A stretch of DNA of 64,000 bases from Obrimoposthia wandeli (taxonomy: Eukaryota): positions 124,001 to 188,000 of the forward strand of contig CDROCS010002105.1 of NCBI GenBank assembly GCA_977020255.1, read 5' to 3'. The position numbers and the translations under genes are program-made. Under the pieces are notes generated by a model. That model searched no databases. It saw only the letters and a program-made list of their open reading frames with translations, and was not told where the DNA came from. Below are positions 1 to 64,000 of this stretch, piece after piece (positions within the stretch are counted from its first letter, which is position 1; every line of letters begins with the position of its first letter).

Positions 1-1570
1 GTGATAATACCCAGTTAGCCCAGCTGATCTCATTATTTTGACAGTAAGCATTGTTATTGCCATTTTGACTATGAGATAGATGATCTACGGCGAGAAGGTG
101 AGGAATGCCAAAGCTAAATAGTAACGTTGTCATGAGGTTGCGCTTTTGACGTTCGCGCTTATACAGAACCGACAGGTTATCTGTTTCCCCTTCAATCCCG
201 TGGTTACATGAACGATTGTCACCATGTCCATCAAGGTTTCTTTCACCATTTGCATCATTGTGCTTGTGGTTGTAAGACACGAGATCTTGCAGCGTAAAAC
301 CATCATGATAGGAAATGAAATTGACTGGAAGTTTGTCTGGCCAACCTCCCGCACTGAAGAAATCGCGAGATCCCATCAGTCGAGTGGCAAATTCTTTGAC
401 ATTATTTTTATCGCCTAGCCAATGACTCTTGACGGTATCGCGGAATTTATCATTGCACTCGTTCCAACCTCGCGGAAAATTACCGAGTTGATAGCCGTCA
501 GGACCTACATCCCATGGTTCTGCAATCAATTTGACCTTTTGTAAAATTGGATCTTGTTCAATGGCTTTAAAGAAGGCGCTTTGGGAGTCAAAACGATGCC
601 CGTTACGTCCTAGTGTTGCTGCCAAATCAAAGCGGAAACCATCAATTTGGTAGTGGATTACCCAGTGCCGCAGAGTATCGATTACAAGGGTTAGGCTCGC
701 TTGATAAGTAAGATCAACCGTATTACCACAGCCCGTATAGTTGTGATGATTTTCATTTTCATCAAGAAGATAGTAATTCTTATCCAAACACTTCAAATGG
801 AATTTGGGTCCACCTTCACCACCTTCGGCAGTGTGGTTAAACACGATATCCATGATGACTTCAATACCTTCTTTATGCAACTCCCTTACCATGGTCTTCA
901 TTTCTGTGACGGCATCATTTATCGCATACCGCGGTTCTGGTGCCATAAAGCATAGGCTGTTATAGCCCCAGAAATTCACTTTATCCATCTTAAGCAAGTG
1001 GGGTTCAGACATGCATGAAGTGACAGGGAGTAATTGAAGGCTGGTTATACCTTGTTCTTTAAAAAACTTGATTGAAGCTGGCTGGCAGAGACCAAGGTAA
1101 GTGCCTCGGTATGGCTCTTCAATATGCTTTTGAAGCTGAGTAAAGCCTTTAACGTGCGTTTCACACAGGATGGTTTCTTCGTACGGTATCTGTGGAAAAG
1201 CGGTGTGTTGCCAATCAAATTGATGGTCAATAACAACAGATCTAGCGAATTTCCAGCTTTCTTTTGCCGTGAAAGGCTCTATATAGAAAGGCGTTTTATT
1301 GAGGGCCTGCGCATATGGGTCGAGAATTAATCTTTCATCTTGTTTGTCTTTAATTTGAAAGCCATAGACCTGTCCAGCGTTAATATTAGGAACGAAGGTA
1401 TAGTGGATATCTAAATGTTTATGATCAAAATCAATGATTGTCTTTTTATTTTCAACGTCGAAAAGAACTAATTTAATTTCTTGGTTATCAGAACAGTGAA
1501 TTGAAAAATTACAACCTTGATCACATATTGTAGCCCCTAAAGGATAAGCTTGAGCTAATTTAGCAGACAT
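1..1570 (-). CDS. glgX: Glycogen debranching enzyme/isoamylase (GH13); 3' end runs off the window
   Basis: Translated by hand (missing from the ORF track because it has no stop in the window): MSAKLAQAYPLGAT..LDPYA..FWGYNSLCFMAPEPRY..DIVFNHTAEGG..DGFRFDLAATLGR..IAEPWDVGPDGYQLGNFP..YHDGFTLQDLVSY..SQNGNNNAYCQNNEISW. Confidence 0.95.
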   Translation of the reverse strand, partial: MSAKLAQAYPLGATICDQGCNFSIHCSDNQEIKLVLFDVENKKTIIDFDHKHLDIHYTFVPNINAGQVYGFQIKDKQDERLILDPYAQALNKTPFYIEPFTAKESWKFARSVVIDHQFDWQHTAFPQIPYEETILCETHVKGFTQLQKHIEEPYRGTYLGLCQPASIKFFKEQGITSLQLLPVTSCMSEPHLLKMDKVNFWGYNSLCFMAPEPRYAINDAVTEMKTMVRELHKEGIEVIMDIVFNHTAEGGEGGPKFHLKCLDKNYYLLDENENHHNYTGCGNTVDLTYQASLTLVIDTLRHWVIHYQIDGFRFDLAATLGRNGHRFDSQSAFFKAIEQDPILQKVKLIAEPWDVGPDGYQLGNFPRGWNECNDKFRDTVKSHWLGDKNNVKEFATRLMGSRDFFSAGGWPDKLPVNFISYHDGFTLQDLVSYNHKHNDANGERNLDGHGDNRSCNHGIEGETDNLSVLYKRERQKRNLMTTLLFSFGIPHLLAVDHLSHSQNGNNNAYCQNNEISWANWVLS

Positions 1571-1860
1571 TGAATCGATCTCTTTACTTATTTGCATATT
1601 TATACGTGCTATTAAATAGTGAAATCCCCCTCAGTCAAGAAATGTTTTTGAAAAAAATTAATTAATTAATTGTGTCGTTTTTATTTTATATTTTTTCTTT
1701 AAACATTGAGTTGATCTCTTTACTTATTTTTATTTTAATAAACGCTATTAAATAGTGATGATTTCCTCAGTCAAGGCATGTTTTTTTGATAAAAAATAAA
1801 AACTAATTAAGTAACTAAATATTCCGTTTTTATTAAAAATAAGTGACTGACATCTTACTT
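1571..1860. repeat. Imperfect ~136-bp tandem duplication upstream of glgX
   Basis: GATCTCTTTACTTATTT..GCTATTAAATAGTGA..CCTCAGTCAAG..ATGTTTTT starts at 1577 and again at 1713; possible degenerate third start near 1849. Confidence 0.85.
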
Positions 1861-1903
1861 TTCTTTTGTGTTTTGTATTTTTATTACAGGTATACGCCTA
1901 ATC

Positions 1904-2015
1904 TTCGTGAGATGTATCACGAAATACATCAACCTCTTAATTACTACGCCCCTCTACTCCTCCCTCTCATCCTGATAGTAGGATGATGTGTATAGCTGTA
2001 CGAAAGCTGAATATA
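1904..2015 (+). promoter_or_regulatory. CRP site plus MalT boxes of the lamB promoter
   Basis: Palindrome TTCGTGA-GATGTA-TCACGAA at 1904-1923; inverted GGGGCGTAG/GGAGGAG/GGATGA boxes at 1944-1972; forward GGATGA at 1981 with an xAxxxT hexamer 22 nt downstream. Confidence 0.75.
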
Positions 2016-2070
2016 CATCCCGAAAGGTTGCTAGATAGCAACCGACATAATAATTAAAAGGGACATTCCT

Positions 2071-3396
2071 ATGAAACACAAGTTAGTACCCGTAGCAGCG
2101 GCGATATTTGCAGCATTAACTTCTTATAACGTAGCAGCTGAATCTGGGACTGATGTTCTGACTGACGGTTGGGAAGTACACGGTTACGGTTCTATGAATT
2201 ACCGTTTCAACGAAGACTTACAGTCTTTTGACTCAGAGCTAGGTAAGCCTGATTACCGTACTACTGGTACTTCAGGTAAAAGTGCTAACCAAGTTGAATT
2301 TGTAATCAAGAAGCACACTGAGTTTGCTAACGGCGTTTACAGTGATTTTGTTGTTCGTACAGAATACGGCAACGGCGACTCTTTCTACTACACCTCTTCT
2401 GGTGCCGAAAAAAATAACACAGTTGCTCAGCTTGAAGTTAAAGAATCATATGTTGCTTTAGGTAACCTACCTTACCTAGGTGACGGTTCTGAAATTTGGG
2501 CTGGTCGTCGTTTCCTAAACCGTGCTGCGGGTATTCTTTCTGGTGAATTCTGGAAGCAGTCTTCTGGCATGGGTGCAGGTTTTGAAACTACTTTAGATTC
2601 AGGCCACAAAACAGGTGTCGCACTTGTATCAGCAGACCCTGAAGCGGGTCAAATTTCTGAAGATCGCCCAAGTGATGGTGAGCGTACTACTGTTACTTCT
2701 CTAGATCTTTACTACTACGGTGTGAAGGCACTAGGTGGTAGCTTTGACTTCGATGCTAAGTTTATGACTCGTGCTGACGAAGCACTTGCTGCTGATTCTG
2801 CAGATGATGGTTTTGGTGCTTCTGTAACGTATAACCGTGATTACTACGGTCTAGACGGTTGGACACAAACTGCCATTGCTTACGGTGAGGGGATCGGTTC
2901 TAACCGTGGTGTGAACTTCGGTGGTTGGAGTGGTGACTGGAAAGAAGATTCTAAGTCACTATTTGTAACGTCTTACGGTGTATTGAACATTTCCGATAAC
3001 TGGCAGCTAGGTACAGAAGCAACATACTGGGCTCCAGAAAACATGGGCTGGGCTGATTCAAATGCTCAAGATAAGGTAACTCGTTATATTCTTGCTGCTC
3101 GTCCTACTTACAAAGTAAATGACAACATGCGTTTAGAGTTCACAGGCTCTTTTGCTACTGAAAAACTTGAAGGGGATAACAACTGGGGTCGTTCAAGTGA
3201 TTCTACAGACTTCTACACACTTGAAGCAGCAACAGTCTTTACTGTGAATGCAGACTACTTTGGTCGTCCACAAATCAAGCCATACGTAACTTGGGTTGGT
3301 ACTGATGACGAGAAAGCAGCTAGTGCTATCGGCATCACAGAAGCTGGTGAGAAAGATCAAATTGTATTCGGTGTTCACGCTGAAATTTGGTTCTAA
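2071..3396 (+). CDS. lamB: LamB-family carbohydrate porin (maltoporin-like)
   Basis: Signal peptide, HGY motif, WAGRRF, C-terminal AEIWF; followed by malM. Confidence 0.85.
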   Translation: MKHKLVPVAAAIFAALTSYNVAAESGTDVLTDGWEVHGYGSMNYRFNEDLQSFDSELGKPDYRTTGTSGKSANQVEFVIKKHTEFANGVYSDFVVRTEYGNGDSFYYTSSGAEKNNTVAQLEVKESYVALGNLPYLGDGSEIWAGRRFLNRAAGILSGEFWKQSSGMGAGFETTLDSGHKTGVALVSADPEAGQISEDRPSDGERTTVTSLDLYYYGVKALGGSFDFDAKFMTRADEALAADSADDGFGASVTYNRDYYGLDGWTQTAIAYGEGIGSNRGVNFGGWSGDWKEDSKSLFVTSYGVLNISDNWQLGTEATYWAPENMGWADSNAQDKVTRYILAARPTYKVNDNMRLEFTGSFATEKLEGDNNWGRSSDSTDFYTLEAATVFTVNADYFGRPQIKPYVTWVGTDDEKAASAIGITEAGEKDQIVFGVHAEIWF

Positions 3397-3409
3397 GCTA
3401 ATTATTGTT

Positions 3410-3435
3410 AAGGGCAGCCCTTGGGCTGCCTTTTT
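3410..3435 (+). terminator. Intercistronic hairpin/terminator between lamB and malM
   Basis: GGCAGCCC-TTG-GGCTGCC followed by a T run. Confidence 0.7.
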
Positions 3436-3527
3436 GAGTATATATCTATTAGATTCTGCTGTAGATTTAATGAGATACCAATAGTTATATGCCCATAATA
3501 ATCCAATAAGGGTACGGGAGTTCAAAG

Positions 3528-4406
3528 ATGAAATTGATAAAAACAACATTAGCTGCACTGCTTGCAGCAAGCCTGATGGGCTGTGCGGCTACACCGACGC
3601 AAGAGATGGTCAAAGATGTAACAGTAACAGCTGTAGCTTGCTGTTCGACTTACAGTGAGTTTTCCTGGATTCCAATGCAAGGCGATAGTGTTGATTTTGC
3701 TATTGATGAATATTCCCAGATTGGTGATTTTCCTGAAGGTAAAAGTTACTTTGCAGGCTTCGTAATACCCAAAAATGTTGAACGCATGCGCGTCGACTTG
3801 AAGAGCTGGATGCGAAGTACTGGGGTACTTGCACCTAAAGTTCTCTTATTGAACCCGCAGTTTCAACCAGTGAAAACGATTGAACTTGATGACTTTGATG
3901 TAAAATTATCGGATATGTTTAATCTGTCCAGTTATCAGCATCGTTTTGAAATGGATCAAGAGACAACACCATACATGGTGGTTTATTCACCACTTGAATA
4001 TCGTGAAGGTAGTATCCAGATTCCACATCCTGAACGTGTTCGAGCAGAAGATCTTGGCTTAGCTCGCCCTATTGTTACCGATCCTGTGATCCAGCATCAG
4101 AAGTTTGGCTCGCTTGAACTTGATTTAAAACCAATTAACTTGCGTTCATACCGTGCGAATGAAATGAAGGCAGCTACGGCTGTTGTTGCGACTGTACCCG
4201 TCGCTGCTGCAGTATCAACATCGACTCTTGCTGTCAAAACCAGCAACGCAAGCATGTTGCCAGAAACAGAAGCATTCTATAATGGCCAAATTAAAGCGGC
4301 TGTTGAGAAAAATGATATGCACAAAGCCCTTCAATTAGTCGAAGAGGCCAAACGAGCAGGATCAAACTCAGCTGAAACTACTTTTGTTGAATTAATCAAA
4401 AAGTAA
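3528..4406 (+). CDS. malM: Maltose operon protein MalM (lipoprotein)
   Basis: Lipobox LMGC, MalM-like core, C-terminal KAVEKNDMHKALQLVEEAKRAGS; downstream of lamB. Confidence 0.85.
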   Translation: MKLIKTTLAALLAASLMGCAATPTQEMVKDVTVTAVACCSTYSEFSWIPMQGDSVDFAIDEYSQIGDFPEGKSYFAGFVIPKNVERMRVDLKSWMRSTGVLAPKVLLLNPQFQPVKTIELDDFDVKLSDMFNLSSYQHRFEMDQETTPYMVVYSPLEYREGSIQIPHPERVRAEDLGLARPIVTDPVIQHQKFGSLELDLKPINLRSYRANEMKAATAVVATVPVAAAVSTSTLAVKTSNASMLPETEAFYNGQIKAAVEKNDMHKALQLVEEAKRAGSNSAETTFVELIKK

Positions 4407-4543
4407 ACCTAAACATTCAAATTCATCAAGGTGCAGAAATGCCGAATCCTGCACCTTGATGTAGTTTGAAATACAGGCAGATACTCATCAGCCTGTTCTC
4501 TCTGCCTTCTCTTTCCGTTTTAAGCCTTTTGAGTTAATAATTC

Positions 4544-6343
4544 ATGACAGAAACAATTAAACCGAATATACCTACAAAACATGTTGTTTATCAGGTTTTT
4601 ACTCGCTTGTTTGGCAATACTAATACAACGAATAAGCCGTGGGGTACTCTTGAAGAAAATGGCATCGGTAAATTTAATGATTTTACTAATAGAGCATTAA
4701 GCGAAATAAAGCAGCTAGGTGTCAGCCATATTTGGTATACCGGCGTGCCGCATCATGCAGTCGTACGGGACTACAGTGAATACGGGATTAGTTCAGATCA
4801 CCCCAGTGTAGTGAAGGGGCGAGCCGGATCCCCTTATGCTGTTAAAGATTACTATAACGTCAACCCTGATTTGGCCGTTGATCCGGCTAACCGCCTCGAA
4901 GAATTCAAAGCCTTGATTGAACGCAGCCATATCCATGGTTTGAAAGTGATCATCGATATTGTGCCAAATCACGTTGCACGCTGTTATCAAGGGATAACCA
5001 ACCCTATTGGTGTGGAAAGTTTTGGCACATCAGATGATACGGAACTGGTTTATCATCGAGATAACAATTTCTACTATATTCCCGGTGAAGCGTTCACAGT
5101 GCCTGATGCTGAAAATGGTTATCTACCACTCGGTGGTGAAGCGCATCCTGATCTTTATACACCGTATGAAGAGTTTCCGGCGAAGTGGACAGGGAACGGT
5201 TCTCGACTAGCAAAGCCACAATTTGATGATTGGTATGAAACCGTTAAAGTGAACTATGGCGTTAAGCCTGATGGCAGCAAAGATTTTGACGAACTGCCAC
5301 AAGGCTTTAATAAGAAAGATCACACCGAGCACTTTGAGTTTTGGCAAGGTAAATCGGTGCCTGATTCTTGGGTGAAATTCCGAGATATCGCTTTGTACTG
5401 GTTGGCATTGGGTGTTGATGGCTTTCGTTATGATATGGCAGAAATGGTGCCAGTTGAGTTTTGGAGCTACATGAACTCCTCAATTAAACAGGTCAATCCT
5501 GAAGCGTTTTTGATGGCTGAAGTGTACCAACCTGACTTGTATCGTGATTATATTCATCTAGGTAAAATGGATTACCTCTACGATAAAGTTGATTTGTATG
5601 ATGCACTGAAGCTTGTTATGCAAGGTTGTGGATCAACCGATGCCATTGTTGAGGTACAACAGCAGTTGATGGACATTGAACATCATATGCTGCATTTCCT
5701 TGATAACCATGATGAACAGCGAATTGCGAGCCCGGAATTTTCAGGCGATGCCAATAAGGGTAAGCCTGCAATGTTAGTGTCTACAACACTCAGTACTTCA
5801 CCGACCATGATTTACAGTGGTCAGGAAGTTGGTGAAGCGGGCGTTGAAAATGCTGGATTTGGCTTGCATTCACGTACGACTATCTTTGATTATTTCGGTG
5901 TGCCGAGTCATCAGCGTTGGATGAACAATGGCGCGTTTGATGGTGGTCTACTGACAGATGAAGAACGTGAACTGCGTGATTTCTATCAACGTTTACTTAA
6001 CTTCTCACTGACTAGCACAGCGATGCTGGGCGAATATCATGAAATTCACAGACATAACAGAGAGTACAGTGATACTTACAATGAACAGCTGTTCTGTTTT
6101 AGTCGTTATGATCACCAGCAGAAGCTGCTGGTGATTGCGAACTTTGCTGATCATGATCAGGGAATGGTTCAGATTAAGTTACCGTCATCACTGATCGACG
6201 CTTGGCAGCTTAATAATGGAGATTACACGCTCACCGAACAGTTATATGGTAATCACACTGTGGCGCTGTCTATTATTGATGGTATTGGTGAACTGCAATT
6301 ACCTGTTTCTCCGCTGTCTTCAATGATTTTGCAATTGAATTAA
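4544..6343 (+). CDS. Cytoplasmic GH13 alpha-amylase-family glycosidase
   Basis: GSPYAVKDYY, IDIVPNHVA, DGFRYDMAEMV (nucleophile D), MAEVY (E), DNHDEQR (D); no signal peptide. Confidence 0.9.
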   Translation: MTETIKPNIPTKHVVYQVFTRLFGNTNTTNKPWGTLEENGIGKFNDFTNRALSEIKQLGVSHIWYTGVPHHAVVRDYSEYGISSDHPSVVKGRAGSPYAVKDYYNVNPDLAVDPANRLEEFKALIERSHIHGLKVIIDIVPNHVARCYQGITNPIGVESFGTSDDTELVYHRDNNFYYIPGEAFTVPDAENGYLPLGGEAHPDLYTPYEEFPAKWTGNGSRLAKPQFDDWYETVKVNYGVKPDGSKDFDELPQGFNKKDHTEHFEFWQGKSVPDSWVKFRDIALYWLALGVDGFRYDMAEMVPVEFWSYMNSSIKQVNPEAFLMAEVYQPDLYRDYIHLGKMDYLYDKVDLYDALKLVMQGCGSTDAIVEVQQQLMDIEHHMLHFLDNHDEQRIASPEFSGDANKGKPAMLVSTTLSTSPTMIYSGQEVGEAGVENAGFGLHSRTTIFDYFGVPSHQRWMNNGAFDGGLLTDEERELRDFYQRLLNFSLTSTAMLGEYHEIHRHNREYSDTYNEQLFCFSRYDHQQKLLVIANFADHDQGMVQIKLPSSLIDAWQLNNGDYTLTEQLYGNHTVALSIIDGIGELQLPVSPLSSMILQLN

Positions 6344-6376
6344 TTTTACGTTGTTCGTCCGTGACGAAGACATGTA

Positions 6377-6401
6377 AAGCCGCTGAATATCAGCGGCTTT
6401 T
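6377..6401. terminator. Bidirectional terminator between the GH13 gene and the small peptide gene
   Basis: AAAGCCGCTGA-AT-ATCAGCGGCTTTT. Confidence 0.8.
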
Positions 6402-6415
6402 CTATTTTAACGAGG

Positions 6416-6562
6416 TTATTTTTTTGTAGGGGTTGCATCGCTAGCTGGAAAGTAGGGTGTACACCAGCCACGGTCTTCTATATACCAAGTGCAGTGTCCA
6501 GACGCCATCGCTACGTTAGCAAAGAATAGGCTAATGGCAATGAGTAGAGCTTTTAACTTCAT
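6416..6562 (-). CDS. 48-aa secreted peptide with two Cys
   Basis: RBS AAGGA 8 nt before ATG 6562; MKLKALLIAISLFFANVAMA|SGHCTWYIEDRGWCTPYFPASDATPTKK; terminator downstream; CRP-like site TGTGA-N6-GCACA at 6615-6630. Confidence 0.65.
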   Translation of the reverse strand: MKLKALLIAISLFFANVAMASGHCTWYIEDRGWCTPYFPASDATPTKK

Positions 6563-6773
6563 AATTACTTTCCTTATGGAAGTGGTCATTGCATACATAT
6601 AGAACGGATTATTTTGTGATTTATTGCACAAAAGTTTTTTCATAGGATTTAATTCTAGTCATAAAAAATATGTTCTGACGTTGATTTGGATAATTTATTT
6701 ATTTCAAAAGTGAGTGTCACGACTGATATTGAAAGGATTCCACTTCGTAATAATAAGTCTCTATCCAACATAA

Positions 6774-6857
6774 TGTGTTCAGTTTCACAGAGTTGAACAA
6801 AACTAGAGGGGGCGTAGGGAGGGGGATGATGCTCATTATACTGAGGGGGGGCAGAAT
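6774..6857 (+). promoter_or_regulatory. CRP/MalT promoter of the first malE paralogue
   Basis: TGTGT-N6-TCACA 6774-6789; GGGGCGTAGGG-N4-GGATGATGC 6809-6832; CAGAAT 22 nt after GGATGA. Confidence 0.75.
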
Positions 6858-6892
6858 GCATCCATCAATAAAAATAACAGCGGAAATCAACT

Positions 6893-8077
6893 ATGAAACG
6901 TGTTCTGAAAACTCTGACTCTTTGTTCTCTAACAACGGCACTGGCTTTTCCTATGGCGGCTTCGGCTATGCAGGAAGGCGAAATTCTTATTTGGATTAAT
7001 GGCGATAAAGGCTATGACGGTTTGGCCGAAGTCGGTCGCCAGTTTGAAGAAGATACCGGTGTTAAAGTTAACGTTCAGTACCCTGATTCGCTGGAATCAA
7101 AATTCCAGCAGGTTGCTGCGACGGGTGGCGGTCCGGATATTATTTTCTGGGCACATGACCGTTTTGGTGGTTACGCAAAATCAGGTCTACTTGCAGAAGT
7201 TAAACCGTCAGCAGAGTTCAAGGATAAGTTAGTTGATTTCAGTTGGGATGCTGTGACTTATGACGGTAAGTTAGTGGGTTACCCTGTTGCTGTTGAATCG
7301 CCATCGCTTATTTATAACAAAGACCTATTGGCTGAAGCGCCTGCAACGTGGGAAGAATTGATTGCCATCGAAAAGGAAATGAACGCGAAAGGTAAAAAAG
7401 CCATCATGTGGGATGTGAAAAACGCTTATTTCACATGGCCAATGATTTCAGCAAATGGCGGTTATGCTTTCAAGAAAACTGAACATGGTTTTGATGGCAA
7501 ACAAGTGGGCGTTAACAGTGAGGCTGGTATTGCAGGTTTAAGCTTCTTGGTTGATTTGGCTAAAAAAGGTGTTGTCTCTCCTGATATGGATTACGCCGTT
7601 GCAGAATCAGAATTTAACAAGGGCAACGTGGCGATGACCATCAATGGTCCATGGTCGTGGGCTAACCTTGAAAAGTCTAAGATCAATTACGGTGTTGCTG
7701 TTCTACCGACATTGAATGGTGGTAAATCGAACCCATTCGTTGGTGTATTAAGCGCGGGTATTAATGCTGCGAGTCCGAACCAAGATTTGTCGGTTGAATT
7801 CCTTGAGAATTACTTACTGACTAATGAAGGTCTTAAAACTGTCAATGATGATAAACCATTAGGTGCCGTTACATTGAAGTCTTTCCAAAACATTTTGTCT
7901 AAAGACAGCCGAATTGCCGCTACGATGACCAATGCTGAAAATGGTGAAATCATGCCTAATATTCCTGAAATGACAGCATATTGGTTTGCTGAAGGCGCCG
8001 CGATTGAAAACGCACTGCTAGGTCGTCAAACCGTGAAAGAAGCGCTAGATACTGCGGCTTCACAAATCAAAAAATAA
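6893..8077 (+). CDS. malE: Maltose/maltodextrin-binding protein, second paralogue
   Basis: [39 protein letters not shown]. Confidence 0.9.
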
Positions 8078-8115
8078 GTCGATTATTAGCCACAACAGGC
8101 TGTAATCATCAATTC

Positions 8116-8142
8116 AATGCGCAGGCCTAGTCTGCGCATTTT
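8116..8142 (+). terminator. Hairpin after the malE paralogue
   Basis: AATGCGCAG-loop-CTGCGCATTTT. Confidence 0.7.
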
Positions 8143-8214
8143 GCTTTCTGAATGACCTATTTCGATAATGAATATAAAGCAGATAGCTGTATCTATTACT
8201 GATAAGGAATACAA

Positions 8215-11010
8215 GTGAACAGGTTAGCCCAAGCACCATATAACGAGCAGCTGTACGTTAAAGGCACATTTAATGGTTGGGGTGATGACACTCCGATGTC
8301 TTACCTTGGTGAAGGCTGTTATCAGGCAGTCATTTGCCTTTCGGCGGATCAGCACAGTTTCAAAATTTCCGATCAGCAGGGCAGTGAGTTGCTGACTTTT
8401 TCTGCTGATAAATACAAAGCGGTATCATGCGCTGTCGATCAGGTTCAATCTTTAATGACGGCGAAGGGAATTGGTAATGATCTGACGTTTCTAGCACCTA
8501 ATACTGGGCTGTATACGGTTAGCTTGACAGTTACCGGTACACAGCTATCAATGCTGATTTCATTCGGTGGTGAGAATGATGGTGCCGAGCCTGATCGTGA
8601 ATTCATTCAAGCTGACTTTGCCATTCAATCAAAAGCTGGCATGTTACTCGCTAAAGCACAGCCAGTACTTGAACCGCAAGATTTGTTTGAGCAGCTGGCA
8701 ATCAAGGTTAGTGAAAGTGCGCCATTTGTATTTGGTGACAATGTCGATGGTTATTATGAAGGCGCGACTCATGGCTTTGTTGCCGCCGGTAAATATCGTC
8801 ATAAGCAGGGTTGGTATCTAGGGACGTTTGCATCGTTTGTTGATGGTGCTATTAATGATAAAAATGATGCCCAGAGCGCAGAAATTCTACCTTATGGTGT
8901 GACACATTATTATCCAAACCAAGCGTTAGATACGATGATGCTATTTTCGCAGCAACGCGCATCAGCGTTAACGGTTTCTTCAGAAAATGCAGCGACCTTG
9001 GCGATTGCTCCACAGCTTAATCTTGCGATTAATGCTTCGTCGGTGAAAGTTTTCGATAATGGCGTGGTGTATGCGCTTGATTCGGCTTTGCATCAGGAAA
9101 ATACACCATCCTTTATTGCTATTTGTGCGAATAAGTCTTTCAGATTTAAGGAAGCAACGTTCACCGGGATGCCAGCGCTGAAAGAGGTGATGCACCTAAG
9201 TGGTGCTCATGTTAAGCCTGTGATTGAGACTAGCCAGGCAGAAACCAGTTTCACTGTTTATCTGACCTTTGCTGAAACAGAAGAGCAGGCCATTAAGCAG
9301 GCTAATGCGCTGCTGGAGCAAGATGGATACACACTGCATCAGCAGCAAACCTATGACATGTTGACACAGTCTTACCTATGGACCTCAGATCTTGAATACA
9401 ACCGCGCATTAATGTGGGCGAAGGCATCGGGTAAAGTTTTTGTCTCTAATGAATTTGGTAAAGGGATTTGGGCGGGCTTACCTTGGTTCAAAGATTGCTG
9501 GGGACGTGACTCTTTCATCGCCTTGCCGGGTATTACATTGGTTAATGGTGACTTCGATGATGCTAAGACCATCATTGATAACTTCGCTTCTATGCAGCTA
9601 ACCGATGATCAAAGCTTAAATTATGGTCGGATCCCGAACCGTGTTACCAGCTTGACCAACATTATCTATAACACCACAGATGGTACACCGTGGATGGTGC
9701 GGGAAGTATGGGATTACTTGCGCTATAGCGGCGATCTTGATTATGCGAAAACGATCTACCCGATCGTGCAGACATACATTGATGGGATCGAGAAGAATTA
9801 TCTGGATCAACACGGCTTGATGACTCACCGTGATCCTGATACTTGGATGGATGCCAAGCTGGAAGGAAAAGTACCTTGGTCGGCAAGGGGCAACCGCGCC
9901 AATGATATTCAGGCGTTGTGGTATACCAGCCTAAAAGTGGCTATCGAGTTGGCTCGGTTGAATCAGGATCAGGCATCTGCTTTGCGCTATCGTGCAATGG
10001 CAGAGAAGGTGCAATTCAGTTTCCAAAATATGTTCTGGGATGAGCAGACTGAAATGCTGGCCGATCGCCTGAAGGAAGATGACAGCCGTGATTTGCAGGT
10101 ACGCCCGAACCAGCTAATGACCTTAACGGTACCTTTTGATGGTGGCTTGGTTGATCAGTTGATTGGTGCGAAGGTGGTGAAAAATGCAGTAAGTGAATTA
10201 TTGTACCCCTGGGGAATCACGTCGCTATCGCAGTATGATCCTGACTTTCACCCGTTCCATGCCAATCGAGATGAATATCATAAAGATGCGGCTTACCATA
10301 ACGGAACGATTTGGGGCTGGAATGCAGGCTTTACTGTCTCAAGCTTGGTGAAGTATGGCTATGCTGATTTTGCTTATGAGCTAACAAAAAACCTATCTCA
10401 GCAGATTCTATCTATTGGTCATCGTGGCGCAATGAGCGAAAACCTAGATGCTTTCCTGAGCACCAAAGGAGGATTGACGACGACGGGAACCTATGCACAA
10501 GCATGGTCTGTGTCAGAATTTACTCGTAATGGCTATCAGGATTATATGGGCTTTTCGCCGAACCTCTTGGCCGATAAGGTAACACTGGCTCCTTGTCTAC
10601 CTTCATCGTGGCAGTCTGCACAGGCGGTATTGCGTTTTGGTAACAATAATGCCTTGAATGTCAGTTTTGAACGCTCTGCAAACGGCGCAGAAAACTATCA
10701 GCTGAGTTACCAACATGTATCTGGGGAGCAGCTTGAATTAGTATTGTTTGCGGATGATAAAGCCAAATATCAACTCAATCTTGAGCTTGGAGAGCAGGTT
10801 GTGACGGTCAGCTTTGATCCAATAAAAGCTGTTGCAGAGGTGAACGGTAAACGTGTGGGTCTTATTTGTGTGCAACCGAGTTATCAGGCTCAGATTGGTG
10901 AGTTGCAATTTGCACAACCGGATTTGGATCTTGATTTCAGAGTGCTAAAAAACCAACATGTGTTACAGCAACAGGTTGAATCGAGCGGTTTTGCAAAGGC
11001 AACAGATTAA
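8215..11010 (+). CDS. Amylo-alpha-1,6-glucosidase (GDE-type) with an N-terminal starch-binding-like domain
   Basis: N-terminal LYVKGTFNGWG; GLPWFKDCWGRDSFIALPG, GRIPNR, TWMDAK, RPNQL, AYHNGTIWGW, QAWS motifs. Confidence 0.85.
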   Translation: MNRLAQAPYNEQLYVKGTFNGWGDDTPMSYLGEGCYQAVICLSADQHSFKISDQQGSELLTFSADKYKAVSCAVDQVQSLMTAKGIGNDLTFLAPNTGLYTVSLTVTGTQLSMLISFGGENDGAEPDREFIQADFAIQSKAGMLLAKAQPVLEPQDLFEQLAIKVSESAPFVFGDNVDGYYEGATHGFVAAGKYRHKQGWYLGTFASFVDGAINDKNDAQSAEILPYGVTHYYPNQALDTMMLFSQQRASALTVSSENAATLAIAPQLNLAINASSVKVFDNGVVYALDSALHQENTPSFIAICANKSFRFKEATFTGMPALKEVMHLSGAHVKPVIETSQAETSFTVYLTFAETEEQAIKQANALLEQDGYTLHQQQTYDMLTQSYLWTSDLEYNRALMWAKASGKVFVSNEFGKGIWAGLPWFKDCWGRDSFIALPGITLVNGDFDDAKTIIDNFASMQLTDDQSLNYGRIPNRVTSLTNIIYNTTDGTPWMVREVWDYLRYSGDLDYAKTIYPIVQTYIDGIEKNYLDQHGLMTHRDPDTWMDAKLEGKVPWSARGNRANDIQALWYTSLKVAIELARLNQDQASALRYRAMAEKVQFSFQNMFWDEQTEMLADRLKEDDSRDLQVRPNQLMTLTVPFDGGLVDQLIGAKVVKNAVSELLYPWGITSLSQYDPDFHPFHANRDEYHKDAAYHNGTIWGWNAGFTVSSLVKYGYADFAYELTKNLSQQILSIGHRGAMSENLDAFLSTKGGLTTTGTYAQAWSVSEFTRNGYQDYMGFSPNLLADKVTLAPCLPSSWQSAQAVLRFGNNNALNVSFERSANGAENYQLSYQHVSGEQLELVLFADDKAKYQLNLELGEQVVTVSFDPIKAVAEVNGKRVGLICVQPSYQAQIGELQFAQPDLDLDFRVLKNQHVLQQQVESSGFAKATD

Positions 11011-11055
11011 GTGAATTAACGCGATGCCTTTATAAAGGCAGAATGTTATAAATAT

Positions 11056-11084
11056 AGAAACGCTGCTCAATGGGCAGCGTTTCT
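11056..11084. terminator. Bidirectional terminator
   Basis: AGAAACGCTGC-loop-GCAGCGTTTCT. Confidence 0.75.
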
Positions 11085-11180
11085 GTATCTATGAACATAT
11101 CACCTTGTTGCTATCAGGCCGTTATCGTAATAACGTTAGTGGTTAATAGAGCAAAAGTGACATGACAAATAGGGTTCATG

Positions 11181-11360
11181 TTAATCATCGATAAAGACTT
11201 TTCCTTCTATTGAGTAGGGTTCATTTTTATCAAAAAGGTTGTCTTTGCCTCTAAGCTGCTTCATTTGGGTTTCAAGCGCTTTTGCTTCCTGATAGTTTCC
11301 TTCTTGATAAGCCATATAGATTAGCTGTTCGATATCTTCGATTCTTTCGTGGCTGCTCAT
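11181..11360 (-). CDS. Small acidic hypothetical protein (59 aa)
   Basis: RBS GAGGA 7 nt before ATG 11360 (MSSHERIEDIEQLIYMAYQEG...). Confidence 0.6.
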   Translation of the reverse strand: MSSHERIEDIEQLIYMAYQEGNYQEAKALETQMKQLRGKDNLFDKNEPYSIEGKVFIDD

Positions 11361-11499
11361 GTCATGATCCTCTATCAAAGAGACTGCTGATTATCTCTAT
11401 CTGTTTAGTTACACCATTGATGGTGCAACTAACCCCTTACAAGCCTAAGTTTAGGTGTGATATTGGCAGCTCTCCACACGAATACCCCCATGTGGTAGT

Positions 11500-12372
11500 T
11501 TAACGGCAATAAAGTTGTTCAATCATGGCTGGGAAGCGTCTTGCCCATGCACTCTCACTGTGAACAGCGTCTTCTTCAATAAACAGTTTGCAGCTTATAT
11601 TTTTATCTTTTTTTTGCAGCTGGTGGTGAAAGCGTTTTGCACCATCAAGGTAAAAATTTGGAAAACAGCTTAATGTGTGGTCGCTGGTTTCGTTTGTCCC
11701 TATATCCATATAGATATTGATAGGTGCTGTAATTGGGGTCGTTTTAATACAGTCGCTCATGTTCGCCTCAGCAAACCAAAATGCGGGTGAAAATACGCCA
11801 GCGCAGCCGAATATAGTTTGGTATCGCAATGCGATGTATAAACTGATCAGTCCCCCCATAGAGCTGCCTGCTATCGTATTGTATTCGCGTTGACGAAGAG
11901 CACGATAATGCTGGTCGATATAGGGTTTTAGGGTTTCGGCGATAAAAGCACTATAAGCTTCACCTTCGCCACCTAGAGTCTGTCTGGTATTACCCCAGCC
12001 ATTGAGCTCTGCGATAGGATTAAAAGGCCAAGGAGAGTATTCATCCGAACGGCCCAAGCCATTTTTCAGTGGGCTGTTATCTATTGCAACGAGAATAATG
12101 CCGTCAGTTTTACCTTGTTGCTGCATGTGATCGAGGTGTTCACCAGCTTGCCAGCTCATACCTGCAATACAGAGGTTTGGTTCAAAGACATTTTGCCCAT
12201 CATGCATATAAATAACCGGATAATGCTTTTTATTGCTGTAATAGTCAGCCGGAAGATAAACTCGAATACAGCGTTGGCGTTTTAGCTGGGGCATATCGAA
12301 GTTTGGTAATAGCACCATTCTATCTGGGTCATAGGTTTTAACTCGAGCGTCAAAGTTCATGTAAATATCCAT
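11500..12372 (-). CDS. Alpha/beta-hydrolase esterase
   Basis: YMHDGQNVF, GSSMGG nucleophile elbow, FSPAFW, YMDIG, HSESAW. Confidence 0.9.
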   Translation of the reverse strand: MDIYMNFDARVKTYDPDRMVLLPNFDMPQLKRQRCIRVYLPADYYSNKKHYPVIYMHDGQNVFEPNLCIAGMSWQAGEHLDHMQQQGKTDGIILVAIDNSPLKNGLGRSDEYSPWPFNPIAELNGWGNTRQTLGGEGEAYSAFIAETLKPYIDQHYRALRQREYNTIAGSSMGGLISLYIALRYQTIFGCAGVFSPAFWFAEANMSDCIKTTPITAPINIYMDIGTNETSDHTLSCFPNFYLDGAKRFHHQLQKKDKNISCKLFIEEDAVHSESAWARRFPAMIEQLYCR

Positions 12373-12398
12373 GTTAGTGCTGTAACCAAAAATCAGAC

Positions 12399-12438
12399 AA
12401 AAAAAAGCGCTGTCGTATGAATGAGCAGCGCTTTTTTT
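12399..12438 (-). terminator. Terminator after malK
   Basis: AAAAAAAGCGCTG-loop-CAGCGCTTTTTTT. Confidence 0.8.
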
Positions 12439-12456
12439 GTCGTGTGAGAAAGAGGG

Positions 12457-13566
12457 TTATATGCCAGCTTCTCGGTATAGGCGGCGGCAAGCATTACCAT
12501 TACTATGGAACAAGTGACAACGGTGTGCAGGTATACCCACTTGAAAGCTATCACCAGCTTCTATTTCTAGAGTATCGGGACGACGGTAGATAAAATCTGC
12601 ATCCACGTGATCTAGGTGGATATAGGCTTGAGTTTCGTAACCTAGCTTCTCGACAACCTGTATTGTACCTTCGATGCTTGCATCACCTTCTTCAGCTGAT
12701 ACAAGGTGTTCTGGGCGAATACCCAGTGACATACGATCGCCTTTTGTGACTGTTGTACCGTCAACAGGGATCCAGAATGCTTTTCCATTCGCCATTTGTA
12801 CCATGACGCGTTCATCTTCAACCTGTTCGATAAACACACTCATGAAGTTCATCTTCGGTGAGCCGATGAACCCTGCAACAAAGCGATTCTGTGGGTAATG
12901 GTATAACTCTAGTGGTTTACCTACCTGAGAAACAAAACCATCATCAAGAACTACAATCTTCTCAGCCATGGTCATAGCTTCTACCTGATCATGCGTTACG
13001 TAGATCATGGTACAGCCGAGTTGCTTGTGCAGCTTGGCAATTTCGATTCGCATTTGAACACGAAGCGCAGCATCTAGATTCGATAGTGGTTCATCAAGCA
13101 GGAATACATCAGGCTGAGACACAATGGTACGGCCGATCGCAACACGTTGGCGTTGACCACCAGAAAGTGATTTAGGCTGGCGTTCAAGTAAGTGACCAAG
13201 CTGAAGGATGTCAGCAGCATGGTCAACACGTTTTTTGATATCGCTCTTGTTTGCTTTTGCCAATTTCATGCCGAAGGACATGTTATCAAAGAGATTTAAG
13301 TGCGGATAAAGGGCATATGATTGAAACACCATGCCAACTCCACGCTCAGAAGGTGGAACGTCATTCATACGTTCTTTACCGATGTATAGGTCGCCTGACG
13401 TGATATCTTCCAAACCAGCGATGCAACGAAGAAGAGTTGATTTACCACAGCCTGATGGCCCAACAAATACAACGAATTCGCCTTCAGCAATCTCTAGATC
13501 AACATTTTTGGAAATCAGGTTATCTCCATATGCTTTACATACATTTCGTAAAGTGACACTCGTCAT
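12457..13566 (-). CDS. malK: Maltose ABC transporter ATPase
   Basis: [29 protein letters not shown]; start re-called to ATG 13566 (MTSVTLRNV). Confidence 0.97.
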
Positions 13567-14036
13567 CGAGCCTTTTCCTCTAAGTTGTGTTGCCTGCAAA
13601 ACGTTATCAATAAGGCATAGTATTCATGCCAGGTCTTGCGGGTAAAGAATTTTTTGGTGTAGTGAAGAAAAAAATGGGTAGCGTAAGTATCATCCAGGCA
13701 GTGGAAGAATGGCTACCCTGACCAAATTCCTACTACTTACTTCCCCAAGAAATAATAGGATGCTGTCGTTTTCAATAAAGTGTTATTAAAAATTAAAATC
13801 TGCATAAAGCAGAACTGTTAAAGCTTCTTCATCTACCCCATAGGGTATGTTGCTCATCTTACGCCACTATCATGATGAAACATCATCCTTGAAAAGAATT
13901 TAAAAGGGGGATAAAGGGGGGAGGAGTGTTTGGATCACACTTTGATATACCAGTTACTGAAGTGCCCTTTTAATCCAAGTACCATGTGCGTTGTATCACA
14001 ATTAGGCCTCGTTTTTAGATCTGTGTCACTAACTGG

Positions 14037-14120
14037 GATGACAGAGATCACGCTTTTAAATCTTAGGTATGGGGGCGTAGGGCTCAGGATGATGCCGAGG
14101 CTTCATTACTGGTGGATGAT
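14037..14120 (+). promoter_or_regulatory. CRP/MalT promoter of malEFG (divergent from malK)
   Basis: GATGA-N6-TCACG 14037-14052; GGGGCGTAGGG-N4-GGATGATGC 14072-14095; spacing identical to the 6774-6857 promoter. Confidence 0.75.
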
Positions 14121-14189
14121 ACAGACTGCAAATTGTGCTGCAGAGGAATTTCTGGAGTGCAACATATAACAATCATGAAGGATGTTAAA

Positions 14190-15371
14190 ATGAAGAAAGT
14201 CCTCAGCACAGTAGCTTTATGTACCCTTGCAGCCCTTGGCTCACTTAACGCACACGCCGCGATTGAAGAAGGTCAACTTACAATCTGGATCAATGGTGAT
14301 AAAGGCTATAACGGTCTTGCGGAAGTGGGCAAACAGTTTGAAGAAGACACAGGTGTAAAAGTCACTGTTGCTTTCCCTGATGGCCTATCTGAGAAGTTCC
14401 CTCAGGCAGCGGCTGCTGGTGATGGTCCAGATATCGTATTCTGGGCACACGATCGCTTTGGTGGTTACGCTCAATCTGGTCTATTGGCAGAAGTTAAACC
14501 ATCTAAAGAACTAAAAGACAAAATCATCGATTTTACTTGGGATGCTGTGCAGTATGACGGCAAGTACATTGGCTACCCTGTTGCAGTTGAAGCACTTTCT
14601 TTAATTTATAACAAAGATCTTGTTCCAAACCCACCGAAGAACTGGGAAGACGTTGAAGCGTTAGATAAGAAGCTTCAGAAAGATGGCAAGAAAGCCATCA
14701 TGTGGAACCTAAAAGAACCGTATTTCACATGGCCATTATTGTCTGCTGACGGTGGCTACGCGTTCAAGTTTACCGCTGAAGGCTACGATGTGAAAGATGT
14801 GGGTGTTAACAGTGCTGGCGCGAAGCGTGGCATGAACTTCATCAAGAATCTTGTTGATAAGAAAGTTATCTCTCCCGATATGGACTACAGCATTTCAGAA
14901 GCTGAGTTTAACAAGGGTACTGTTGCAATGACAATCAACGGTCCATGGGCATGGGGCAACATTGAGAAGTCTGGTATTAACTACGGTGTTGCAGTACTTC
15001 CTAAGCTAAACGGCAACCCATCTAAACCATTCGTTGGTATCTTAACCGCAGGTATTAACTCTGCGTCGCCAAACCAAGATTTGGCTGTTGAGTTCATCGA
15101 AAACTACCTACTGACTGATGAAGGTCTTGGTAAGGTTAACGATGATAAGCCACTCGGTGCGGTTGCACTGAAATCATTCCAGCAGAAACTAGGCAAAGAT
15201 GCCCGCATTGCTGCCACCATGAATAACGCAATGAACGGTGAAATCATGCCTAACGTTCCGCAGATGGCTGCATTCTGGTATGCCCAGGGTAATGCAATCA
15301 AGAACATTGTTGATGGTCGCCAAGACATTGATGGTGCGCTAGATGAAGCCGCTGGTCACATGCTCAAGTAA
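14190..15371 (+). CDS. malE: Maltose/maltodextrin-binding protein
   Basis: [10 protein letters not shown] signal (start re-called to ATG 14190), [25 protein letters not shown]. Confidence 0.97.
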
Positions 15372-15435
15372 TTCTTTTTACGGGGAGGGGTAACCTTCCC
15401 TATTTTATTGTCATCTTTTCTAGCAAGGAGCTGAG

Positions 15436-17010
15436 ATGCAGTCGGTTCAAGGTGCAGGGCTTTTGGATTCAAAACAAGAACGCCCTAAATTAAATTATCG
15501 TAAGTGGCTAAAATGGTCGCTACTAGGCATGATCGGTGTTGTTAATGGTTATGCTACCGTATTGATGTATGCACAAGGTGAAATGCCTTTTGCTCTTCTT
15601 ACCGTTGTTCTAACCGCACTTGCTCTTTATATTTTCGGAAGTAAAAAAACTTACGCACATCGTTACATTTTCCCTGGTGTTGCAGGGATGCTTGTTTTTA
15701 TTATTTTCCCATTGGTTTACACCATAGGGCTGGCGTTTACCAACTACAGTGCATCAAACCAGTTAACATTGGAAAGAACACAGTCAGTTTTGGAACAGCG
15801 TAGTTTTCAGTCGGGTGAAAGTTACGGTTTTGACCTCTACAAAGTAGAGAATGGCCACCAGCTGATTATTAAAGCTGATGGTGAGCTATTGGCTTCTGAT
15901 GTCTTCGAACTCGCCAATACAACCTCTGAAGCGATGATTCTTCGTCAAGTTGATAGTGTCCAGGGTGAAAAAGAGAAGATTAAATCAATTGTAAATAACC
16001 GCGCTAACTTAACAAAAGTTGAGCTAGTGATGCCTGGCGGTCATGAGATTCGCATGAGTGGTCTGCGTAAGTTTGCTGCTGATACTCCTCTCTTTACACT
16101 TCAGGAAGATGGTCTGAGTATGGTAAATAATCAAACTCAGCAACTGTATAAGCCAAATATGGAAATTGGTTTCTATCAGCCTATTGACGCAGAAGGTAAA
16201 TTTGTAGATAAGCCTATCTCTCCTGGATTTGTTGTAACGGTTGGTGGTGCTAACTTCGAACGGGTGATAACGGATGATGGTATTAAAGAGCCTTTTATTG
16301 ATATCTTTATCTGGACTGTGGTTTTTGCTTTTTTAGCGGTCGCGTTAACACTGGCTTTAGGTATGGTACTAGCGTGTCTCGTTCAGTGGGAGCCATTACA
16401 AGGTAGTAGTATTTATCGCGTACTTCTTATTCTCCCTTATGCGGTACCTGCGTTTATTTCCATCTTGATATTCAAGGGATTATTTAACCAGAGTTTTGGT
16501 GAAATAAACTTATTTCTTGAAGCTATATTAGGGGTTAAACCGTCGTGGTTCTCTGATCCAATCATGGCGCGTGTAATGGTTGTGTTAGTGAATACCTGGT
16601 TAGGTTTTCCTTATATGATGATTTTATGTATGGGTTTACTGAAATCCATTCCAGCTGATTTATACGAAGCATCGGCTATTGATGGTGCGGGTCCTATTCA
16701 GAACTTTTTCAAAATCACACTTCCGATGATGATTAAACCGTTGGCACCACTGCTTATTGCTAGCTTTGCATTTAACTTCAATAACTTTGTAATGATTCAG
16801 CTATTGACTGCTGGTGGCCCTAATATGGTGGGTACCTCAGAGCCAGCTGGTTACACTGACTTGCTAGTAAGCTATACCTACCGTATTGCCTTCGAAGGTG
16901 GTGGTGGTCAAGACTTTGGTCTTGCTGGTGCAATCGCAACAATTATTTTCTTATTGGTGGGTGGTATGGCACTACTTAATCTGAGATTCACTAAGCTTTC
17001 ACAAGACTAA
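15436..17010 (+). CDS. malF: Maltose ABC permease
   Basis: Large periplasmic P2 loop, EAA loop [10 protein letters not shown]. Confidence 0.97.
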
Positions 17011-17021
17011 GGAGAGACGTT

Positions 17022-17912
17022 ATGGCTATGGTTCCATCAAGATCATTGAAATATCGAGTTTGGGCAACACATATCGGCTTGTGTATTTTCTTATCCATGA
17101 TTATCTTTCCGTTGTTGATGATAATTGCAATTTCATTTCGTGAAGGTAACTTTGCAGGTGGTGAGATAATTCCAAGTAATCCAACATTGGATCACTGGCG
17201 CTTAGCTCTCGGATTTGCTGTTACGAATAATGATGGCAGTATAACGCCACCACCTTTCCCTGTTTTACTATGGTTATGGAACACGGTAAAAGTTGCAGGT
17301 ATTACATCAATTATCATTGTTTCACTATCGACAACAAGTGCTTATGCGTTTGCTCGTATGCGCTTTAAAGGTAAGAACACAATCCTTAAAGGGATGATGA
17401 TTTTCCAAATGTTCCCTGCAGTACTTGCATTGGTTGCTCTATATGCATTGTTTGACCGTTTAGGCCAGTATGTTCCATTCATGGGATTGAATACGCATGG
17501 TGGTTTGATCTTTGCTTACTTAGGAGGGATCGCACTTCACGTATGGACGATTAAAGGTTACTTTGAAACGATAGATGTTTCACTGGAAGAAGCAGCAGCA
17601 CTTGATGGTGCAACGCCATGGCAAGCATTCCGCTATGTTCTGCTCCCATTATCAGTGCCAATTCTAGCGGTTGTTTTCATCTTGTCGTTCATCGGCTTGG
17701 TTGGAGAAGTACCTGTGGCATCATTGCTATTAACTGATGTAAATAATTACACGTTAGCAGTAGGTATGCAGCAATATCTATACCCTCAGAACTATCTATG
17801 GGGTGACTTCGCAGCGGCAGCAGTACTATCAGCAATACCTATTACTATAGTGTTCTTGATGGCTCAGAAATTCCTAGTCGGTGGTTTAACTGCGGGTGGT
17901 GTGAAGGGTTAA
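17022..17912 (+). CDS. malG: Maltose ABC permease
   Basis: [29 protein letters not shown]. Confidence 0.97.
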
Positions 17913-17932
17913 TAACAACCAGCAATAAATAG

Positions 17933-17963
17933 AAAGCTTGCCTAAATGGCAGGCTTTTTTTTT
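17933..17963 (+). terminator. malEFG terminator
   Basis: AAAGCTTGCC-loop-GGCAGGCTTTTTTTTT. Confidence 0.85.
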
Positions 17964-18206
17964 GCTTATATTTGGTGCTGAAATGGTCCAGAAACACACG
18001 TGACCGAATGATTTTTAAGCGGTATCGTACGAGGTATTAAAGGAAATGAAATATTCATCTTAAGGATGAACGTTAGGGTTTTAAAGCGACGCTATGACTG
18101 CTAGTATCATTCTTATAGGGTATTATTGTTTTTAGCGATAATTTAACCTCTAAACGTGTTTTTTATGTCAGTCATATAAAACAAGAAGCCTACATACAAT
18201 GAGCTT

Positions 18207-18418
18207 CTTGGTTAAAGGATAACAATAATAATAAGACTCGTTTCTTTTCACTTAGAGGGGAGTCACTCCTAAGTGTAGAGCTTAACTAATGGTTTGGTCG
18301 CCGATCTGTTAAGAATTCTACGCTTAACTTAATATTGGCGTTGCTGCATAGCTGGACTTACCTTTTGTTAGATAAGTTTTATTAGTAACCAGAACCCGGT
18401 GCTTTCACCGGGTTTTTT
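18207..18418 (+). ncRNA. Candidate sRNA, MicX-like by position downstream of malG
   Basis: ORF-free region with TACAAT at 18195, internal hairpin CACTTAG..CTAAGTG and orphan terminator AACCCGGT-GCTTTC-ACCGGGTTTTTT; identity rests on synteny only. Confidence 0.4.
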
Positions 18419-18665
18419 GTACCTGACGTTTCTGAAACGAAAGCTTTGACAGAATCGTTCATTTTAAATCGTAGCTACACCTGCTTAGAATCGCTCTAGT
18501 CCGTTTTATTTATGATGGATATGTTATGACATAGATGGAATCAACTATTCGTCAGAATGGTTTTGGGGTCTATTTGATGCGTATATAGGATGTAGGGAGT
18601 GATGTGTTTTGCTGGGGGATTAACAGAAGGAGCCTTAGGCTCCTAACTGATAGTGTTACAGTTAT

Positions 18666-19208
18666 TTACTTAATGAGGTAAGGAAATAGCTTTCTTTTCT
18701 GTGCGTCTGTTAGATTCTCTACACATTCAACATTGCGCTCAGGAATACCATCAGGATCAGGGTAGTGTCTTAGCACTTTTTCCATGCTTTCTTCTCTAAT
18801 CAGGTGAAAGATAGGATAAGGCGAACGATTCGTGAGGTTTTCTGCATCTTCTGGCTCGGCACCATAAAAACAGTAATCAGGGTGGAAGCTAGCAATTTGA
18901 TAAATGCCACTTTTGTTCATTTGAATGACAAGCCCTTCAACCAAATCAAGAAACTGATTATAGTCATCGAATTCTTTAAATAAGTTGGGTGCAACCACCA
19001 AGGTTGTTTCTAATTCTTCTACTGGTGTTTGATCTAACGTTTGCAATTCTTGATAGATAGTTTCCAATAAAATATCTTCTGAAGCGTCTTCGCAAACGTG
19101 TATTTTTATTTGTTTATTACGATTAGGTTTTGCGGCAAAAGGACATAAATTCAGGCCAATAACGACATCTTCTAACCATTGCTGAACATCTTTTTCTACT
19201 TGTGACAT
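18666..19208 (-). CDS. DUF1415-family protein
   Basis: VVIGLNLCPFA, QIASFHPDY, NLTNRSPYPIFHLIRE. Confidence 0.85.
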   Translation of the reverse strand: MSQVEKDVQQWLEDVVIGLNLCPFAAKPNRNKQIKIHVCEDASEDILLETIYQELQTLDQTPVEELETTLVVAPNLFKEFDDYNQFLDLVEGLVIQMNKSGIYQIASFHPDYCFYGAEPEDAENLTNRSPYPIFHLIREESMEKVLRHYPDPDGIPERNVECVENLTDAQKRKLFPYLIK

Positions 19209-19360
19209 AGCTGACTCTGCATTTGTTGTATTTATGAAATGAATTGTATCAATCGAGAGATATATTTTTGTTTTATTTGTTCAATTCATCTGTATTGAAT
19301 AGCGATTATAAATAAAAAGGCCAGCACATGGCTGACCTTTCTTTCAAAAAGAGAAAGAGC

Positions 19361-21367
19361 TTATGCTTTTTCTTCTTCTTTCTCTGTTGCATCTGAATCA
19401 ACTTCAGGTGCGGGAAATTGCTGGACGGGTTTAGCAACAAGTTGACGTGTTGCTGTGCGAATTTCCGCTAGCTTCACTTCAAAAGTATCACCTAGTTGAT
19501 ATTCTTGTACTGTATCAATAGAAACAGTACCTAAATCGCCGTTACAAACAATACGTTGTTTGTTATCAACAATTAACGAGCCCGGAATAAATGCCGAAGC
19601 ACCGATTTCAAGTAAACGAATTCGAATACCAGCACGATTAATATCGAAGATTTCAGCAGTAAAGACTGCCTCATCTTTCACTGCATTTTTTAGCAAGCGA
19701 ATGTAAAGCCAATCAGCAACGCCACGCTCTGCCATACGGTGTGTACGACGGTGTAATGCAATCTCTTCACCTACCGTATCGTCAGGTTTTTGAGAGGGCT
19801 CGTTACCGGTAATAACAGCTTTGAGCAGGCGGTGGTTAATCATATCGCCATACTTACGAATAGGAGATGTCCATGTCGCGTAAGCATCTAATCCCATAGC
19901 GTAATGCGGAGCAGGTTGATTACCCACTTCACTGTAAGCTTGGAATTTACGTAGGCGGTTATCTAAATACGTTGAATCAAGTGTATTTAACCAACGGCGA
20001 AGCGCACTGAAACCTTCAAGGGTTTTCAGTTCTTCTTTTTCAAATGGCGCTTCAACTTTTTGCAGGAATTCCATCGCGGTATCAAGCTTTTCAGGATGGA
20101 AACCATTATGAATATTGAAAACACCTGTACCGAACTTATCTCTTAATACTCGACCCGCACAAATGTTCGCTGTAATCATTGCTTCTTCGATCATGCGATT
20201 TGAAGTACGGCGAGGATCGGTATGAATGGCAACAACATCGTTGTCTTCACTGAGTTCGAAACGGTAATCTGGACGATCAGGGAATACTACTGCGTTATTT
20301 GAACGCCACTTGCTACGTACATTAGCAAATTGGTGAAGCGCATTGATTTGTTCTGCAATAACGTCGTTAGCCATTAACTTTTCTGACTGACCTTTTTCAA
20401 TCAGATCAGATACATCGTCATACGCTAAACGAGCCTGAGATTTAATCCATGCAGCAAAGAACGTGATATCGTCTTGAATAACACCTTCATTATCAACCGT
20501 TACACGACAACAAATAACAGGGCGTTTCTCGTTTTCAATCAATGAACATAGTTCATCGCTTAACTCACGAGGAAGCATTGGGATATTACGACCAGGTAGA
20601 TAAACGGTGAATCCGCGCTTACGGGCTTCATCATCCATTTTATCGCCAACAGAAATGTAAGATGTTGGATCGGCAATCGCAATCGTGATTTCGAAGTTAC
20701 CGTCATCTTTCTTAACCGTATGAATAGCATCATCCATATCTTTGGTTGATTCACCATCGATAGTAATGAATGGAATGTCAGTTAAGTCTTGACGTTCAAG
20801 GCCTTCATCTAACATGTTCCAGCTATCTTGCGGTGCTGGCTCTGCGTTAGGCAGTTCATGGCGAGCAAGTGTTACCCACCATGGTGCAATTTTATCGTTA
20901 CTGTCAGTGATTTTTTCATTAATAACACAAGTAAACGGTTTGTTTGCGTTTGTTAGTGGGTGGCTATTTAAATTCGCTACAACCCAGTCACCTTCCTTCA
21001 GGTTCTCTGGGTTCAACCCTTTCATAGCACGCGACTTTATTGCGTCTTTTAATTGTGGATGATCAGGCACAACGTTTAATCGGTTGTGTATCATCTTCAC
21101 GCGACCAATAAAGCGTGTCAGGTTCTGTTCTACCAGTTCCTGAGGTTCAGCTACTTCACGCTCTTTTTCTGTACGAATCACAGCAATCACGCGGTCACCG
21201 TGCATTACGTTTTTCATATAGTTAGGCGGAATAAAAAAGCTTTCTTTATTATCAGTTTCTAGAAAGCCAAAGCCACGGTCAGTCGCTTTTACGTTACCTT
21301 CTTTTTTAGGAAGGGTTTCTTGAATTTGTTTTTTAAGCTGTGCTAGCAGCGGATTATCTTGAAACAT
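19361..21367 (-). CDS. rnb: Exoribonuclease II
   Basis: Start re-called [12 protein letters not shown]; [22 protein letters not shown]. Confidence 0.97.
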
Positions 21368-21934
21368 TATGCTCGGTCTCAGAATATTAACCCAGACACT
21401 ATACGTATTTGGGGCGCTAAAACCAAGATTGTAGAATGTATATTTTGTGAAGATTTGTGCCATTGTCGCTAAACGGTGGGTTTTCTATCTACATATAGGA
21501 TCAAAAGAAGATAATAGATATAACGCTATCCTCCTTATACTACCTACAAAATGGTGATTGCTCTCTTCTATATGCGGTATCTTTTGAGTCACTGTGTTTT
21601 ATCAAGCAATAAAGTGAGCAATAAAATGCCATTGCCACATTTATAGTCTGTGTTTCTATAAGAGTAATAAGGTGAAGACCTGCTTTTACTCAGCGAAGCA
21701 GTGCCAATAAGAAGTTATGCTCATAAGTGTAATGACCAAGACGCATGCTTTTTGTCTAAATAGTAAGTATTTGGAAGTTATTTTGTGACAGCCTTCAATT
21801 TTTTCTGGTGTTTTATCGCGTAATGGAGCAGAATACGCGCCTCATATCGTCGAGGCCCATGCTTGTGGTTGCTATTGCAGAACTTGTAAAGCAGAAGGGG
21901 CCCCGTTTACGTTAGATTATTTATTGGGATCCCA

Positions 21935-23836
21935 ATGCCAGAATCTGTTACAGAATTTCGCCAATTAGAATTGGCTGACACACTTTTATCTGCTCTTGAC
22001 TCAATGGGCTTCGTTTCACCAACGCCTATTCAGGCAGCATCGATTCCTCTACTTCTTACTGGTGTTGATGCACTTGGTAAGGCACAGACGGGTACTGGTA
22101 AAACGGCTGCGTTTTCACTACCTGTTCTTAATAAAGTAGATCTTTCTCAGCATAAGCCTCAGGCTATCGTAATGGCTCCGACACGTGAGCTTGCGATTCA
22201 GGTTGCTGCAGAAATCAAAGTCCTTGGTCAGAACATTAAAGGGCTTAAAGTTTTAGAGATTTACGGTGGAGCTTCTATCGTTGATCAAATGCGTGGACTT
22301 AAAAATGGTGCTCACATTGTTGTCGGTACTCCAGGTCGTGTTAAAGACCTAATTTCACGTGATCGTCTGCACCTTGATGAAGTTAGTACGTTCGTACTAG
22401 ATGAAGCTGACGAAATGTTGAAAATGGGCTTTGTTGATGACGTTACTTGGATCATGGAACAAGCTCCATCATCTGCACAGCGTGTATTGTTCTCGGCTAC
22501 TATGCCTCCAATCGTAAAGCAAATTGTTGACCGTTTCCTACGTAACCCAGAGCGCATTGACGTAGCTGGCGAAAACCGTACTGTAGAGCAAGTTGCACAG
22601 CAGTTCTGGATCGTTAAAGGCGTAGAAAAAGACGAAGCAATGATTCGTATGCTTGAAACTGAAGAGAACATCGATGCGTCAATCGTATTCGTTCGTACTC
22701 GTCAAGATACTGAGCGTCTAGCTGATTGGTTATCTGCACGTGGTTGTAAAGCAGCAGCTCTACACGGTGATATTCCTCAGTCTTTACGTGAGCGTACTGT
22801 TGACCATATTAAACGTGGTGTTATCGACGTTCTTGTTGCAACTGATGTTGTTGCTCGTGGTCTTGATGTTCAGCGTATTACGCACGTATTTAACTACGAC
22901 ATTCCGTTCGATGTAGAATCTTACATCCACCGTATCGGTCGTACTGGTCGTGCTGGACGTTCTGGTAAAGCGATCCTATTGGTTCGTACAAACCAGATTC
23001 GTATGCTACGTACTATCGAACGTGTAACTAAATCTCGTATGGAAGAAATTCAACTTCCAAACCGTGATGCAGTTGCTGCTGCTCGCTTGACTCGTTTAGG
23101 TCAAGAGCTAGAATCGCAAAAAGAACAAGCAACGCTTGAAGCTTTTGTTGAGCTAGTAGGTAAGCTACAAGAAACTATTGGTGTTGATGCACCAACGCTT
23201 GCAGCGATGCTTCTTCAGCGTCAACAAGGTAACCGTCCTTTATTCTATAAAGGTCCGGACCCAATGATTGCAGCTATTGATCGTGAACAGCAACGTCGTG
23301 AACGTCGTGGTAACGATGACCGTGGTGATCGTGGTGACCGTGGTACTCGCAGCGAACGCGGTGGCGAACGTGGTGGCGAGCGTCGTTCAAACAACAGTGC
23401 TGATTGGGATACTTACCAATTACAAGTTGGCCGTGAGCAAGGCATTCAGGTTAAAGATATCGTTGGCGCAATCGCAAACGAACTTGGTCTAAGCAAAGAA
23501 TTCATTGGTGCTATTAAACTAGCTCCTTCGCATACTTTTGTTCAGCTTCCTAAGAAGATGTCTGCAGAAGTTTCAGCACAACTTAAGAAGCTACGCATTC
23601 GTCAAAACGATGTAAAAGCTGTTGTTGTTGAAGGTGAAGTTCTTCGCGAACACCGTCCACGTAACAGTGGTAGCCGTGATGGCGGCCGTGGTGGATACCG
23701 TGGTAAAAGTGATAGCAACGGTGGCGAGCGTCGTTTCGACCGCAACCGTGGTAGCGACAACCGTGGTGGAAGCCGTGGTAGCGCAAGCAGCGACCGTCCA
23801 CGTCGTCCAAGCGGTGAGCGTACCAACAACGCTTAA
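21935..23836 (+). CDS. deaD: Cold-shock DEAD-box RNA helicase
   Basis: AQTGTGKT, LDEADEM, SAT, HRIGRTGRAG, DbpA-type domain, RG-rich tail. Confidence 0.95.
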   Translation: MPESVTEFRQLELADTLLSALDSMGFVSPTPIQAASIPLLLTGVDALGKAQTGTGKTAAFSLPVLNKVDLSQHKPQAIVMAPTRELAIQVAAEIKVLGQNIKGLKVLEIYGGASIVDQMRGLKNGAHIVVGTPGRVKDLISRDRLHLDEVSTFVLDEADEMLKMGFVDDVTWIMEQAPSSAQRVLFSATMPPIVKQIVDRFLRNPERIDVAGENRTVEQVAQQFWIVKGVEKDEAMIRMLETEENIDASIVFVRTRQDTERLADWLSARGCKAAALHGDIPQSLRERTVDHIKRGVIDVLVATDVVARGLDVQRITHVFNYDIPFDVESYIHRIGRTGRAGRSGKAILLVRTNQIRMLRTIERVTKSRMEEIQLPNRDAVAAARLTRLGQELESQKEQATLEAFVELVGKLQETIGVDAPTLAAMLLQRQQGNRPLFYKGPDPMIAAIDREQQRRERRGNDDRGDRGDRGTRSERGGERGGERRSNNSADWDTYQLQVGREQGIQVKDIVGAIANELGLSKEFIGAIKLAPSHTFVQLPKKMSAEVSAQLKKLRIRQNDVKAVVVEGEVLREHRPRNSGSRDGGRGGYRGKSDSNGGERRFDRNRGSDNRGGSRGSASSDRPRRPSGERTNNA

Positions 23837-23873
23837 TCTGCTATAAGTCACGTACTAAAATACGATGATAAAT

Positions 23874-23903
23874 AAAAAAGCCGCTATTATTAGCGGCTTT
23901 TTT
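23874..23903 (+). terminator. deaD terminator
   Basis: AAAAAAGCCGCTA-TTAT-TAGCGGCTTTTTT. Confidence 0.85.
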
Positions 23904-23925
23904 GTGTCTGAATTTTGTGCTGTTT

Positions 23926-24195
23926 TATAACCAAGTTATTTCAAGATACTCGTTCCCGAGAGAATTAGTAGTGCTCTAGTCAAGACGCGTATTTATAGGT
24001 CTAGCAGTTCGATGCTGACAAGAAGTGACACTAATAGCATGCCAATAAAGCGGCCTTCTGGAATGGTTTAGCGAGTTAACTGTTATCTAAAATGTGCTTG
24101 AAAGGGATGTTATACCTACACATTCCCCTTGAATTAAATATGTTGGGAATACTCTGAAATGGACATAGTGAGGTAGGTTAGGTAACTTGGGTATA
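23926..24195. mobile_element. ~270-bp MITE-like/ERIC-like repeat, copy 1
   Basis: Terminal inverted repeats TATAACCAAGTTA../..TAACTTGGGTATA; colinear similarity with 42374-42612. Confidence 0.7.
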
Positions 24196-24272
24196 TATGG
24201 ATGATTACATGAAAAGTATATCTAGATATGGAAGCTACACTCTATGCCTAGCTTCCATTATATGAGGGGGGA

Positions 24273-25055
24273 TTACACAGCCATGGCTTCAGGCTGTAAA
24301 TACAGCTGCCATGCATTTTGGTATAGGTTTAATGATTCAGTTCGAAGTTTTGCTATCTGTGCTAATTCAAACTCAGAGATATCGCGCTTTTCTACCATGC
24401 TTGCACGTTCGATACGTTGAATCTCTTCATAAATCTTGTGTTCTTCGCCATTTTTTACCGTAGATATTGCGTCTAAGTGAAGTTGAACTTCTGCAATAAC
24501 TTGGCTTTTTGGCAAGCGTACCAGTAACTTAAAATCACGGTAACCAGAAGCTGTCGGATTTTTAAAACGATTTTTAACCGCAACAACAGACACTTCTTTA
24601 TTCAGCAACTCTAATGACTGCATCAAACTCGGTATATCATTTGCTATTAATGAACATCGTGCCAAATCGGTAATACGATTAGTGTTACCTTGTAACTCAG
24701 TCTTGATTTTTTCTTTAGCGCGTTCTTTCGATTTAACGGCTGGCACCAAAGCTTGAGTATTGGAGTGCAATGCTATTTCTCGTACAAGAAGATCTAATTC
24801 TTGTTGGGCATGTGTTGCCGCATAATACAATTGGTTAAAGTTATTATAAGGCTGGGTAATGTTCTGCTCTGTCCAGTTATTGATGCTATATAGACCACTA
24901 AGGCTACGCTGAAAAGACTTCTTACCTTCTTGTGTTTGGTAGGGAGAAACCTCATAGTCAGAATCTGAATATTGAGGCAATGGTGCAGCGATCGAAGTAC
25001 GACCGAAAACGCAAAGGAGAACGAAGAAAGTACGAAGTACAGATTTCATGTGCAT
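24273..25055 (-). CDS. relV: RelV-type small alarmone synthetase, copy 1
   Basis: KSKERAKEK, DLAR, KNRF, SGYRD, EVQLH synthetase motifs; signal-like N-terminus as in RelV. Confidence 0.85.
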   Translation of the reverse strand: MHMKSVLRTFFVLLCVFGRTSIAAPLPQYSDSDYEVSPYQTQEGKKSFQRSLSGLYSINNWTEQNITQPYNNFNQLYYAATHAQQELDLLVREIALHSNTQALVPAVKSKERAKEKIKTELQGNTNRITDLARCSLIANDIPSLMQSLELLNKEVSVVAVKNRFKNPTASGYRDFKLLVRLPKSQVIAEVQLHLDAISTVKNGEEHKIYEEIQRIERASMVEKRDISEFELAQIAKLRTESLNLYQNAWQLYLQPEAMAV

Positions 25056-25308
25056 AAAACAACTCCTGTGAAACCCCTAATAGGGCTTTCCATCAAAAAC
25101 ATACATATAAACGGTGACGTAAAAAGTGTGTATGTGTTCTGCTGGTTTGTTCTAATACTATTCCTCATGTGTTTTGAATGAATACTTATATTAACAAGTA
25201 GACCTGAACATAAGATGAATTTAGAAATATGGCCAAAAATACATTGTTTTTTTGTGATAAAGGCCACACTTTAGCAGCCTTAATGATAGAGAATATAAGA
25301 TGTGGGAA

Positions 25309-26091
25309 TTAACTTACTGCCAAGTTAGGCTGTAAATATTGTTGCCAGACATAACTATAAAGATTCAATGACTGATTGCGTAATTGTTTTATTTTTGCTA
25401 ACTCAATCTCATTTAAATGACGATTGGTAGCATTCGCTGTACGTTCAATTTTTTGAATTTGTTCATATAATTGGTGTTCTTTACCATTTTTAATATCAGA
25501 AATACCTTCTAAATGCAGCTGTATCTCTGCAATATGTTGGCTTTGTGGAAGACGAACCAACATTTTTAAATCTCTATAACCTGATTTTGCAGGTTGTTTG
25601 AAACGATTTTTCACTTCCACAATCGTGACTTCTTTACTTAGAAGCTCAAAAGATTGAACCAAACTACTTATGTCACTGGCAACTAACGATCCTCGTGCTA
25701 GATCTGTTAATTTTTGTACATGTCCATTTAATTCAGTTGCTATCTTATATTCGGCTCTGTCTCGTGATTTAACCCCCGGTGACGAAGCACTTGTATTGGT
25801 AATCATCGATGTTTGTTGAATAAGTTGCTCTAATTCATGTTGAGCAAACTGGGCTTGCAGGTAAAGGGAGTCGAGATCATTCAGAGGTTGTATAATGTTC
25901 GGCTGCCTCCACGTTGGGATAGCATAGAGACCACTTAAAGACCCTTGGAAAGCTTTCTTCGACTCTTGTGCTGATGAGGGAAGATCGGATTCTGAATCGT
26001 TGTAATTGGGAACGCTGGCTACAGCGACAGGGCTACGGCCTAAGACAAATAAAAGAACAAAGCAGGTACGAAGTATAGATTTGGTAACCAT
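25309..26091 (-). CDS. relV: RelV-type small alarmone synthetase, copy 2
   Basis: KSRDRAEYK, DLAR, KNRF, SGYRD, EIQLH; start re-called to ATG 26091 (RBS AGAGGAG). Confidence 0.85.
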   Translation of the reverse strand: MVTKSILRTCFVLLFVLGRSPVAVASVPNYNDSESDLPSSAQESKKAFQGSLSGLYAIPTWRQPNIIQPLNDLDSLYLQAQFAQHELEQLIQQTSMITNTSASSPGVKSRDRAEYKIATELNGHVQKLTDLARGSLVASDISSLVQSFELLSKEVTIVEVKNRFKQPAKSGYRDLKMLVRLPQSQHIAEIQLHLEGISDIKNGKEHQLYEQIQKIERTANATNRHLNEIELAKIKQLRNQSLNLYSYVWQQYLQPNLAVS

Positions 26092-26406
26092 TAAAACTCC
26101 TCTAGACACATTACTTTGAGATTAAAACTGCTAAGTAGTGCGAGTTCGGATGAACAACATATCTGTATACTTAAGATATCTGTCTTCATTATCTTGTTTC
26201 AATGGGGGAATAGGTAAAATGAGAGGTTGTAATATTCAGGTTGTGATGTGCTTCCCATCGTGTACATTTTGACTGATTCATATCACTTGAGATCCCCCTT
26301 AAGGTGTAACGGAATATGTCATTATCAATGATGGGTATACCACTTAGCGGTTACCATTGCTTAGTGGTAAACTAACTTTGTTTTCTTATTTATTAATGGA
26401 TGAATT

Positions 26407-26736
26407 GTGCAGCAGGATCTAGCAATTGTATTTGTAGTTATTTGGTTGGGGTTAACCGTTGGCAGTGTAATGCTGTTCCAACGTGGTTCTGATGTAAAGC
26501 GTAAACGTAAACTGTGGCCAATTTATACCATCTTCTCTAACACTGTGATTGGTGGGTTCATTATTTATATGCAGCCGCCAATTTTACTCATGTTTTGTTT
26601 GTTGGCTTTACTTATTCCAGTGACCTTCTTAACTATTCGTGCGACTAAATTTTGTGAAGCGTGTGGGCGTGTTACACGGACGCCATTTTTCTTAAAGCCA
26701 GCAATGAAGTGCAGCCATTGTCAAAAGCCCCTGTAA
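26407..26736 (+). CDS. Small membrane protein with a C-terminal CxxC..CxxC zinc ribbon
   Basis: Three hydrophobic segments; CEAC..CSHC. Confidence 0.7.
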   Translation: MQQDLAIVFVVIWLGLTVGSVMLFQRGSDVKRKRKLWPIYTIFSNTVIGGFIIYMQPPILLMFCLLALLIPVTFLTIRATKFCEACGRVTRTPFFLKPAMKCSHCQKPL

Positions 26737-26859
26737 CCTTAGTTTACAACAAGATTAGTTAACGGCAACATTAGGTAACGACGTAAATGTTGCAGGCTCA
26801 GAAAGTAAACTTGGTTTTGGCTTATAGTTGAAACCAAGTTTACTGTTGTTTTTAAGTTA

Positions 26860-27225
26860 TTAGCCCACGTATGCACTTTTTGTAATAAGTGGATCGGCAC
26901 TAAAGTTAATACCTACCCAACCATATTTCATAAAATTGCGAATATTCATGTGATCAACGTTGTCGGGGTTTTGCAATACAGCAATACGATAGAAGTTGCC
27001 AAAACATGCTAGGGTTTCCGCTTCAGATAATTCATGCTTTTTAGCGAAAGAGAAGATACGGCAAGAACCTTCATTAGTGCCTATGTCGTTAGTGAGTGTT
27101 TCATTACCTAAACCATTTGTAAAAGTTGTTGGTGAAAATTCATAATACGCATTAATGGTATCAATGACTGTTTCAAATTCGATAGATTCAGGGCTCGTTC
27201 TTAATCTATGGATAAGCGCTTCCAT
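26860..27225 (-). CDS. HopJ-like family protein
   Basis: YEFSPTTFTNG, NEGSCRIFSFA, CFGNFYR, HMNIRNFMKYGW. Confidence 0.85.
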   Translation of the reverse strand: MEALIHRLRTSPESIEFETVIDTINAYYEFSPTTFTNGLGNETLTNDIGTNEGSCRIFSFAKKHELSEAETLACFGNFYRIAVLQNPDNVDHMNIRNFMKYGWVGINFSADPLITKSAYVG

Positions 27226-27354
27226 GGCTTTATCTCTCCAAAATTTATGGTGTTTGGTTTTCTACCATACCGATTAGTTTATTAAGGAATAAAAAAGGGC
27301 TATAACAGCCCCTTGTCCATATTTTTATGCTATCGCCTAGTGCGACGAAGAGAG

Positions 27355-27747
27355 TTATCTATTTTTTTTAGCTTGTTCTTTTAGTTCGAAATCAAGTTCA
27401 TCAGGGAATACGACTAAGCCGTCTTCATTTTCATTCGGGAAAATAACGATAGCAAGTCCATCGTCTTCAAGACCATGTGTCCAGCGGCTGTGCCATTTAT
27501 TTATTGAGATAGCTTCCGCTTTACATGTTTCCCATTCGCCTGTTGCCCAAGCTTCTGCGAATTCTTTGTTTGGCCATACTGGAACACAATCTTCGTCATC
27601 TGTATTCAGCATGACGCAGCCATGTTCATCAATCAGGATCCAAATTTCACGATTAGTGACAACTTCTTTAACAAGGTATTTGAAACGTTTTTCTGTATCA
27701 TAACCTTGTATCGTTTCGACCATTGTTGGCTCTAAAGGTGTAGACAT
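27355..27747 (-). CDS. DUF2750-family protein
   Basis: CVPVWPNKEFAEAW, WTHGLEDD; start re-called to ATG 27747. Confidence 0.8.
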   Translation of the reverse strand: MSTPLEPTMVETIQGYDTEKRFKYLVKEVVTNREIWILIDEHGCVMLNTDDEDCVPVWPNKEFAEAWATGEWETCKAEAISINKWHSRWTHGLEDDGLAIVIFPNENEDGLVVFPDELDFELKEQAKKNR

Positions 27748-27949
27748 GATTTTGTTCCTGTTGCATCTGAGTATAAGGCCAATATGATAAATCAAAATTG
27801 CACTTTAGTCTTATATTGCATCTGAAAACTTTATGACAAGTTTATACCCGAGGCCCCTTAAGGTGCTTATAGAGGTCACTTTGAACATAAAAAACCGCTA
27901 TGTAAGCGGTTTTTTAAGATCTTGAACCTAGGCCATATAAAGATCGTGA

Positions 27950-28951
27950 CTATTTTAAGGTGTAAGGAATACGGACGGTTAGTTGGAAGTCAGGGGCATC
28001 GGCTGTTAACCCTGCAGATGCACCAACATTGACGGTGGTATCACGACTTACAGCATAGTTAGCACCAACAGAAAGGGAGTCTAACTGTAAAACTTTAGCA
28101 TTAAAGTTTTCAATACCGCTAACCTTAGATTTAAAAATTGTTTTGTGGCTTAAGCCAAGGCTAAAGGAGAATCTAGGGTTAACAGCAAAGCCCATACCGG
28201 CACCAAAAGAAATGGTATCTCCTAGATCAATAGATGTTTCTGTGCCTGCTAAATTAACATCATCTTTAATATTCCAGATATAGCTAGTGTTCATGTAAAT
28301 AACAGCAGGATCAATGGGCATTATCATCGTTAAGCCTGGCTCTATGCTGGGAAAGCCTGAGCCAGTTGGTAAATCTTCAGGCGAACCTTCATACGGTGAG
28401 TCGCCCGTAGTGCTTTTGAAGCGTAAACTACCTATCCAATAAGGGGCGGTATTCATATTAAACTGATACTTAAAACCAGCCTCAATATCACCTAAACCAT
28501 TCCCATCTAAGTCAATTAATTTATCTTCGTCTTGGCCTATACCAGCAGAACGCTCAGAAATAGAATCGCTTCTATATATCCAAGGGATTCGCACCTCGAC
28601 TTCTAATCGGTTTGTTATGCCGTAACGACCAGATAGACCAAATGTTAGTGTTGTTCTATCAATATCACTCGCTTGTATTAATCCCACAATTAAAGAGGGG
28701 AGTACCGAGTAACCAACAACAGAGATAGTATTTGAAGAATTTTGCGTATAAGACAGTGAGGAATCTATAACAAATGATCCCCTTGGGGTTAATACGCCTG
28801 GTTGTTCAAAAATATCTGCAACTGTTTGAACACGCTTAGGTTTTTCTTCTTTAGCCTTTTCATTAGGTTCTGCATCCTCAGCTGCAACAACAGCTGTACT
28901 AGAACATAAAGCAAGAAGTGCAATCAGGCTTTTATATTTGAATTCTTTCAC
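27950..28951 (-). CDS. Outer-membrane beta-barrel transporter, FapF-like
   Basis: GTG start with RBS GAGG, signal peptide, RYGITNRLEVEVRIPW, GNGLGDIEAG, LPTGSGF, GLTADAPDF, C-terminal RIPY; divergent from the subunit genes. Confidence 0.8.
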   Translation of the reverse strand: MKEFKYKSLIALLALCSSTAVVAAEDAEPNEKAKEEKPKRVQTVADIFEQPGVLTPRGSFVIDSSLSYTQNSSNTISVVGYSVLPSLIVGLIQASDIDRTTLTFGLSGRYGITNRLEVEVRIPWIYRSDSISERSAGIGQDEDKLIDLDGNGLGDIEAGFKYQFNMNTAPYWIGSLRFKSTTGDSPYEGSPEDLPTGSGFPSIEPGLTMIMPIDPAVIYMNTSYIWNIKDDVNLAGTETSIDLGDTISFGAGMGFAVNPRFSFSLGLSHKTIFKSKVSGIENFNAKVLQLDSLSVGANYAVSRDTTVNVGASAGLTADAPDFQLTVRIPYTLK

Positions 28952-29078
28952 GATTTCCTCACTTCAATACAAAGGTAGTCCATAAAAAAATGTAAGTCGG
29001 TAACAAAATAATACCAACCAATAGAAAAAGCGTAGTAGATGATAAGTTAAGCTGTTAGTTATTTGTCTCAGAATAATG

Positions 29079-29092
29079 TCTTATATCTGAGA
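29079..29092. promoter_or_regulatory. Putative VpsR-type operator
   Basis: TCTTA-TATC-TGAGA, 9/10 match to TCTCA-N4-TGAGA, with an extra TGTCTCA half-site at 29064, inside the AT-rich divergent promoter region. Confidence 0.45.
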
Positions 29093-29326
29093 TGGAGGTG
29101 AAACAATCTTATAAATGATAAATGTAATATTTATGAGTCATTGTTTTTTTATTTGGAATATTTAATATATAAATTATAGAAATAAAAATTAATTTTTTAT
29201 ATTTAAAAAATTTCGAAGTTATTAAAAATAATACAAGGATATAATTTTACAACACTACTATTAAGTTATCTCGCAGCACATTGCGGGTAACAATAAAAAA
29301 ACAACAAACATATTTGGAGTAACACT

Positions 29327-30043
29327 ATGCGTAAAACTAATCTCGCACTTCTTGTGGCAATTGTTGTTAGTTCACCAATGGCATTCGCTTACGGTGGTGG
29401 TGGCGGCTATAACCAACAGGCACCAGTAAATTCAGACAATAATAATACTGATGTATATAAGGATAACGTCGGTAATAAAGACATCACATATACTTCAGAA
29501 GATAGCCATGACGTAAATCTCGATGTTGATGATTCATTTAATCATGAATCGAATTACGATAGCACGAAAGATATTGAGACAAATTATACCAAAAATGTGA
29601 GTCATGATTATGATAATGACACATTAAGAATGAAAAATATCAATAACGACGAAAGTTACTACAACCAAGATAACAGCGATAATAGTACAGTTTGGAAAGA
29701 GACTCTTAATGTAACAGAAGATATTAGCTGGGATGTTAATTTAGAAGAGAACCATTATGTATCAACCTCTTATTTAAGTGGTTATGTTACTGACAACGAA
29801 GTGACATATGGTGGTGCATGTTGTGACGGTGATGGTGGCAGTGGAGGTTATGGTCATCGTGGCGGTTATAATGATCATGATGATGATGGTGGAATGGGCG
29901 GTGACTTCTTTGTTGACCAGTCTAACTCTATGATGGATTCATTTAATGGTTCTTCCGGTATCAGCATGGCTGGTCAAAATGCGGGTAATAACTCAATGCT
30001 TCAGCAAAGTGCTAGCACAAATGCTGTTCTTGTTGGTTATTAG
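29327..30043 (+). CDS. Secreted D/N/S/T-rich putative fibre/amyloid subunit A
   Basis: Sec signal; DSFN/DSH/DNSDNS motifs; TYGGACCD; C-terminal SFNGSSGISMAGQNAGNNSMLQQ Fap-like repeat. Confidence 0.75.
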   Translation: MRKTNLALLVAIVVSSPMAFAYGGGGGYNQQAPVNSDNNNTDVYKDNVGNKDITYTSEDSHDVNLDVDDSFNHESNYDSTKDIETNYTKNVSHDYDNDTLRMKNINNDESYYNQDNSDNSTVWKETLNVTEDISWDVNLEENHYVSTSYLSGYVTDNEVTYGGACCDGDGGSGGYGHRGGYNDHDDDGGMGGDFFVDQSNSMMDSFNGSSGISMAGQNAGNNSMLQQSASTNAVLVGY

Positions 30044-30086
30044 ATAATTACTGGGAATTACTGAGTGTAATTCTCAGGAGGATGTT

Positions 30087-30419
30087 ATGAAATATTTAAC
30101 ACTGATAGTTGCAGTATTCATTACCTGTAGTGCAGCAGCAGATGAGTTGGATATTCTAGCAAGTTCTGAAATGCTAAGCGATACATCTATGAATCAATCT
30201 CGTGGCGGTCAATATGAGCTGAACATAGATGTAATGCATGCTGAATCAGACATGTACGGTGATGTTCAAGGAAATGGTGCCTACAATAATACGACAGGTG
30301 CCAATATGATAACTGAAGGTGCATTTGGTGAATCATCTGGTATTTTTAATGTGGTTCAAAATACTGGTAATAATGTTCTCATCCAAAATGCAACTGTAGT
30401 TAACTTGACGTTGAAGTAA
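30087..30419 (+). CDS. Secreted minor/nucleator-like subunit
   Basis: Signal; LSDTSMNQSRGG; AFGESSGIFNVVQNTGNNVLIQNATVVN. Confidence 0.75.
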   Translation: MKYLTLIVAVFITCSAAADELDILASSEMLSDTSMNQSRGGQYELNIDVMHAESDMYGDVQGNGAYNNTTGANMITEGAFGESSGIFNVVQNTGNNVLIQNATVVNLTLK

Positions 30420-30623
30420 ACTGTTAGTGTATCTAAGCTGACATATGAATAATATGTCAGCGACGACTCTACAGACCATTAATTAGGGGTTGTTTTATAG
30501 GGACTAACATCATTACTTAATACATGATTGCTTTTTATAATTAGCATTGTGTCTAATAGATATAATTAATAAACCCTGTGTTCTAGTTATTACAATAATA
30601 AATGACATATTCGGAGTAATATC

Positions 30624-31262
30624 ATGCGTAAATCAAATATCGCACTATTAGTAGCAGTTGTATTCGCATCACCACTAGCATTAGCTAATCCACCAGTTAC
30701 ACAAGACAGTTATAATACCGATAAGGTAATAGAAAATTCTTATAATACAGATCTTGACGCTGATAAGGTGGATAGCCACAACAAAGACGTTTATGTGACA
30801 AATGTTGGCAACACCGAATACAATAAGACGAAAGATTATACAAATGAAAGCAATACTGAAATCGATTACTCGAAGACGAGTGATAATGATACATTAACCA
30901 TGAAAAATATTGGTAATGATAGAAGCACCTGGAAACAAGATAACAGTGATAACTCGGCGAAAGCAACTTATGACACTACGATGGACTACTCTGAAACTTG
31001 GGATGTCAACGTAGAGATTGATACGTATATGTCGGCTGCTGAGTTAGATGGCGCAGTTATGGGCTCAAGTGTGACATATGGTGGTGCATGTTGCGATAGT
31101 GGTGGCAGTGGAGCAGGTGGTGATTTTACAGTTAATCAAACGAACTCTATGTCTAACTCTTTTGGTGATGCATCTGGTATCAGTATTGCGGGTCAGAACG
31201 TAGGTAATAACGCGTTGGTACAGCAAACTACAAGTACAAATGCGGCTTTGGTTGCCCCTTAG
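30624..31262 (+). CDS. Secreted D/N/S/T-rich putative fibre/amyloid subunit B (paralogue of 29327)
   Basis: Signal; DSYNTD/NSYNTD/DSHN/DNSDNS; TYGGACCD; SFGDASGISIAGQNVGNNALVQQ. Confidence 0.75.
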   Translation: MRKSNIALLVAVVFASPLALANPPVTQDSYNTDKVIENSYNTDLDADKVDSHNKDVYVTNVGNTEYNKTKDYTNESNTEIDYSKTSDNDTLTMKNIGNDRSTWKQDNSDNSAKATYDTTMDYSETWDVNVEIDTYMSAAELDGAVMGSSVTYGGACCDSGGSGAGGDFTVNQTNSMSNSFGDASGISIAGQNVGNNALVQQTTSTNAALVAP

Positions 31263-31416
31263 TCAATGAACTTATTTGTTAAGGGCCTTAGGGCCCTTAT
31301 TAATTTATTAAAATTTTTACAAATGAGACAAAAATTTTAATAAATTAATTAATAATTATACACAAGAAATAAATTGTCTATTAATGACTACATTTTTGTA
31401 CATATAACAGAATGGT

Positions 31417-32097
31417 ATGTTTATGAAAACGTCACTGTTTATTATTGTTAGTATTTTTCTGAGTACATCAGTTTCTGCTCTTGACTATTTTCCGAGTAGA
31501 GGTGCATATAATGTAAAAGTTAAAAGCTACCAAGAGAAGGTTTTTGGCGATGTACAACGGCAACAATATGATTTTAGTTGTGGCTCTGCGGCTGTTGCAT
31601 CGTTATTAACGTATCATTATGGTTTAGAAACATCCGAAAATTCCGTGTTTGAATATATGTTCAAAAACGGAGATAAAGAAAAAATAGAGCAACAGGGTTT
31701 TTCCATGTTAGATATGAAAAACTATCTGGAAGCTCAAGGGTTAACGGCAAATGGGTATAAATTACCGTTAATGAAATTTAAAAAATTAGGCATTCCAGGT
31801 ATTACAGTTGTAAATTTTGATGGCTATATGCATTTTGTTGTAATTAAAGGTATAAATAGCAGTCAAGTTATACTAGGTGATCCTTCTAGAGGGACGCTAA
31901 CAATGGATATTGATGATTTCAAAGAGGGTTACAAGGGCTTAGTTTTATTAGTGAAAAATAACGTCAAAATTGGTAAGGAAAGTTTCATAAAACAAGAAAA
32001 TTATAGTATTTACACGCCCTCTCCTATTTCAGAGGCTGTAACTAGAGAATCACTTGCAACCTTTAGTATTACTCTACCTGGGGCAAATGATTATTAG
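31417..32097 (+). CDS. Secreted stand-alone C39 cysteine peptidase, FapD-like
   Basis: Signal; RQQYDFSCGSAA (Cys), HFVV (His), GDP (Asp); no ABC domain. Confidence 0.9.
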   Translation: MFMKTSLFIIVSIFLSTSVSALDYFPSRGAYNVKVKSYQEKVFGDVQRQQYDFSCGSAAVASLLTYHYGLETSENSVFEYMFKNGDKEKIEQQGFSMLDMKNYLEAQGLTANGYKLPLMKFKKLGIPGITVVNFDGYMHFVVIKGINSSQVILGDPSRGTLTMDIDDFKEGYKGLVLLVKNNVKIGKESFIKQENYSIYTPSPISEAVTRESLATFSITLPGANDY

Positions 32098-32105
32098 AGG
32101 CTAGT

Positions 32106-32618
32106 ATGAAAAAAACATCAAAATGGTTTTTTGCATCTGTAATAGGAGGTGCGGCCTTTTGGGCCAATGCATCAATAAATTACGAGACTATAGATGATTT
32201 TGGTTTACTTACGATCAGTGAAACTGAAATGTCATCGATAAGAGGTGGTTTTGTATCAATTAATGATACGATAATTAATATTGGATTATCTATCTCGACG
32301 GCACTAAATGGTGAAACGGTATTCAGTTCCTATATTGCAGATCTAACGATCGATAATGGGGTGTTAACATCATCATTACCAGAAGAGACAGTGAAGCCAA
32401 TAAGTGTAGTCCAAAATGGTGGAGACAGTAGTAATCAAGCACCAACAACGATAAATATTGATGCTGGAAGCATTGCTAGTATTATTCAAAATACAGTTGA
32501 TAATACAACGATACGCGTCGAAACGCAGCTAGATATACAGGCTGATGTTAATAGCTTTCTTGAACGACAAGTTATTATTAATAGTATAGAAAACTCAATT
32601 TTGTATTCCACGTATTGA
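32106..32618 (+). CDS. Secreted FapE-like accessory subunit
   Basis: Signal; ISETEMSSIRGG; IIQNTVDNTTI. Confidence 0.7.
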   Translation: MKKTSKWFFASVIGGAAFWANASINYETIDDFGLLTISETEMSSIRGGFVSINDTIINIGLSISTALNGETVFSSYIADLTIDNGVLTSSLPEETVKPISVVQNGGDSSNQAPTTINIDAGSIASIIQNTVDNTTIRVETQLDIQADVNSFLERQVIINSIENSILYSTY

Positions 32619-32644
32619 TTAAAAAGATTGTTTTTTTCACCTTT

Positions 32645-32679
32645 AAAAAGGCATAGTAATTAATTACTATGCCTTTTTT
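32645..32679 (+). terminator. Terminator closing the peptidase/FapE-like unit
   Basis: AAAAAGGCATAGTAAT-TA-ATTACTATGCCTTTTTT. Confidence 0.85.
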
Positions 32680-32890
32680 GTTGTATTGGTGGCGATATTG
32701 ATAAAAATATTGATAATTTATTATAAATTAGAGGAACTTTTTAAAACAAATAAGTTGCTGATTTAGTAAGCCTATTTTTAATATTGATTAAAATGTCGCA
32801 TAAACAGATGGATAAAGAGTCATTTTCTTACTTCTGATACCCTACATACGTGTCATTTATTGCCTATATTCTTAATACATCAAAAATAAT

Positions 32891-34267
32891 ATGTACATTG
32901 ATAGCGTGGTGATTTCGATGGTGACTCAATCTAAAAATAAATCAATAAATGGTCGTCTTGTTGCAATTGGTTGTAATTATGAACCTTGGATAGCACTTCT
33001 TGAACAATCAGGATGGAAAACGCATTGCTGTTATGACCTTAGAACAGCAGATGCAATACTGGAAGAGTACAGCCCATGTATATGCATTGTTGATTTAAGC
33101 AATAACGATTTTAGCTTAAATAGTATTTCTTTGAGGGCAAATAAAACTAAACAAGTACGTTGGATTGCACTAATTAAAAAAGAGCAGCTAGAAACGGATG
33201 CTATCTGTCAGTTTATTAATAATTATTGTGTCGATTACTTTTCAATGCCAATCCCTAGCACCTTACTGTTAGACACTGTCGGGCATCAGCTTGGAATGCT
33301 TGAGATAGATGCGAAATCTTGGGTTGAGGTAACGTCACAGCACGATATGGGGCTGTATGGGGACTCTAAATCGATAAAGCAGCTTCGTGATATGGTTAGG
33401 CGTGTAGCATCAACTGAAGTGAATGTTTTTCTCACGGGTGAAAATGGTACAGGCAAAGAGCTTATCGCTAAATCAATTCATAACTTGTCTAAGCGTAAAA
33501 ATGCACCTTTTATTAATGTTAATTGCGGATCACTAACCTCAGATGAAGAGAAAATTGCTTTTTTAAATTCGACAACAAAACTTCATGATGATGAAAAGTC
33601 CAAATTTAATGGTACTATTTTGCTCGATAATGTTGAAGAGTTGTCTAAAGAACTACAAGATGAATTGCTAAGATATTTACAGGCACCTGCGGGGGAGTCT
33701 ATAGATGAAAATACAAATTGTGATATACGTATTGTTGTTTCATCAAGTGCAGATCTTGAAACTGCAGTTGCTAACGGTGAATTTAGTAAAGAGCTCTACT
33801 ATCGCTTGAATGTGTTCCATATTAAAGTGCCGACTCTTAGAGAACGCGGTTCTGATATTTATCTTTTAGCAGAAAAGTTTTTAAATCAGTTTTCTAATGA
33901 ATATAATACATTAGCATCGAGTTTCTCAGAAGATTCTAAGCAGTTACTGTTACGCTATAGCTGGCCTGGTAATGTTAGAGAGTTAATGAATCAAGTAAAG
34001 CGTGCAGCATTGCTTGCTGAGGGCAATGAAGTAAAAGCGGAACATTTTGATTTGCCAAGCAAATCTAACTTCAAGCAAAGCTTGCGTAATATTAAAGATG
34101 AAGCGGAAAAAGATGTATTAGTTGCTGTACTAGAAACACACCGTGGTCAAGTTGCTTCAGCAGCTAAAGATTTGGGTGTATCTCGTGCGACGATGTATCG
34201 TCTATTAAATAAACATAATATAGTTCCTGATGTTCGATATTATAATAATGGACAACTTGGTGAATAG
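32891..34267 (+). CDS. Atypical enhancer-binding protein, VpsR/CpsR-like regulator
   Basis: YEPW..GW, CIVDLS, KQVRW, GHQLGML N-domain typical of VpsR; Walker A GENGTGKE; no GAFTGA loop; Walker B LLDNV; HTH AAKDLGVSRATMYRLLNKH. Confidence 0.85.
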   Translation: MYIDSVVISMVTQSKNKSINGRLVAIGCNYEPWIALLEQSGWKTHCCYDLRTADAILEEYSPCICIVDLSNNDFSLNSISLRANKTKQVRWIALIKKEQLETDAICQFINNYCVDYFSMPIPSTLLLDTVGHQLGMLEIDAKSWVEVTSQHDMGLYGDSKSIKQLRDMVRRVASTEVNVFLTGENGTGKELIAKSIHNLSKRKNAPFINVNCGSLTSDEEKIAFLNSTTKLHDDEKSKFNGTILLDNVEELSKELQDELLRYLQAPAGESIDENTNCDIRIVVSSSADLETAVANGEFSKELYYRLNVFHIKVPTLRERGSDIYLLAEKFLNQFSNEYNTLASSFSEDSKQLLLRYSWPGNVRELMNQVKRAALLAEGNEVKAEHFDLPSKSNFKQSLRNIKDEAEKDVLVAVLETHRGQVASAAKDLGVSRATMYRLLNKHNIVPDVRYYNNGQLGE

Positions 34268-34288
34268 TTTTATTCAGAATTGTTAATT

Positions 34289-34317
34289 AAAAAAGCTCGA
34301 TTAATCGAGCTTTTTTT
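34289..34317. terminator. Bidirectional terminator after the VpsR-like gene
   Basis: AAAAAAGCTCGATTAATCGAGCTTTTTTT. Confidence 0.85.
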
Positions 34318-34369
34318 ATGAATAGCTGTACTGATTTAATAAATAGAAAAGATAAATATGCAAGGTCAA

Positions 34370-34501
34370 TTAATTCAAAATGATAATGACATCATCATAT
34401 TCGTTGTATTCATCTAGCATCAGATATAAGTCATTTGGCTGAATAACCAATAGTTCATCCTCTGTCGGCACGACGAAGGTATTTTTATTTAAAGCATCCA
34501 T
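34370..34501 (-). CDS. 43-aa acidic small protein (below the ORF-track cut-off)
   Basis: RBS AAGGA; MDALNKNTFVVPTEDELLVIQPNDLYLMLDEYNEYDDVIIILN. Confidence 0.5.
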   Translation of the reverse strand: MDALNKNTFVVPTEDELLVIQPNDLYLMLDEYNEYDDVIIILN

Positions 34502-34793
34502 AAATTTCTTCCTTATTTTGTGTTTTATTCCATTAATTACATACTTTCATCATCGAGTTATACTTTAATGCTCATTAGGCATCTATAAGCTCAATAGTCT
34601 TGGTTGAAAATGACAGTAGTATAAATTATTGATCATGGTCTCAGAATATGTTTAATTCTGGCTGTTTTATAGTCAATTCTTGATTGTTACTAGTGTCTTA
34701 GCCTGGGTATAGCGGCAAATGGTATCGAAAGGTGCTTCATACATACGTTGAGGTATTCTGAATCTTGAGGGTGCTTGCCGTTTATAGATCACC

Positions 34794-36236
34794 CTAGTGG
34801 CTGGGTATAAATAAATAGTCCTTATGTTTTAACGCAGTTTGTTGACTTGTCGCATTTTGTAGAGAAAATATTTGTTTGTAAACTGTATAATAGCGATTGA
34901 TATTGCCCACGTAAGTAATGGGTTCAAGCCCGACATGTTTACGTGTTATTACCTCAACATTGTTAAACCATTTTGTACTGTCATAGCCTTGCTCTTCTGC
35001 AAGTCTACGCATTCTATTTATACGTCCTGGTCCTGCATTATAGCTTGCTAAAGCAAAAAACATTTTATTTCTATCATCGATCTCGTCTGTGTTGTAATAC
35101 CTATTCAATATGAAGTCCATATATTTTACGCCAGCATGAATATTGTTATCTATATTATAGATATTTGAAATGTTGATATAAGGTTCTTTTGCTGTTTGTG
35201 GGAGAACTTGCATAATACCAACAGCACCAGCATGTGAACGCTTAGATTGATCAAATTGAGACTCTTGAAAAGCTTGTGCTGCAGTTAATAACCAATTCAT
35301 ATCATACATGTTACTGTAACGAATAAAGCGCTTCTCAAGTTTTTTGAATTTCGCTATATTCGTCGCACTGACCACTTTTTGAAACCATGCTTTACTGTTT
35401 AAATAACGATTGAAAATTATATTGCCATTAAGTGTCCCATATCGATTTTTTTCAATAAAGTTGTTAACCAATTGTGCTAACTCTGGACTGTCTTTTCTAA
35501 AGGCCCAACCGATTGTCCCCCCTTTTCTGATAGGGAAATCAGTGTGCATTTGTAAATCATCAGTCACTAAATCCCAGAACTCTGCTTTATGATTATCCAA
35601 CACCGTCATAGGGATAATTTTTTGCTGGATCATCTGTAATAATTCATAGTCTTGAAGCGTTTCTTCAATGAAGTGTACATACATTGTTTCAAGGCCTTGT
35701 TTAGCTAGTTTTTTATTAATGCGGTTTACACTTCGGTAGTAACTAGAGCTAGCTCTAATCCAAACATTTTTTTTAGATAAATCTTTTAATTGTATGATGG
35801 GGCTTTCATCTGAATGGGTAATAAAAATTTCATTGATATTACTGAGAATAGGAGAGCTAAAATCAACGGTTTTTTTTCGTTGATGTGTAATGGTTAAATT
35901 TGCCGCAACGATGTCGCCAACTCCGGCCTGAAGCGCAGGAAGTAATTGATCTCGATTGATAGGAATAATTTGCAAATGCAGCTTTTGTTTCGTGCTGTTT
36001 AGTACGTGTTGTTCAAACAACAACAGCATTTCAGAGGTTATACCTTTTGGGTGACCTTTATCTAGGTAATAAAAACCAAGGTCGGCAGATACAAGTATTC
36101 TGATTACACCATGCTCGCTCATTTGAGTCAGATCACCAGTAAATTTTGTGTTGGTAATCGGAGATACTTCGAGTGCTAACGATGTTGAAATGAAAGCATT
36201 AAAGCAGAGTAATGCGATGAAGAACCTTTTTAGCAT
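34794..36236 (-). CDS. MltF-like lytic transglycosylase (substrate-binding domain plus SLT domain)
   Basis: GDIVAANLTIT; AFQESQF (catalytic E), GAVGIMQV, ASYNAGPG. Confidence 0.85.
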   Translation of the reverse strand: MLKRFFIALLCFNAFISTSLALEVSPITNTKFTGDLTQMSEHGVIRILVSADLGFYYLDKGHPKGITSEMLLLFEQHVLNSTKQKLHLQIIPINRDQLLPALQAGVGDIVAANLTITHQRKKTVDFSSPILSNINEIFITHSDESPIIQLKDLSKKNVWIRASSSYYRSVNRINKKLAKQGLETMYVHFIEETLQDYELLQMIQQKIIPMTVLDNHKAEFWDLVTDDLQMHTDFPIRKGGTIGWAFRKDSPELAQLVNNFIEKNRYGTLNGNIIFNRYLNSKAWFQKVVSATNIAKFKKLEKRFIRYSNMYDMNWLLTAAQAFQESQFDQSKRSHAGAVGIMQVLPQTAKEPYINISNIYNIDNNIHAGVKYMDFILNRYYNTDEIDDRNKMFFALASYNAGPGRINRMRRLAEEQGYDSTKWFNNVEVITRKHVGLEPITYVGNINRYYTVYKQIFSLQNATSQQTALKHKDYLFIPSH

Positions 36237-36281
36237 GGCGATAACTCAATAAGGTAATGTTATGAGTATAGTCAAAAGTGA

Positions 36282-37409
36282 TTAGAGTAATGAAATGGGT
36301 GCCGATGCTGCTTTGTATTGATTGCGTCCTGCTTCTTTCGCTTTGTAGAGTTGCTCGTCCGCTTCTTGCACTAGTTGCTCTGGCCCCTTCTGATCTTTCC
36401 ATGTTGTTATACCTTGGCTTAATGTTACGAAATTACTTACGCTAGAAGATGGGTGCAGTATGGCTTCTTGTTGTAAGCTGTTATTAATACGTTTAGCGAC
36501 TTTCTTGGCACCCTCTAAGTGGGTGTTGGGTAGGATAATAACAAACTCCTCACCACCATAACGTGAAACAGAATCTGATGTACGCAATAGGCTTCTTTGT
36601 AAGATGCATGCAACACGTTTTAAGCATAAATCACCAGCAGGGTGACCAAGGTTATCGTTGTAATGTTTAAAATGGTCAATATCAATTAAGATAACAGACA
36701 GCGATGAATGATTACGTTTTGCTAAATGAAAATGTTTATCTATTTCATATTCGAAAAATCGTCTGTTATAAAGGTTTGTTAATTGATCTTTGGTTGCTAA
36801 GTCAGACAGTTTTTTTACTAGCCGTTGATTTTCGTGGTCCTTTTCAATACTTTTATAAAACCAGCGATATAACGTTCTACGACCTGTTTCTATAATAATG
36901 CAGCTAGCCAGTGCTTTTTCTATCGGTAATAACAGCAGATGCCCAGCATCAATATAGTTTGCCCAACTACTTATCAATAAAACGGGCAATATTGCTGCGT
37001 ATACGGCGGGGCGGAGAGCATAGAACCCTAATAACGAGACCATCATGAGTAAATCTGAGGTTATTTCAGCGCTGGCCCACATGTGCCCAATAAAAGCGAT
37101 GTGGTAAATAGCTAATGCCCAACTTATGCCAAATAATGAGGCATAAAGTATGGCTATTTTACGCCATCCTTTAGGAGGTGTTTTTGAGTGGTAAAGAGCC
37201 ATTCCTATTAAATAGACAACCGCTTGAAATGAGAATTGAGGCCAAGAACGATCTAGATATAAGGCTGTTTCCTTAATGTTATTTAGCCAAATAGAAGTCA
37301 CAAGCATGAGTAAAAAGGCAAGAGAGAGAGTTGCCGCCCAACGAAAGCCAATGCGTATGTTTCTGTAGATCGAGTCGTCTAACTGTTTAGTTAATGTTTG
37401 CTCATCCAT
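36282..37409 (-). CDS. Membrane-anchored diguanylate cyclase
   Basis: N-terminal TM helices; DQLTNLYNRR, DIDHFK, I-site RTSD, active site GGEEF. Confidence 0.9.
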   Translation of the reverse strand: MDEQTLTKQLDDSIYRNIRIGFRWAATLSLAFLLMLVTSIWLNNIKETALYLDRSWPQFSFQAVVYLIGMALYHSKTPPKGWRKIAILYASLFGISWALAIYHIAFIGHMWASAEITSDLLMMVSLLGFYALRPAVYAAILPVLLISSWANYIDAGHLLLLPIEKALASCIIIETGRRTLYRWFYKSIEKDHENQRLVKKLSDLATKDQLTNLYNRRFFEYEIDKHFHLAKRNHSSLSVILIDIDHFKHYNDNLGHPAGDLCLKRVACILQRSLLRTSDSVSRYGGEEFVIILPNTHLEGAKKVAKRINNSLQQEAILHPSSSVSNFVTLSQGITTWKDQKGPEQLVQEADEQLYKAKEAGRNQYKAASAPISLL

Positions 37410-37601
37410 AGCACATTCTTTTATTAATTTATTATCATGTCGAGTGTACTTTATAAACGAAAAGGCAAGGATTTTATTTTCATAAACAGAGGCGATTACA
37501 CAATAAAATTGTTGACAAAAATGATTGTAAAATTCGTTACACGTAAAAATTTGGCACTGCTCAAATTCATTGCTTATTCACTGTACTATGATCAAAATAA
37601 A

Positions 37602-37690
37602 CTGATTTAGATCAATGTTTGTTTCTCTTAAATCTCGCCTAATACACCACATGTTGTATTTTCACTCTCACTAAAGCCTATATTTTGTGT
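37602..37690 (+). promoter_or_regulatory. FNR box and tandem NrdR boxes upstream of nrdD
   Basis: CTGAT-TTAG-ATCAA 37602-37615; ACACCACATGTTGTAT 37644 and AGCCTATATTTTGTGT 37675, 31 bp apart. Confidence 0.75.
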
Positions 37691-37725
37691 TTTAAGTGAC
37701 AGTGTCATGTTAGTAGGAGCTTTGT

Positions 37726-39861
37726 GTGAAACCTGTAGTGATTAAGCGTGATGGATGCCGTGTACCGTTCAATACTCAACGTATTAAAGAGGCGATATTA
37801 GGTGCAGCCCAATCAGTTGATGAAGTAGACGTAGAAGCAATGAATGAAGCCTACGCCGCTTCTGTTGCAGATGGTGTATTGTCTCAATTTTTGTCAGCTG
37901 AAGAAGTTGAAATTCACGCCATTCAAGATGCAGTAGAAAACCATTTGATGGTTGGCCCACACAAAGCCGTTGCGCGTGCTTATATTGAATATCGACACGA
38001 TCGTGATATTGCACGTGATAAGAAAAGCCTACTTAATAATGAAATTCGAGGCTTAATCGAACAGAGCAATGCATCGTTATTAAACGAGAATGCAAACAAA
38101 GACAGTAAAGTGATTCCTACTCAGCGAGATTTGCTGGCGGGCATCGTGGCAAAGCATTACGCTAAGCAGCACTTGTTACCTCGTGACATTGTAATGGCAC
38201 ACGAGCAAGGCGATATTCACTATCATGATCTAGATTATTCACCGTTTTTCCCTATGTTCAACTGTATGCTCATCGATCTAGATGGCATGCTGACACATGG
38301 CTTTAAAATGGGTAACGCTGAAATTGATACACCTAAATCAATTTCAACGGCTACAGCGGTTACGGCACAAATTATTGCTCAAGTTGCTAGCCATATTTAC
38401 GGCGGTACAACCATAAATCGTATCGACGAAGTACTAGCACCTTATGTAACCGTAAGCTACGAGAAGCATTTGAGTGTTGCTACAGAATGGGGCATAGCTG
38501 ATCCAGAAGCGTTTGCTCGCTCTCGTACCGACAAAGAATGTTATGACGCATTTCAATCTTTAGAATACGAAGTCAATACGCTACACACTGCTAATGGGCA
38601 AACACCGTTTGTGACATTTGGCTTTGGTTTGGGTACGTCTTGGGAATCACGTTTAATCCAACAATCAATTCTAAGTAATCGTATTGCAGGATTGGGTAAG
38701 AATCGTAAAACAGCCGTATTCCCTAAGCTTGTATTTGCCATTAAAGATGGTTTAAACCATAAGCAAGATGATCCAAACTACGACATCAAAACACTTGCAC
38801 TAGAATGTGCATCGAAGCGTATGTACCCTGACATTCTTAATTACGACAAAGTAGTTGAGATAACGGGTTCATTTAAAACCCCAATGGGTTGTCGTAGTTT
38901 CTTAGGCACTTATGAAGAAAATGGTAAGTTGATTCATGAAGGTCGTAATAACATTGGTGTTGTTAGCCTTAACTTACCGCGTATTGCCTTACAAGCAGAA
39001 GGTAGTGAAGCGCGTTTCTATGCATTATTAGATGACCGTCTAGTTCTAGCTCGTCGTGCTCTTGAAACACGTATTGCACGCCTTGACGGTGTTAAAGCAC
39101 GTGTTGCACCTATTCTTTATATGGAAGGGGCGTGTGGTGTTCGTTTGAATGCTGATGATGATGTATCTGAAATCTTTAAAAATGGCCGTGCATCTATTTC
39201 TCTGGGTTACATTGGTATTCACGAAACAATCAATGCTATTTTTGGCACTGAAACACATGTCTACGATGACGAGGCACTACGTCAAAAAGCCGTTGATATT
39301 GTTAAGTACCTAAAAGCTGCGACAGATAAGTGGCAAGCAGAAACAGGTTACGCTTTCAGTTTATACAGTACGCCAAGTGAAAATCTATGTAGCCGCTTTT
39401 GTGCGATTGACGCGAAAGAGTTTGGTGTAGTAGAAGGCGTAACTGACAAAGGTTATTACACGAACAGTTTTCACCTCGATGTAGAAAAACAAGTAAACCC
39501 ATACGACAAAATTGATTTTGAAATGCCATATCCAGAAGTGACGAGTGGTGGCTTCATTTGCTATGGCGAATACCCAAATATTCAACATAACGTTGAAGCG
39601 TTAGAGAACGTATGGGATTACAGCTATACACGTGTACCCTATTACGGAACAAACACGCCAATTGATGAATGCTACGAATGTGGCTTCATGGGAGAGTTTG
39701 ACTGTACGAGCAAAGGTTTCACATGCCCTAAATGTGGTAACCATGAACCGTCGAAAGTGTCTGTAACGCGTCGCGTGTGTGGCTATTTAGGCAGTCCTGA
39801 TGCCCGTCCGTTTAACTTCGGTAAGCAAGAAGAAGTGAAACGTCGCGTTAAGCACATGTAA
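37726..39861 (+). CDS. nrdD: Anaerobic (class III) ribonucleotide reductase
   Basis: ATP cone, TPMGCRSFL, RRVCGYLG glycyl-radical site. Confidence 0.98.
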   Translation: MKPVVIKRDGCRVPFNTQRIKEAILGAAQSVDEVDVEAMNEAYAASVADGVLSQFLSAEEVEIHAIQDAVENHLMVGPHKAVARAYIEYRHDRDIARDKKSLLNNEIRGLIEQSNASLLNENANKDSKVIPTQRDLLAGIVAKHYAKQHLLPRDIVMAHEQGDIHYHDLDYSPFFPMFNCMLIDLDGMLTHGFKMGNAEIDTPKSISTATAVTAQIIAQVASHIYGGTTINRIDEVLAPYVTVSYEKHLSVATEWGIADPEAFARSRTDKECYDAFQSLEYEVNTLHTANGQTPFVTFGFGLGTSWESRLIQQSILSNRIAGLGKNRKTAVFPKLVFAIKDGLNHKQDDPNYDIKTLALECASKRMYPDILNYDKVVEITGSFKTPMGCRSFLGTYEENGKLIHEGRNNIGVVSLNLPRIALQAEGSEARFYALLDDRLVLARRALETRIARLDGVKARVAPILYMEGACGVRLNADDDVSEIFKNGRASISLGYIGIHETINAIFGTETHVYDDEALRQKAVDIVKYLKAATDKWQAETGYAFSLYSTPSENLCSRFCAIDAKEFGVVEGVTDKGYYTNSFHLDVEKQVNPYDKIDFEMPYPEVTSGGFICYGEYPNIQHNVEALENVWDYSYTRVPYYGTNTPIDECYECGFMGEFDCTSKGFTCPKCGNHEPSKVSVTRRVCGYLGSPDARPFNFGKQEEVKRRVKHM

Positions 39862-39966
39862 TGTAAAATATATAGATTCATTAAAAAGAACGTTTAAGAA
39901 GTGCCTGTTTGGCACTTCTTGCGTTTCGTTGTTCGTTAGTACGTTTTAAGGTTGAGGAAACAAAGC

Positions 39967-40440
39967 ATGCACTACAACAATTACTATCCAGTTGATGTGG
40001 TTAATGGTCCAGGTACACGTTGTACGCTATTTGTATCGGGATGTGAGCATCAATGCCGTGGGTGTTATAACAAAAGCACTTGGCGATTAGATAACGGGCA
40101 TGCGTTTACTCAAGAAATGGAAGACCGCATCATTAATGATTTAAATGATACGCGCATCAAGCGTCGTGGATTGTCATTATCGGGGGGAGACCCACTTCAT
40201 CCAGCCAATCTTGCTTCAGTACTAAAGCTTATTAATAGAGTTAAAACAGAATGCGCAGGAAAAGATATTTGGTTGTGGTCTGGTTATGTTTTGGCTGAAT
40301 TGACTGAGCAACAACAGCAAATAGTCGACTTAATTGATGTATTGGTCGATGGTAAGTTTGAACAAGAAAAACGAGACCCATCCCTTGTGTGGAAAGGCAG
40401 TGAGAACCAAGTTATCCACTACTTCAATAAGATTGAATAA
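39967..40440 (+). CDS. nrdG: Anaerobic RNR activase
   Basis: CEHQCRGC radical-SAM motif; start re-called to ATG 39967. Confidence 0.97.
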   Translation: MHYNNYYPVDVVNGPGTRCTLFVSGCEHQCRGCYNKSTWRLDNGHAFTQEMEDRIINDLNDTRIKRRGLSLSGGDPLHPANLASVLKLINRVKTECAGKDIWLWSGYVLAELTEQQQQIVDLIDVLVDGKFEQEKRDPSLVWKGSENQVIHYFNKIE

Positions 40441-40552
40441 AATAAATACTTGATGAGTGCTATTGAGTAAAGTGTTTGTTATGAAGCATTACCGTGTGTG
40501 ACAATTACACAAACGTTAAATTTTTGTGAATTTTTCGAGCTGGTAAGCTGAG

Positions 40553-40585
40553 TTATCCACTGTTTCTGTGCATAACTGTGGGAGA
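40553..40585. promoter_or_regulatory. DnaA-box cluster (DARS-like arrangement)
   Basis: TTATCCACT-GTTTC-TGTGCATAA-C-TGTGGGAGA. Confidence 0.5.
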
Positions 40586-40766
40586 AGAAGGTGCATGAAA
40601 TTTGGTTGCACCTTTTAGGATTGAATACTGCACAATATTGAAGCGCCTTTATTATGCTTAAAGTAGACGATAGGGAGGGGCTTTTGTGGGAATTCATACT
40701 ACTTCTCTTTCATCTTTAGCCCATCTAAGGTACATTCCCACCTTTCCTGATCCGTAGGAGCCCGTC

Positions 40767-41030
40767 ATGGCACGTACAATCCTTTATACTTATAAAGAAG
40801 AAGAAAAAGAGCTTACTTTTTCATACCAAGAATACCATTCAATTCAAGAAGCCGTTGCTGCTGCTGAAGGAATCGATATTACTGCGTACTTAAAAATGGA
40901 ACAGCAAATTGAAGCTGTGACTCGCGACAAAAAAGCAGTAAGAGACTACCGTGATAACCATTTCAAAAAGTTAGGTTTTGGTCGTATTACCCTAGCTCAA
41001 AAAGAAAACCGTGGTGTCGGTAAGAAATAA
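40767..41030 (+). CDS. DUF2960-family protein
   Basis: MARTILYTYK..IQEAVAAAEGID..VRDYRD..KKLGF. Confidence 0.8.
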   Translation: MARTILYTYKEEEKELTFSYQEYHSIQEAVAAAEGIDITAYLKMEQQIEAVTRDKKAVRDYRDNHFKKLGFGRITLAQKENRGVGKK

Positions 41031-41057
41031 TTCTTTTACAACGCGTAAAATGGGTAC

Positions 41058-41879
41058 TCATTGAGTATCCTTTTTTTTGACTGCTACTTTCTTTTCGTGT
41101 GTATTGCGATCACCTTTCTTTCGATCCCTGAACCCTATATAAATAAAGTAAGCCCCCAATGCCGCAATAACGTGTTTGATAGAGTGTCCACTTATTCCCC
41201 CCAATACAGCATATATTTCATCGTCGTTAGACTCTGCCCACTTTGATAGTACATAGGCTATTAGCGCGAATAAATAATATTGTCTGTGAGTAAAGCGAGA
41301 ACAAAAAAAATACAGAATAATGGGGAAGTGTATGATTGGTATGACTTGAATTAAGACATAGGCAGACATATCTCCGCGACCATTTTGTAGCGTCGTTATA
41401 TACCAATAAACCACAGATAAAAAACCATACACAATCATGGGGAAGAATAACCACCGACCAGCATCTCGCGATACAAATTCCGTTAAAAGAATGCAATAGA
41501 GTGCAATAAAAGCAAGTGTGATAGGTATTCTGTCGAACATTAACGTGAAATCGTTAGGGGTTAAGTGGTAATAACTCGATGCAAAGAAAGCGAGTATAAG
41601 TGCGAAGAAGAAAAAGGGGTATTGCAGTGTAATATTTGGCTCAATTGCCACCGACTTTTTTCTAAAGAGTTGTAATCCTTTGAGCCCAACATATAAAAAA
41701 GGTAGGTTAGAAATGACATTCCAGAAGTTTGGAACCGAAAAAAAAGTGCGCTGATCGGCGTAGTTATAAAAGTTACCACTTTGCCTTATAGGGGAGAAGA
41801 TAATAGCGGCAAGAGTCAGAACAGTAGCAATAACAACAAGCCCGATCACTTTTTTATGGTAAGAAGATAACTTCGCCAT
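41058..41879 (-). CDS. Alkaline ceramidase-like membrane hydrolase
   Basis: YADQR..NFWNVISNLPF, SSYYH, DRIP, GHSIKH; ATG 41879 with RBS GAGG. Confidence 0.75.
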   Translation of the reverse strand: MAKLSSYHKKVIGLVVIATVLTLAAIIFSPIRQSGNFYNYADQRTFFSVPNFWNVISNLPFLYVGLKGLQLFRKKSVAIEPNITLQYPFFFFALILAFFASSYYHLTPNDFTLMFDRIPITLAFIALYCILLTEFVSRDAGRWLFFPMIVYGFLSVVYWYITTLQNGRGDMSAYVLIQVIPIIHFPIILYFFCSRFTHRQYYLFALIAYVLSKWAESNDDEIYAVLGGISGHSIKHVIAALGAYFIYIGFRDRKKGDRNTHEKKVAVKKKDTQ

Positions 41880-41886
41880 TTTCACC

Positions 41887-42294
41887 TCATGATTTGCACT
41901 CAGCTTTCATAATACTAATACCTTCGTTAAAACATTGTCGCCATGCTTGATCGACTGACGGATTATAAGCAGGATCACATTCTTTAATTGTATCGATTAA
42001 ACATTCAAACCAAATATCAATATCTAAAGGTTTTATCCCTAAGCCATCGGGCCCATGGCGTTTACCAAACATTTTTACAGTTTCTCGTGCCTGTTCTGAT
42101 GTTGCCGCTAGCATAATGATTAGCAATGATGCCTTAACCATTTTCATCTGCTTTTCCATATCAATTTTGGCAAACAGAACATGAAATGTTTCATCTTTTT
42201 CAAGAAAACGCTCATAAAAAAGAGGCATGAAATGAGGGTTTCGATTACATCTGGCATAACTGTCGTTAAAAATTTCATGAATATCCATATTCAT
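41887..42294 (-). CDS. Single-domain globin
   Basis: FNDSYARC, FYERFL, HG..GI, WFECLI. Confidence 0.8.
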   Translation of the reverse strand: MNMDIHEIFNDSYARCNRNPHFMPLFYERFLEKDETFHVLFAKIDMEKQMKMVKASLLIIMLAATSEQARETVKMFGKRHGPDGLGIKPLDIDIWFECLIDTIKECDPAYNPSVDQAWRQCFNEGISIMKAECKS

Positions 42295-42373
42295 TCTTTA
42301 TTTATCCTTCATTAGTTAATTCATTATTGACTCGTTCACTCATTATTTTTTAAAGCGATGAGATTAATAAGTA

Positions 42374-42612
42374 TATACCCAAGTTACCTCAAGGTGCTCG
42401 TTTCAGCGATAATTTATTGGGCTTTTAGCAAGGCGCTCATTTATAGAGCTGATTCTACGTTGCGAATGAGCAACGCCGTATAGAGTCCAATAAAATTCGT
42501 TCTTCGGGAGTGATTCAACGTGTTTACTTCTGTGCCAAATATGTTTGAAAGGGAGTGCCATTCCTACACATATCGTCCTTGGATTAAACATGTTGATGTC
42601 ACTTTGAATCCT
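42374..42612. mobile_element. MITE-like/ERIC-like repeat, copy 2 (right end degraded)
   Basis: TATACCCAAGTTACCTCAAG start; shares ATTTATAG, CCAATAAA, TTGAAAGGGA, CCTACACAT, ATTAAA-ATGTTG blocks with copy 1. Confidence 0.7.
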
Positions 42613-42761
42613 GCAATATATCCAGCGGATCAATTTTCAATCATCAAGTTGTGTTGTTTTTCTTCTATATGTCTGGTTTTATTGCTTTGTGTTTGAATGG
42701 TGAGCAATTGAATTTAAAAGGGTTTACAGCCACGCTTTAGAACCGTATTATTCACCGCGTT

Positions 42762-42852
42762 GGAGAGATGGCTGAGTGGTCGAAAGCACTGGTCTTGAAA
42801 ACCAGCAAGGGTTTATAGCCCTTCTAGGGTTCAAATCCCTATCTCTCCGCCA
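42762..42852 (+). tRNA. tRNA-Ser (anticodon UGA)
   Basis: GGAGAGATGGCTGAGTGGTCGAAAGC..CTTGAAAAC..long variable arm..GGTTCAAATCCCTATCTCTCCGCCA; promoter TTTACA-17-TATTAT; terminator 42859-42890. Confidence 0.98.
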
Positions 42853-42897
42853 CATTTAAAGAAGGGCGCTGATTTATCAGCGCCCTTCTTGTATATA

Positions 42898-43069
42898 GCG
42901 ATTGTGGCTAGAGGGATTTGTTCCAAATCCGCCTCACCCAGAACACTCCGCCACATTCAAAGAAACCGCTACTCTGTTAGCGGTTTTTTTACGTCTGAAG
43001 TTTGCTAATAAGGTAGGGATGCAGAATCCTAGACTGGGTTCACCTGAGCGAAGCGAAAGCACATTGCCC
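42898..43069 (+). repeat. ~172-bp tRNA-linked direct repeat, left copy
   Basis: Near-identical to 54659-54831; contains the tRNA 3' mimic CTCCGCCACATT and terminator AAACCGCTA..TAGCGGTTTTTTT. Confidence 0.95.
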
Positions 43070-43546
43070 GTACCGAAGGTGCGAAAAGGCAATAGCCCGA
43101 AGGGTACGAGCTTGCGAGTAAATAAACTCCTGTCTTATTACTACATTAAAACAAATAAACTATTGATTTTTAATGGAGTTAACGGATTTTTGCATCTAAG
43201 GCTTGTAAAGCCAATCCCAAATAGGATTGACTGAGACAACGCATCTATTTCGCGCCCCTAATTGTACGTATTACACCCGTATCTGTTTACCTAAAAAGCT
43301 TCGTGTACGTGGCTTTCCATTTGTCACCTTACTGATGCGGGCGATAAGTAGCGAACCAAGCTACCCCAACTCTTTAGTTACCTCCAACTAATCAAAACGA
43401 AGACTGGGGGCGGCAGTGCTGCCAGCAGTTAGGCCGCATAGAAACCAAACTCGGCATGGTTTGTGATCATAATCGCTTCGTACTAGGGAGCCAGAAAGTG
43501 AAATATCTAAAGTTCTATCATTCTGTTAGGTGATTTTATCTAATAG

Positions 43547-43573
43547 ATTAATAAAACTAAATCCACTTCTAAA
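43547..43573 (+). promoter_or_regulatory. 27-bp island motif, copy A (others at 46926, 50350, and 54582 on minus)
   Basis: ATTAATAAAACTAAATCCACTTCTAAA; consensus NTNAATNAAACTAAWTYYACWTYTWAR. Confidence 0.8.
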
Positions 43574-43673
43574 TAGCAGTAAATAGATAAAGGCCGACCG
43601 CGTGGTTAGTATTGTTTCATCGAGAAGCGCACAGGCGTTACTTATTACTATTCCATTATTAGAGGTCGACAAA

Positions 43674-45074
43674 ATGAACATATTTAAAACACAATTTGAT
43701 GCAGTGAATAACGCGCTTCATAACACTCCTGTTTCAACGTTTGTACAGCGCTCTGAAAAACTTTTATCACTAAGGTCTCAACTGGTTTCATCAACGCCAG
43801 CTTTAATTGAATCGTTAAGCCTTGATTACGGACACCGTAGTGCGCAAGACACACTTGTTGCTGACATCATGCCTTGTATCTCTAATATTGATTACACACT
43901 TGAATATCTTTATGAATGGTCTGCACCTTCTCATCGTGAGCCTGGTGTATTGCTTGCGGGTACTTCAGAGGTACAGGTTATCTACCAACCTAAAGGGGTC
44001 GTGGGCATTATTACGCCGTGGAATTTCCCTATTCAGCTCTCTGTAGAACCACTCATCGCCGCAATTGCAGCCGGTAATCGCGTCATGATTAAGCTGAGTG
44101 AACTCACTCCTAATCTAAATGCGGTGTTGAAATCGTTGTTAGCAAGCGTATTTGATGAAACTGAAGTAATGGTGATGGACATGATTGAGGACTCAGGACC
44201 TGCATTTAGCGCATTACCTTTTGACCATCTATTTTTTACGGGCTCTCCAAGAGTAGGTAAGTTAGTGATGAAAGCGGCTGCGGATAACTTAACACCAGTG
44301 ACATTAGAACTAGGCGGGAAATCTCCGGTTATTATCGATGATGAAATCTCGTTATCAATGGCTGTCGAGCGCATTATTCTCGGCAAAAGCCTGAATAGTG
44401 GGCAAGTCTGTGTCGCCCCTGATTATGTGTTAATTCCTGAAGGTAAAGAGCAGGCCTTTATTAAAGAGTACCAAGGCCAGTTTTCACAGTTATACCCTGA
44501 AGGTGTTGCTAGCGAACAATGGACATCTATTGTCAATACGCCGCAATTCGAACGTTTAGCGAACTTATTAGACGCTGAAATAAAACAAGGTAAAGCAGTC
44601 GTGCCTGCGCATGAAAATGCAGTAAATATGGCAGAACATCGCATGGTGACGCATTTTGTCATTAACCCTGAATTGACGTCAACCGTAATGCAAGAAGAGA
44701 TATTTGGGCCTATTTTACCGATTATTACTTACCAACATTTAGACGAAGCAATTGCGTTAATTAACAGTAAAGAAAAGCCACTGGCATTGTATTTAATGTC
44801 TGAGAATGAAGCGTTACAAGAGCACCTCAAACTGACCATGCATTCGGGCGGCATGTGTATTAATGATGCCATTTTCCATATTGCTGCCGATGATGCACCG
44901 TTTGGAGGAATAGGGGGATCGGGCATGGGTAACTACCACGGTAAAGAAGGTTTTATTACATTGTCACACGCTAAAACCGTCATGAAAACCGGCAAAACGC
45001 ATCAAATGAAAGCGTTATTCATGGCTGGTGAAAATGAATTTAAAACAGCCGTGGCTGCACACTTTAACCTATAA
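43674..45074 (+). CDS. Aldehyde dehydrogenase (coniferyl-aldehyde DH-like)
   Basis: PWNFP, FTGS, LELGGKSP, GQVCVAPDY, EEIFGP, PFGGIGGSGMG; start re-called to ATG 43674. Confidence 0.93.
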   Translation: MNIFKTQFDAVNNALHNTPVSTFVQRSEKLLSLRSQLVSSTPALIESLSLDYGHRSAQDTLVADIMPCISNIDYTLEYLYEWSAPSHREPGVLLAGTSEVQVIYQPKGVVGIITPWNFPIQLSVEPLIAAIAAGNRVMIKLSELTPNLNAVLKSLLASVFDETEVMVMDMIEDSGPAFSALPFDHLFFTGSPRVGKLVMKAAADNLTPVTLELGGKSPVIIDDEISLSMAVERIILGKSLNSGQVCVAPDYVLIPEGKEQAFIKEYQGQFSQLYPEGVASEQWTSIVNTPQFERLANLLDAEIKQGKAVVPAHENAVNMAEHRMVTHFVINPELTSTVMQEEIFGPILPIITYQHLDEAIALINSKEKPLALYLMSENEALQEHLKLTMHSGGMCINDAIFHIAADDAPFGGIGGSGMGNYHGKEGFITLSHAKTVMKTGKTHQMKALFMAGENEFKTAVAAHFNL

Positions 45075-45122
45075 CCATTGAGGGCATGGATGCCGATAGT
45101 TTACTAATGTAGAGATTCCCAA

Positions 45123-46349
45123 ATGAGTATTTCAAAATGTCACTTTACCGTTAAAAAACAGGTTTTTATTGGTTATGCAAAACTAATGAAACCTATCTTC
45201 AATCGTCTTCACTTTCCAACACCAGAAGTGATTGCCAATAACCAAGCACTGGTGGATATGGTTGAGCAGTTGGGGTTAAAGGGAATCAAACGTCCGGTGA
45301 TTATCACTGATAGTGTCTTTAGTACGTTACCCGCTTTTCAGCTCCTACTTGATGTCTTTGAACTGACTGATATTGAATATACTGTTTTTGATGAAGTCGA
45401 GCCAGATCCTGATTTCTTAGTTATTGATAAAGGCATTAAAGCCTGCAAAGCGCATCAATTTGATGCCGTTATTGCGATTGGTGGCGGTTCTTCTATTGAT
45501 GCCGCGAAAGTCATTAATACCTGTGCATTTAATAATGTTAAAGCAAGAGAGGTTGTTGGAATGTTCAAAATTAAGCATAAAGGTGCTTATTTTGTTGCAA
45601 TACCGACCACCTCGGGGACGGGCTCAGAAACGACGATTGTTTCTGTGATGACAGATGACATTGATCACCAAAAGAAACCGGTTGTGAGTATGAAAATTGT
45701 TCCTGATATGGCCGTTTTAGACCCTCGGTTAATGGTCGGGTTACCGGCACATATTACCGCTGCCACAGGTATGGATGCGTTAACCCATGCGATGGAATCC
45801 TATTTAAGTCTGTATTCAACACCAGAATTAGATAAGTTAAATTTACTCACTATTCGAGATATTTTTAACTACCTTCCACTGTGTTACGGTGACCAGTCTG
45901 GCTCACTTGAACATCGTTTGAAAATGGCTGAAGCATCCCATAATGCAGGTGTTTCCTTTACGCAAACCAGCGTCGGTTGGGTGCATGGTATTGCGCATCA
46001 ACTGGGCGCGTTTTATAAAATGCCTCATGGCCTTGCTAACGCATTAGTATTACCACATGTTTTAAAGTTTTATGTGCCTGCTGCGACTCAACGTATGGCT
46101 GAGATGGCCGATGCAATTGGCATTACTGAAGGCAGTAACTTACAAAAAGCCAATCAGCTAGTGGATCGCGTGAGCGCCCTGTGTATTGAACTTAATATCG
46201 CAGTGAAACCCGACATGATTAATTTCTCGGATTTAAAAGTGATCAGTAAAAATGTGATTAATGAAGCGTATATGAGCCCGTATCCAGTACCGCGATATTT
46301 TGACTCTCAAAACGCACTTGAAGATTTTATTTATACAATTTTTAAATAA
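45123..46349 (+). CDS. Iron-containing alcohol dehydrogenase
   Basis: GGGSSID, PTTSGTGSE, TGMDALTHA, HGIAH, HGLAN. Confidence 0.93.
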   Translation: MSISKCHFTVKKQVFIGYAKLMKPIFNRLHFPTPEVIANNQALVDMVEQLGLKGIKRPVIITDSVFSTLPAFQLLLDVFELTDIEYTVFDEVEPDPDFLVIDKGIKACKAHQFDAVIAIGGGSSIDAAKVINTCAFNNVKAREVVGMFKIKHKGAYFVAIPTTSGTGSETTIVSVMTDDIDHQKKPVVSMKIVPDMAVLDPRLMVGLPAHITAATGMDALTHAMESYLSLYSTPELDKLNLLTIRDIFNYLPLCYGDQSGSLEHRLKMAEASHNAGVSFTQTSVGWVHGIAHQLGAFYKMPHGLANALVLPHVLKFYVPAATQRMAEMADAIGITEGSNLQKANQLVDRVSALCIELNIAVKPDMINFSDLKVISKNVINEAYMSPYPVPRYFDSQNALEDFIYTIFK

Positions 46350-47072
46350 ACAGCTAATAATCAACCTACTTTATATGCAAATCCTAAGTGCAATTCTTAT
46401 GACAGACAATTGCACTTTTTTATTTAATGCAGTTGCATAATAACGGCAGTGATGATTCATTCACAAGATGAAGTGAGCGCTGAAGATTGCATTGAAGACA
46501 GTTTAAAAATGATGGGGATTTAACTATATATATTTAGGCAGTTTCAGTGAGCTTGATAGACATACCTCTATAACGATTAACTGATATTAACAACCTTAAT
46601 AAAGGTCGCTAAAATAGCGGCTCATTCGTAAACGAATGTTGGAGATTTCAATCGCCTATACAACGACTGTGGATGAAGCACATTTGTTTACCAGCCATGT
46701 CCCGCTGATTATTTGTTATTAAGCTGTTTGCTTGTTGATGCCACTAATATCGCACACCTGTTCAAAACGCGTAACCCGATGAAATAAAAAATAATAACAA
46801 AAATCATTTTGATTGCGGCGAATACATCGATTCAATTAAAACCCGCGACTATAAACGCAGCTAAATAACCCCCTATGTTAATACGCTCTTCTTCATTTAA
46901 CTTGATTCAATGTTTCAACTGATTGCTGAATGAAACTAAATTTACATTTAAAGCCAGTTGATTGTTGCCGACCGTGGGGTTGGTTATTATGGTTTCACTT
47001 AGAGAGAGCAGGGGCAACCCACTAAGCCTCCTCTTACTTAACTTGTAAATTAATATCCTATTAAGGGTTACC

Positions 47073-49037
47073 ATGAAATTATCTAAACTAGCACTTGTCA
47101 TTCCAGCAGCAATCCTATTTTCAAATGGTGTTCAAGCAAACGACCATGTTTCATTCAATGCACATGTTGAATCTGACCATCAGCAAGTGACTGAATCAAA
47201 CGTAGCATTATGGCTTGCACAAGCAGGGCAGTCACCAATGATAATTGCTGAAGGTAAAAGTGATAAAAAGGGTGATGTTTCATTTACTGATATTAATAAA
47301 AAAACTGGTGATATTTATTACCTAACAGCTAAAGGCGGTAACATTGATGGTAAAGCGGTTAACAACTACAACAGCTTATCGATTCTTAACCACGAGCAAC
47401 AAGGTGACGTGGTACTTAATGAAATTACAACGATTGGTTCAATTTGGCCTAACGCGCAGTTGTTATCAGCAAACGGTGAATTAACCGGCTCAAAAAATGG
47501 ACTATTAATTGGCTCAGAGCAAGTACAAAACCTAACCAATGTGCAAACCGGTAGTTTTGGTGAAACGGTATTAAATGGTGAGAATCTGACTTACTCAGAA
47601 ACCATAGGTCGAATGAATACGTTAGGTGCATTATCTACATTATGTGGTGCAGAGCAAAGCCGTGATAAATGTGATGACTTTTTAGAAGTAACATCAAGTG
47701 ATAATACGATTGAAGCATTAGTTAAAATTGCTAAAACACCTTATATACACAACGCTGAGTTATTTGATTTATTCAAAACAGCCTATACCTATCCTAAAGG
47801 TGAGCAACGTCGTGATACAGATTATTTACCTTACCTAAGCTACCAACCTGAAGATTTTGCATTAATGGTACGAGTGAGTGGCGGTGGTATCTATTCAGCA
47901 GGGCGTATGATGTTTGATAACCAAGGTCAATTATGGAGTGGTCAAAACTGGGTACCTGGCTCTCAATCAGGTTTGAATACAGCGATTGGTGGTGGTGTGG
48001 TGCGCTTAGCGCCAAGTGGTAAAGCGTTATCACCAGCATTGGTTGGTTATAACGGACAAGGTTTAGACGGCATCGGTTGGGGTACAACGGTCTCTAAAGA
48101 TAAAGTCTGGGTAAGTACGTTTAATGCAAAAGTAGGGGTATTTGATTTAGAAGGCAACGTATTAGGTCCGGCCACTATTGACGGTCCAAATGGTGAGTTA
48201 CAAGGGTTAGCAACAGCGCCAAACGGAGATGTATGGTTAGCAGATAATCAAATGAATCAAATGATTGTCTTCCCTGGTGGCGATTACAAAAAAGGTCACA
48301 TTGTTAAAGTACCTGGTTTAAAACGTCCCTTTGCAGTGGCGGTTGATAATAATAACGTAGTGTGGGTAACAAATAATGGCTCAATGACCGTAACACGGTT
48401 TGAAGCGGGCAAACCTAATGAGGCAATGCAAATTAAAACTGGCGTTGCGCCACGTGGTTTAGCGATTGATTCAAAAGGTAATGTTTGGGTCGGTGCGAAT
48501 TTATCACCAGGTTACCCATTACCAAATATTCCAAAAGGTTCAAGCATCATTGATGAGTTTCATATCTCAATTAACAACCTTTTTGCAAATGAAGCAAAAA
48601 TCCCTAAAACAGGTAACGTAACAATGATTTCTCCAGACGGTAAAGTGGTTAAATCTAACTTACTAGACAAAGAAGTTTACGCAGCTTGGGGTGTCAGTAT
48701 TGATGGTGGTGATAATGTATTTGTAGGTGATTTTTTAGGCACTGGTTTTATCCAAATGCGTGGCGACAATATAGGTAACTATCCTGATGATGTAAAAGTA
48801 GGCGAACAAATTCACTCTTACAAAAGTGGCATCATGCAAGAAACCACTGACACAATGATTGATGATGCAGGTAATGTTTGGGTAGCAAACAACTGGAATG
48901 TTATCCCTGCATTACTTGATAAAAACCCTGACCGTCGTACAGCAACAATGGGTGGTGGTAACGGCATGGTAGTGGTTTACGGTATTGCACAACCTGTTCA
49001 AAACCCATTAATTGGTCAAGTTCGCCCTGTCAATTAA
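47073..49037 (+). CDS. Secreted NHL/beta-propeller repeat protein
   Basis: Signal peptide; repeats FDNQGQLW, TAPNGDVW, VDNNNVVW, IDSKGNVW, IDGGDNVF, IDDAGNVW. Confidence 0.8.
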   Translation: MKLSKLALVIPAAILFSNGVQANDHVSFNAHVESDHQQVTESNVALWLAQAGQSPMIIAEGKSDKKGDVSFTDINKKTGDIYYLTAKGGNIDGKAVNNYNSLSILNHEQQGDVVLNEITTIGSIWPNAQLLSANGELTGSKNGLLIGSEQVQNLTNVQTGSFGETVLNGENLTYSETIGRMNTLGALSTLCGAEQSRDKCDDFLEVTSSDNTIEALVKIAKTPYIHNAELFDLFKTAYTYPKGEQRRDTDYLPYLSYQPEDFALMVRVSGGGIYSAGRMMFDNQGQLWSGQNWVPGSQSGLNTAIGGGVVRLAPSGKALSPALVGYNGQGLDGIGWGTTVSKDKVWVSTFNAKVGVFDLEGNVLGPATIDGPNGELQGLATAPNGDVWLADNQMNQMIVFPGGDYKKGHIVKVPGLKRPFAVAVDNNNVVWVTNNGSMTVTRFEAGKPNEAMQIKTGVAPRGLAIDSKGNVWVGANLSPGYPLPNIPKGSSIIDEFHISINNLFANEAKIPKTGNVTMISPDGKVVKSNLLDKEVYAAWGVSIDGGDNVFVGDFLGTGFIQMRGDNIGNYPDDVKVGEQIHSYKSGIMQETTDTMIDDAGNVWVANNWNVIPALLDKNPDRRTATMGGGNGMVVVYGIAQPVQNPLIGQVRPVN

Positions 49038-49148
49038 TCTCTGAAAAATGAAAATAGATAAGGGGGTGAATCATGTATTCAGCTCCTTTTTTTAGCATCA
49101 GCGTAACAGCACGAACCATTTTCAACATTAATCCTAAAGGTAAAGCAC

Positions 49149-49520
49149 ATGAATTCATTATTAACGAGTACATTATTATGGGGTGGAATAATTACCCTTA
49201 CAGCTGGTTTACAAGGCATCATTCTTGATAAGTACTTACAGCTTAGTTATAAAATATCTATCACAGAGCCCATGGGACGCTTGTTCTCACGCATTTGGGG
49301 GTTTAATACTTTTATACTTGGGGCATTAATGATTGCAGCGTCTCAAAACCCAGCACTTGTAACGGTCATTACAATTGCGGCTATTTTCTCAAAAACGTTA
49401 TTAATAGGCTCTATTTTGTTGACTGAAAGTGGTTCACTAAGAGCCCCAATGAAAGCGATAATTGGCGTTGACGGTATTATGGTTTTGCTACTCATTTATG
49501 GTCTTGCTGTGATTAGTTAA
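49149..49520 (+). CDS. Small multi-TM membrane protein
   Basis: About four hydrophobic segments; RBS upstream. Confidence 0.65.
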   Translation: MNSLLTSTLLWGGIITLTAGLQGIILDKYLQLSYKISITEPMGRLFSRIWGFNTFILGALMIAASQNPALVTVITIAAIFSKTLLIGSILLTESGSLRAPMKAIIGVDGIMVLLLIYGLAVIS

Positions 49521-49590
49521 GTAAGCGAGGAATAATAATAGTCACAAGGGCCTTCTTTCAAAGGAAGGTCATTTCATTAATTAATATTAA

Positions 49591-50103
49591 ATGTCAGTAT
49601 CAGAAAGTAAGGAATATAACGTGCCGTTAAAAAGTATAATCAAAGGTCAGTGTTCTTGTGGCCAATGTCAATTTGAACTCGAGGGCGAACCTCTATTTCG
49701 CATTATTTGTCATTGCAATATTTGCCAACAATACAATCAAGGCCAATATGCAGACAATACTATTTTCAAAGTGAAAAAGATGAAACTAAGTAATCCAGAA
49801 AGTAATATTTTTGAGTATCACCGGTTACCTAAAATGGTTTCTCGTGGCCGATGTTTGCAATGTTTAATGCCAACGGTTGAGGAATTTACACTTATCCCTC
49901 AGGCTAATATCGTTATTATACCCAATGCGAATTTACCTAAAGAGTATCTATTGATGCCGCCAGCCGCTCATATTTGCTGCGCAACGAAACAGTCCCCCAT
50001 TAACGATAACATTAAAAAATTCAATGGTGGTTTAACAAGTCAGTTAGTTTTTACCGGGCTTTTATTTAAATCATATTTTTTAGGTCCCATTAATAATTAT
50101 TAA
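49591..50103 (+). CDS. GFA/CENP-V (Mss4-like) zinc protein
   Basis: GQCSCG..CHCNICQ..RGRCLQC. Confidence 0.85.
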   Translation: MSVSESKEYNVPLKSIIKGQCSCGQCQFELEGEPLFRIICHCNICQQYNQGQYADNTIFKVKKMKLSNPESNIFEYHRLPKMVSRGRCLQCLMPTVEEFTLIPQANIVIIPNANLPKEYLLMPPAAHICCATKQSPINDNIKKFNGGLTSQLVFTGLLFKSYFLGPINNY

Positions 50104-50124
50104 TAATCATTAATGTTCATATTT

Positions 50125-50285
50125 CAATCTATGACAGCAACACGCTTTGAAGTTGATAAACCCTATAAAGCAATTTAAATTTCAACGGGTCTCGCACCTA
50201 GACGCTTAGCTATCGACTCTCATTCTAACGTGTTGGGGGAGGGGCTAACTTGTCTCCGGGCTACCCTCTCTTTGAAATCCCGCGC
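50125..50285 (+). pseudogene. Decayed fragment of an NHL-repeat gene paralogue
   Basis: QSMTATRFEVDKPYKAI*ISTGLAPRRLAIDSHSNV/..GANLSPGYPLFEIP vs GSMTVTRFEAGKPNEAMQIKTGVAPRGLAIDSKGNVWVGANLSPGYPLPNIP in 47073. Confidence 0.8.
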
Positions 50286-50519
50286 TGGCTGATAAAAAAA
50301 TCCGTTTAAAGTCCATCATAGGCGATGGGATGGGGGGTGGATTTAATCGTTAAATAAAACTAAATCCACATTTAAAGGTAGCTGATTGTTGCCGACCGTT
50401 GGTCCCGTCATTATGACTTCACTGAGGGAATAAAGGTACAACGCGTTGCTTCTTTATTAACTGATACTGCGCTGTTGCTATGACACGTGAAACCTAAATT
50501 TAGATTATCTTAAGGCAAT

Positions 50520-51410
50520 ATGATGAAATCCATGAAAAAACTATTCACACTCTCTTTAACAGCTAGCGCAATTTTTTTAACCGGCTGTGCACATTCTCCT
50601 ATCGCAGAAATACGTTACCAACAGTCAGATGCGTTTATTGAGCAAATATCCAAAAACATCAGTGAAGACCCAACCTTGACTGAAACATTACAAATTGATC
50701 ATTCTCGATTAGCAACCGCCGCGGGCGCTACTTTTGCACCGACGCGTGTGATTATGTTTGATAATGATGCGTTAGAGTCCAAAATGTTAAAGCAAAACCA
50801 GCAATTAGCATTAGCATTACCCTTAAAAGTATTAGCGTTTGAATCTGCTGAAAATGGCCAAAGTCATATCATTTGGAATGATATTAGTTACTTTTCTAGT
50901 CGCTACAAAATGCAGTTTAGTGATGCCATTGCAGGAGAATATGATCTTTCAATGGAAAGTGCGGTGAAGGGCATTGCTTCTGAAAATATTGATGCTTTTT
51001 CTAATAATATGATGCAAGACGATGGGATCATTACTTTAAAGAGCAAATTGTCGTTTAAAGATTCCGTTGTTAAAGCAACACAAGCAATTAAGAGCAACAG
51101 TGATGTAACGGTGTTCGATACGATTGACTACCAAGCAAAAGCGGCAACGCAAGGTGTTGATATTAATAAAACAACCTTGATTATGTTTGGTGCACCCAAA
51201 CCTGGGGGGGAATCAATGAATGGCTCGCAAACATTAGGACTTGATGCTTTCCCACAAAAATTATTAGTATGGCAAGATAATTCAGGCGTTCATATTACTT
51301 ATAATAAATTAACAACGATGGCTGACCGACAAGATGTACATAAAACGATTGCGTTGAGAGTGATCCAATACCGACTTAATAGTACATTTGAAGCCGCTTT
51401 TGAACAGTAA
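50520..51410 (+). CDS. Tandem DUF302 lipoprotein
   Basis: Lipobox LTGC; two IDH/IDY..F..P..LP.K.L units. Confidence 0.8.
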   Translation: MMKSMKKLFTLSLTASAIFLTGCAHSPIAEIRYQQSDAFIEQISKNISEDPTLTETLQIDHSRLATAAGATFAPTRVIMFDNDALESKMLKQNQQLALALPLKVLAFESAENGQSHIIWNDISYFSSRYKMQFSDAIAGEYDLSMESAVKGIASENIDAFSNNMMQDDGIITLKSKLSFKDSVVKATQAIKSNSDVTVFDTIDYQAKAATQGVDINKTTLIMFGAPKPGGESMNGSQTLGLDAFPQKLLVWQDNSGVHITYNKLTTMADRQDVHKTIALRVIQYRLNSTFEAAFEQ

Positions 51411-51823
51411 GTAATACGAAAATAATGCTTCCCTAGTCGTAATATTCTAGCCTAGGCATAACTCGGTAAAATCATTGACTAAGTTATGCCTTTATCAACC
51501 TGTTAGCCATAAATAAACAACAAATCACCTCTTATTCGCCACAACCCTCTTTAATGTTATAAACTTCAATTGTTGGCTTATTGCATTGCATCCTCATGAA
51601 TATATTAAAGATCATTTTATGAATATATTCACGTTGAGCCTGAATGTGGCCGTTTCTGTTTGATACTTATTGTTATAAAAAGAGAGGGAAATTAATGAGC
51701 TATAACTCAGGCTTTGATGAAGCTGGGCTAATATATCCTGGCTGTTTATACTATATTGATGAGAGTTAGAAGTGATTGATACCATCATAACCAAGCCACT
51801 TCTTCATTAAATAAAATCAATAA

Positions 51824-52732
51824 ATGGAATTACGCATGGATTTAAATCTTTTAAAAACCTTTGATGCTGTTATTAAGTCACAGAGTGTTAATGAGGCTGC
51901 AGAAATTCTACATATTACAGCCCCCGCCGTGAGTCATGCCCTTAATCGACTACGAGATCATTATCAGGACCCGCTGTTTGTCCGTAAAGGCAGGGGAATC
52001 GTGCCTACGAATTATGCCTTAGAGCTTCATGCTGAAATTCAAGAGCCACTTTCATTATTATTAAACGGCGCAAATTTACGCGAAGAGTTTGACCCTAAAA
52101 CGAGTCAGCGTACATTTAGAGTGTCTAGCCATAAAGACATCGATGTTATGTTGGTGCCTCACTTGACCCGATATAAACAAGAACACTCCCCGTATATAAC
52201 GGTTAAAGCCGATATTGAACACCTTAATGAGACTGCACGACAAGAAGATCTTGTTCGTCGTAAGGTCGATATCGTATTAGCCACCGTGCCATTAACAGAT
52301 CATGGTTATAGCAATGAACTGTTATTCGAGAGCGAGCTTGTCGTGACGGCGAGCAAATCACACCCTCGCATCCAAGATACATTAAGCGCTGAAGATTTTA
52401 GCCGAGAGCTACATGTTGTTTGGCAAACAGAGCGATTAAATACCTTGTTATTAGAGTCGCTGGTAAGTGAAATGTTGCCTAACAGAAAAGTAGCTTACGC
52501 GACGGGCTCTACGATCACTGCGTTAGCCCTAGCTGAAGATACCGATTGGCTCTGTGTGAGTAGTCGTTGGCATGCAGAGAAATATGCCGATGCATTTGGT
52601 TTAAATGTATTTGAGGTGCCCTTTGAGGCAAAGAAAGTACCTGTCTATATGACATGGCATCATTCTCAACGAAAAGATAAAGGCCATCAATGGCTGAGAA
52701 ATGCGATCATTGAATCAGTTAAAAAGATTTAA
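51824..52732 (+). CDS. LysR-family regulator (LeuO-like)
   Basis: DLNLLKTF..AA..L..TAPAVSHALNRLR..DPLFVR; KGHQWLR. Confidence 0.93.
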   Translation: MELRMDLNLLKTFDAVIKSQSVNEAAEILHITAPAVSHALNRLRDHYQDPLFVRKGRGIVPTNYALELHAEIQEPLSLLLNGANLREEFDPKTSQRTFRVSSHKDIDVMLVPHLTRYKQEHSPYITVKADIEHLNETARQEDLVRRKVDIVLATVPLTDHGYSNELLFESELVVTASKSHPRIQDTLSAEDFSRELHVVWQTERLNTLLLESLVSEMLPNRKVAYATGSTITALALAEDTDWLCVSSRWHAEKYADAFGLNVFEVPFEAKKVPVYMTWHHSQRKDKGHQWLRNAIIESVKKI

Positions 52733-52789
52733 TAAGCGATATTCCATGCAAAGGTTAATGGGGGGCTTTTAGGACTAAATTAGGTGGGC

Positions 52790-53050
52790 TACATGACAAG
52801 AATTAAATGCGAGCCGATTGTTAATGTCGGTGTAAAAGGATCGCTTAACGTAAAGTCGATAATATCACCATTTGGTATAACTATATCTTGCCCTCTGATT
52901 AAAAGAGAAAGACCTAAGCCTATTTTTGCTCCATTTCTAGCGCCATTACTGCCATCGATTAACCCTTAATAGCTGCAGATCTTGCTGTTCTACCTACGGT
53001 TAATTTGGTGCATACGGGTAAAGTGGCAACACAGGCAGTGACGATGGCTT
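52790..53050 (-). pseudogene. Frameshifted relic of a glycine-zipper-like protein
   Basis: VGRTARSAAIKG / IDGSNGARNGAKIGLGLSLLIRGQDIVIPNGDIIDFTL split across two frames. Confidence 0.5.
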
Positions 53051-53201
53051 GCTTAATTTTAGGCGCTAATTTTAAGCAACATTTAAATGAGGAACAGCTC
53101 GTGAATGACCTTTTTTACTGTCTTTAATATGAAAAAAGGGAGAGATAATGATACATTACCTCTCCCTTTTGTGGGTTGTGTTTATACTGTTGTTGAGGCC
53201 G

Positions 53202-54197
53202 TTAGCCTTGGAATACCCAGTTTTCCCAACTTTGCATGCGTAAAATGACTTTACGAACAACACTAAACATTTCCCATTTTGGCGAATAGACAGCGACGTG
53301 TGCATCTGTGCCAGCTGGAATAGGGAAATTCTGCAGTAAAGAGGGATCATCGATAACAATTTTAGTGATAATACGGCCATTTCCTGATGTATTCTCAGCT
53401 GCCATCATTTTACCTGATGGCATGAATGAGCCTTGTGCAAAAATATCATTGACTTGCTCAACGTGCGCTTTAAAAGCATGCCCTGGGAACGTATGAAAGG
53501 TCACTTCAGCAGGGTAACCCTCTTTAATGTAGCGCGCGGGTGCTTGTGGAAACGCCGCAAATAACTGTTTATCTTCTTTGTGCACAAAGGTTAAGTTACC
53601 TTGGAAAGGAGTGGTACGGCTTTTCATACCAGGGCGAAGACCGATTTGAGTAACATAACCGTCAGTCGGTGCAACAACCGTTGTACTATCCAAATTAAAC
53701 TCAGCGAGTGTCAATTGCGATTGGTATTTAGTTAAATTCGCTTTTTGCTCTAATAATTGCGTTTGAACGTTATCTATATTCTCCTGTGAAGAGAACCCTT
53801 TTGCGCCTAATTTTTTGTAACGTGTTAGCTCTTTGTTATAGAAGCTCACTGCGACCTGTGTTCTTTTTATGTCTGCATTAACACGTGCCACTTTATCGCT
53901 GAAAGGTGTTTTATCGATTTGATATAACGCATCGCCTTTTTCCATCGGCTGGTTAGGTTTAACGTAAACATCGGTTATTAATCCACTAACTTGTGATGTA
54001 ATTGGCGTTGTTATGCTAACCACACGTGCCATTCTTGAAACCGGTTGGTACATCGCCATATAAAGGAAAATCCATCCCATTAGAAACAGACCAATGACCG
54101 AAGCAGTTGTCATGGTCCACTTGTTTTTTGGCAGTTTAAATACTTTGAAAGTAATAATACAAAGCGCGACGTAGCTTAATAAAATAAGTGTTTCCAT
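53202..54197 (-). CDS. HlyD-family membrane-fusion protein (YibH-like)
   Basis: ITSQVSGLI, KGDALYQID, VVAPTDGYVT. Confidence 0.88.
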   Translation of the reverse strand: METLILLSYVALCIITFKVFKLPKNKWTMTTASVIGLFLMGWIFLYMAMYQPVSRMARVVSITTPITSQVSGLITDVYVKPNQPMEKGDALYQIDKTPFSDKVARVNADIKRTQVAVSFYNKELTRYKKLGAKGFSSQENIDNVQTQLLEQKANLTKYQSQLTLAEFNLDSTTVVAPTDGYVTQIGLRPGMKSRTTPFQGNLTFVHKEDKQLFAAFPQAPARYIKEGYPAEVTFHTFPGHAFKAHVEQVNDIFAQGSFMPSGKMMAAENTSGNGRIITKIVIDDPSLLQNFPIPAGTDAHVAVYSPKWEMFSVVRKVILRMQSWENWVFQG

Positions 54198-54514
54198 TAT
54201 GATGCTTCCAGTTCAATTTTTTCAATGCGTTTAAGTAATGCTTGGTATTTCAATTCATCGGTATGGTCAGTCTCACCAAGCCATTTAGGTGCTTTGCTGT
54301 CGTACATCGAAGCCCAAATCCATAAAAAAGGCCACAATACATGAAGGAAAAATAAGCTGATCCAGCCTGCGACATGAATTGCTTCTGCATGGGGGTGGTT
54401 ACGTTTTTTTGCCATTTCATAGGGGATGTCATGGATGATGATCAGCCCGTAAATGAGTATTAATAAAACCGTGAATAAGATGCCTAGAGAAAGATAATCA
54501 AGTGTTAAGTTCAT
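54197..54514 (-). CDS. DUF3302 (YibI-like) membrane protein
   Basis: IHDIPYEMAKKRNHPHAEAIHVAGWISLF..WPFLWIWA. Confidence 0.88.
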   Translation of the reverse strand: MNLTLDYLSLGILFTVLLILIYGLIIIHDIPYEMAKKRNHPHAEAIHVAGWISLFFLHVLWPFLWIWASMYDSKAPKWLGETDHTDELKYQALLKRIEKIELEAS

Positions 54515-54658
54515 GTGTTGTGCCTCGTTATTAATTTCGATGTATAATATTGAGATTGCATAACAGCTACAAATAGCATCGCTAAGAAGTGGAATTAGTT
54601 TGATTCATGAATTAACCGATATAGGCATTGAAGGTTAATAACTTATTTTCTAAATGTG

Positions 54659-54831
54659 GCGATTGTGGCTAGAGGGATTTGTTCCAAATCCGCCTCACCC
54701 AGAACACTCCGTCATATTAAAAGAAACCGCTACTCTGTTAGCGGTTTTTTTACGTCTGGATTTTGTCAAAGATGATAGGGATGCAGAATCTTAGACTGGG
54801 TTCATCTGAGCGAAGTGAAAGCACATTGCCC
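54659..54831 (+). repeat. ~172-bp tRNA-linked direct repeat, right copy
   Basis: GCGATTGTGGCTAGAGGGATTTGTTCCAAATCCGCCTCACCCAGAACACTCCG..GCACATTGCCC. Confidence 0.95.
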
Positions 54832-55492
54832 CTCTTGCGTTTAATTCATTTGCGAGTGGAGGATGGATCGAATCCACGTTATCTAGAAAATTCTTCAGGA
54901 AGGTAGTGAGGGGGGGAAGTAATATACATCGAACCCCGCTTGAATCTGGATAGCCTTCAAAGCTATAGCGAGTAAGTGACATTAATACTAAACGGTACAA
55001 TAACGTAAATGTTTTCTATAAATAAAAACAAAAAATAATATGTTGTAAACATCTAATATATGTTCTCATAACTATACTTTAGGATTAGCTCTACATGTGT
55101 TTGATATTCACTCAAACTCCTCGAGTTACTCCTAAATCATTAGCTGTACCACGAGTAATCCCCTATAATGTGCGACCTTCATTGAGGGTTTCATTAGTTT
55201 TAATAAGGTTATTACAGAGATAGCCAGCAGACATTGTTGCTTAATGCCAGCATGGATACACTTGATATGACCACGGAACCGTCAATCACAAACACGCGTA
55301 CACCGTTGTTTGTCGATCTCATCATTATCATCACTACCTATATCGTACCGTTTCGCAATCACTTTTTTTTGCTGCGTTACGTATGCGGTTCGCTTGCTGC
55401 GTATTCTCTCATCGGTTTACCGATACATGGAAGATATGACACTCAAACCCTTTGAAGGCTATAACATTATACCTATAAAGGAGATGTCCACT

Positions 55493-56785
55493 ATGGACTC
55501 TGTTAAAAGCAATACAGCGAATACTTCGGCAAGCAGCGTAAAAAAATTGGGGTGGAGTAAAAGTGACACCGTATGGGTACTTGGTTTATACGGTACAGCC
55601 GTAGGCGCTGGTACGTTGTTTCTTCCAATCAATGCTGGTGTGGGTGGTTTACTCCCTCTGATCATGATGACAGTGCTTGCACTTCCTATGACTTTCTTTG
55701 CTCACCGCGCCATGACACGCTTCGTTTTATCAAGTGCAAACCCGGGTGCAGATATCACTGAGGTAGTTGAAGAACACTTTGGTGTGGGTATGGGTAAAGT
55801 GATTACTTTGCTGTATTTCTTCGCGATTTACCCAATTCTATTGGTATACAGTGTTGCTTTGACTAACACCGTTGAAAGCTTCATGGTAAACCAGTTAGAG
55901 ATTATGCCTCCAGCACGTGCTTTGCTTGCTTTAGGTTTGATCATTGCTTTAATGGCTATTGTACGTTTAGGCGAACAGTTGATCATCAAAGCCATGAGTA
56001 TATTGGTGTTCCCGTTTGTTGCCGTGCTTTTGATGCTAGCAATGTATTTGGTACCTTACTGGAACGGCTCAATTTTCGAGAACGTTATGCCGACTGACGG
56101 TGGTTACAGCACCATTATGATGGCGGTATGGCTGATCTTACCTGTGATGGTTTTCTCTTTTAACCACTCACCAGTAATTTCATCATTCGCAGTGGCAAAA
56201 CAAAAAGAATACGGTGCTGATGCAGAAGTACAATGTTCGCGCATTTTAGCACGTAGCCACATTATGATGGTTGTCACAGTGATGTTCTTTGTATTCAGCT
56301 GTGTACTTAGCTTATCACCAGAAAACTTGGCTGAAGCAAAAGCACAGAACGTTTCTATTCTAACGTACTTGGCAAATCACTTTGATACACCAGTTATTGC
56401 TTATGCCGCACCGATTGTGGCAATCATCGCAATCACTAAATCTTTCTTAGGTCACTATTTAGGTGCTAGCGAAGGCTTGAATGGTTTGGTCGTAAAAGTT
56501 GCACGAGGTCGCGGTAAAACTATCGCGCCAAAAACACTGAATACCGTCACTGCGTTGTTTATGTTGCTGACCACTTGGGCTGTAGCAACGATTAATCCAA
56601 GCATTTTAGGAATGATTGAAAGCCTTGGCGGACCGATTATTGCTATGCTGCTGTTCATCATGCCGATGTATGCTATCAATAAAGTACCTGCGATGCGTAA
56701 GTACTCTGGCGCATTGAGTAATGTCTTTGTTACTGTGATTGGTTTACTTTCAATGTCTGCGATTTTCTACTCACTCGCACAGTAA
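55493..56785 (+). CDS. sdaC: HAAAP serine/threonine permease
   Basis: WVLGLYGTAVGAGTLFLPI, FSFNHSP, KSFLGHYLGA; start re-called to ATG 55493 (RBS AAGGAG). Confidence 0.85.
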   Translation: MDSVKSNTANTSASSVKKLGWSKSDTVWVLGLYGTAVGAGTLFLPINAGVGGLLPLIMMTVLALPMTFFAHRAMTRFVLSSANPGADITEVVEEHFGVGMGKVITLLYFFAIYPILLVYSVALTNTVESFMVNQLEIMPPARALLALGLIIALMAIVRLGEQLIIKAMSILVFPFVAVLLMLAMYLVPYWNGSIFENVMPTDGGYSTIMMAVWLILPVMVFSFNHSPVISSFAVAKQKEYGADAEVQCSRILARSHIMMVVTVMFFVFSCVLSLSPENLAEAKAQNVSILTYLANHFDTPVIAYAAPIVAIIAITKSFLGHYLGASEGLNGLVVKVARGRGKTIAPKTLNTVTALFMLLTTWAVATINPSILGMIESLGGPIIAMLLFIMPMYAINKVPAMRKYSGALSNVFVTVIGLLSMSAIFYSLAQ

Positions 56786-57085
56786 TGACAGACCGTAAGT
56801 AACAGATAAAGATCATGATAACGATTAATGCCGTTCGCTTAAGGTGAACGGCATTTTTATTGTCTGTTATTTATTACTTGTGTTGAATATCCAAGCCTCT
56901 TTTTGAAGTAGCTCGGATGGCGCACTTATCGCACGCGCGTAAAATGACTTTGCACTAGCTGAAGGGCCATTACATTTTTATATTCGGGCGCTCGAACAGC
57001 ACAGTGTTTGATAATGGCGGCTTAACTTGAATGTATTCGAGCGAGTTTGCTACTGTGGAACGTCAGATTAGAAAGGACTCACATT

Positions 57086-57703
57086 ATGTCGGTAACAAAA
57101 CCTACGTTGTATTATGTCTATGATCCTATGTGTTCGTGGTGCTGGGGATATAAACCTGTTTGGCTACAGATTAAAGAAGCGGTCGCTAATGAGGTCGAGA
57201 TTGTGTATGTCTTGGGTGGGTTAGCACCAGATTCAGATGCACCAATGCCAGAAACCATGCAGCAACAAATTGCGTCATATTGGAAGAAGATTGAAAACTA
57301 CCTCGGTACCCAGTTCAATTATGACTTCTGGCACCAAAACACGCCACGCCGATCAACTTATCCCGCTTGTCGTGCCATTCTTGCTGCTCGTGAGCAAAGG
57401 GCAGAGCCTGCCATGTTAGATGCGATTCAACATGCGTATTATCTTGATGCGAAGAACCCGAGTGACAATGACATTTTGATTGGTTTAGCAAAAAGCATTG
57501 GTTTAGATTGCAAGAAATTTGAAGAAGACTTTTTATCGCCATCGACGCATGATGTTCTATTGCGTGAAATTGCTTTTGCACGCTCGATAGGAGGCAACAG
57601 TTTCCCGTCTCTATTTGTGCAAACAGAAAAAAGTGTAGGGGAATTGATGATCAATTATCAAGATGCAAAAGCGACAATTGCGCAGATAAAAAGTGTGATT
57701 TAA
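57086..57703 (+). CDS. DsbA-family (DSBA-like) protein
   Basis: YDPMCSWCWG, STYPACRA, SFPSL. Confidence 0.88.
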   Translation: MSVTKPTLYYVYDPMCSWCWGYKPVWLQIKEAVANEVEIVYVLGGLAPDSDAPMPETMQQQIASYWKKIENYLGTQFNYDFWHQNTPRRSTYPACRAILAAREQRAEPAMLDAIQHAYYLDAKNPSDNDILIGLAKSIGLDCKKFEEDFLSPSTHDVLLREIAFARSIGGNSFPSLFVQTEKSVGELMINYQDAKATIAQIKSVI

Positions 57704-57784
57704 CGACCTGTTACTACAAGTTGATGGAAGTGACGCCATTTCTGGCGTCACTTTAAATAAATCAGAGAGTATTGTATTGGTTGA

Positions 57785-58576
57785 TTATTGTGATTGGGCA
57801 GCTAACCAGTTGGCGGTAACAGTATCAATCGGTTGGTTTTCTCGTGATACTTTATAATCCAATTCGGCAATGATCTCATTCGAGAAACGCAGTGCATCTA
57901 ACGTTTCTAGTTGTTCCTTGGTGAACAATTCTTTTTTACTTTCTCTGAGTAACAACACCGCACGATCGACAATGCCCAGTAAGCCTTTTGGTTCTTTTAT
58001 TTCACGAATATTATAACGGTAGTGTAAGAATTGCGGCTTCCAAAGCGGCACAATGAACCACTCTTTGTTTTCAACTGCTTGTTCGAAAGTGCTGAAACAG
58101 GCCTCTTCAGTACCAGCATGGAATGCATAACCCGCATCGTTCAGACCATACTCTTCCATCATCTTAATCGAAAAGCGGGTAATACCTGCACCAGGGTTAA
58201 TGCCTTGAATGTCATTTTTCATTTTCTTCACGACATCAGGTTTTAATAGATCGGCCACTTCTGCGACATCCTCAGTTGGCACATAATCAGGCACGCCCCA
58301 CAATGCATACGGTTCGTAATGTAAGCCAAGTTCAATCAGCGGTTCAACTTCTTCCACTTCTGATTTATACATGCCATGACTTGAAGGTAACCATGCCGAT
58401 GTCAGTAGATCAATATCACCATCTTTCAGTTTTTTAAAATTTTCTTGATGGGGTGAGTAAACGTGCTCTACTTCAAAACCCATGTTTTGTAATACATGCG
58501 AAATTAATGACGCTGTAATGCGATGGAAAGAGAGGTCGGTTACGCCTAATGTTAATTTCTGCGACATGATTTTCAC
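57785..58576 (-). CDS. Glycine-betaine-type substrate-binding protein, no signal peptide
   Basis: AWLPSSH, GINPGAGIT, VPLWKPQ. Confidence 0.8.
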   Translation of the reverse strand: MKIMSQKLTLGVTDLSFHRITASLISHVLQNMGFEVEHVYSPHQENFKKLKDGDIDLLTSAWLPSSHGMYKSEVEEVEPLIELGLHYEPYALWGVPDYVPTEDVAEVADLLKPDVVKKMKNDIQGINPGAGITRFSIKMMEEYGLNDAGYAFHAGTEEACFSTFEQAVENKEWFIVPLWKPQFLHYRYNIREIKEPKGLLGIVDRAVLLLRESKKELFTKEQLETLDALRFSNEIIAELDYKVSRENQPIDTVTANWLAAQSQ

Positions 58577-58825
58577 CTTCTTGGATTGAATTCATTGTTT
58601 GGGTACGGGAAAAGCATACCCTTATAATAGTGAGTTAAAAATAGGGTAACGTTTGAAGCATTCTCTAATAATTTTTGACAATGGAAGGCTCACATCACCG
58701 TATCGAAAGCGGTAAAACCATTGGTAAGATATGATTTGTTTGTATCAATAGAAAAAGCTTTCTTGGCATAAGGTTAACTTGGTATAACCGACAGAGTGAT
58801 TCAAAAAATAGGATGCCCGCCTTGC

Positions 58826-60277
58826 ATGGAAATTAGCTTTACACATCTCAGCGCACACGGTGCGACGTCGATACTGGATATCGAAAATTGGATCATTGAG
58901 GATCAACAACCTTGGGCTATTTTTAGCACGGAAGGGGACATTGGCTCGCTTCTTGGGGAACTATTGTGTGATGAACTAGCGTACGAGGGTAGCCTAAAGA
59001 AAGGTGCAGGCAAAATTGCACAAGTGTCGCTGGTGGAACAACAGCGTTTACTGGAAGACGAACTGGCAAAAGATGATACAGATTTTCTGGATCGTATTGA
59101 TAACGGCAGTACGATTTATGCCTTGATCTTCCAGCAATGTGAAGATGAGTCTCTTACTCGGCGTTTGATTAACGATCTCGATTTGGTGCATTTGCAAGAG
59201 AGTGGTTTCCGCGTGTTGTCGACAGGGGAAACCCGACGCGTTATGTTGGCGCGTGCTTTGGCTTCTAAGCCAGACTGCTTAGTATTGGACAATCCTTTTT
59301 CCGGCCTTGATGTGGCGCACCGTCAGTCTCTGTCTGATTATCTGACTGCATTATCTCTATCGGTACAAATGCTGGTGACTTTTTCACGAGAAGAAGACAT
59401 GCCAGAATGGATAGACCATATTGCGTTGTTTAATCATGGCAAGTTAGACAGCTTAATGGATAAAACAACGTGGGACCGTCATCCTGTAATCACCCAAATT
59501 AAAGCGCAATCAAAAGTGCAAAGTGAACAAATGATGGCCTTGATACGCCGTCATCAGCATAGTTCATCGTTCGAAAACCCTATATTTGCACTAAATGATG
59601 GTGTGGTCGCTTATACGGATAAAACGATTTTCACTGGAGTGAATTGGAGAATTAATAAAGGTCAACATTGGCAAGTGAAAGGGCCGAACGGTTGCGGTAA
59701 AAGTACATTGCTTGGTTTGATCTTTGGTGATCACCCACAATGTTACAGCAACGACATTCAGATATTTGGTAAGCAGCGTGGCTCGGGTGAAACTATCTGG
59801 GAAATTAAGAAGCACATCGGCATGGTGTCTTCGGCGTTGCACCTGCAGTATCGAGTCAATTGCTCTGCACTCGAAGTGATTGTTTCTGGCTTTTATGACT
59901 CCATTGGTTTGTACACTAAACCAAGCCGTAAAGAGCAAGACGTTGCCAGAGAGTGGCTAGACATCCTTCATATGACGGAGTACGCCAAAACACCGTTCCG
60001 ACAGTTGGAATACGGTCAGCAGCGTTTATTGCTGATTGCGCGTGCTATTGTGAAACAGCCCACCTTATTGATTTTGGATGAACCTTATCAAGGCCTTGAT
60101 TATTTAGGTCGACGATTGATTAAGAATGCACTTGAACTAATTGCTCATGAAAACCTGAGTCAGTTACTGTATGTCTCACATTATCAGGGCGATAGCTTAG
60201 CCAGTATTCGTAATGCATTGACGTTTGTTTTTGATGAGCAAGCCAATTGTTACAAAGCTGAAATTGAAGTCTTGTAA
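58826..60277 (+). CDS. modF: ModF-type double ABC ATPase
   Basis: LSTGETRR, GPNGCGKST, YGQQRLLLIARA; start probably ATG 58826. Confidence 0.85.
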   Translation: MEISFTHLSAHGATSILDIENWIIEDQQPWAIFSTEGDIGSLLGELLCDELAYEGSLKKGAGKIAQVSLVEQQRLLEDELAKDDTDFLDRIDNGSTIYALIFQQCEDESLTRRLINDLDLVHLQESGFRVLSTGETRRVMLARALASKPDCLVLDNPFSGLDVAHRQSLSDYLTALSLSVQMLVTFSREEDMPEWIDHIALFNHGKLDSLMDKTTWDRHPVITQIKAQSKVQSEQMMALIRRHQHSSSFENPIFALNDGVVAYTDKTIFTGVNWRINKGQHWQVKGPNGCGKSTLLGLIFGDHPQCYSNDIQIFGKQRGSGETIWEIKKHIGMVSSALHLQYRVNCSALEVIVSGFYDSIGLYTKPSRKEQDVAREWLDILHMTEYAKTPFRQLEYGQQRLLLIARAIVKQPTLLILDEPYQGLDYLGRRLIKNALELIAHENLSQLLYVSHYQGDSLASIRNALTFVFDEQANCYKAEIEVL

Positions 60278-60368
60278 ACATTGCGTTGTAACTTTTTGGT
60301 GTATTTGAGGCAATAGGCGTTATTAGCGCCTATTTTGTAATGTGAAAGCGTGTGATATTGAAAAAAAA

Positions 60369-60659
60369 TTAGGCGATTTTTGTCATTTCATTTAACACGA
60401 AGCTTTCTACTGCACCTTCAGTGGCTGCTACGTAGTCTTTCAAATGTTGGTTATCTAGGTGTTTTTGCAATAACTCACGTGAAGTCCAATTCTCGTAAAA
60501 CACGAAATGCGCTGGGTTGTCGTTATCTTGGTGAAGATCGTAATTGATGCAGCCTTCTTCAGCACGTGTAATGTCGATTAGTTTCAGTAGTTCAGCTTTT
60601 ACAAATTCTACTTTATCGGCTTTCGCGATGATGTTTGCAACAATTGTTAGGTTAGCCAT
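60369..60659 (-). CDS. Putative quinol monooxygenase (ABM domain)
   Basis: TRAEEGCINYDLHQD..FVFYENW..HL. Confidence 0.88.
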   Translation of the reverse strand: MANLTIVANIIAKADKVEFVKAELLKLIDITRAEEGCINYDLHQDNDNPAHFVFYENWTSRELLQKHLDNQHLKDYVAATEGAVESFVLNEMTKIA

Positions 60660-60926
60660 GTTCCGTCCTCAATATCGTTTTTTGTGACTCTCTTGTTCAC
60701 GAGGTAAATCATAGCCTTTGTTTGTTATGTTATAAACAGCATAATTACGGAATCATTTTCAAAAAATATTAGATAATATGGATTGTGAACGTGATACTTG
60801 GTTATAAATAAGCCCAAGAAACCGTGTTGTGATTTATTGGGCATAATTAGATTCGGCGTCTGTATAGCGTTTAGCTAGAAATCACCGCGATGGTCTTCTT
60901 TGCTAACTGTATTTTTATCTTTGTAT

Positions 60927-61307
60927 TTAGCTTACGCGATGCACTGCACAAACTTTATTGCCTGATGGGTCACGTAAATAAGCGAGATATAGTTGACCGA
61001 TAGCACCTTCTCGTATCGCTGGTGGCTCTTCACATGTAGTACCGCCATTAGCGACGCCAGCAGCATGCCAAGCATCAGCAATTTCTGTACTTGCTGCTGA
61101 AAAACCGATAGTGCTACCATTGCCATGGCATGCTGGCTCACCATCAATTGGCTTACTTAGCGCGAATATGCCACTCTTAGTGAAGTAAAAACAACGTCCT
61201 TTTTCGTCAAGAACGCCTGGCTCGTAGCCCATAGCACCTAAGATAGCATCGTAAAATGTTTTTGATTGTTGAATGTCGTTTGCGCCAACCATGATATGAC
61301 TAAACAT
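60927..61307 (-). CDS. VOC/glyoxalase-family protein
   Basis: FSHIMVG, GNGSTIGF, YLAYLRDPSGNK. Confidence 0.88.
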   Translation of the reverse strand: MFSHIMVGANDIQQSKTFYDAILGAMGYEPGVLDEKGRCFYFTKSGIFALSKPIDGEPACHGNGSTIGFSAASTEIADAWHAAGVANGGTTCEEPPAIREGAIGQLYLAYLRDPSGNKVCAVHRVS

Positions 61308-61616
61308 GAATACTTTCCTTGTTTGAAATTTTAATAAAATAGGATGTAGCTAGGGTATAAAGGCTTCGCTCGTTAAAAACAACAGGCAAGAAGCCCATTT
61401 AATCTAACATACCTACTTAGAATAAAAAGTCTAAATGACTTACCTTGAACGCAATATAGTGTCTAGCATTGTGCTTGATTTTGCCTTTCGAGATACCTTG
61501 GATATTCTTGGTAATGTGAAAGACGATTGAGTAATCAAATATATTTAGAGTGGAAGAAAACAAAAACGCAGTGTAGATCACTGCGTTTCATATTTATCAA
61601 TAGGGGGAAGAGAGAC

Positions 61617-61781
61617 TTATCGAATAACGCGTCCAGAGTTAGGTGCAACTTTACCAGTACCACCTTGGTGATGCTCTGTTGTGACGCCCATCTCAGTCAT
61701 TAGCAGTTCTTTCATTGCTGCTGACTCACGTGGGTTAGTTGGCTTCCAGCTAGAAATTATTTTCGCTTTATTGTCTTTCAT
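61617..61781 (-). CDS. Small hypothetical protein (54 aa)
   Basis: RBS AAGGAG before ATG 61781 (MKDNKAKIISSWKP...). Confidence 0.6.
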   Translation of the reverse strand: MKDNKAKIISSWKPTNPRESAAMKELLMTEMGVTTEHHQGGTGKVAPNSGRVIR

Positions 61782-62065
61782 TGAATATCTCCTTTTCAAT
61801 ATTTGCGACAGTGCGTATGAAATGATTTTTTTGCAAATTTTATATGCGACCATTCTCATACAAAACTAAGTGCATTACCAGAAAAAATTCGTATAAAGTA
61901 TTTGAATGCTTATCGTAATACCTAGCGCAATTTTGCATAACGGCTCAAAATGAAAAGACTACAGTGCATAGCTATAAAGCATGTCGTATTAAATATAGTT
62001 TAAATTATCAATAAAAAAGCCGACTTCAGATAGAAGTCGGCTTTTTATTCAAAATATAGCGGTGA

Positions 62066-62365
62066 TTATTTTGCTAAAGAACGGCTCTTTAATTCAAAAA
62101 TCAGCTTTTCTGCACTGCATTCAAATTTGATGCGCGCTGTTAGTTCTGTGCTTTCTTCTGTTAGCTCTGATGCTTGATATTCGAAGTTAGCATTCACTTC
62201 CTTGGCTAGTGCAAGGTAGTTATTTAATTCATTTTCTAAAGCGACTTGACCTTGAGCGAAGATTGATACTTCAGCGACATCGTCACCTTCTTTGATAATA
62301 AAGCCTACTTCTGCAGATACGCCACAAGCGTCGCACGGTTGAAATTCTTGTTCTTCGTTATTCAT
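62066..62365 (-). CDS. DUF406 (YfcZ/YiiS-like) protein
   Basis: CDACG..F.CSAEKLIFELK. Confidence 0.85.
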   Translation of the reverse strand: MNNEEQEFQPCDACGVSAEVGFIIKEGDDVAEVSIFAQGQVALENELNNYLALAKEVNANFEYQASELTEESTELTARIKFECSAEKLIFELKSRSLAK

Positions 62366-62579
62366 GACTTTAATCCCTATTGGTTTTATAGGGTTATTCT
62401 AAAACTTCGTGACCTAGATCGCTATTCATAAATGATGAAAAGTAAATTTTACTGTTTTTAATCACTAGATGCACTGTTTCTGAGGGTTGCGTGTTGATTC
62501 ATAAAATACATGCTCATTCATAAAAAAAGCACCTAAAGTATCGTTTTAGGCACTTATTGGTGCTTTTCTGGTTGTTTAT

Positions 62580-64000
62580 TTAATCGTTTGAAGTAGCAAG
62601 TTTGCTACTTTGAGATCGCATATTAAGCAACACAATGGCGGCGATAATTACAACACCGACTATACGTATCCAGCTATCTGTAAAAATAATCCCACCGGCT
62701 AACACGAATAAAATACCCCGTTCTATCAATGATAGTGGATTAATGAGGCGTCCTTCAATACTGCCAGCAAAGGCTAAAATTAGCCCGATAGTGGTTATAA
62801 TGGCAAAGACAAATCCAGACATGTTATCACTGCTGTAAATGAGCCCCGAAAAAGCCATCATGGTTGGAATGAGGAAGAAACCTTGTGCGAGCTTAAAGGC
62901 TTGAACCGCTGATTTCATTGGGGAAGCATTGGCGATACCGGCCCCCGCAAACGCTGCGAGAGCGATAGGGGGAGTAACATTTGATGTTTGTGATAACCAA
63001 AAAACAATCATATGAGCGGTAAGTAAACCCAAACCAAGAGCAGTTAAGGCAGGTACGGCCATTATGGATAATACGATGTACGCGGCTGTTACAGGTAACC
63101 CCATACCAAGAATAACGGCAGCGATGGCTATCAAGCCTAAAACAGACCATAAATGACCGCCAGAAAGAGCAATCAAAAATTGGGTGAACTGCAAACCAAT
63201 ACCCGTTTGGCCAACCACACCAACAACAATACCAGCCGTTGCACATGCAACCGAAATAGGCAGTGCTAAAAGAGCGCCTTCTTTCATGCCCTGTAAGAAA
63301 ACACGAAAAGTCAGTCGACTGTGTTTTCGGCACATCGCTGCGGTAAGAATAGCGGCACACCCTGCAACACCAACTAAAACAGGGGAGTAGCTCATTAACA
63401 GTAACGTCGTTATAAAAATTAACGGGACTAAAAAGTGCCAACCTTGTTTAAGTACCACACTTAATTTTTCAACGGTATCCATGCCTTGCAAACCGAGTTT
63501 ACACGCCATTAAATGCACATAAAGCAGTGTACAGCCAAAATATAAAATGGCAGGTGCAATCGAAACGAGCAAGATTTCACTGTATGGAATACCTGTAAAT
63601 TGTGCCATTACAAAAGCACCAGCTCCCATTACGGGTGGCATAATTTGCCCCCCGGTAGATGCTGCTGCCTCAATACCTGCTGCTTGCTCAGGTTTATATC
63701 CAAGTTTCTTCATCATCGGAATCGTCAGTGCGCCTGTGGTGACGGTGTTCGCAATGGCTGAACCAGATATTGACCCCAATGCAGCAGATGCAATGACACT
63801 TGCTTTTGCAGGTCCTCCTCGATACTTTCCTGCCACCGAAAATGCACCATCAATGAAGAACTGACCCGCACCACTGACTTGTAAAAAAGCGCCAAATAAC
63901 ACAAAAATAAAAACAACACCGGCCGCAATAGCAAGAGGGGCACCGAAAACGCCATTGGTTGAAAAAATATGAAAACGAATAATTTCTTCTACCGAGAACC
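62580..64000 (-). CDS. TRAP transporter fused 4TM/12TM permease; 5' part outside the window
   Basis: GGPAKASV, GSAIANTVTTG, EAAASTGGQIMPPVMGAGAF, GMGLPVTAAY, VTPPIALAAF; frame open to 64000. Confidence 0.92.
   Translation of the reverse strand, partial: FSVEEIIRFHIFSTNGVFGAPLAIAAGVVFIFVLFGAFLQVSGAGQFFIDGAFSVAGKYRGGPAKASVIASAALGSISGSAIANTVTTGALTIPMMKKLGYKPEQAAGIEAAASTGGQIMPPVMGAGAFVMAQFTGIPYSEILLVSIAPAILYFGCTLLYVHLMACKLGLQGMDTVEKLSVVLKQGWHFLVPLIFITTLLLMSYSPVLVGVAGCAAILTAAMCRKHSRLTFRVFLQGMKEGALLALPISVACATAGIVVGVVGQTGIGLQFTQFLIALSGGHLWSVLGLIAIAAVILGMGLPVTAAYIVLSIMAVPALTALGLGLLTAHMIVFWLSQTSNVTPPIALAAFAGAGIANASPMKSAVQAFKLAQGFFLIPTMMAFSGLIYSSDNMSGFVFAIITTIGLILAFAGSIEGRLINPLSLIERGILFVLAGGIIFTDSWIRIVGVVIIAAIVLLNMRSQSSKLATSND

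Follow-up and report, generated by a model that had tools for sequence, protein, structure and literature searches.

A Photobacterium locus remotely related to the Fap amyloid export system of Pseudomonas

In the Fap amyloid export system of Pseudomonas (fapABCDEF), the coiled coil of the outer-membrane barrel FapF is critical for secretion, and a construct without the coil was stably plugged in vitro (PMC5557850). FapD is periplasmic and needed for secretion, and the N-terminus of FapE is processed, the substrate of FapD being unknown (PMC5557850, PMC6173800). A gene set fapBCDEF, without fapA and with a single-repeat FapB, was listed for Vibrio brasiliensis by Dueholm et al. in 2013 (PMC3792158). 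The kind of system described here was therefore already known. The preliminary description of this DNA, which spoke of a candidate undescribed system, somewhat overstated the novelty, the same operon type being present in at least 142 species. V. brasiliensis is placed in the same branch from the description in that paper, as it lies outside the 80 loci surveyed here, and no experimental study of this Fap branch was found in the literature searched.

The locus lies at positions 27950-34267 of the window, i.e. the whole stretch of 64,000 nucleotides that was analysed. Its seven ORFs were confirmed at the coordinates first given for them, with the same inventory: an outer-membrane barrel, five other proteins with Sec signals and a VpsR-family regulator. 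Typical Sec signals can be read from the sequence at the N-termini of all six non-regulator proteins. The region had been called an AT-rich block, and its GC content is indeed low (0.29-0.39), but the contrast with the flanks is modest, the adjoining stretches at 24-28 kb and at 34.5-37.5 kb having a GC of 0.33-0.40 and those farther upstream 0.44-0.47. From large to small subunit, C39 peptidase, FapE-like protein and barrel, the order of the genes parallels fapB-C-D-E-F, and the same arrangement is found in Vibrio, Rhodoferax, Cupriavidus and metagenomic contigs. The survey of 80 gene neighbourhoods found this operon type across several families, and the branch is present in about 36 Photobacterium species, many Vibrio, and some Aeromonadaceae and Betaproteobacteria.

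Judged from its sequences, the locus is remotely related to the Fap amyloid export system of Pseudomonas and forms a separate branch within the Fap family. No component reached its NCBIfam equivalog cut-off (barrel 157 bits versus 700, peptidase 140 versus 330, FapE-like protein 16.5 versus 250). By homology, the barrel is of the plugged FapF type, the peptidase is a periplasmic C39 cysteine peptidase of the FapD type whose active site is intact, and three subunits share one Fap-type Asn/Gln/Gly repeat module; a FapE-like accessory protein is indicated too, though weakly. The earlier proposal of a divergent Fap-like secretion system is thus supported by the homology to FapF and FapD, the weak likeness to FapE and a repeat linked to FapB and FapC through intermediates. 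We consider it fairly probable that the locus represents, in Photobacterium, a Fap-related system of the outer membrane for secretion and assembly of an extracellular protein fibre or matrix.

Like Pseudomonas fapABCDEF, the locus combines a plugged FapF-type barrel with a PTG motif, a Sec-exported periplasmic C39 peptidase with its catalytic Cys, a FapE-like gene after the peptidase and N/Q/G-rich Fap-type repeats, in the order subunit-subunit-peptidase-FapE-barrel. Every departure from Fap that had been listed is correct: FapA is missing, the barrel has a short N-terminus and an inverted gene, and the repeats are single. The Photobacterium barrel lacks the coiled coil and linker of roughly 80 residues, and the subunits carry a single repeat each where Fap has three. 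In addition, the large subunit is duplicated and has a long acidic disordered region and vicinal Cys-Cys, two accessory proteins carry explicit double-glycine leaders, and a VpsR-type regulator adjoins the locus, whereas the Pseudomonas fap operon encodes none (PMC6173800). Vibrio loci (L035-L069) share coil-less barrels of ~330 aa, 50-58% identical to the window barrel, a small subunit, peptidase and FapE-like protein with RGG leaders, the absence of fapA and a single-repeat protein in the FapB slot. However, their single large subunit varies greatly in length, the barrel gene lies downstream in convergent orientation, a divergent VpsT-like (REC + GerE) regulator is present in 31 loci, and no VpsR-type gene adjoins. 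The fapBCDEF locus of Aeromonas caviae (L085) has the same operon order but is much nearer to the Pseudomonas models (FapF 371 bits, FapD 249, FapC 173), with a full-length barrel of 416 aa, only 27% identical to that of the window, and multi-repeat FapB and FapC. Curli (CsgA/B, CsgG) is likewise an extracellular amyloid built of N/Q/G repeats, its major and nucleator subunits are paralogues, and its LuxR-type regulator parallels the VpsT-like regulator of the Vibrio loci, but it uses the unrelated channel CsgG and no peptidase, and no Pfam Curlin_rpt match was found among the subunits of the locus.

The barrel gene (27950-28951, minus strand) encodes a 333-aa protein with a Sec signal at about residues 1-23, predicted to be a FapF-type 12-stranded plugged outer-membrane barrel without a periplasmic coiled coil. 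Residues 38-330 align with positions 14-332 of the FapF crystal construct (PDB 5O65-5O68; 5O67, E 1.5e-34), the plug region and LPTG motif lying inside the alignment, and the NCBIfam FapF profile is matched over positions 86-418 of 420 (4.9e-46); the barrel is a FapF homologue. Since the coil is missing, the gating platform of Pseudomonas FapF would not be usable here. The requirement for the coil in Pseudomonas counts against our main reading, the Photobacterium barrel being naturally coil-less.

The peptidase gene (31417-32097, plus strand) encodes 226 aa with a Sec signal, predicted to be a periplasmic FapD-type C39 cysteine peptidase. FapD is its best NCBIfam match (9.1e-41), and it also matches Pfam Peptidase_C39 (1.8e-22). 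The Cys-His-Asp triad had been described as intact, and this holds for Cys55, His139 and Asp155 as well as for Gln49, all with conservation of 97% or more among 77 homologues. Behind the Sec signal, both small proteins, the 110-aa subunit and the 170-aa FapE-like protein, have a conserved double-glycine leader, kept in 68-70 loci. Both are predicted substrates of the C39 peptidase, and the position of the leaders behind a Sec signal would make cleavage periplasmic.

The FapE-like protein (32106-32618, plus strand) has a near-canonical leader (LLTISETEMSSIRGG, before F) that is kept in 68 loci, the family showing hydrophobic residues at -4, -7, -12 and -15; a beta-rich N-domain, a degenerate copy of the repeat (GSIASIIQNTVDNTTI) and a C-terminal helix follow. 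It resembles FapE weakly (E 1e-3 to 1e-4): FapE is the only NCBIfam family recurring among the matches of its family (E 0.0037 for the window protein; 5 of 33 members at E<0.01), and hhalign against Aeromonas FapE (E 0.002) aligns the E[LM]xxxRGGF leader with the ELAHLRGRY segment. The AlphaFold2 model (pLDDT 61) has a leader helix at residues 39-45, and its top Foldseek match in Swiss-Prot is FapE, at a non-significant E of 0.27.

The small subunit (30087-30419, plus strand; 110 aa) occupies the slot held by fapC in the canonical fapBCDEF operon and consists of a Sec signal, a double-glycine leader (...MNQSRGG, before QYE) and one Fap-type repeat module. Its RGG leader and C-terminal ...VIQNTGNNVLIQN.T.VNL are kept in about 70 loci, and its family comprises 1459 clusters. 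The motif SF-x3-SGI-x4-QN-x-GNN-x3-Q[QN], reported as shared by the C-termini of three subunits, matches without deviation in the 238- and 212-aa proteins and has AF for SF in the 110-aa protein; a six-frame search of the 64-kb window finds the strict form in these three ORFs alone. By hhalign, the small subunit and the module at the C-terminus of the large subunits are homologues (95%, E 3.4e-8). Neither large nor small subunits matched the FapB and FapC models directly, nor any PDB chain. The connection runs only through multi-repeat intermediates, which the small-subunit profile finds at E 1e-33 to 1e-34 and which in turn match the FapB and FapC models of NCBIfam (1e-12 to 1e-14); one of them (P0191) carries Pfam FapBC, and the large subunit matches its repeats directly (E 1e-4).

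Large subunits 1 (29327-30043, plus strand; 238 aa) and 2 (30624-31262, plus strand; 212 aa) have the same architecture: a Sec signal, an acidic Asp/Asn/Ser/Thr-rich region, an invariant VTYGGACC, a Gly-rich linker and one C-terminal Fap-type module. They are paralogues (46% identity, E 3e-50) that arose by an old duplication. The lineage in first position is kept in 33 Photobacterium loci, and the 65 homologues of large subunit 2 are all from Photobacterium and all annotated 'hypothetical'. This old paralogy suggests probably distinct roles, e.g. nucleator versus bulk subunit; the labels 'major' and 'minor' are ones that we infer. The mature proteins have a pI of about 4, and their N-terminal part is 52-55% Asp/Asn/Ser/Thr. 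AlphaFold2 predicted no structure for large subunit 2 (pLDDT 37.7), and both are best described as acidic proteins, predicted to be disordered, that end in a single Fap-type module.

Between the divergent barrel and first subunit genes lies an AT-rich control region (28952-29326; 24% GC) with conserved blocks at 29217-29237 and 29255-29276, whose 14-mers, allowing at most two mismatches, recur in 24-28 of 29 divergent Photobacterium species, versus 0-3 in shuffled sequences. A sigma-70-like match (29203-29232) overlaps the first block, and a ribosome-binding site (about 29306-29322) precedes large subunit 1; no -24/-12 sigma-54 promoter was found in this region. Terminator-like hairpins stand behind large subunit 2 (31280-31299, plus strand) and behind the peptidase/FapE-like gene pair (32645-32678, plus strand). 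The regulator gene (32891-34267, plus strand; 458 aa) matches Pfam VpsR (2.1e-48), Sigma54_activat (AAA+) and HTH_8. It shares these domains with V. cholerae VpsR, as well as the loss of the sigma-54 contact motif: the GAFTGA region is deleted in the window protein (the Rhodoferax locus regulator has GSFTGA), and V. cholerae VpsR is reported to lack residues required by sigma-54 activators (PMC6158489). Identity of the window protein to VpsR-related proteins from Aliivibrio and other genera is 50-53%, its surroundings differing from the Aliivibrio context recJ-prfB-lysS-VpsR-mutH. A VpsR-family gene adjoins the locus as described, but it is not confined to it: orthologues with 67-74% identity occur in Photobacterium species without fap-like genes, and in P. 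angustum the same DUF2750...VpsR-like...MASE5-GGDEF backbone has a PLD-like gene in the fap slot and no fap-like genes there. As an adjacent backbone gene it is a candidate regulator, its control of the locus being a guess from adjacency. VpsR-type or VpsT-type regulators adjoin this operon type in many taxa, and expression is probably tied to c-di-GMP/biofilm control through the VpsR-type regulator with sigma-70, although that regulator also exists without the locus.

The machinery could be derived from Fap and yet serve a non-amyloid product. That is, the barrel would export acidic disordered surface or matrix proteins, with the C-terminal module mainly an export or anchoring signal for the barrel or the FapE-like protein and the variable Asp/Asn/Ser/Thr-rich region as the functional part, e.g. 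in cation binding, hydration or adhesion. The large subunits fit this, being very acidic when mature, with no structure predicted, and consisting of one module plus a low-complexity region that is long and highly variable (187-735 aa in Vibrio/Thaumasiovibrio, 680 aa in Rhodoferax), the module always standing at the extreme C-terminus like many outer-membrane export signals. However, the same module makes up nearly the whole mature 110-aa subunit, and related proteins that match the FapB/FapC models repeat it 7-35 times in tandem, so that a stacking unit fits better than a signal; moreover, FapB, FapC and FapE share such N/Q-rich motifs and occur in fibres (PMC5557850). We regard a non-amyloid product as rather unlikely, though a serious alternative.

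The other explanations concern the machinery. Kinship with the Fil 'putative pilus' system of Acinetobacter baumannii (filABCDEF) rather than Fap could be argued from its related barrel FilC (2.3e-18 to the NCBIfam model; 29% identity to the Acinetobacter FilC region versus 27% to Aeromonas FapF), its C39 peptidase FilB (3.6e-30) and, by eye only, a resemblance between the FilA N-terminus DGINIGIAL and the INIGLSI segment of the FapE-like protein. This is quite improbable, since FapF outscores FilC (157 versus 67 bits) and FapD outscores FilB (140 versus 105), the Photobacterium gene order is that of fapBCDEF, FilA showed no C-terminal repeat of the Fap type, and the extra large genes of the Fil locus (annotated filE and filF, plus ~2.9 kb past the barrel gene that is unannotated in the table used) have no counterpart here. 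Double-glycine leaders near the canonical pattern, together with a C39 peptidase, are a hallmark of bacteriocin maturation and might suggest that the two small proteins become secreted bioactive peptides leaving through the barrel; but the locus has no ABC transporter or immunity gene, the leaders sit behind a Sec signal, the mature portions share homology with Fap repeats and the barrel is a FapF homologue, which makes this very improbable. Finally, the barrel could be a COG4313/MetA-type channel for uptake of hydrophobic compounds, unrelated to the genes next to it; in favour are its Pfam Phenol_MetA_deg match (1.2e-7) and the structural relationship between FapF and COG4313 channels (PMC6173800). 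We give this hardly any credence, since the FapF matches are far stronger and barrel and C39 peptidase occur together in 76 of the 80 loci, from several families, several of the four exceptions stopping at a contig edge.

Under the preferred reading, a Fap-related fibre or matrix system, all six proteins would cross the inner membrane via Sec as unfolded chains. The periplasmic C39 peptidase would then cut after the conserved Arg-Gly-Gly of the leaders in the 110-aa subunit and the FapE-like protein, and this processing may license export through the barrel. Outside the cell, single repeat modules from different chains would stack into a shared cross-beta core, from which the long acidic, predicted-disordered N-terminal regions of both large subunits would project. 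FapC, FapB and CsgA, in contrast, form multi-layer solenoids within one chain, and with no fold predicted for the single-repeat subunits the cross-beta core stays a proposal. The clear protease-recognition leaders on the two small subunits could help reveal what the Fap protease cuts.

The seven open reading frames (ORFs) that a preliminary description had placed at positions 27950–34267 of the window were all present exactly as described. That is, an ORF for a 333-aa barrel protein lies on the minus strand (27950–28951), and the plus strand carries ORFs of 238 aa (29327–30043), 110 aa (30087–30419), 212 aa (30624–31262), 226 aa (31417–32097) and 170 aa (32106–32618), followed by a regulator of 458 aa (32891–34267). 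Sec-type signals, read by eye from the sequence, start all six non-regulator proteins, and the closest relatives of every protein of the locus are those of Photobacterium profundum, P. frigidiphilum and P. indicum, with identities of 89–98%, so that the window derives from a Photobacterium belonging to this group. Terminator-like hairpins located 3′ of the 212-aa gene and 3′ of the 170-aa gene suggest that the locus is made up of several transcription units. The region had been depicted as an AT-rich block, and its GC content is indeed low (0.29–0.39), but that of the neighbouring genes is only slightly higher.

The barrel protein could be compared directly with the crystal structures of FapF (PDB 5O65–5O68; phmmer E-value 1.5e-34). 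Its residues 38–330 align with residues 14–332 of the crystallized construct, thus spanning the plug-helix region and the LPTG motif, and by homology the protein would have the 12-stranded barrel and N-terminal helical plug of FapF. Among the NCBIfam families, FapF (4.9e-46, with profile positions 86–418 of 420 aligned) scored well ahead of FilC (2.3e-18). Since the alignment begins only at position 86 of the profile, the 333-aa barrel has no counterpart of the periplasmic trimeric coiled coil and linker of FapF, and the stretch from the signal cleavage site to the aligned plug region comprises only about 14 residues, in agreement with the short N-terminus noted before. All Vibrionaceae barrels are about 330 aa long, whereas the Rhodoferax relative has 428 aa and aligns from position 29 of the FapF profile. 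In Pseudomonas, the coiled-coil domain is reported to be critical for FapC secretion, and in vitro a FapF construct without the coil remains stably plugged (PMC5557850).

The 226-aa protein belongs to the C39 peptidases (Pfam, 1.8e-22), and its best NCBIfam match is FapD (9.1e-41), with FilB behind (3.6e-30). Gln49, Cys55, His139 and Asp155 are kept in at least 97% of 77 homologues. Like FapD, the protein has a Sec-type N-terminus and a catalytic Cys, and it is predicted to be exported to the periplasm. The 170-aa gene, directly 3′ of the peptidase gene, occupies the position of fapE, and FapE is the only NCBIfam family matched by its product, albeit weakly (E-value 0.0037). Within the family of this FapE-like protein, 5 of the 33 members matched the FapE model with E-values below 0.01 (best 5e-4), and alignment of the family with Aeromonas FapE using hhalign gave an E-value of 0.002. 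An AlphaFold2 model of the FapE-like protein was of low confidence (pLDDT 61); the top Foldseek match to it in Swiss-Prot was P. fluorescens FapE, at a non-significant E-value of 0.27 and a TM-score of 0.16. None of the three proteins reached the NCBIfam equivalog thresholds, the scores being 157 bits against 700 for FapF, 140 against 330 for FapD and 16.5 against 250 for FapE. The accepted fap operon of Aeromonas caviae (L085 among the related loci that were fetched) likewise falls under these thresholds (FapF 371, FapD 249 and FapE 47 bits), so that the cut-offs appear to be set for proteins closely related to those of Pseudomonas.

The 238- and 212-aa proteins (hereafter large subunits) are paralogues (46% identity, E-value 3e-50), and both terminate in the motif SF-x3-SGI-x4-QN-x-GNN-x3-QQ. 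The 110-aa protein (small subunit) has the same motif with AF at its start, and a degenerate copy is present in the 170-aa protein. All six reading frames of the 64-kb window contained no further copy of the strict form. As previously reported, there is a single repeat per subunit, in contrast to the approximately three imperfect repeats of FapB and FapC. None of the three repeat-bearing proteins matched the NCBIfam FapB or FapC models at E-values up to 10, nor any PDB chain, and profile searches of the PDB with the alignments of the large subunits and of the FapE-like protein returned nothing meaningful. We therefore turn to the matches of a profile of the 110-aa family, which was searched against 1.84 billion representative sequences clustered at 50% identity, where it matched 1459 clusters at E ≤ 1e-3, 1002 of them at E ≤ 1e-10, spread across the Proteobacteria. 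Most of these are proteins of 100–180 aa that share the leader and the C-terminus, and a few are long proteins, up to 3063 aa, with 7–35 tandem copies of the module (P0191, P0193, P0197, P0259 and P0314 among the matches). P0191 and P0193, which the small-subunit profile matched with E-values of about 1e-33 to 1e-34, also match the NCBIfam FapB model (6.5e-14 and 4.7e-12, respectively), and P0191 in addition matches FapC (2.3e-12) and bears the precomputed Pfam annotation PF27129 (FapBC). Several P0191 repeats align directly with the 212-aa protein by BLAST (best E-value 1e-4). Judged from these multi-repeat intermediates, which give an indirect but consistent connection, the repeat motif of the subunits is homologous to the Fap repeat. 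The Fap-like character proposed for the system is thus borne out for the machinery by the FapF and FapD matches, and for the subunits indirectly.

Profile–profile comparison showed homology between the last 95 or so residues of the large subunits and the mature 110-aa protein (95% probability, E-value 3.4e-8). A large subunit is therefore built from a variable acidic region, the invariant sequence VTYGGACC, a Gly-rich linker and a single Fap-type module. The mature large subunits have a pI of about 4, with Asp, Asn, Ser and Thr making up 52–55% of the N-terminal part, and AlphaFold2 predicted no structure at all for the 212-aa protein from a 37-sequence alignment (pLDDT 37.7). Their counterparts in Vibrio, Thaumasiovibrio and Rhodoferax are low-complexity sequences of 187–735 aa ending in the same module. 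In a tree of 66 large-subunit sequences, taken from 33 Photobacterium loci, the first- and second-position copies form almost cleanly separated groups (two changes, with none of 500 shuffles as low), implying that the duplication is old and that both copies have been retained. The vicinal Cys-Cys inside VTYGGACC (29751–29834 and 31068–31091) is kept in all 37 aligned large subunits; P0191 likewise has paired cysteines after its repeats (CSKC, CLC and CGADC), and its gene adjoins one for a protein of 104 aa, while neither a barrel gene nor a gene for a C39 peptidase lies within 7 kb on either side.

A further conserved feature lies at the N-termini of the two accessory proteins, where an Arg-Gly-Gly follows shortly after the Sec signal in both the FapE-like and the small-subunit families. 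Bacteriocin double-glycine leaders have the pattern LSxxELxxIxGG, with hydrophobic residues at positions −4, −7, −12 and −15. The consensus from 68 FapE-like homologues in the fetched loci, LxxLSxxxLSxYRGG|F, is hydrophobic at these four positions and fits the double-glycine pattern, and the 170-aa protein itself has L−15, I−12, E−8, M−7, I−4, G−2 and G−1. The consensus from 70 small-subunit homologues, [LIV]Sxxx[ML]xx[SA]RGG|Q, agrees with the pattern at −12, −7, −2 and −1 and has Ser or Ala at −4. The low-confidence AlphaFold2 model places a short helix over the FapE-like leader. These conserved leaders make the 110- and 170-aa proteins predicted substrates of the C39 peptidase, whose cut would leave mature N-termini at Q41 (QYE...) and F49 (FVS...), respectively. 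In the more canonical FapE of A. caviae (L085, 7000–7647), the sequence ELAHLRGRY aligns to the E[LM]xxxRGGF segment, so that FapE may have had the leader-like segment ancestrally and retained its second Gly in some cases only. In Pseudomonas, the N-terminus of FapE is reported to be missing from the mature protein (PMC5557850, PMC6173800).

The distribution of the locus bears on whether it represents an undescribed system, as had been proposed. Relatives of the barrel were scanned in one genome per species and found in at least 142 species, of which the best 80 loci were fetched. Every Photobacterium locus unbroken by contig ends has the full gene set in identical order, and DUF2750 and HopJ genes flank nearly all of them. 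In Vibrio, Thaumasiovibrio and Parasalinivibrio, one or two large-subunit genes are followed by the small-subunit, peptidase and FapE-like genes and then by a convergent barrel gene. The same order is found in Oceanisphaera and Zobellella (Aeromonadaceae), in Rhodoferax, in Cupriavidus and in two metagenomic contigs recovered from the small-subunit matches; it mirrors fapB-C-D-E-F. No annotation was found over the matches in the PLSDB records for Photobacterium, Aeromonas and Cupriavidus. A Vibrio member had already been catalogued by Dueholm et al. in 2013, who reported in Vibrio brasiliensis a fapBCDEF operon without fapA and with a single-repeat FapB, and who also found fapF often separated from the other fap genes (PMC3792158). 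This means that the locus is not a new kind of system and is less undescribed than had been proposed. No mention of Fap together with Photobacterium was found in the literature searched. No FapA candidate ORF is present anywhere in the locus, as first described; given that loss of fapA is the commonest natural variant of fap operons (PMC3792158), its absence does not disqualify the locus from Fap membership.

Two other systems were considered. Acinetobacter Fil also has a C39 peptidase (FilB) and a barrel (FilC), and both matched the corresponding proteins of the window, but with weaker scores than FapD and FapF. The composition of Fil, in which FilB and FilC come with FilA, FilD, FilE and FilF, is not that of the present locus, and the extra large Fil genes have no counterpart in or beside it. 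By eye, the N-terminus of FilA (…AALSAATGQDGINIGIAL…; Acinetobacter locus L088, 5506–6345) is similar to the part of the FapE-like protein that holds its leader and first strand (…EMSSIRGGFVSINDTIINIGLSI…), and FilA may therefore be a FapE counterpart. Curli membership was rejected because no ORF of the locus had a Pfam match to Curlin_rpt or CsgG. Barrel identity to the 333-aa protein is 50–58% in Vibrio, 43% in Rhodoferax and 38% in Cupriavidus; Acinetobacter FilC reaches 29% and Aeromonas FapF 27%. Sequence comparison thus places the locus in a branch of its own that has ties to canonical Fap as well as to Fil, with the profile scores putting it nearer to Fap.

The 458-aa regulator has the VpsR N-terminal domain (PF20161, 2.1e-48) followed by AAA+ and HTH_8 domains. 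The GAFTGA loop, through which sigma-54 is contacted, is deleted in this protein and in all Photobacterium orthologues, as in a VpsR-type regulator, whereas the regulator of the Rhodoferax locus keeps GSFTGA. No sigma-54 −24/−12 promoter was found in the intergenic regions of the locus, which fits VpsR-like activation with sigma-70 (PMC6158489). The preliminary description had taken the regulator to be the locus's own. However, orthologues with 67–74% identity are encoded by P. angustum, P. aquimaris and P. piscicola, three species that turned up in none of the barrel and subunit searches, and P. angustum has the order HopJ, DUF2750, PLD-like, VpsR-like and, further on, MASE5-GGDEF, that is, the backbone of the window with the fap-like genes replaced. 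Because of this synteny, a locus-specific paralogue was rejected; both the regulator gene and the nearby diguanylate cyclase gene therefore belong to the backbone. By its adjacency, the regulator is a putative controller of the locus and a c-di-GMP-binding candidate. It shares 50–53% identity with the VpsR-related regulators of Aliivibrio, Grimontia and Salinivibrio; in Aliivibrio, the gene has the context recJ-prfB-lysS-VpsR-mutH.

In other lineages, different regulators accompany the fibre genes. In 31 Vibrio loci (L035–L069), a VpsT-like regulator gene (VpsT-like_REC and GerE domains) lies within 1.3–3 kb of the peptidase gene (e.g. L042, 4950–5603); where loci were inspected, its orientation is divergent to that of the large-subunit gene. 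Divergent VpsR-domain regulators, 25–31% identical to the 458-aa protein, flank the loci of Parasalinivibrio, Oceanisphaera, Zobellella and Rhodoferax. Linkage between this type of operon and c-di-GMP-type regulators does recur across lineages. The VpsT-like regulator beside the Vibrio loci parallels CsgD and curli; we found no studies of it in that position, and a paper on a V. alginolyticus VpsT paralogue does not mention amyloid or peptidase genes. Two blocks located 5′ of the first subunit gene (29217–29237 and 29255–29276) are conserved in 24–28 of 29 divergent species and may serve as promoter or operator elements. The conserved upstream block AGTTATTAMAAATAATA was rejected as a locus-wide operator, with one exact copy in the window and looser matches at chance level.

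Several neighbouring genes belong to the same surroundings. The MASE5-GGDEF diguanylate cyclase gene (36282–37409, minus strand) lies near the VpsR-like gene, as it does in P. angustum (L083, 11564–12670), where the fap-like genes are lacking, so that this pairing seems to belong to the backbone and to be independent of the fibre locus. Between the two lies a gene for an MltF-like lytic transglycosylase (34794–36236, minus strand; SBP_bac_3 and SLT domains), which is found at only a few of the fetched loci (L001–L003, L021 and L034). On the other side, a paralogous pair of genes for proteins of about 260 aa (24273–25055 and 25309–26109, both minus strand) have Sec-type N-termini and weak RelA_SpoT matches (E-values 2e-5 and 6e-4). 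The backbone of P. angustum contains this pair as well, with lengths of 262 and 260 aa. Exported nucleotidyltransferase-like proteins would be unusual.

In Pseudomonas, FapD is reported to act in the periplasm and to be required for secretion, with its substrate stated as unknown in the same papers (PMC5557850, PMC6173800). In a preprint dated October 2026, FapD is described only as 'involved in precursor processing', with the substrate and the gating of FapF still unresolved (10.64898/2026.10.01.755530). As a tentative reading, which we regard as possible but rather doubtful, the locus could represent a large sister branch of Fap in which C39-cut double-glycine leaders license export through a coil-less barrel and the product is a 'bottle-brush' fibre. 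The periplasmic C39 peptidase would strip the double-glycine leaders from the two Sec-exported accessory subunits, and this cut would be the licensing step for passage through a FapF barrel that works without a coiled coil. The exported fibre would have an intermolecular cross-beta spine, to which each chain contributes one repeat, and acidic disordered bristles. FapC and CsgA, in contrast, are multi-repeat solenoids, whereas the large subunits have one amyloid-type repeat and a long acidic disordered region.

The value of the locus lies in its explicit double-glycine leaders, its naturally coil-less barrel and its single-repeat acidic subunits. Because the predicted cleavage sites are explicit and conserved and the barrel naturally lacks the presumed gating domain, both the substrate of FapD and the gating of FapF become directly testable in a six-gene locus. 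If the proposed mechanism is true, this branch would identify the long-sought FapD substrate and reveal a different design of functional amyloid. The locus also points to a possible biofilm-matrix protein of Photobacterium and many Vibrio species, and in several lineages this candidate adjoins c-di-GMP-type regulators.

What the first reader, a model, noticed from the sequence alone, without database searches (positions are those of the whole stretch)
30087..32618. Double-glycine leader motifs immediately after the Sec signals of both minor subunits predict the C39 substrates
Seen: LSDTSMNQSRGG (110-aa ORF) and ISETEMSSIRGG (170-aa ORF), about 15-25 residues after the signal cleavage site; neither major subunit has this motif. 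Established: C39 peptidases cleave after GG of LSxxELxxIxGG leaders, usually as cytoplasmic ABC-transporter domains. Inference: two-step maturation (signal peptidase, then periplasmic C39) removes a propeptide to license nucleation or export.
Basis: partly seen in the sequence, partly recalled or inferred. Interest (0 to 1): 0.7.

Follow-up and report, generated by a model that had tools for sequence, protein, structure and literature searches.

The report
Double-glycine leaders behind Sec signals
Two small secreted proteins of a Photobacterium fibre-export operon carry, right after their export signal, a second address tag of the kind cut by the operon's own periplasmic protease, which points to the long-sought target of this protease family in bacterial amyloid (Fap-type) systems.

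Summary
LSDTSMNQSRGG (110-aa ORF, residues 30-41) and ISETEMSSIRGG (170-aa ORF, residues 37-48) each lie 21-26 residues after a predicted Sec cleavage site. They flank a stand-alone, Sec-signal-bearing C39 peptidase with an intact Q/C/H/D catalytic set. The locus is a divergent Fap-like system on a Photobacterium contig: FapF-like barrel, FapD-like peptidase, weak FapE-like 170-aa protein.

The motif is not chance. It is the most conserved feature of both families across Photobacterium, Vibrio and Betaproteobacteria. All 80 relatives of the 110-aa gene carry it. All 77 loci with enough flank hold the peptidase and barrel, and 73 of these have the downstream RG-type motif.

The register matches canonical double-glycine leaders (-12, -8, -7, -4, -2). 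The same site exists in canonical FapE as L-x-D-x-E-L-x-x-[LM]-R-G-[RK]-[YF], which published work looking for GG did not report.

Unrelated neighbours of other periplasmic C39/FapF-like pairs, including FilA, also carry a Sec signal followed by a similar leader.

Cleavage itself is not shown. Position -1 varies (G/K/R/Q), so the exact scissile bond is open.

I rate this a new variant of a known kind, interest about 0.68. The scan's other notes concern this same stretch only.

The parts
27950..28951 (-). FapF-like outer-membrane beta-barrel (333 aa), the presumed export channel
   Evidence: NCBIfam FapF NF058560 E=4.9e-46, 157 bits (cut-off 700); FilC E=2.3e-18; Pfam Phenol_MetA_deg. Adjacent in all 77 related loci with enough flank.
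29327..30043 (+). Major subunit 1 (238 aa): Sec signal, acidic N/D/S-rich body, vicinal Cys-Cys, Q/N-rich C-terminal repeat. No leader motif.
   Evidence: No Pfam or NCBIfam hit.
30087..30419 (+). 110-aa minor protein: Sec signal (about residues 1-18), propeptide with leader, then one strongly conserved QNTGNNVLIQN repeat
   Evidence: The family occurs at more than 487 loci in species genomes.
30174..30209 (+). Leader motif LSDTSMNQSRGG of the 110-aa protein (residues 30-41)
   Evidence: R39 is invariant, followed by G/A and then G/A/K/R. All 80 homologues carry the pattern, 69 of them as RGG. AF2 predicts a helix at 32-37.
30624..31262 (+). Major subunit 2 (212 aa), paralogue of subunit 1. 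No leader motif.
31417..32097 (+). Stand-alone periplasmic C39 cysteine peptidase (226 aa) with a Sec signal. Catalytic Gln49, Cys55 (nt 31579-31581), His139 (nt 31831-31833), Asp155 (nt 31879-31881).
   Evidence: Pfam PF03412 E=1.8e-22 (80 bits, cut-off 22). NCBIfam FapD NF058616 E=9.1e-41 (139.6 bits, cut-off 330). Aligns to LahT150 6mpz and PCAT1 4ry2. Q, C, H and D are invariant in 128 of 128 stand-alone homologues.
32106..32618 (+). 170-aa FapE-like minor protein: Sec signal (residues 1-22), propeptide with leader, beta-rich body, IQNT repeat, C-terminal helix
   Evidence: NCBIfam FapE NF058559 E=0.0037 over residues 21-114. hhalign to FapE-like proteins over residues 31-67, E=6e-5, probability 65%. 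hhalign to the repeat of the 110-aa family, E=3.4e-7. AF2 model pLDDT 68.
32214..32249 (+). Leader motif ISETEMSSIRGG of the 170-aa protein (residues 37-48)
   Evidence: In a 36-sequence alignment at 17-87% identity, R46, G48, F49 and N129 are the only invariant columns, and G47 is at least 90% conserved. AF2 predicts a helix at 39-45 just before RGG.
32891..34267 (+). VpsR-type sigma-54 activator, probable regulator of the operon
   Evidence: Pfam VpsR domain E=2.1e-48 and Sigma54_activat. A homologue lies next to the Photobacterium, betaproteobacterial and FapE-type loci.

Best explanation
The 110-aa and 170-aa proteins are made as pre-pro-proteins carrying two N-terminal addresses in tandem. 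The Sec signal takes them into the periplasm, where signal peptidase removes it. This exposes a propeptide of about 22-26 residues whose C-terminal 12 residues form a double-glycine-type leader: a short helix presenting hydrophobic residues at -12, -7 and -4 and Glu at -8, followed by R-G-G. The operon's periplasmic FapD-like C39 cysteine peptidase binds this helix as ABC-transporter C39 domains bind bacteriocin leaders. It cuts at or next to the RGG and hands the mature protein to the FapF-like barrel. The two processed proteins then prime or cap assembly of the leaderless major subunits outside the cell. Shown here: the motifs, their conservation, their linkage to the peptidase and barrel, the intact catalytic residues, and homology of the site to FapE. 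Inferred: binding, cleavage, the scissile bond, and the hand-over and priming roles.
For: (1) The motifs sit just after Sec signals in both ORFs that flank or precede the peptidase.
(2) The register matches the canonical leader. Consensus is Leu-12 xxx Glu-8 Leu-7, with -4, -7 and -12 packing into the protease groove as a helix, -3 tolerant, and GG/GA/GS at -2/-1 (PMC6363468). The 170-aa protein reads I-12, E-8, M-7, I-4, G-2, G-1.
(3) Conservation: RGGF is the only invariant block besides one Asn in 36 sequences at 17-87% identity. R39 and the following G/A are conserved in the 110-aa family from Vibrionaceae to Burkholderiales.
(4) Linkage: all 77 loci with enough flank have the C39 and the FapF-like barrel. 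73 of 77 have the downstream motif. All 80 homologues of the 110-aa gene have it.
(5) The peptidase has a Sec signal, and Q49, C55, H139 and D155 are invariant in 128 of 128 homologues.
(6) The same site exists in canonical FapE. The curated FapE HMM has nodes 33-45 reading [LVI]xDxELAx[LM]RG[RK][YF], and 11 FapE-like ORFs show it. FapE is the one Fap protein whose N-terminus is missing in proteomics (first peptide starts at residue 72), and FapD Cys38 is essential for secretion (PMC5557850).
(7) Independent test set: in 28 other C39/FapF-like loci, unrelated neighbours including FilA/DUF6160 carry a Sec signal plus L-x-D-x-x-L-x-x-[IV]-T-[GA]-[GKQ]. This holds in 20 of 28 loci. The rate is 7.0% of ORFs near the peptidase against 1.5% in the background (odds ratio 4.9, p=1e-13).
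(8) AF2 predicts short helices immediately before RGG in both proteins.
Against: No cleavage data exist for these proteins.
Position -1 is K/R in canonical FapE and sometimes K/R/A in the 110-aa family. This is unlike known C39 sites, so the pocket or the scissile bond must differ.
The invariant Arg at -3 and Phe at +1 are not features of canonical leaders and could reflect another function.
The 110-aa leader is weaker, with Ser at -8 and -4.
Canonical leaders sit at the extreme N-terminus of cytoplasmic precursors, not behind a Sec signal.
The AF2 models have low to moderate confidence.
Published proteomics of FapE cannot place the cut, because trypsin also cuts after R/K.
Confidence: 0.65

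Rival explanations
1. The leader is a docking or targeting element that is bound but not cut. The C39 protein, or the periplasmic face of the FapF-like barrel, uses it to hold the unfolded subunit, as the inactive C39-like domains of HlyB-type transporters do. The peptidase's true substrate would be something else, for example the barrel's periplasmic linker.
For: C39-like domains that bind without cutting are known (discussed in PMC5557850 and PMC5135000). Rouse et al. also considered FapF as a target. The variable -1 residue (K/R/Q) fits binding better than canonical cleavage.
Against: The catalytic Q/C/H/D set is invariant in 128 of 128 homologues. FapD C38A abolishes secretion. FapE's N-terminal roughly 70 residues are absent from proteomics. 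The window's barrel protein has no leader-type motif.
Confidence: 0.15
2. The conserved L...L...RGGF block is a structural or assembly element of the mature proteins, for example a capping helix plus the first strand of the fold or a nucleation interface. Its likeness to a double-glycine leader would be convergent and unrelated to the peptidase.
For: Arg at -3 and Phe at +1 are invariant, and the conserved INIGL strand follows directly. These are not leader features. AF2 places the helix close to the beta body.
Against: The same leader pattern recurs in three or more unrelated protein families whose only common trait is a Sec signal and a neighbouring periplasmic C39. In the 110-aa family the residues after RGG are poorly conserved while the leader is conserved. 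The register matches the groove-binding positions exactly.
Confidence: 0.12
3. Chance resemblance in two low-complexity secreted proteins.
For: GG dipeptides are common in these Gly/Asn/Gln-rich proteins. A loose GG pattern also hits four other window ORFs.
Against: The strict pattern hits only these two ORFs in the window, 0.7% of background ORFs and 0.15% of shuffles. It is conserved across classes of bacteria.
Confidence: 0.02

Closest known systems
Fap functional-amyloid system of Pseudomonas (fapABCDEF): FapD (periplasmic C39), FapE, FapF
   Same: Both have a periplasmic Sec-exported C39 peptidase next to a FapF-type barrel and a FapE-like protein. The FapE-like protein shares the N-terminal block L-x-x-x-[LM]-x-x-x-R-G-x-[FY] followed by a conserved hairpin. 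Both have Q/N-rich repeat subunits. Vibrio loci of this kind were already listed as deviant Fap systems, with a one-repeat 'FapB' and fapA absent (PMC3792158).
   Different: All matches fall far below the NCBIfam equivalog cut-offs (FapD 140 of 330 bits, FapF 157 of 700, FapE 16.5 of 250). The window has no FapA and no recognisable FapB/C repeat hit. The barrel is divergently transcribed and lacks the long coiled-coil N-terminus. Position -1 is Gly here, giving a canonical GG, but Arg/Lys in FapE. A second leader-bearing protein (110 aa) exists, whereas Pseudomonas FapB shows no N-terminal processing.
Double-glycine leader peptides cut by C39 domains of AMS/PCAT ABC transporters (ComA, PCAT1, LahT)
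   Same: The leader register is the same (-12, -8, -7, -4, G-2, G-1), a helix is predicted before the GG, and the peptidase fold and catalytic residues match. The window's enzyme aligns to LahT150 and PCAT1.
   Different: The classical leaders are at the extreme N-terminus of cytoplasmic precursors and replace a Sec signal. Here the leader follows a Sec signal and would be read in the periplasm by a free peptidase paired with an outer-membrane barrel. Arg at -3 is invariant, and -1 is relaxed across the wider family.
Fil fimbriae of Acinetobacter sp. Tol 5 (FilA/FilB/FilC; NCBIfam NF050077-79; FilA = DUF6160)
   Same: FilB is a periplasmic C39 and FilC a FapF-like barrel. FilA-like neighbours in the surveyed loci carry a Sec signal followed by L-x-D-x-x-L-x-x-x-T-G-Q.
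   Different: The window's proteins score lower against FilB and FilC than against FapD and FapF, and nothing in the window matches FilA.
Curli (CsgA N-terminal 22-residue targeting segment for CsgG)
   Same: An N-terminal segment of the Sec-processed subunit acts as an outer-membrane export address for an amyloid subunit (my own knowledge of the curli field).
   Different: The curli segment is retained in the mature subunit and there is no peptidase. The proteins are unrelated.

Membership tests
Double-glycine (GG) leader / C39 substrate | Hydrophobic residues at -12, -7 and -4 and Glu at -8 on a helix | tested here: met
   170-aa protein: I-12, E-8, M-7, I-4. Family logo: L/V-12, E-8 in 42%, L/M-7, M/L/Y/I-4. 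110-aa protein: L-12 and M-7 are met, but -8 and -4 are Ser. Helices are predicted. Definition taken from PMC6363468.
Double-glycine (GG) leader / C39 substrate | Gly at -2 and Gly/Ala/Ser at -1 | tested here: inconclusive
   Met in the window (GG in both proteins). Across relatives, -2 is G/A but -1 is G, K, R, Q or A.
Double-glycine (GG) leader / C39 substrate | Leader is the extreme N-terminus of a precursor that has no Sec signal | tested here: not met
   Both leaders follow a Sec signal peptide.
Double-glycine (GG) leader / C39 substrate | A cognate C39 peptidase is encoded nearby | tested here: met
   The peptidase is at 31417-32097. All 77 related loci with enough flank also have one.
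Double-glycine (GG) leader / C39 substrate | Cleavage after the GG | not testable with these tools
   Needs N-terminal sequencing or an in vitro assay.
Peptidase C39 (Pfam PF03412) | Profile match above the gathering score, plus the catalytic Gln/Cys/His/Asp | tested here: met
   80 bits against a cut-off of 22. Q49, C55, H139 and D155 are present and invariant in 128 homologues.
Peptidase C39 (Pfam PF03412) | N-terminal domain of an ABC transporter (the classical context) | tested here: not met
   It is a 226-aa stand-alone protein with its own Sec signal.
Fap system (NCBIfam equivalogs FapD, FapE, FapF) | Scores above the equivalog cut-offs | tested here: not met
   FapD 139.6 of 330 bits, FapF 157.4 of 700, FapE 16.5 of 250. 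These are homologues, not equivalogs.
Fap system (NCBIfam equivalogs FapD, FapE, FapF) | FapB/FapC three-repeat amyloid subunits and FapA | tested here: not met
   The majors and the 110-aa protein have no family hit. No PDB sequence match to FapB/C. There is no FapA-like ORF in the operon.
Fap system (NCBIfam equivalogs FapD, FapE, FapF) | FapE N-terminal block L..EL...RG[RK][YF] plus hairpin | tested here: met
   hhalign of residues 31-67 against the FapE-like profile, E=6e-5, probability 65%. HMM nodes 33-62 of the curated FapE model.
Fil fimbrial system (FilA/B/C) | Scores above the NCBIfam cut-offs, and a FilA (DUF6160) subunit | tested here: not met
   FilB 105 of 475 bits and FilC 67 of 630. 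Nothing in the window hits FilA or DUF6160.

The most novel reading that the evidence does not exclude
A general two-step address code. All periplasmic stand-alone C39 peptidases paired with FapF-type barrels (Fap, Fil and this Vibrionaceae/Betaproteobacteria type) would recognise a double-glycine-type leader placed directly behind a Sec signal. That leader would act as an outer-membrane secretion signal that is removed on hand-over to the barrel. Under this reading the conserved L-x-D-x-E-L-x-x-[LM]-R-G-[RK] of Pseudomonas FapE is the long-sought FapD site. The system would amount to the leader and peptidase of a type I (PCAT-style) export system re-used in the periplasm.
Probability: 0.45. 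Interest if true: 0.8.

Novelty: new variant of a known kind. Interest (0 to 1): 0.68.

Why it matters
FapD-type peptidases are essential for export of Pseudomonas functional amyloid. Their substrate and recognition sequence were still described as undetermined in 2017-2018 (PMC5557850, PMC6173800). A 2026 preprint still says only 'precursor processing'. The published search for GG motifs reported 'no canonical C39 sequences'.

This Photobacterium operon carries the canonical version of the site. Aligning it to FapE pinpoints one conserved 12-residue block in FapE, and a second substrate family, giving precise mutations and peptides to test. If confirmed, it defines a new kind of outer-membrane secretion signal: a Sec signal followed by a GG-type leader read in the periplasm. 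That signal would be usable to predict cargo of many uncharacterised C39/barrel gene pairs. Stand-alone FapD-like C39 genes occur in 46 of the 351 sampled Gammaproteobacteria genomes. The site would also give a handle on biofilm-fibre export.

Tried and rejected
- A PDB sequence search with the profile of the 110-aa family found only chance hits, with no FapB/C match.
- Foldseek of the 170-aa model against the PDB gave nothing at E of 0.001 or better. The 110-aa AF2 model is low confidence (pLDDT 55) and was not searched.
- The third word-index protein search, using the FapE-like alignment, returned only 14 metagenomic relatives and no named Pseudomonas FapE. I read the published curated FapE HMM instead.
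- Iterated HMM searches merged the 110-aa, 170-aa and major-subunit families through their shared Q/N repeat. I therefore classified genes by position relative to the peptidase.
- A FapE family search in the window's own assembly and in five related genomes found nothing at useful E-values. The FapE relationship rests on a weak hmmscan hit plus the profile-profile alignment.
- I did not use the large representative-protein search (costly tonight, and the claim does not rest on absence of relatives) or the read-laying tools.
- I considered testing covariation between the -1 residue and peptidase pocket residues and dropped it. Single loci hold both a G and a K at -1 (Vibrio loci with RGK upstream and RGGF downstream), and phylogeny would confound the comparison.
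- The paper that reports Edman sequencing of FilA (Hori et al. 2011) is not in the library.
Full report
WHAT IS THERE

The window is a Photobacterium contig. The 110-aa protein is 99% identical to a protein named 'MULTISPECIES [Photobacterium]', and the 170-aa protein is 83-86% identical to P. profundum and P. indicum proteins. The contig sits inside a 1.35-Gb, 6912-contig assembly.

Between 27950 and 34267 lie seven genes:
- a divergently transcribed outer-membrane barrel;
- a 238-aa Sec-signal protein;
- the 110-aa ORF;
- a 212-aa paralogue of the 238-aa protein;
- a 226-aa C39 peptidase with its own Sec signal;
- the 170-aa ORF;
- a VpsR-type sigma-54 activator.

NCBIfam places the barrel nearest FapF (E=4.9e-46), the peptidase nearest FapD (E=9.1e-41), and the 170-aa protein weakly nearest FapE (E=0.0037, residues 21-114). 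All three are far below the equivalog cut-offs, and FilB/FilC are second-best hits. This is a divergent Fap-like fibre-export system, not a canonical fap operon.

THE OBSERVATION

Each lies 21-26 residues after a predicted signal-peptidase site.

A strict pattern, [LIVM]x4[LM]x3R[GA][GAKR], hits only these two of the 55 window ORFs of at least 100 aa. It hits 0.7% of 680 long background ORFs and 0.15% of shuffles. The two major subunits contain GG runs but no leader.

CONSERVATION

- 170-aa family, Photobacterium only: E41, M42, S43, R46, G47, G48 and F49 are invariant.
- 170-aa family, 36 sequences from Photobacterium, Vibrio, other Gammaproteobacteria and Betaproteobacteria (17-87% identity, mean column identity 26%): the only invariant columns are R46, G48, F49 and N129, and G47 is at least 90% conserved.
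- 110-aa family, 33 sequences reaching Burkholderiales: R39 is invariant, followed by G/A and then G/A/K/R. Leu or Met sit at -12 and -7.

LINKAGE

A scan of species-representative genomes found more than 487 loci encoding a relative of the 110-aa protein. Of the 80 loci fetched:
- all 77 with enough flank hold a C39 peptidase and a FapF-like barrel next to it;
- all 80 homologues of the 110-aa gene carry the leader, 69 as RGG;
- 73 of 77 have a gene just downstream of the peptidase with the motif, 65 as RGG and 66 with Phe at +1.

The gene order major subunit, 110-like, C39, 170-like, barrel holds from Vibrio to Massilia, Cupriavidus and Nitrosomonas.

THE PEPTIDASE

It aligns to the double-glycine proteases LahT150 (6mpz) and PCAT1 (4ry2). 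Gln49, Cys55, His139 and Asp155 are invariant in 128 of 128 stand-alone homologues. 117 of 128 show an uncharged N-terminal stretch consistent with export or membrane anchoring.

MATCH TO THE KNOWN LEADER

For AMS/PCAT proteases the recognition consensus is Leu-12 xxx Glu-8 Leu-7. The leader forms a helix that places residues -4, -7 and -12 in a hydrophobic groove. Position -3 is tolerant, and -2/-1 are GG, GA or GS (PMC6363468).

The 170-aa protein reads I-12, E-8, M-7, I-4, R-3, G-2, G-1, a full match. The 110-aa protein matches at -12, -7, -2 and -1 only. AlphaFold2 predicts a short helix ending just before RGG in both proteins: residues 39-45 (model pLDDT 68) and residues 32-37 (model pLDDT 55).

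LINK TO CANONICAL FAP

Rouse et al. 2017 made four relevant points (PMC5557850):
- FapD is periplasmic, and its Cys38 is essential for FapC secretion.
- FapE is the only Fap protein with no N-terminal peptides; the first peptide seen starts at residue 72.
- The target 'remains unclear'.

Their 2018 review repeats that the substrate is undetermined.

The curated FapE HMM of Dueholm et al. 2013 has, at nodes 33-45, [LVI] x D x E L A x [LM] R G [RK] [YF]. Gly at node 43 has probability about 0.93. Eleven FapE-like ORFs found in 351 sampled Gammaproteobacteria show the same block, with L, R and G invariant. Profile-profile alignment places the window's residues 31-67 on it (E=6e-5, probability 65%).

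So canonical FapE carries the same leader in the same register, with Arg/Lys rather than Gly at -1. That difference would explain why a search for GG missed it. The published proteomics is compatible with a cut there but cannot place it, because trypsin also cuts after R/K.

AN INDEPENDENT TEST SET

In the same 351 genomes, 46 hold a stand-alone FapD-like C39 gene. The 54 fetched loci fall into three types: a FapE type, the window's type, and a third group of 28 peptidase/barrel pairs.

The third group was not used to define the motif. Its neighbouring genes encode unrelated small proteins, some matching FilA/DUF6160. These proteins again carry a Sec signal followed by leaders such as LSDSALDNITAG, MSDSKLDKITGK and LNDTGLEQATGQ, often in several paralogues per locus.

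Twenty of the 28 loci have at least one such same-strand neighbour within 2.5 kb. The rate is 47 of 676 nearby ORFs against 56 of 3759 background ORFs (odds ratio 4.9, p=1e-13). The signal-peptide test here was a simple hydrophobicity rule, so these counts are approximate.

INTERPRETATION

The best reading (confidence about 0.65) is tandem addressing. A Sec signal comes first, then a GG-type leader read in the periplasm by the FapD-like peptidase. The peptidase removes the leader and passes the protein to the FapF-like barrel.

The 110-aa protein carries one strongly conserved QNTGNNVLIQN repeat, and the Vibrio form was earlier called a one-repeat 'FapB'. Together with the FapE-like 170-aa protein, it would then prime or cap polymerisation of the leaderless major subunits. 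This last step is inference.

What is open is the scissile bond. Position -1 is G, K, R, Q or A across the families, and single Vibrio loci combine RGK upstream of the peptidase with RGGF downstream. Either the S1 pocket is permissive or the cut falls one residue earlier (RG|G). The invariant Arg at -3 and Phe at +1 are extra features not seen in classical leaders.

The rivals are binding without cleavage (0.15), a structural element unrelated to the peptidase (0.12), and chance (0.02).

NOVELTY

The operon type had been listed as a deviant Fap system in Vibrio, and FapE had been suspected as the FapD target. I found no paper in the searchable library that describes three things:
- a double-glycine-type leader placed behind a Sec signal;
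- the conserved FapE block as the candidate site;
- a second leader-bearing substrate family.

The library lacks most subscription journals, so absence of prior description is not proven. I rate the finding a new variant of a known kind.

Noticed in passing
window 30087-30419 and its homologues (P0024-P0099): The family of the 110-aa protein is widely named 'carbon storage regulator' in NCBI and UniRef records. It has a Sec signal, no CsrA or other Pfam/NCBIfam hit, and always sits in this fibre-export operon. The name looks like a propagated misannotation.
   Followed up: partly
G000:C253:2898603-2902142 (L001): The same assembly holds a second FapD-like locus on another contig of at least 2.9 Mb. 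It has an acidic D/S/N-repeat protein, a 119-aa Sec-signal protein with LEELEKIRGLGG, a C39 peptidase (E=9e-39 to FapD) and a 163-aa protein with ...LAYSRGGF.
   Followed up: partly
whole assembly G000: The window's assembly has 1.35 Gb in 6912 contigs, yet this contig is plainly Photobacterium. The bacterial contigs are presumably a symbiont or contaminant within a eukaryotic host assembly.
   Followed up: no
L153-L181 (loci from 351 sampled Gammaproteobacteria): Many stand-alone C39 peptidases sit directly beside a FapF-like barrel with no FapE-like gene. Their neighbours are one to four small paralogous Sec-signal proteins with leaders ending in T-A-G, T-G-K, T-G-Q or E-G-G. Some of these match FilA/DUF6160 of the Acinetobacter Fil fimbriae.
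   Followed up: partly
window 29327-30043 and 30624-31262: The two major subunits share a vicinal Cys-Cys (GGACCD) and a Q/N-rich C-terminal repeat related to the repeat of the 110-aa and 170-aa proteins. The 238-aa protein would start with YGGGGGY after signal-peptide removal.
   Followed up: no
window 32891-34267; L006-L030, L057-L085, L128-L152: A VpsR-domain sigma-54 activator lies beside the operon in Photobacterium, in most betaproteobacterial loci and in the FapE-type loci. It was not found within the fetched flanks (10 kb each side where the contig allows) of the Vibrio loci.
   Followed up: partly
L140:2256-3449 (-): In one surveyed genome, the longest ORF for the FapF-like barrel (397 aa) itself contains VSSADLDTQRGG at residue 67. 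This may be a barrel that carries the leader, or an over-extended ORF call.
   Followed up: no
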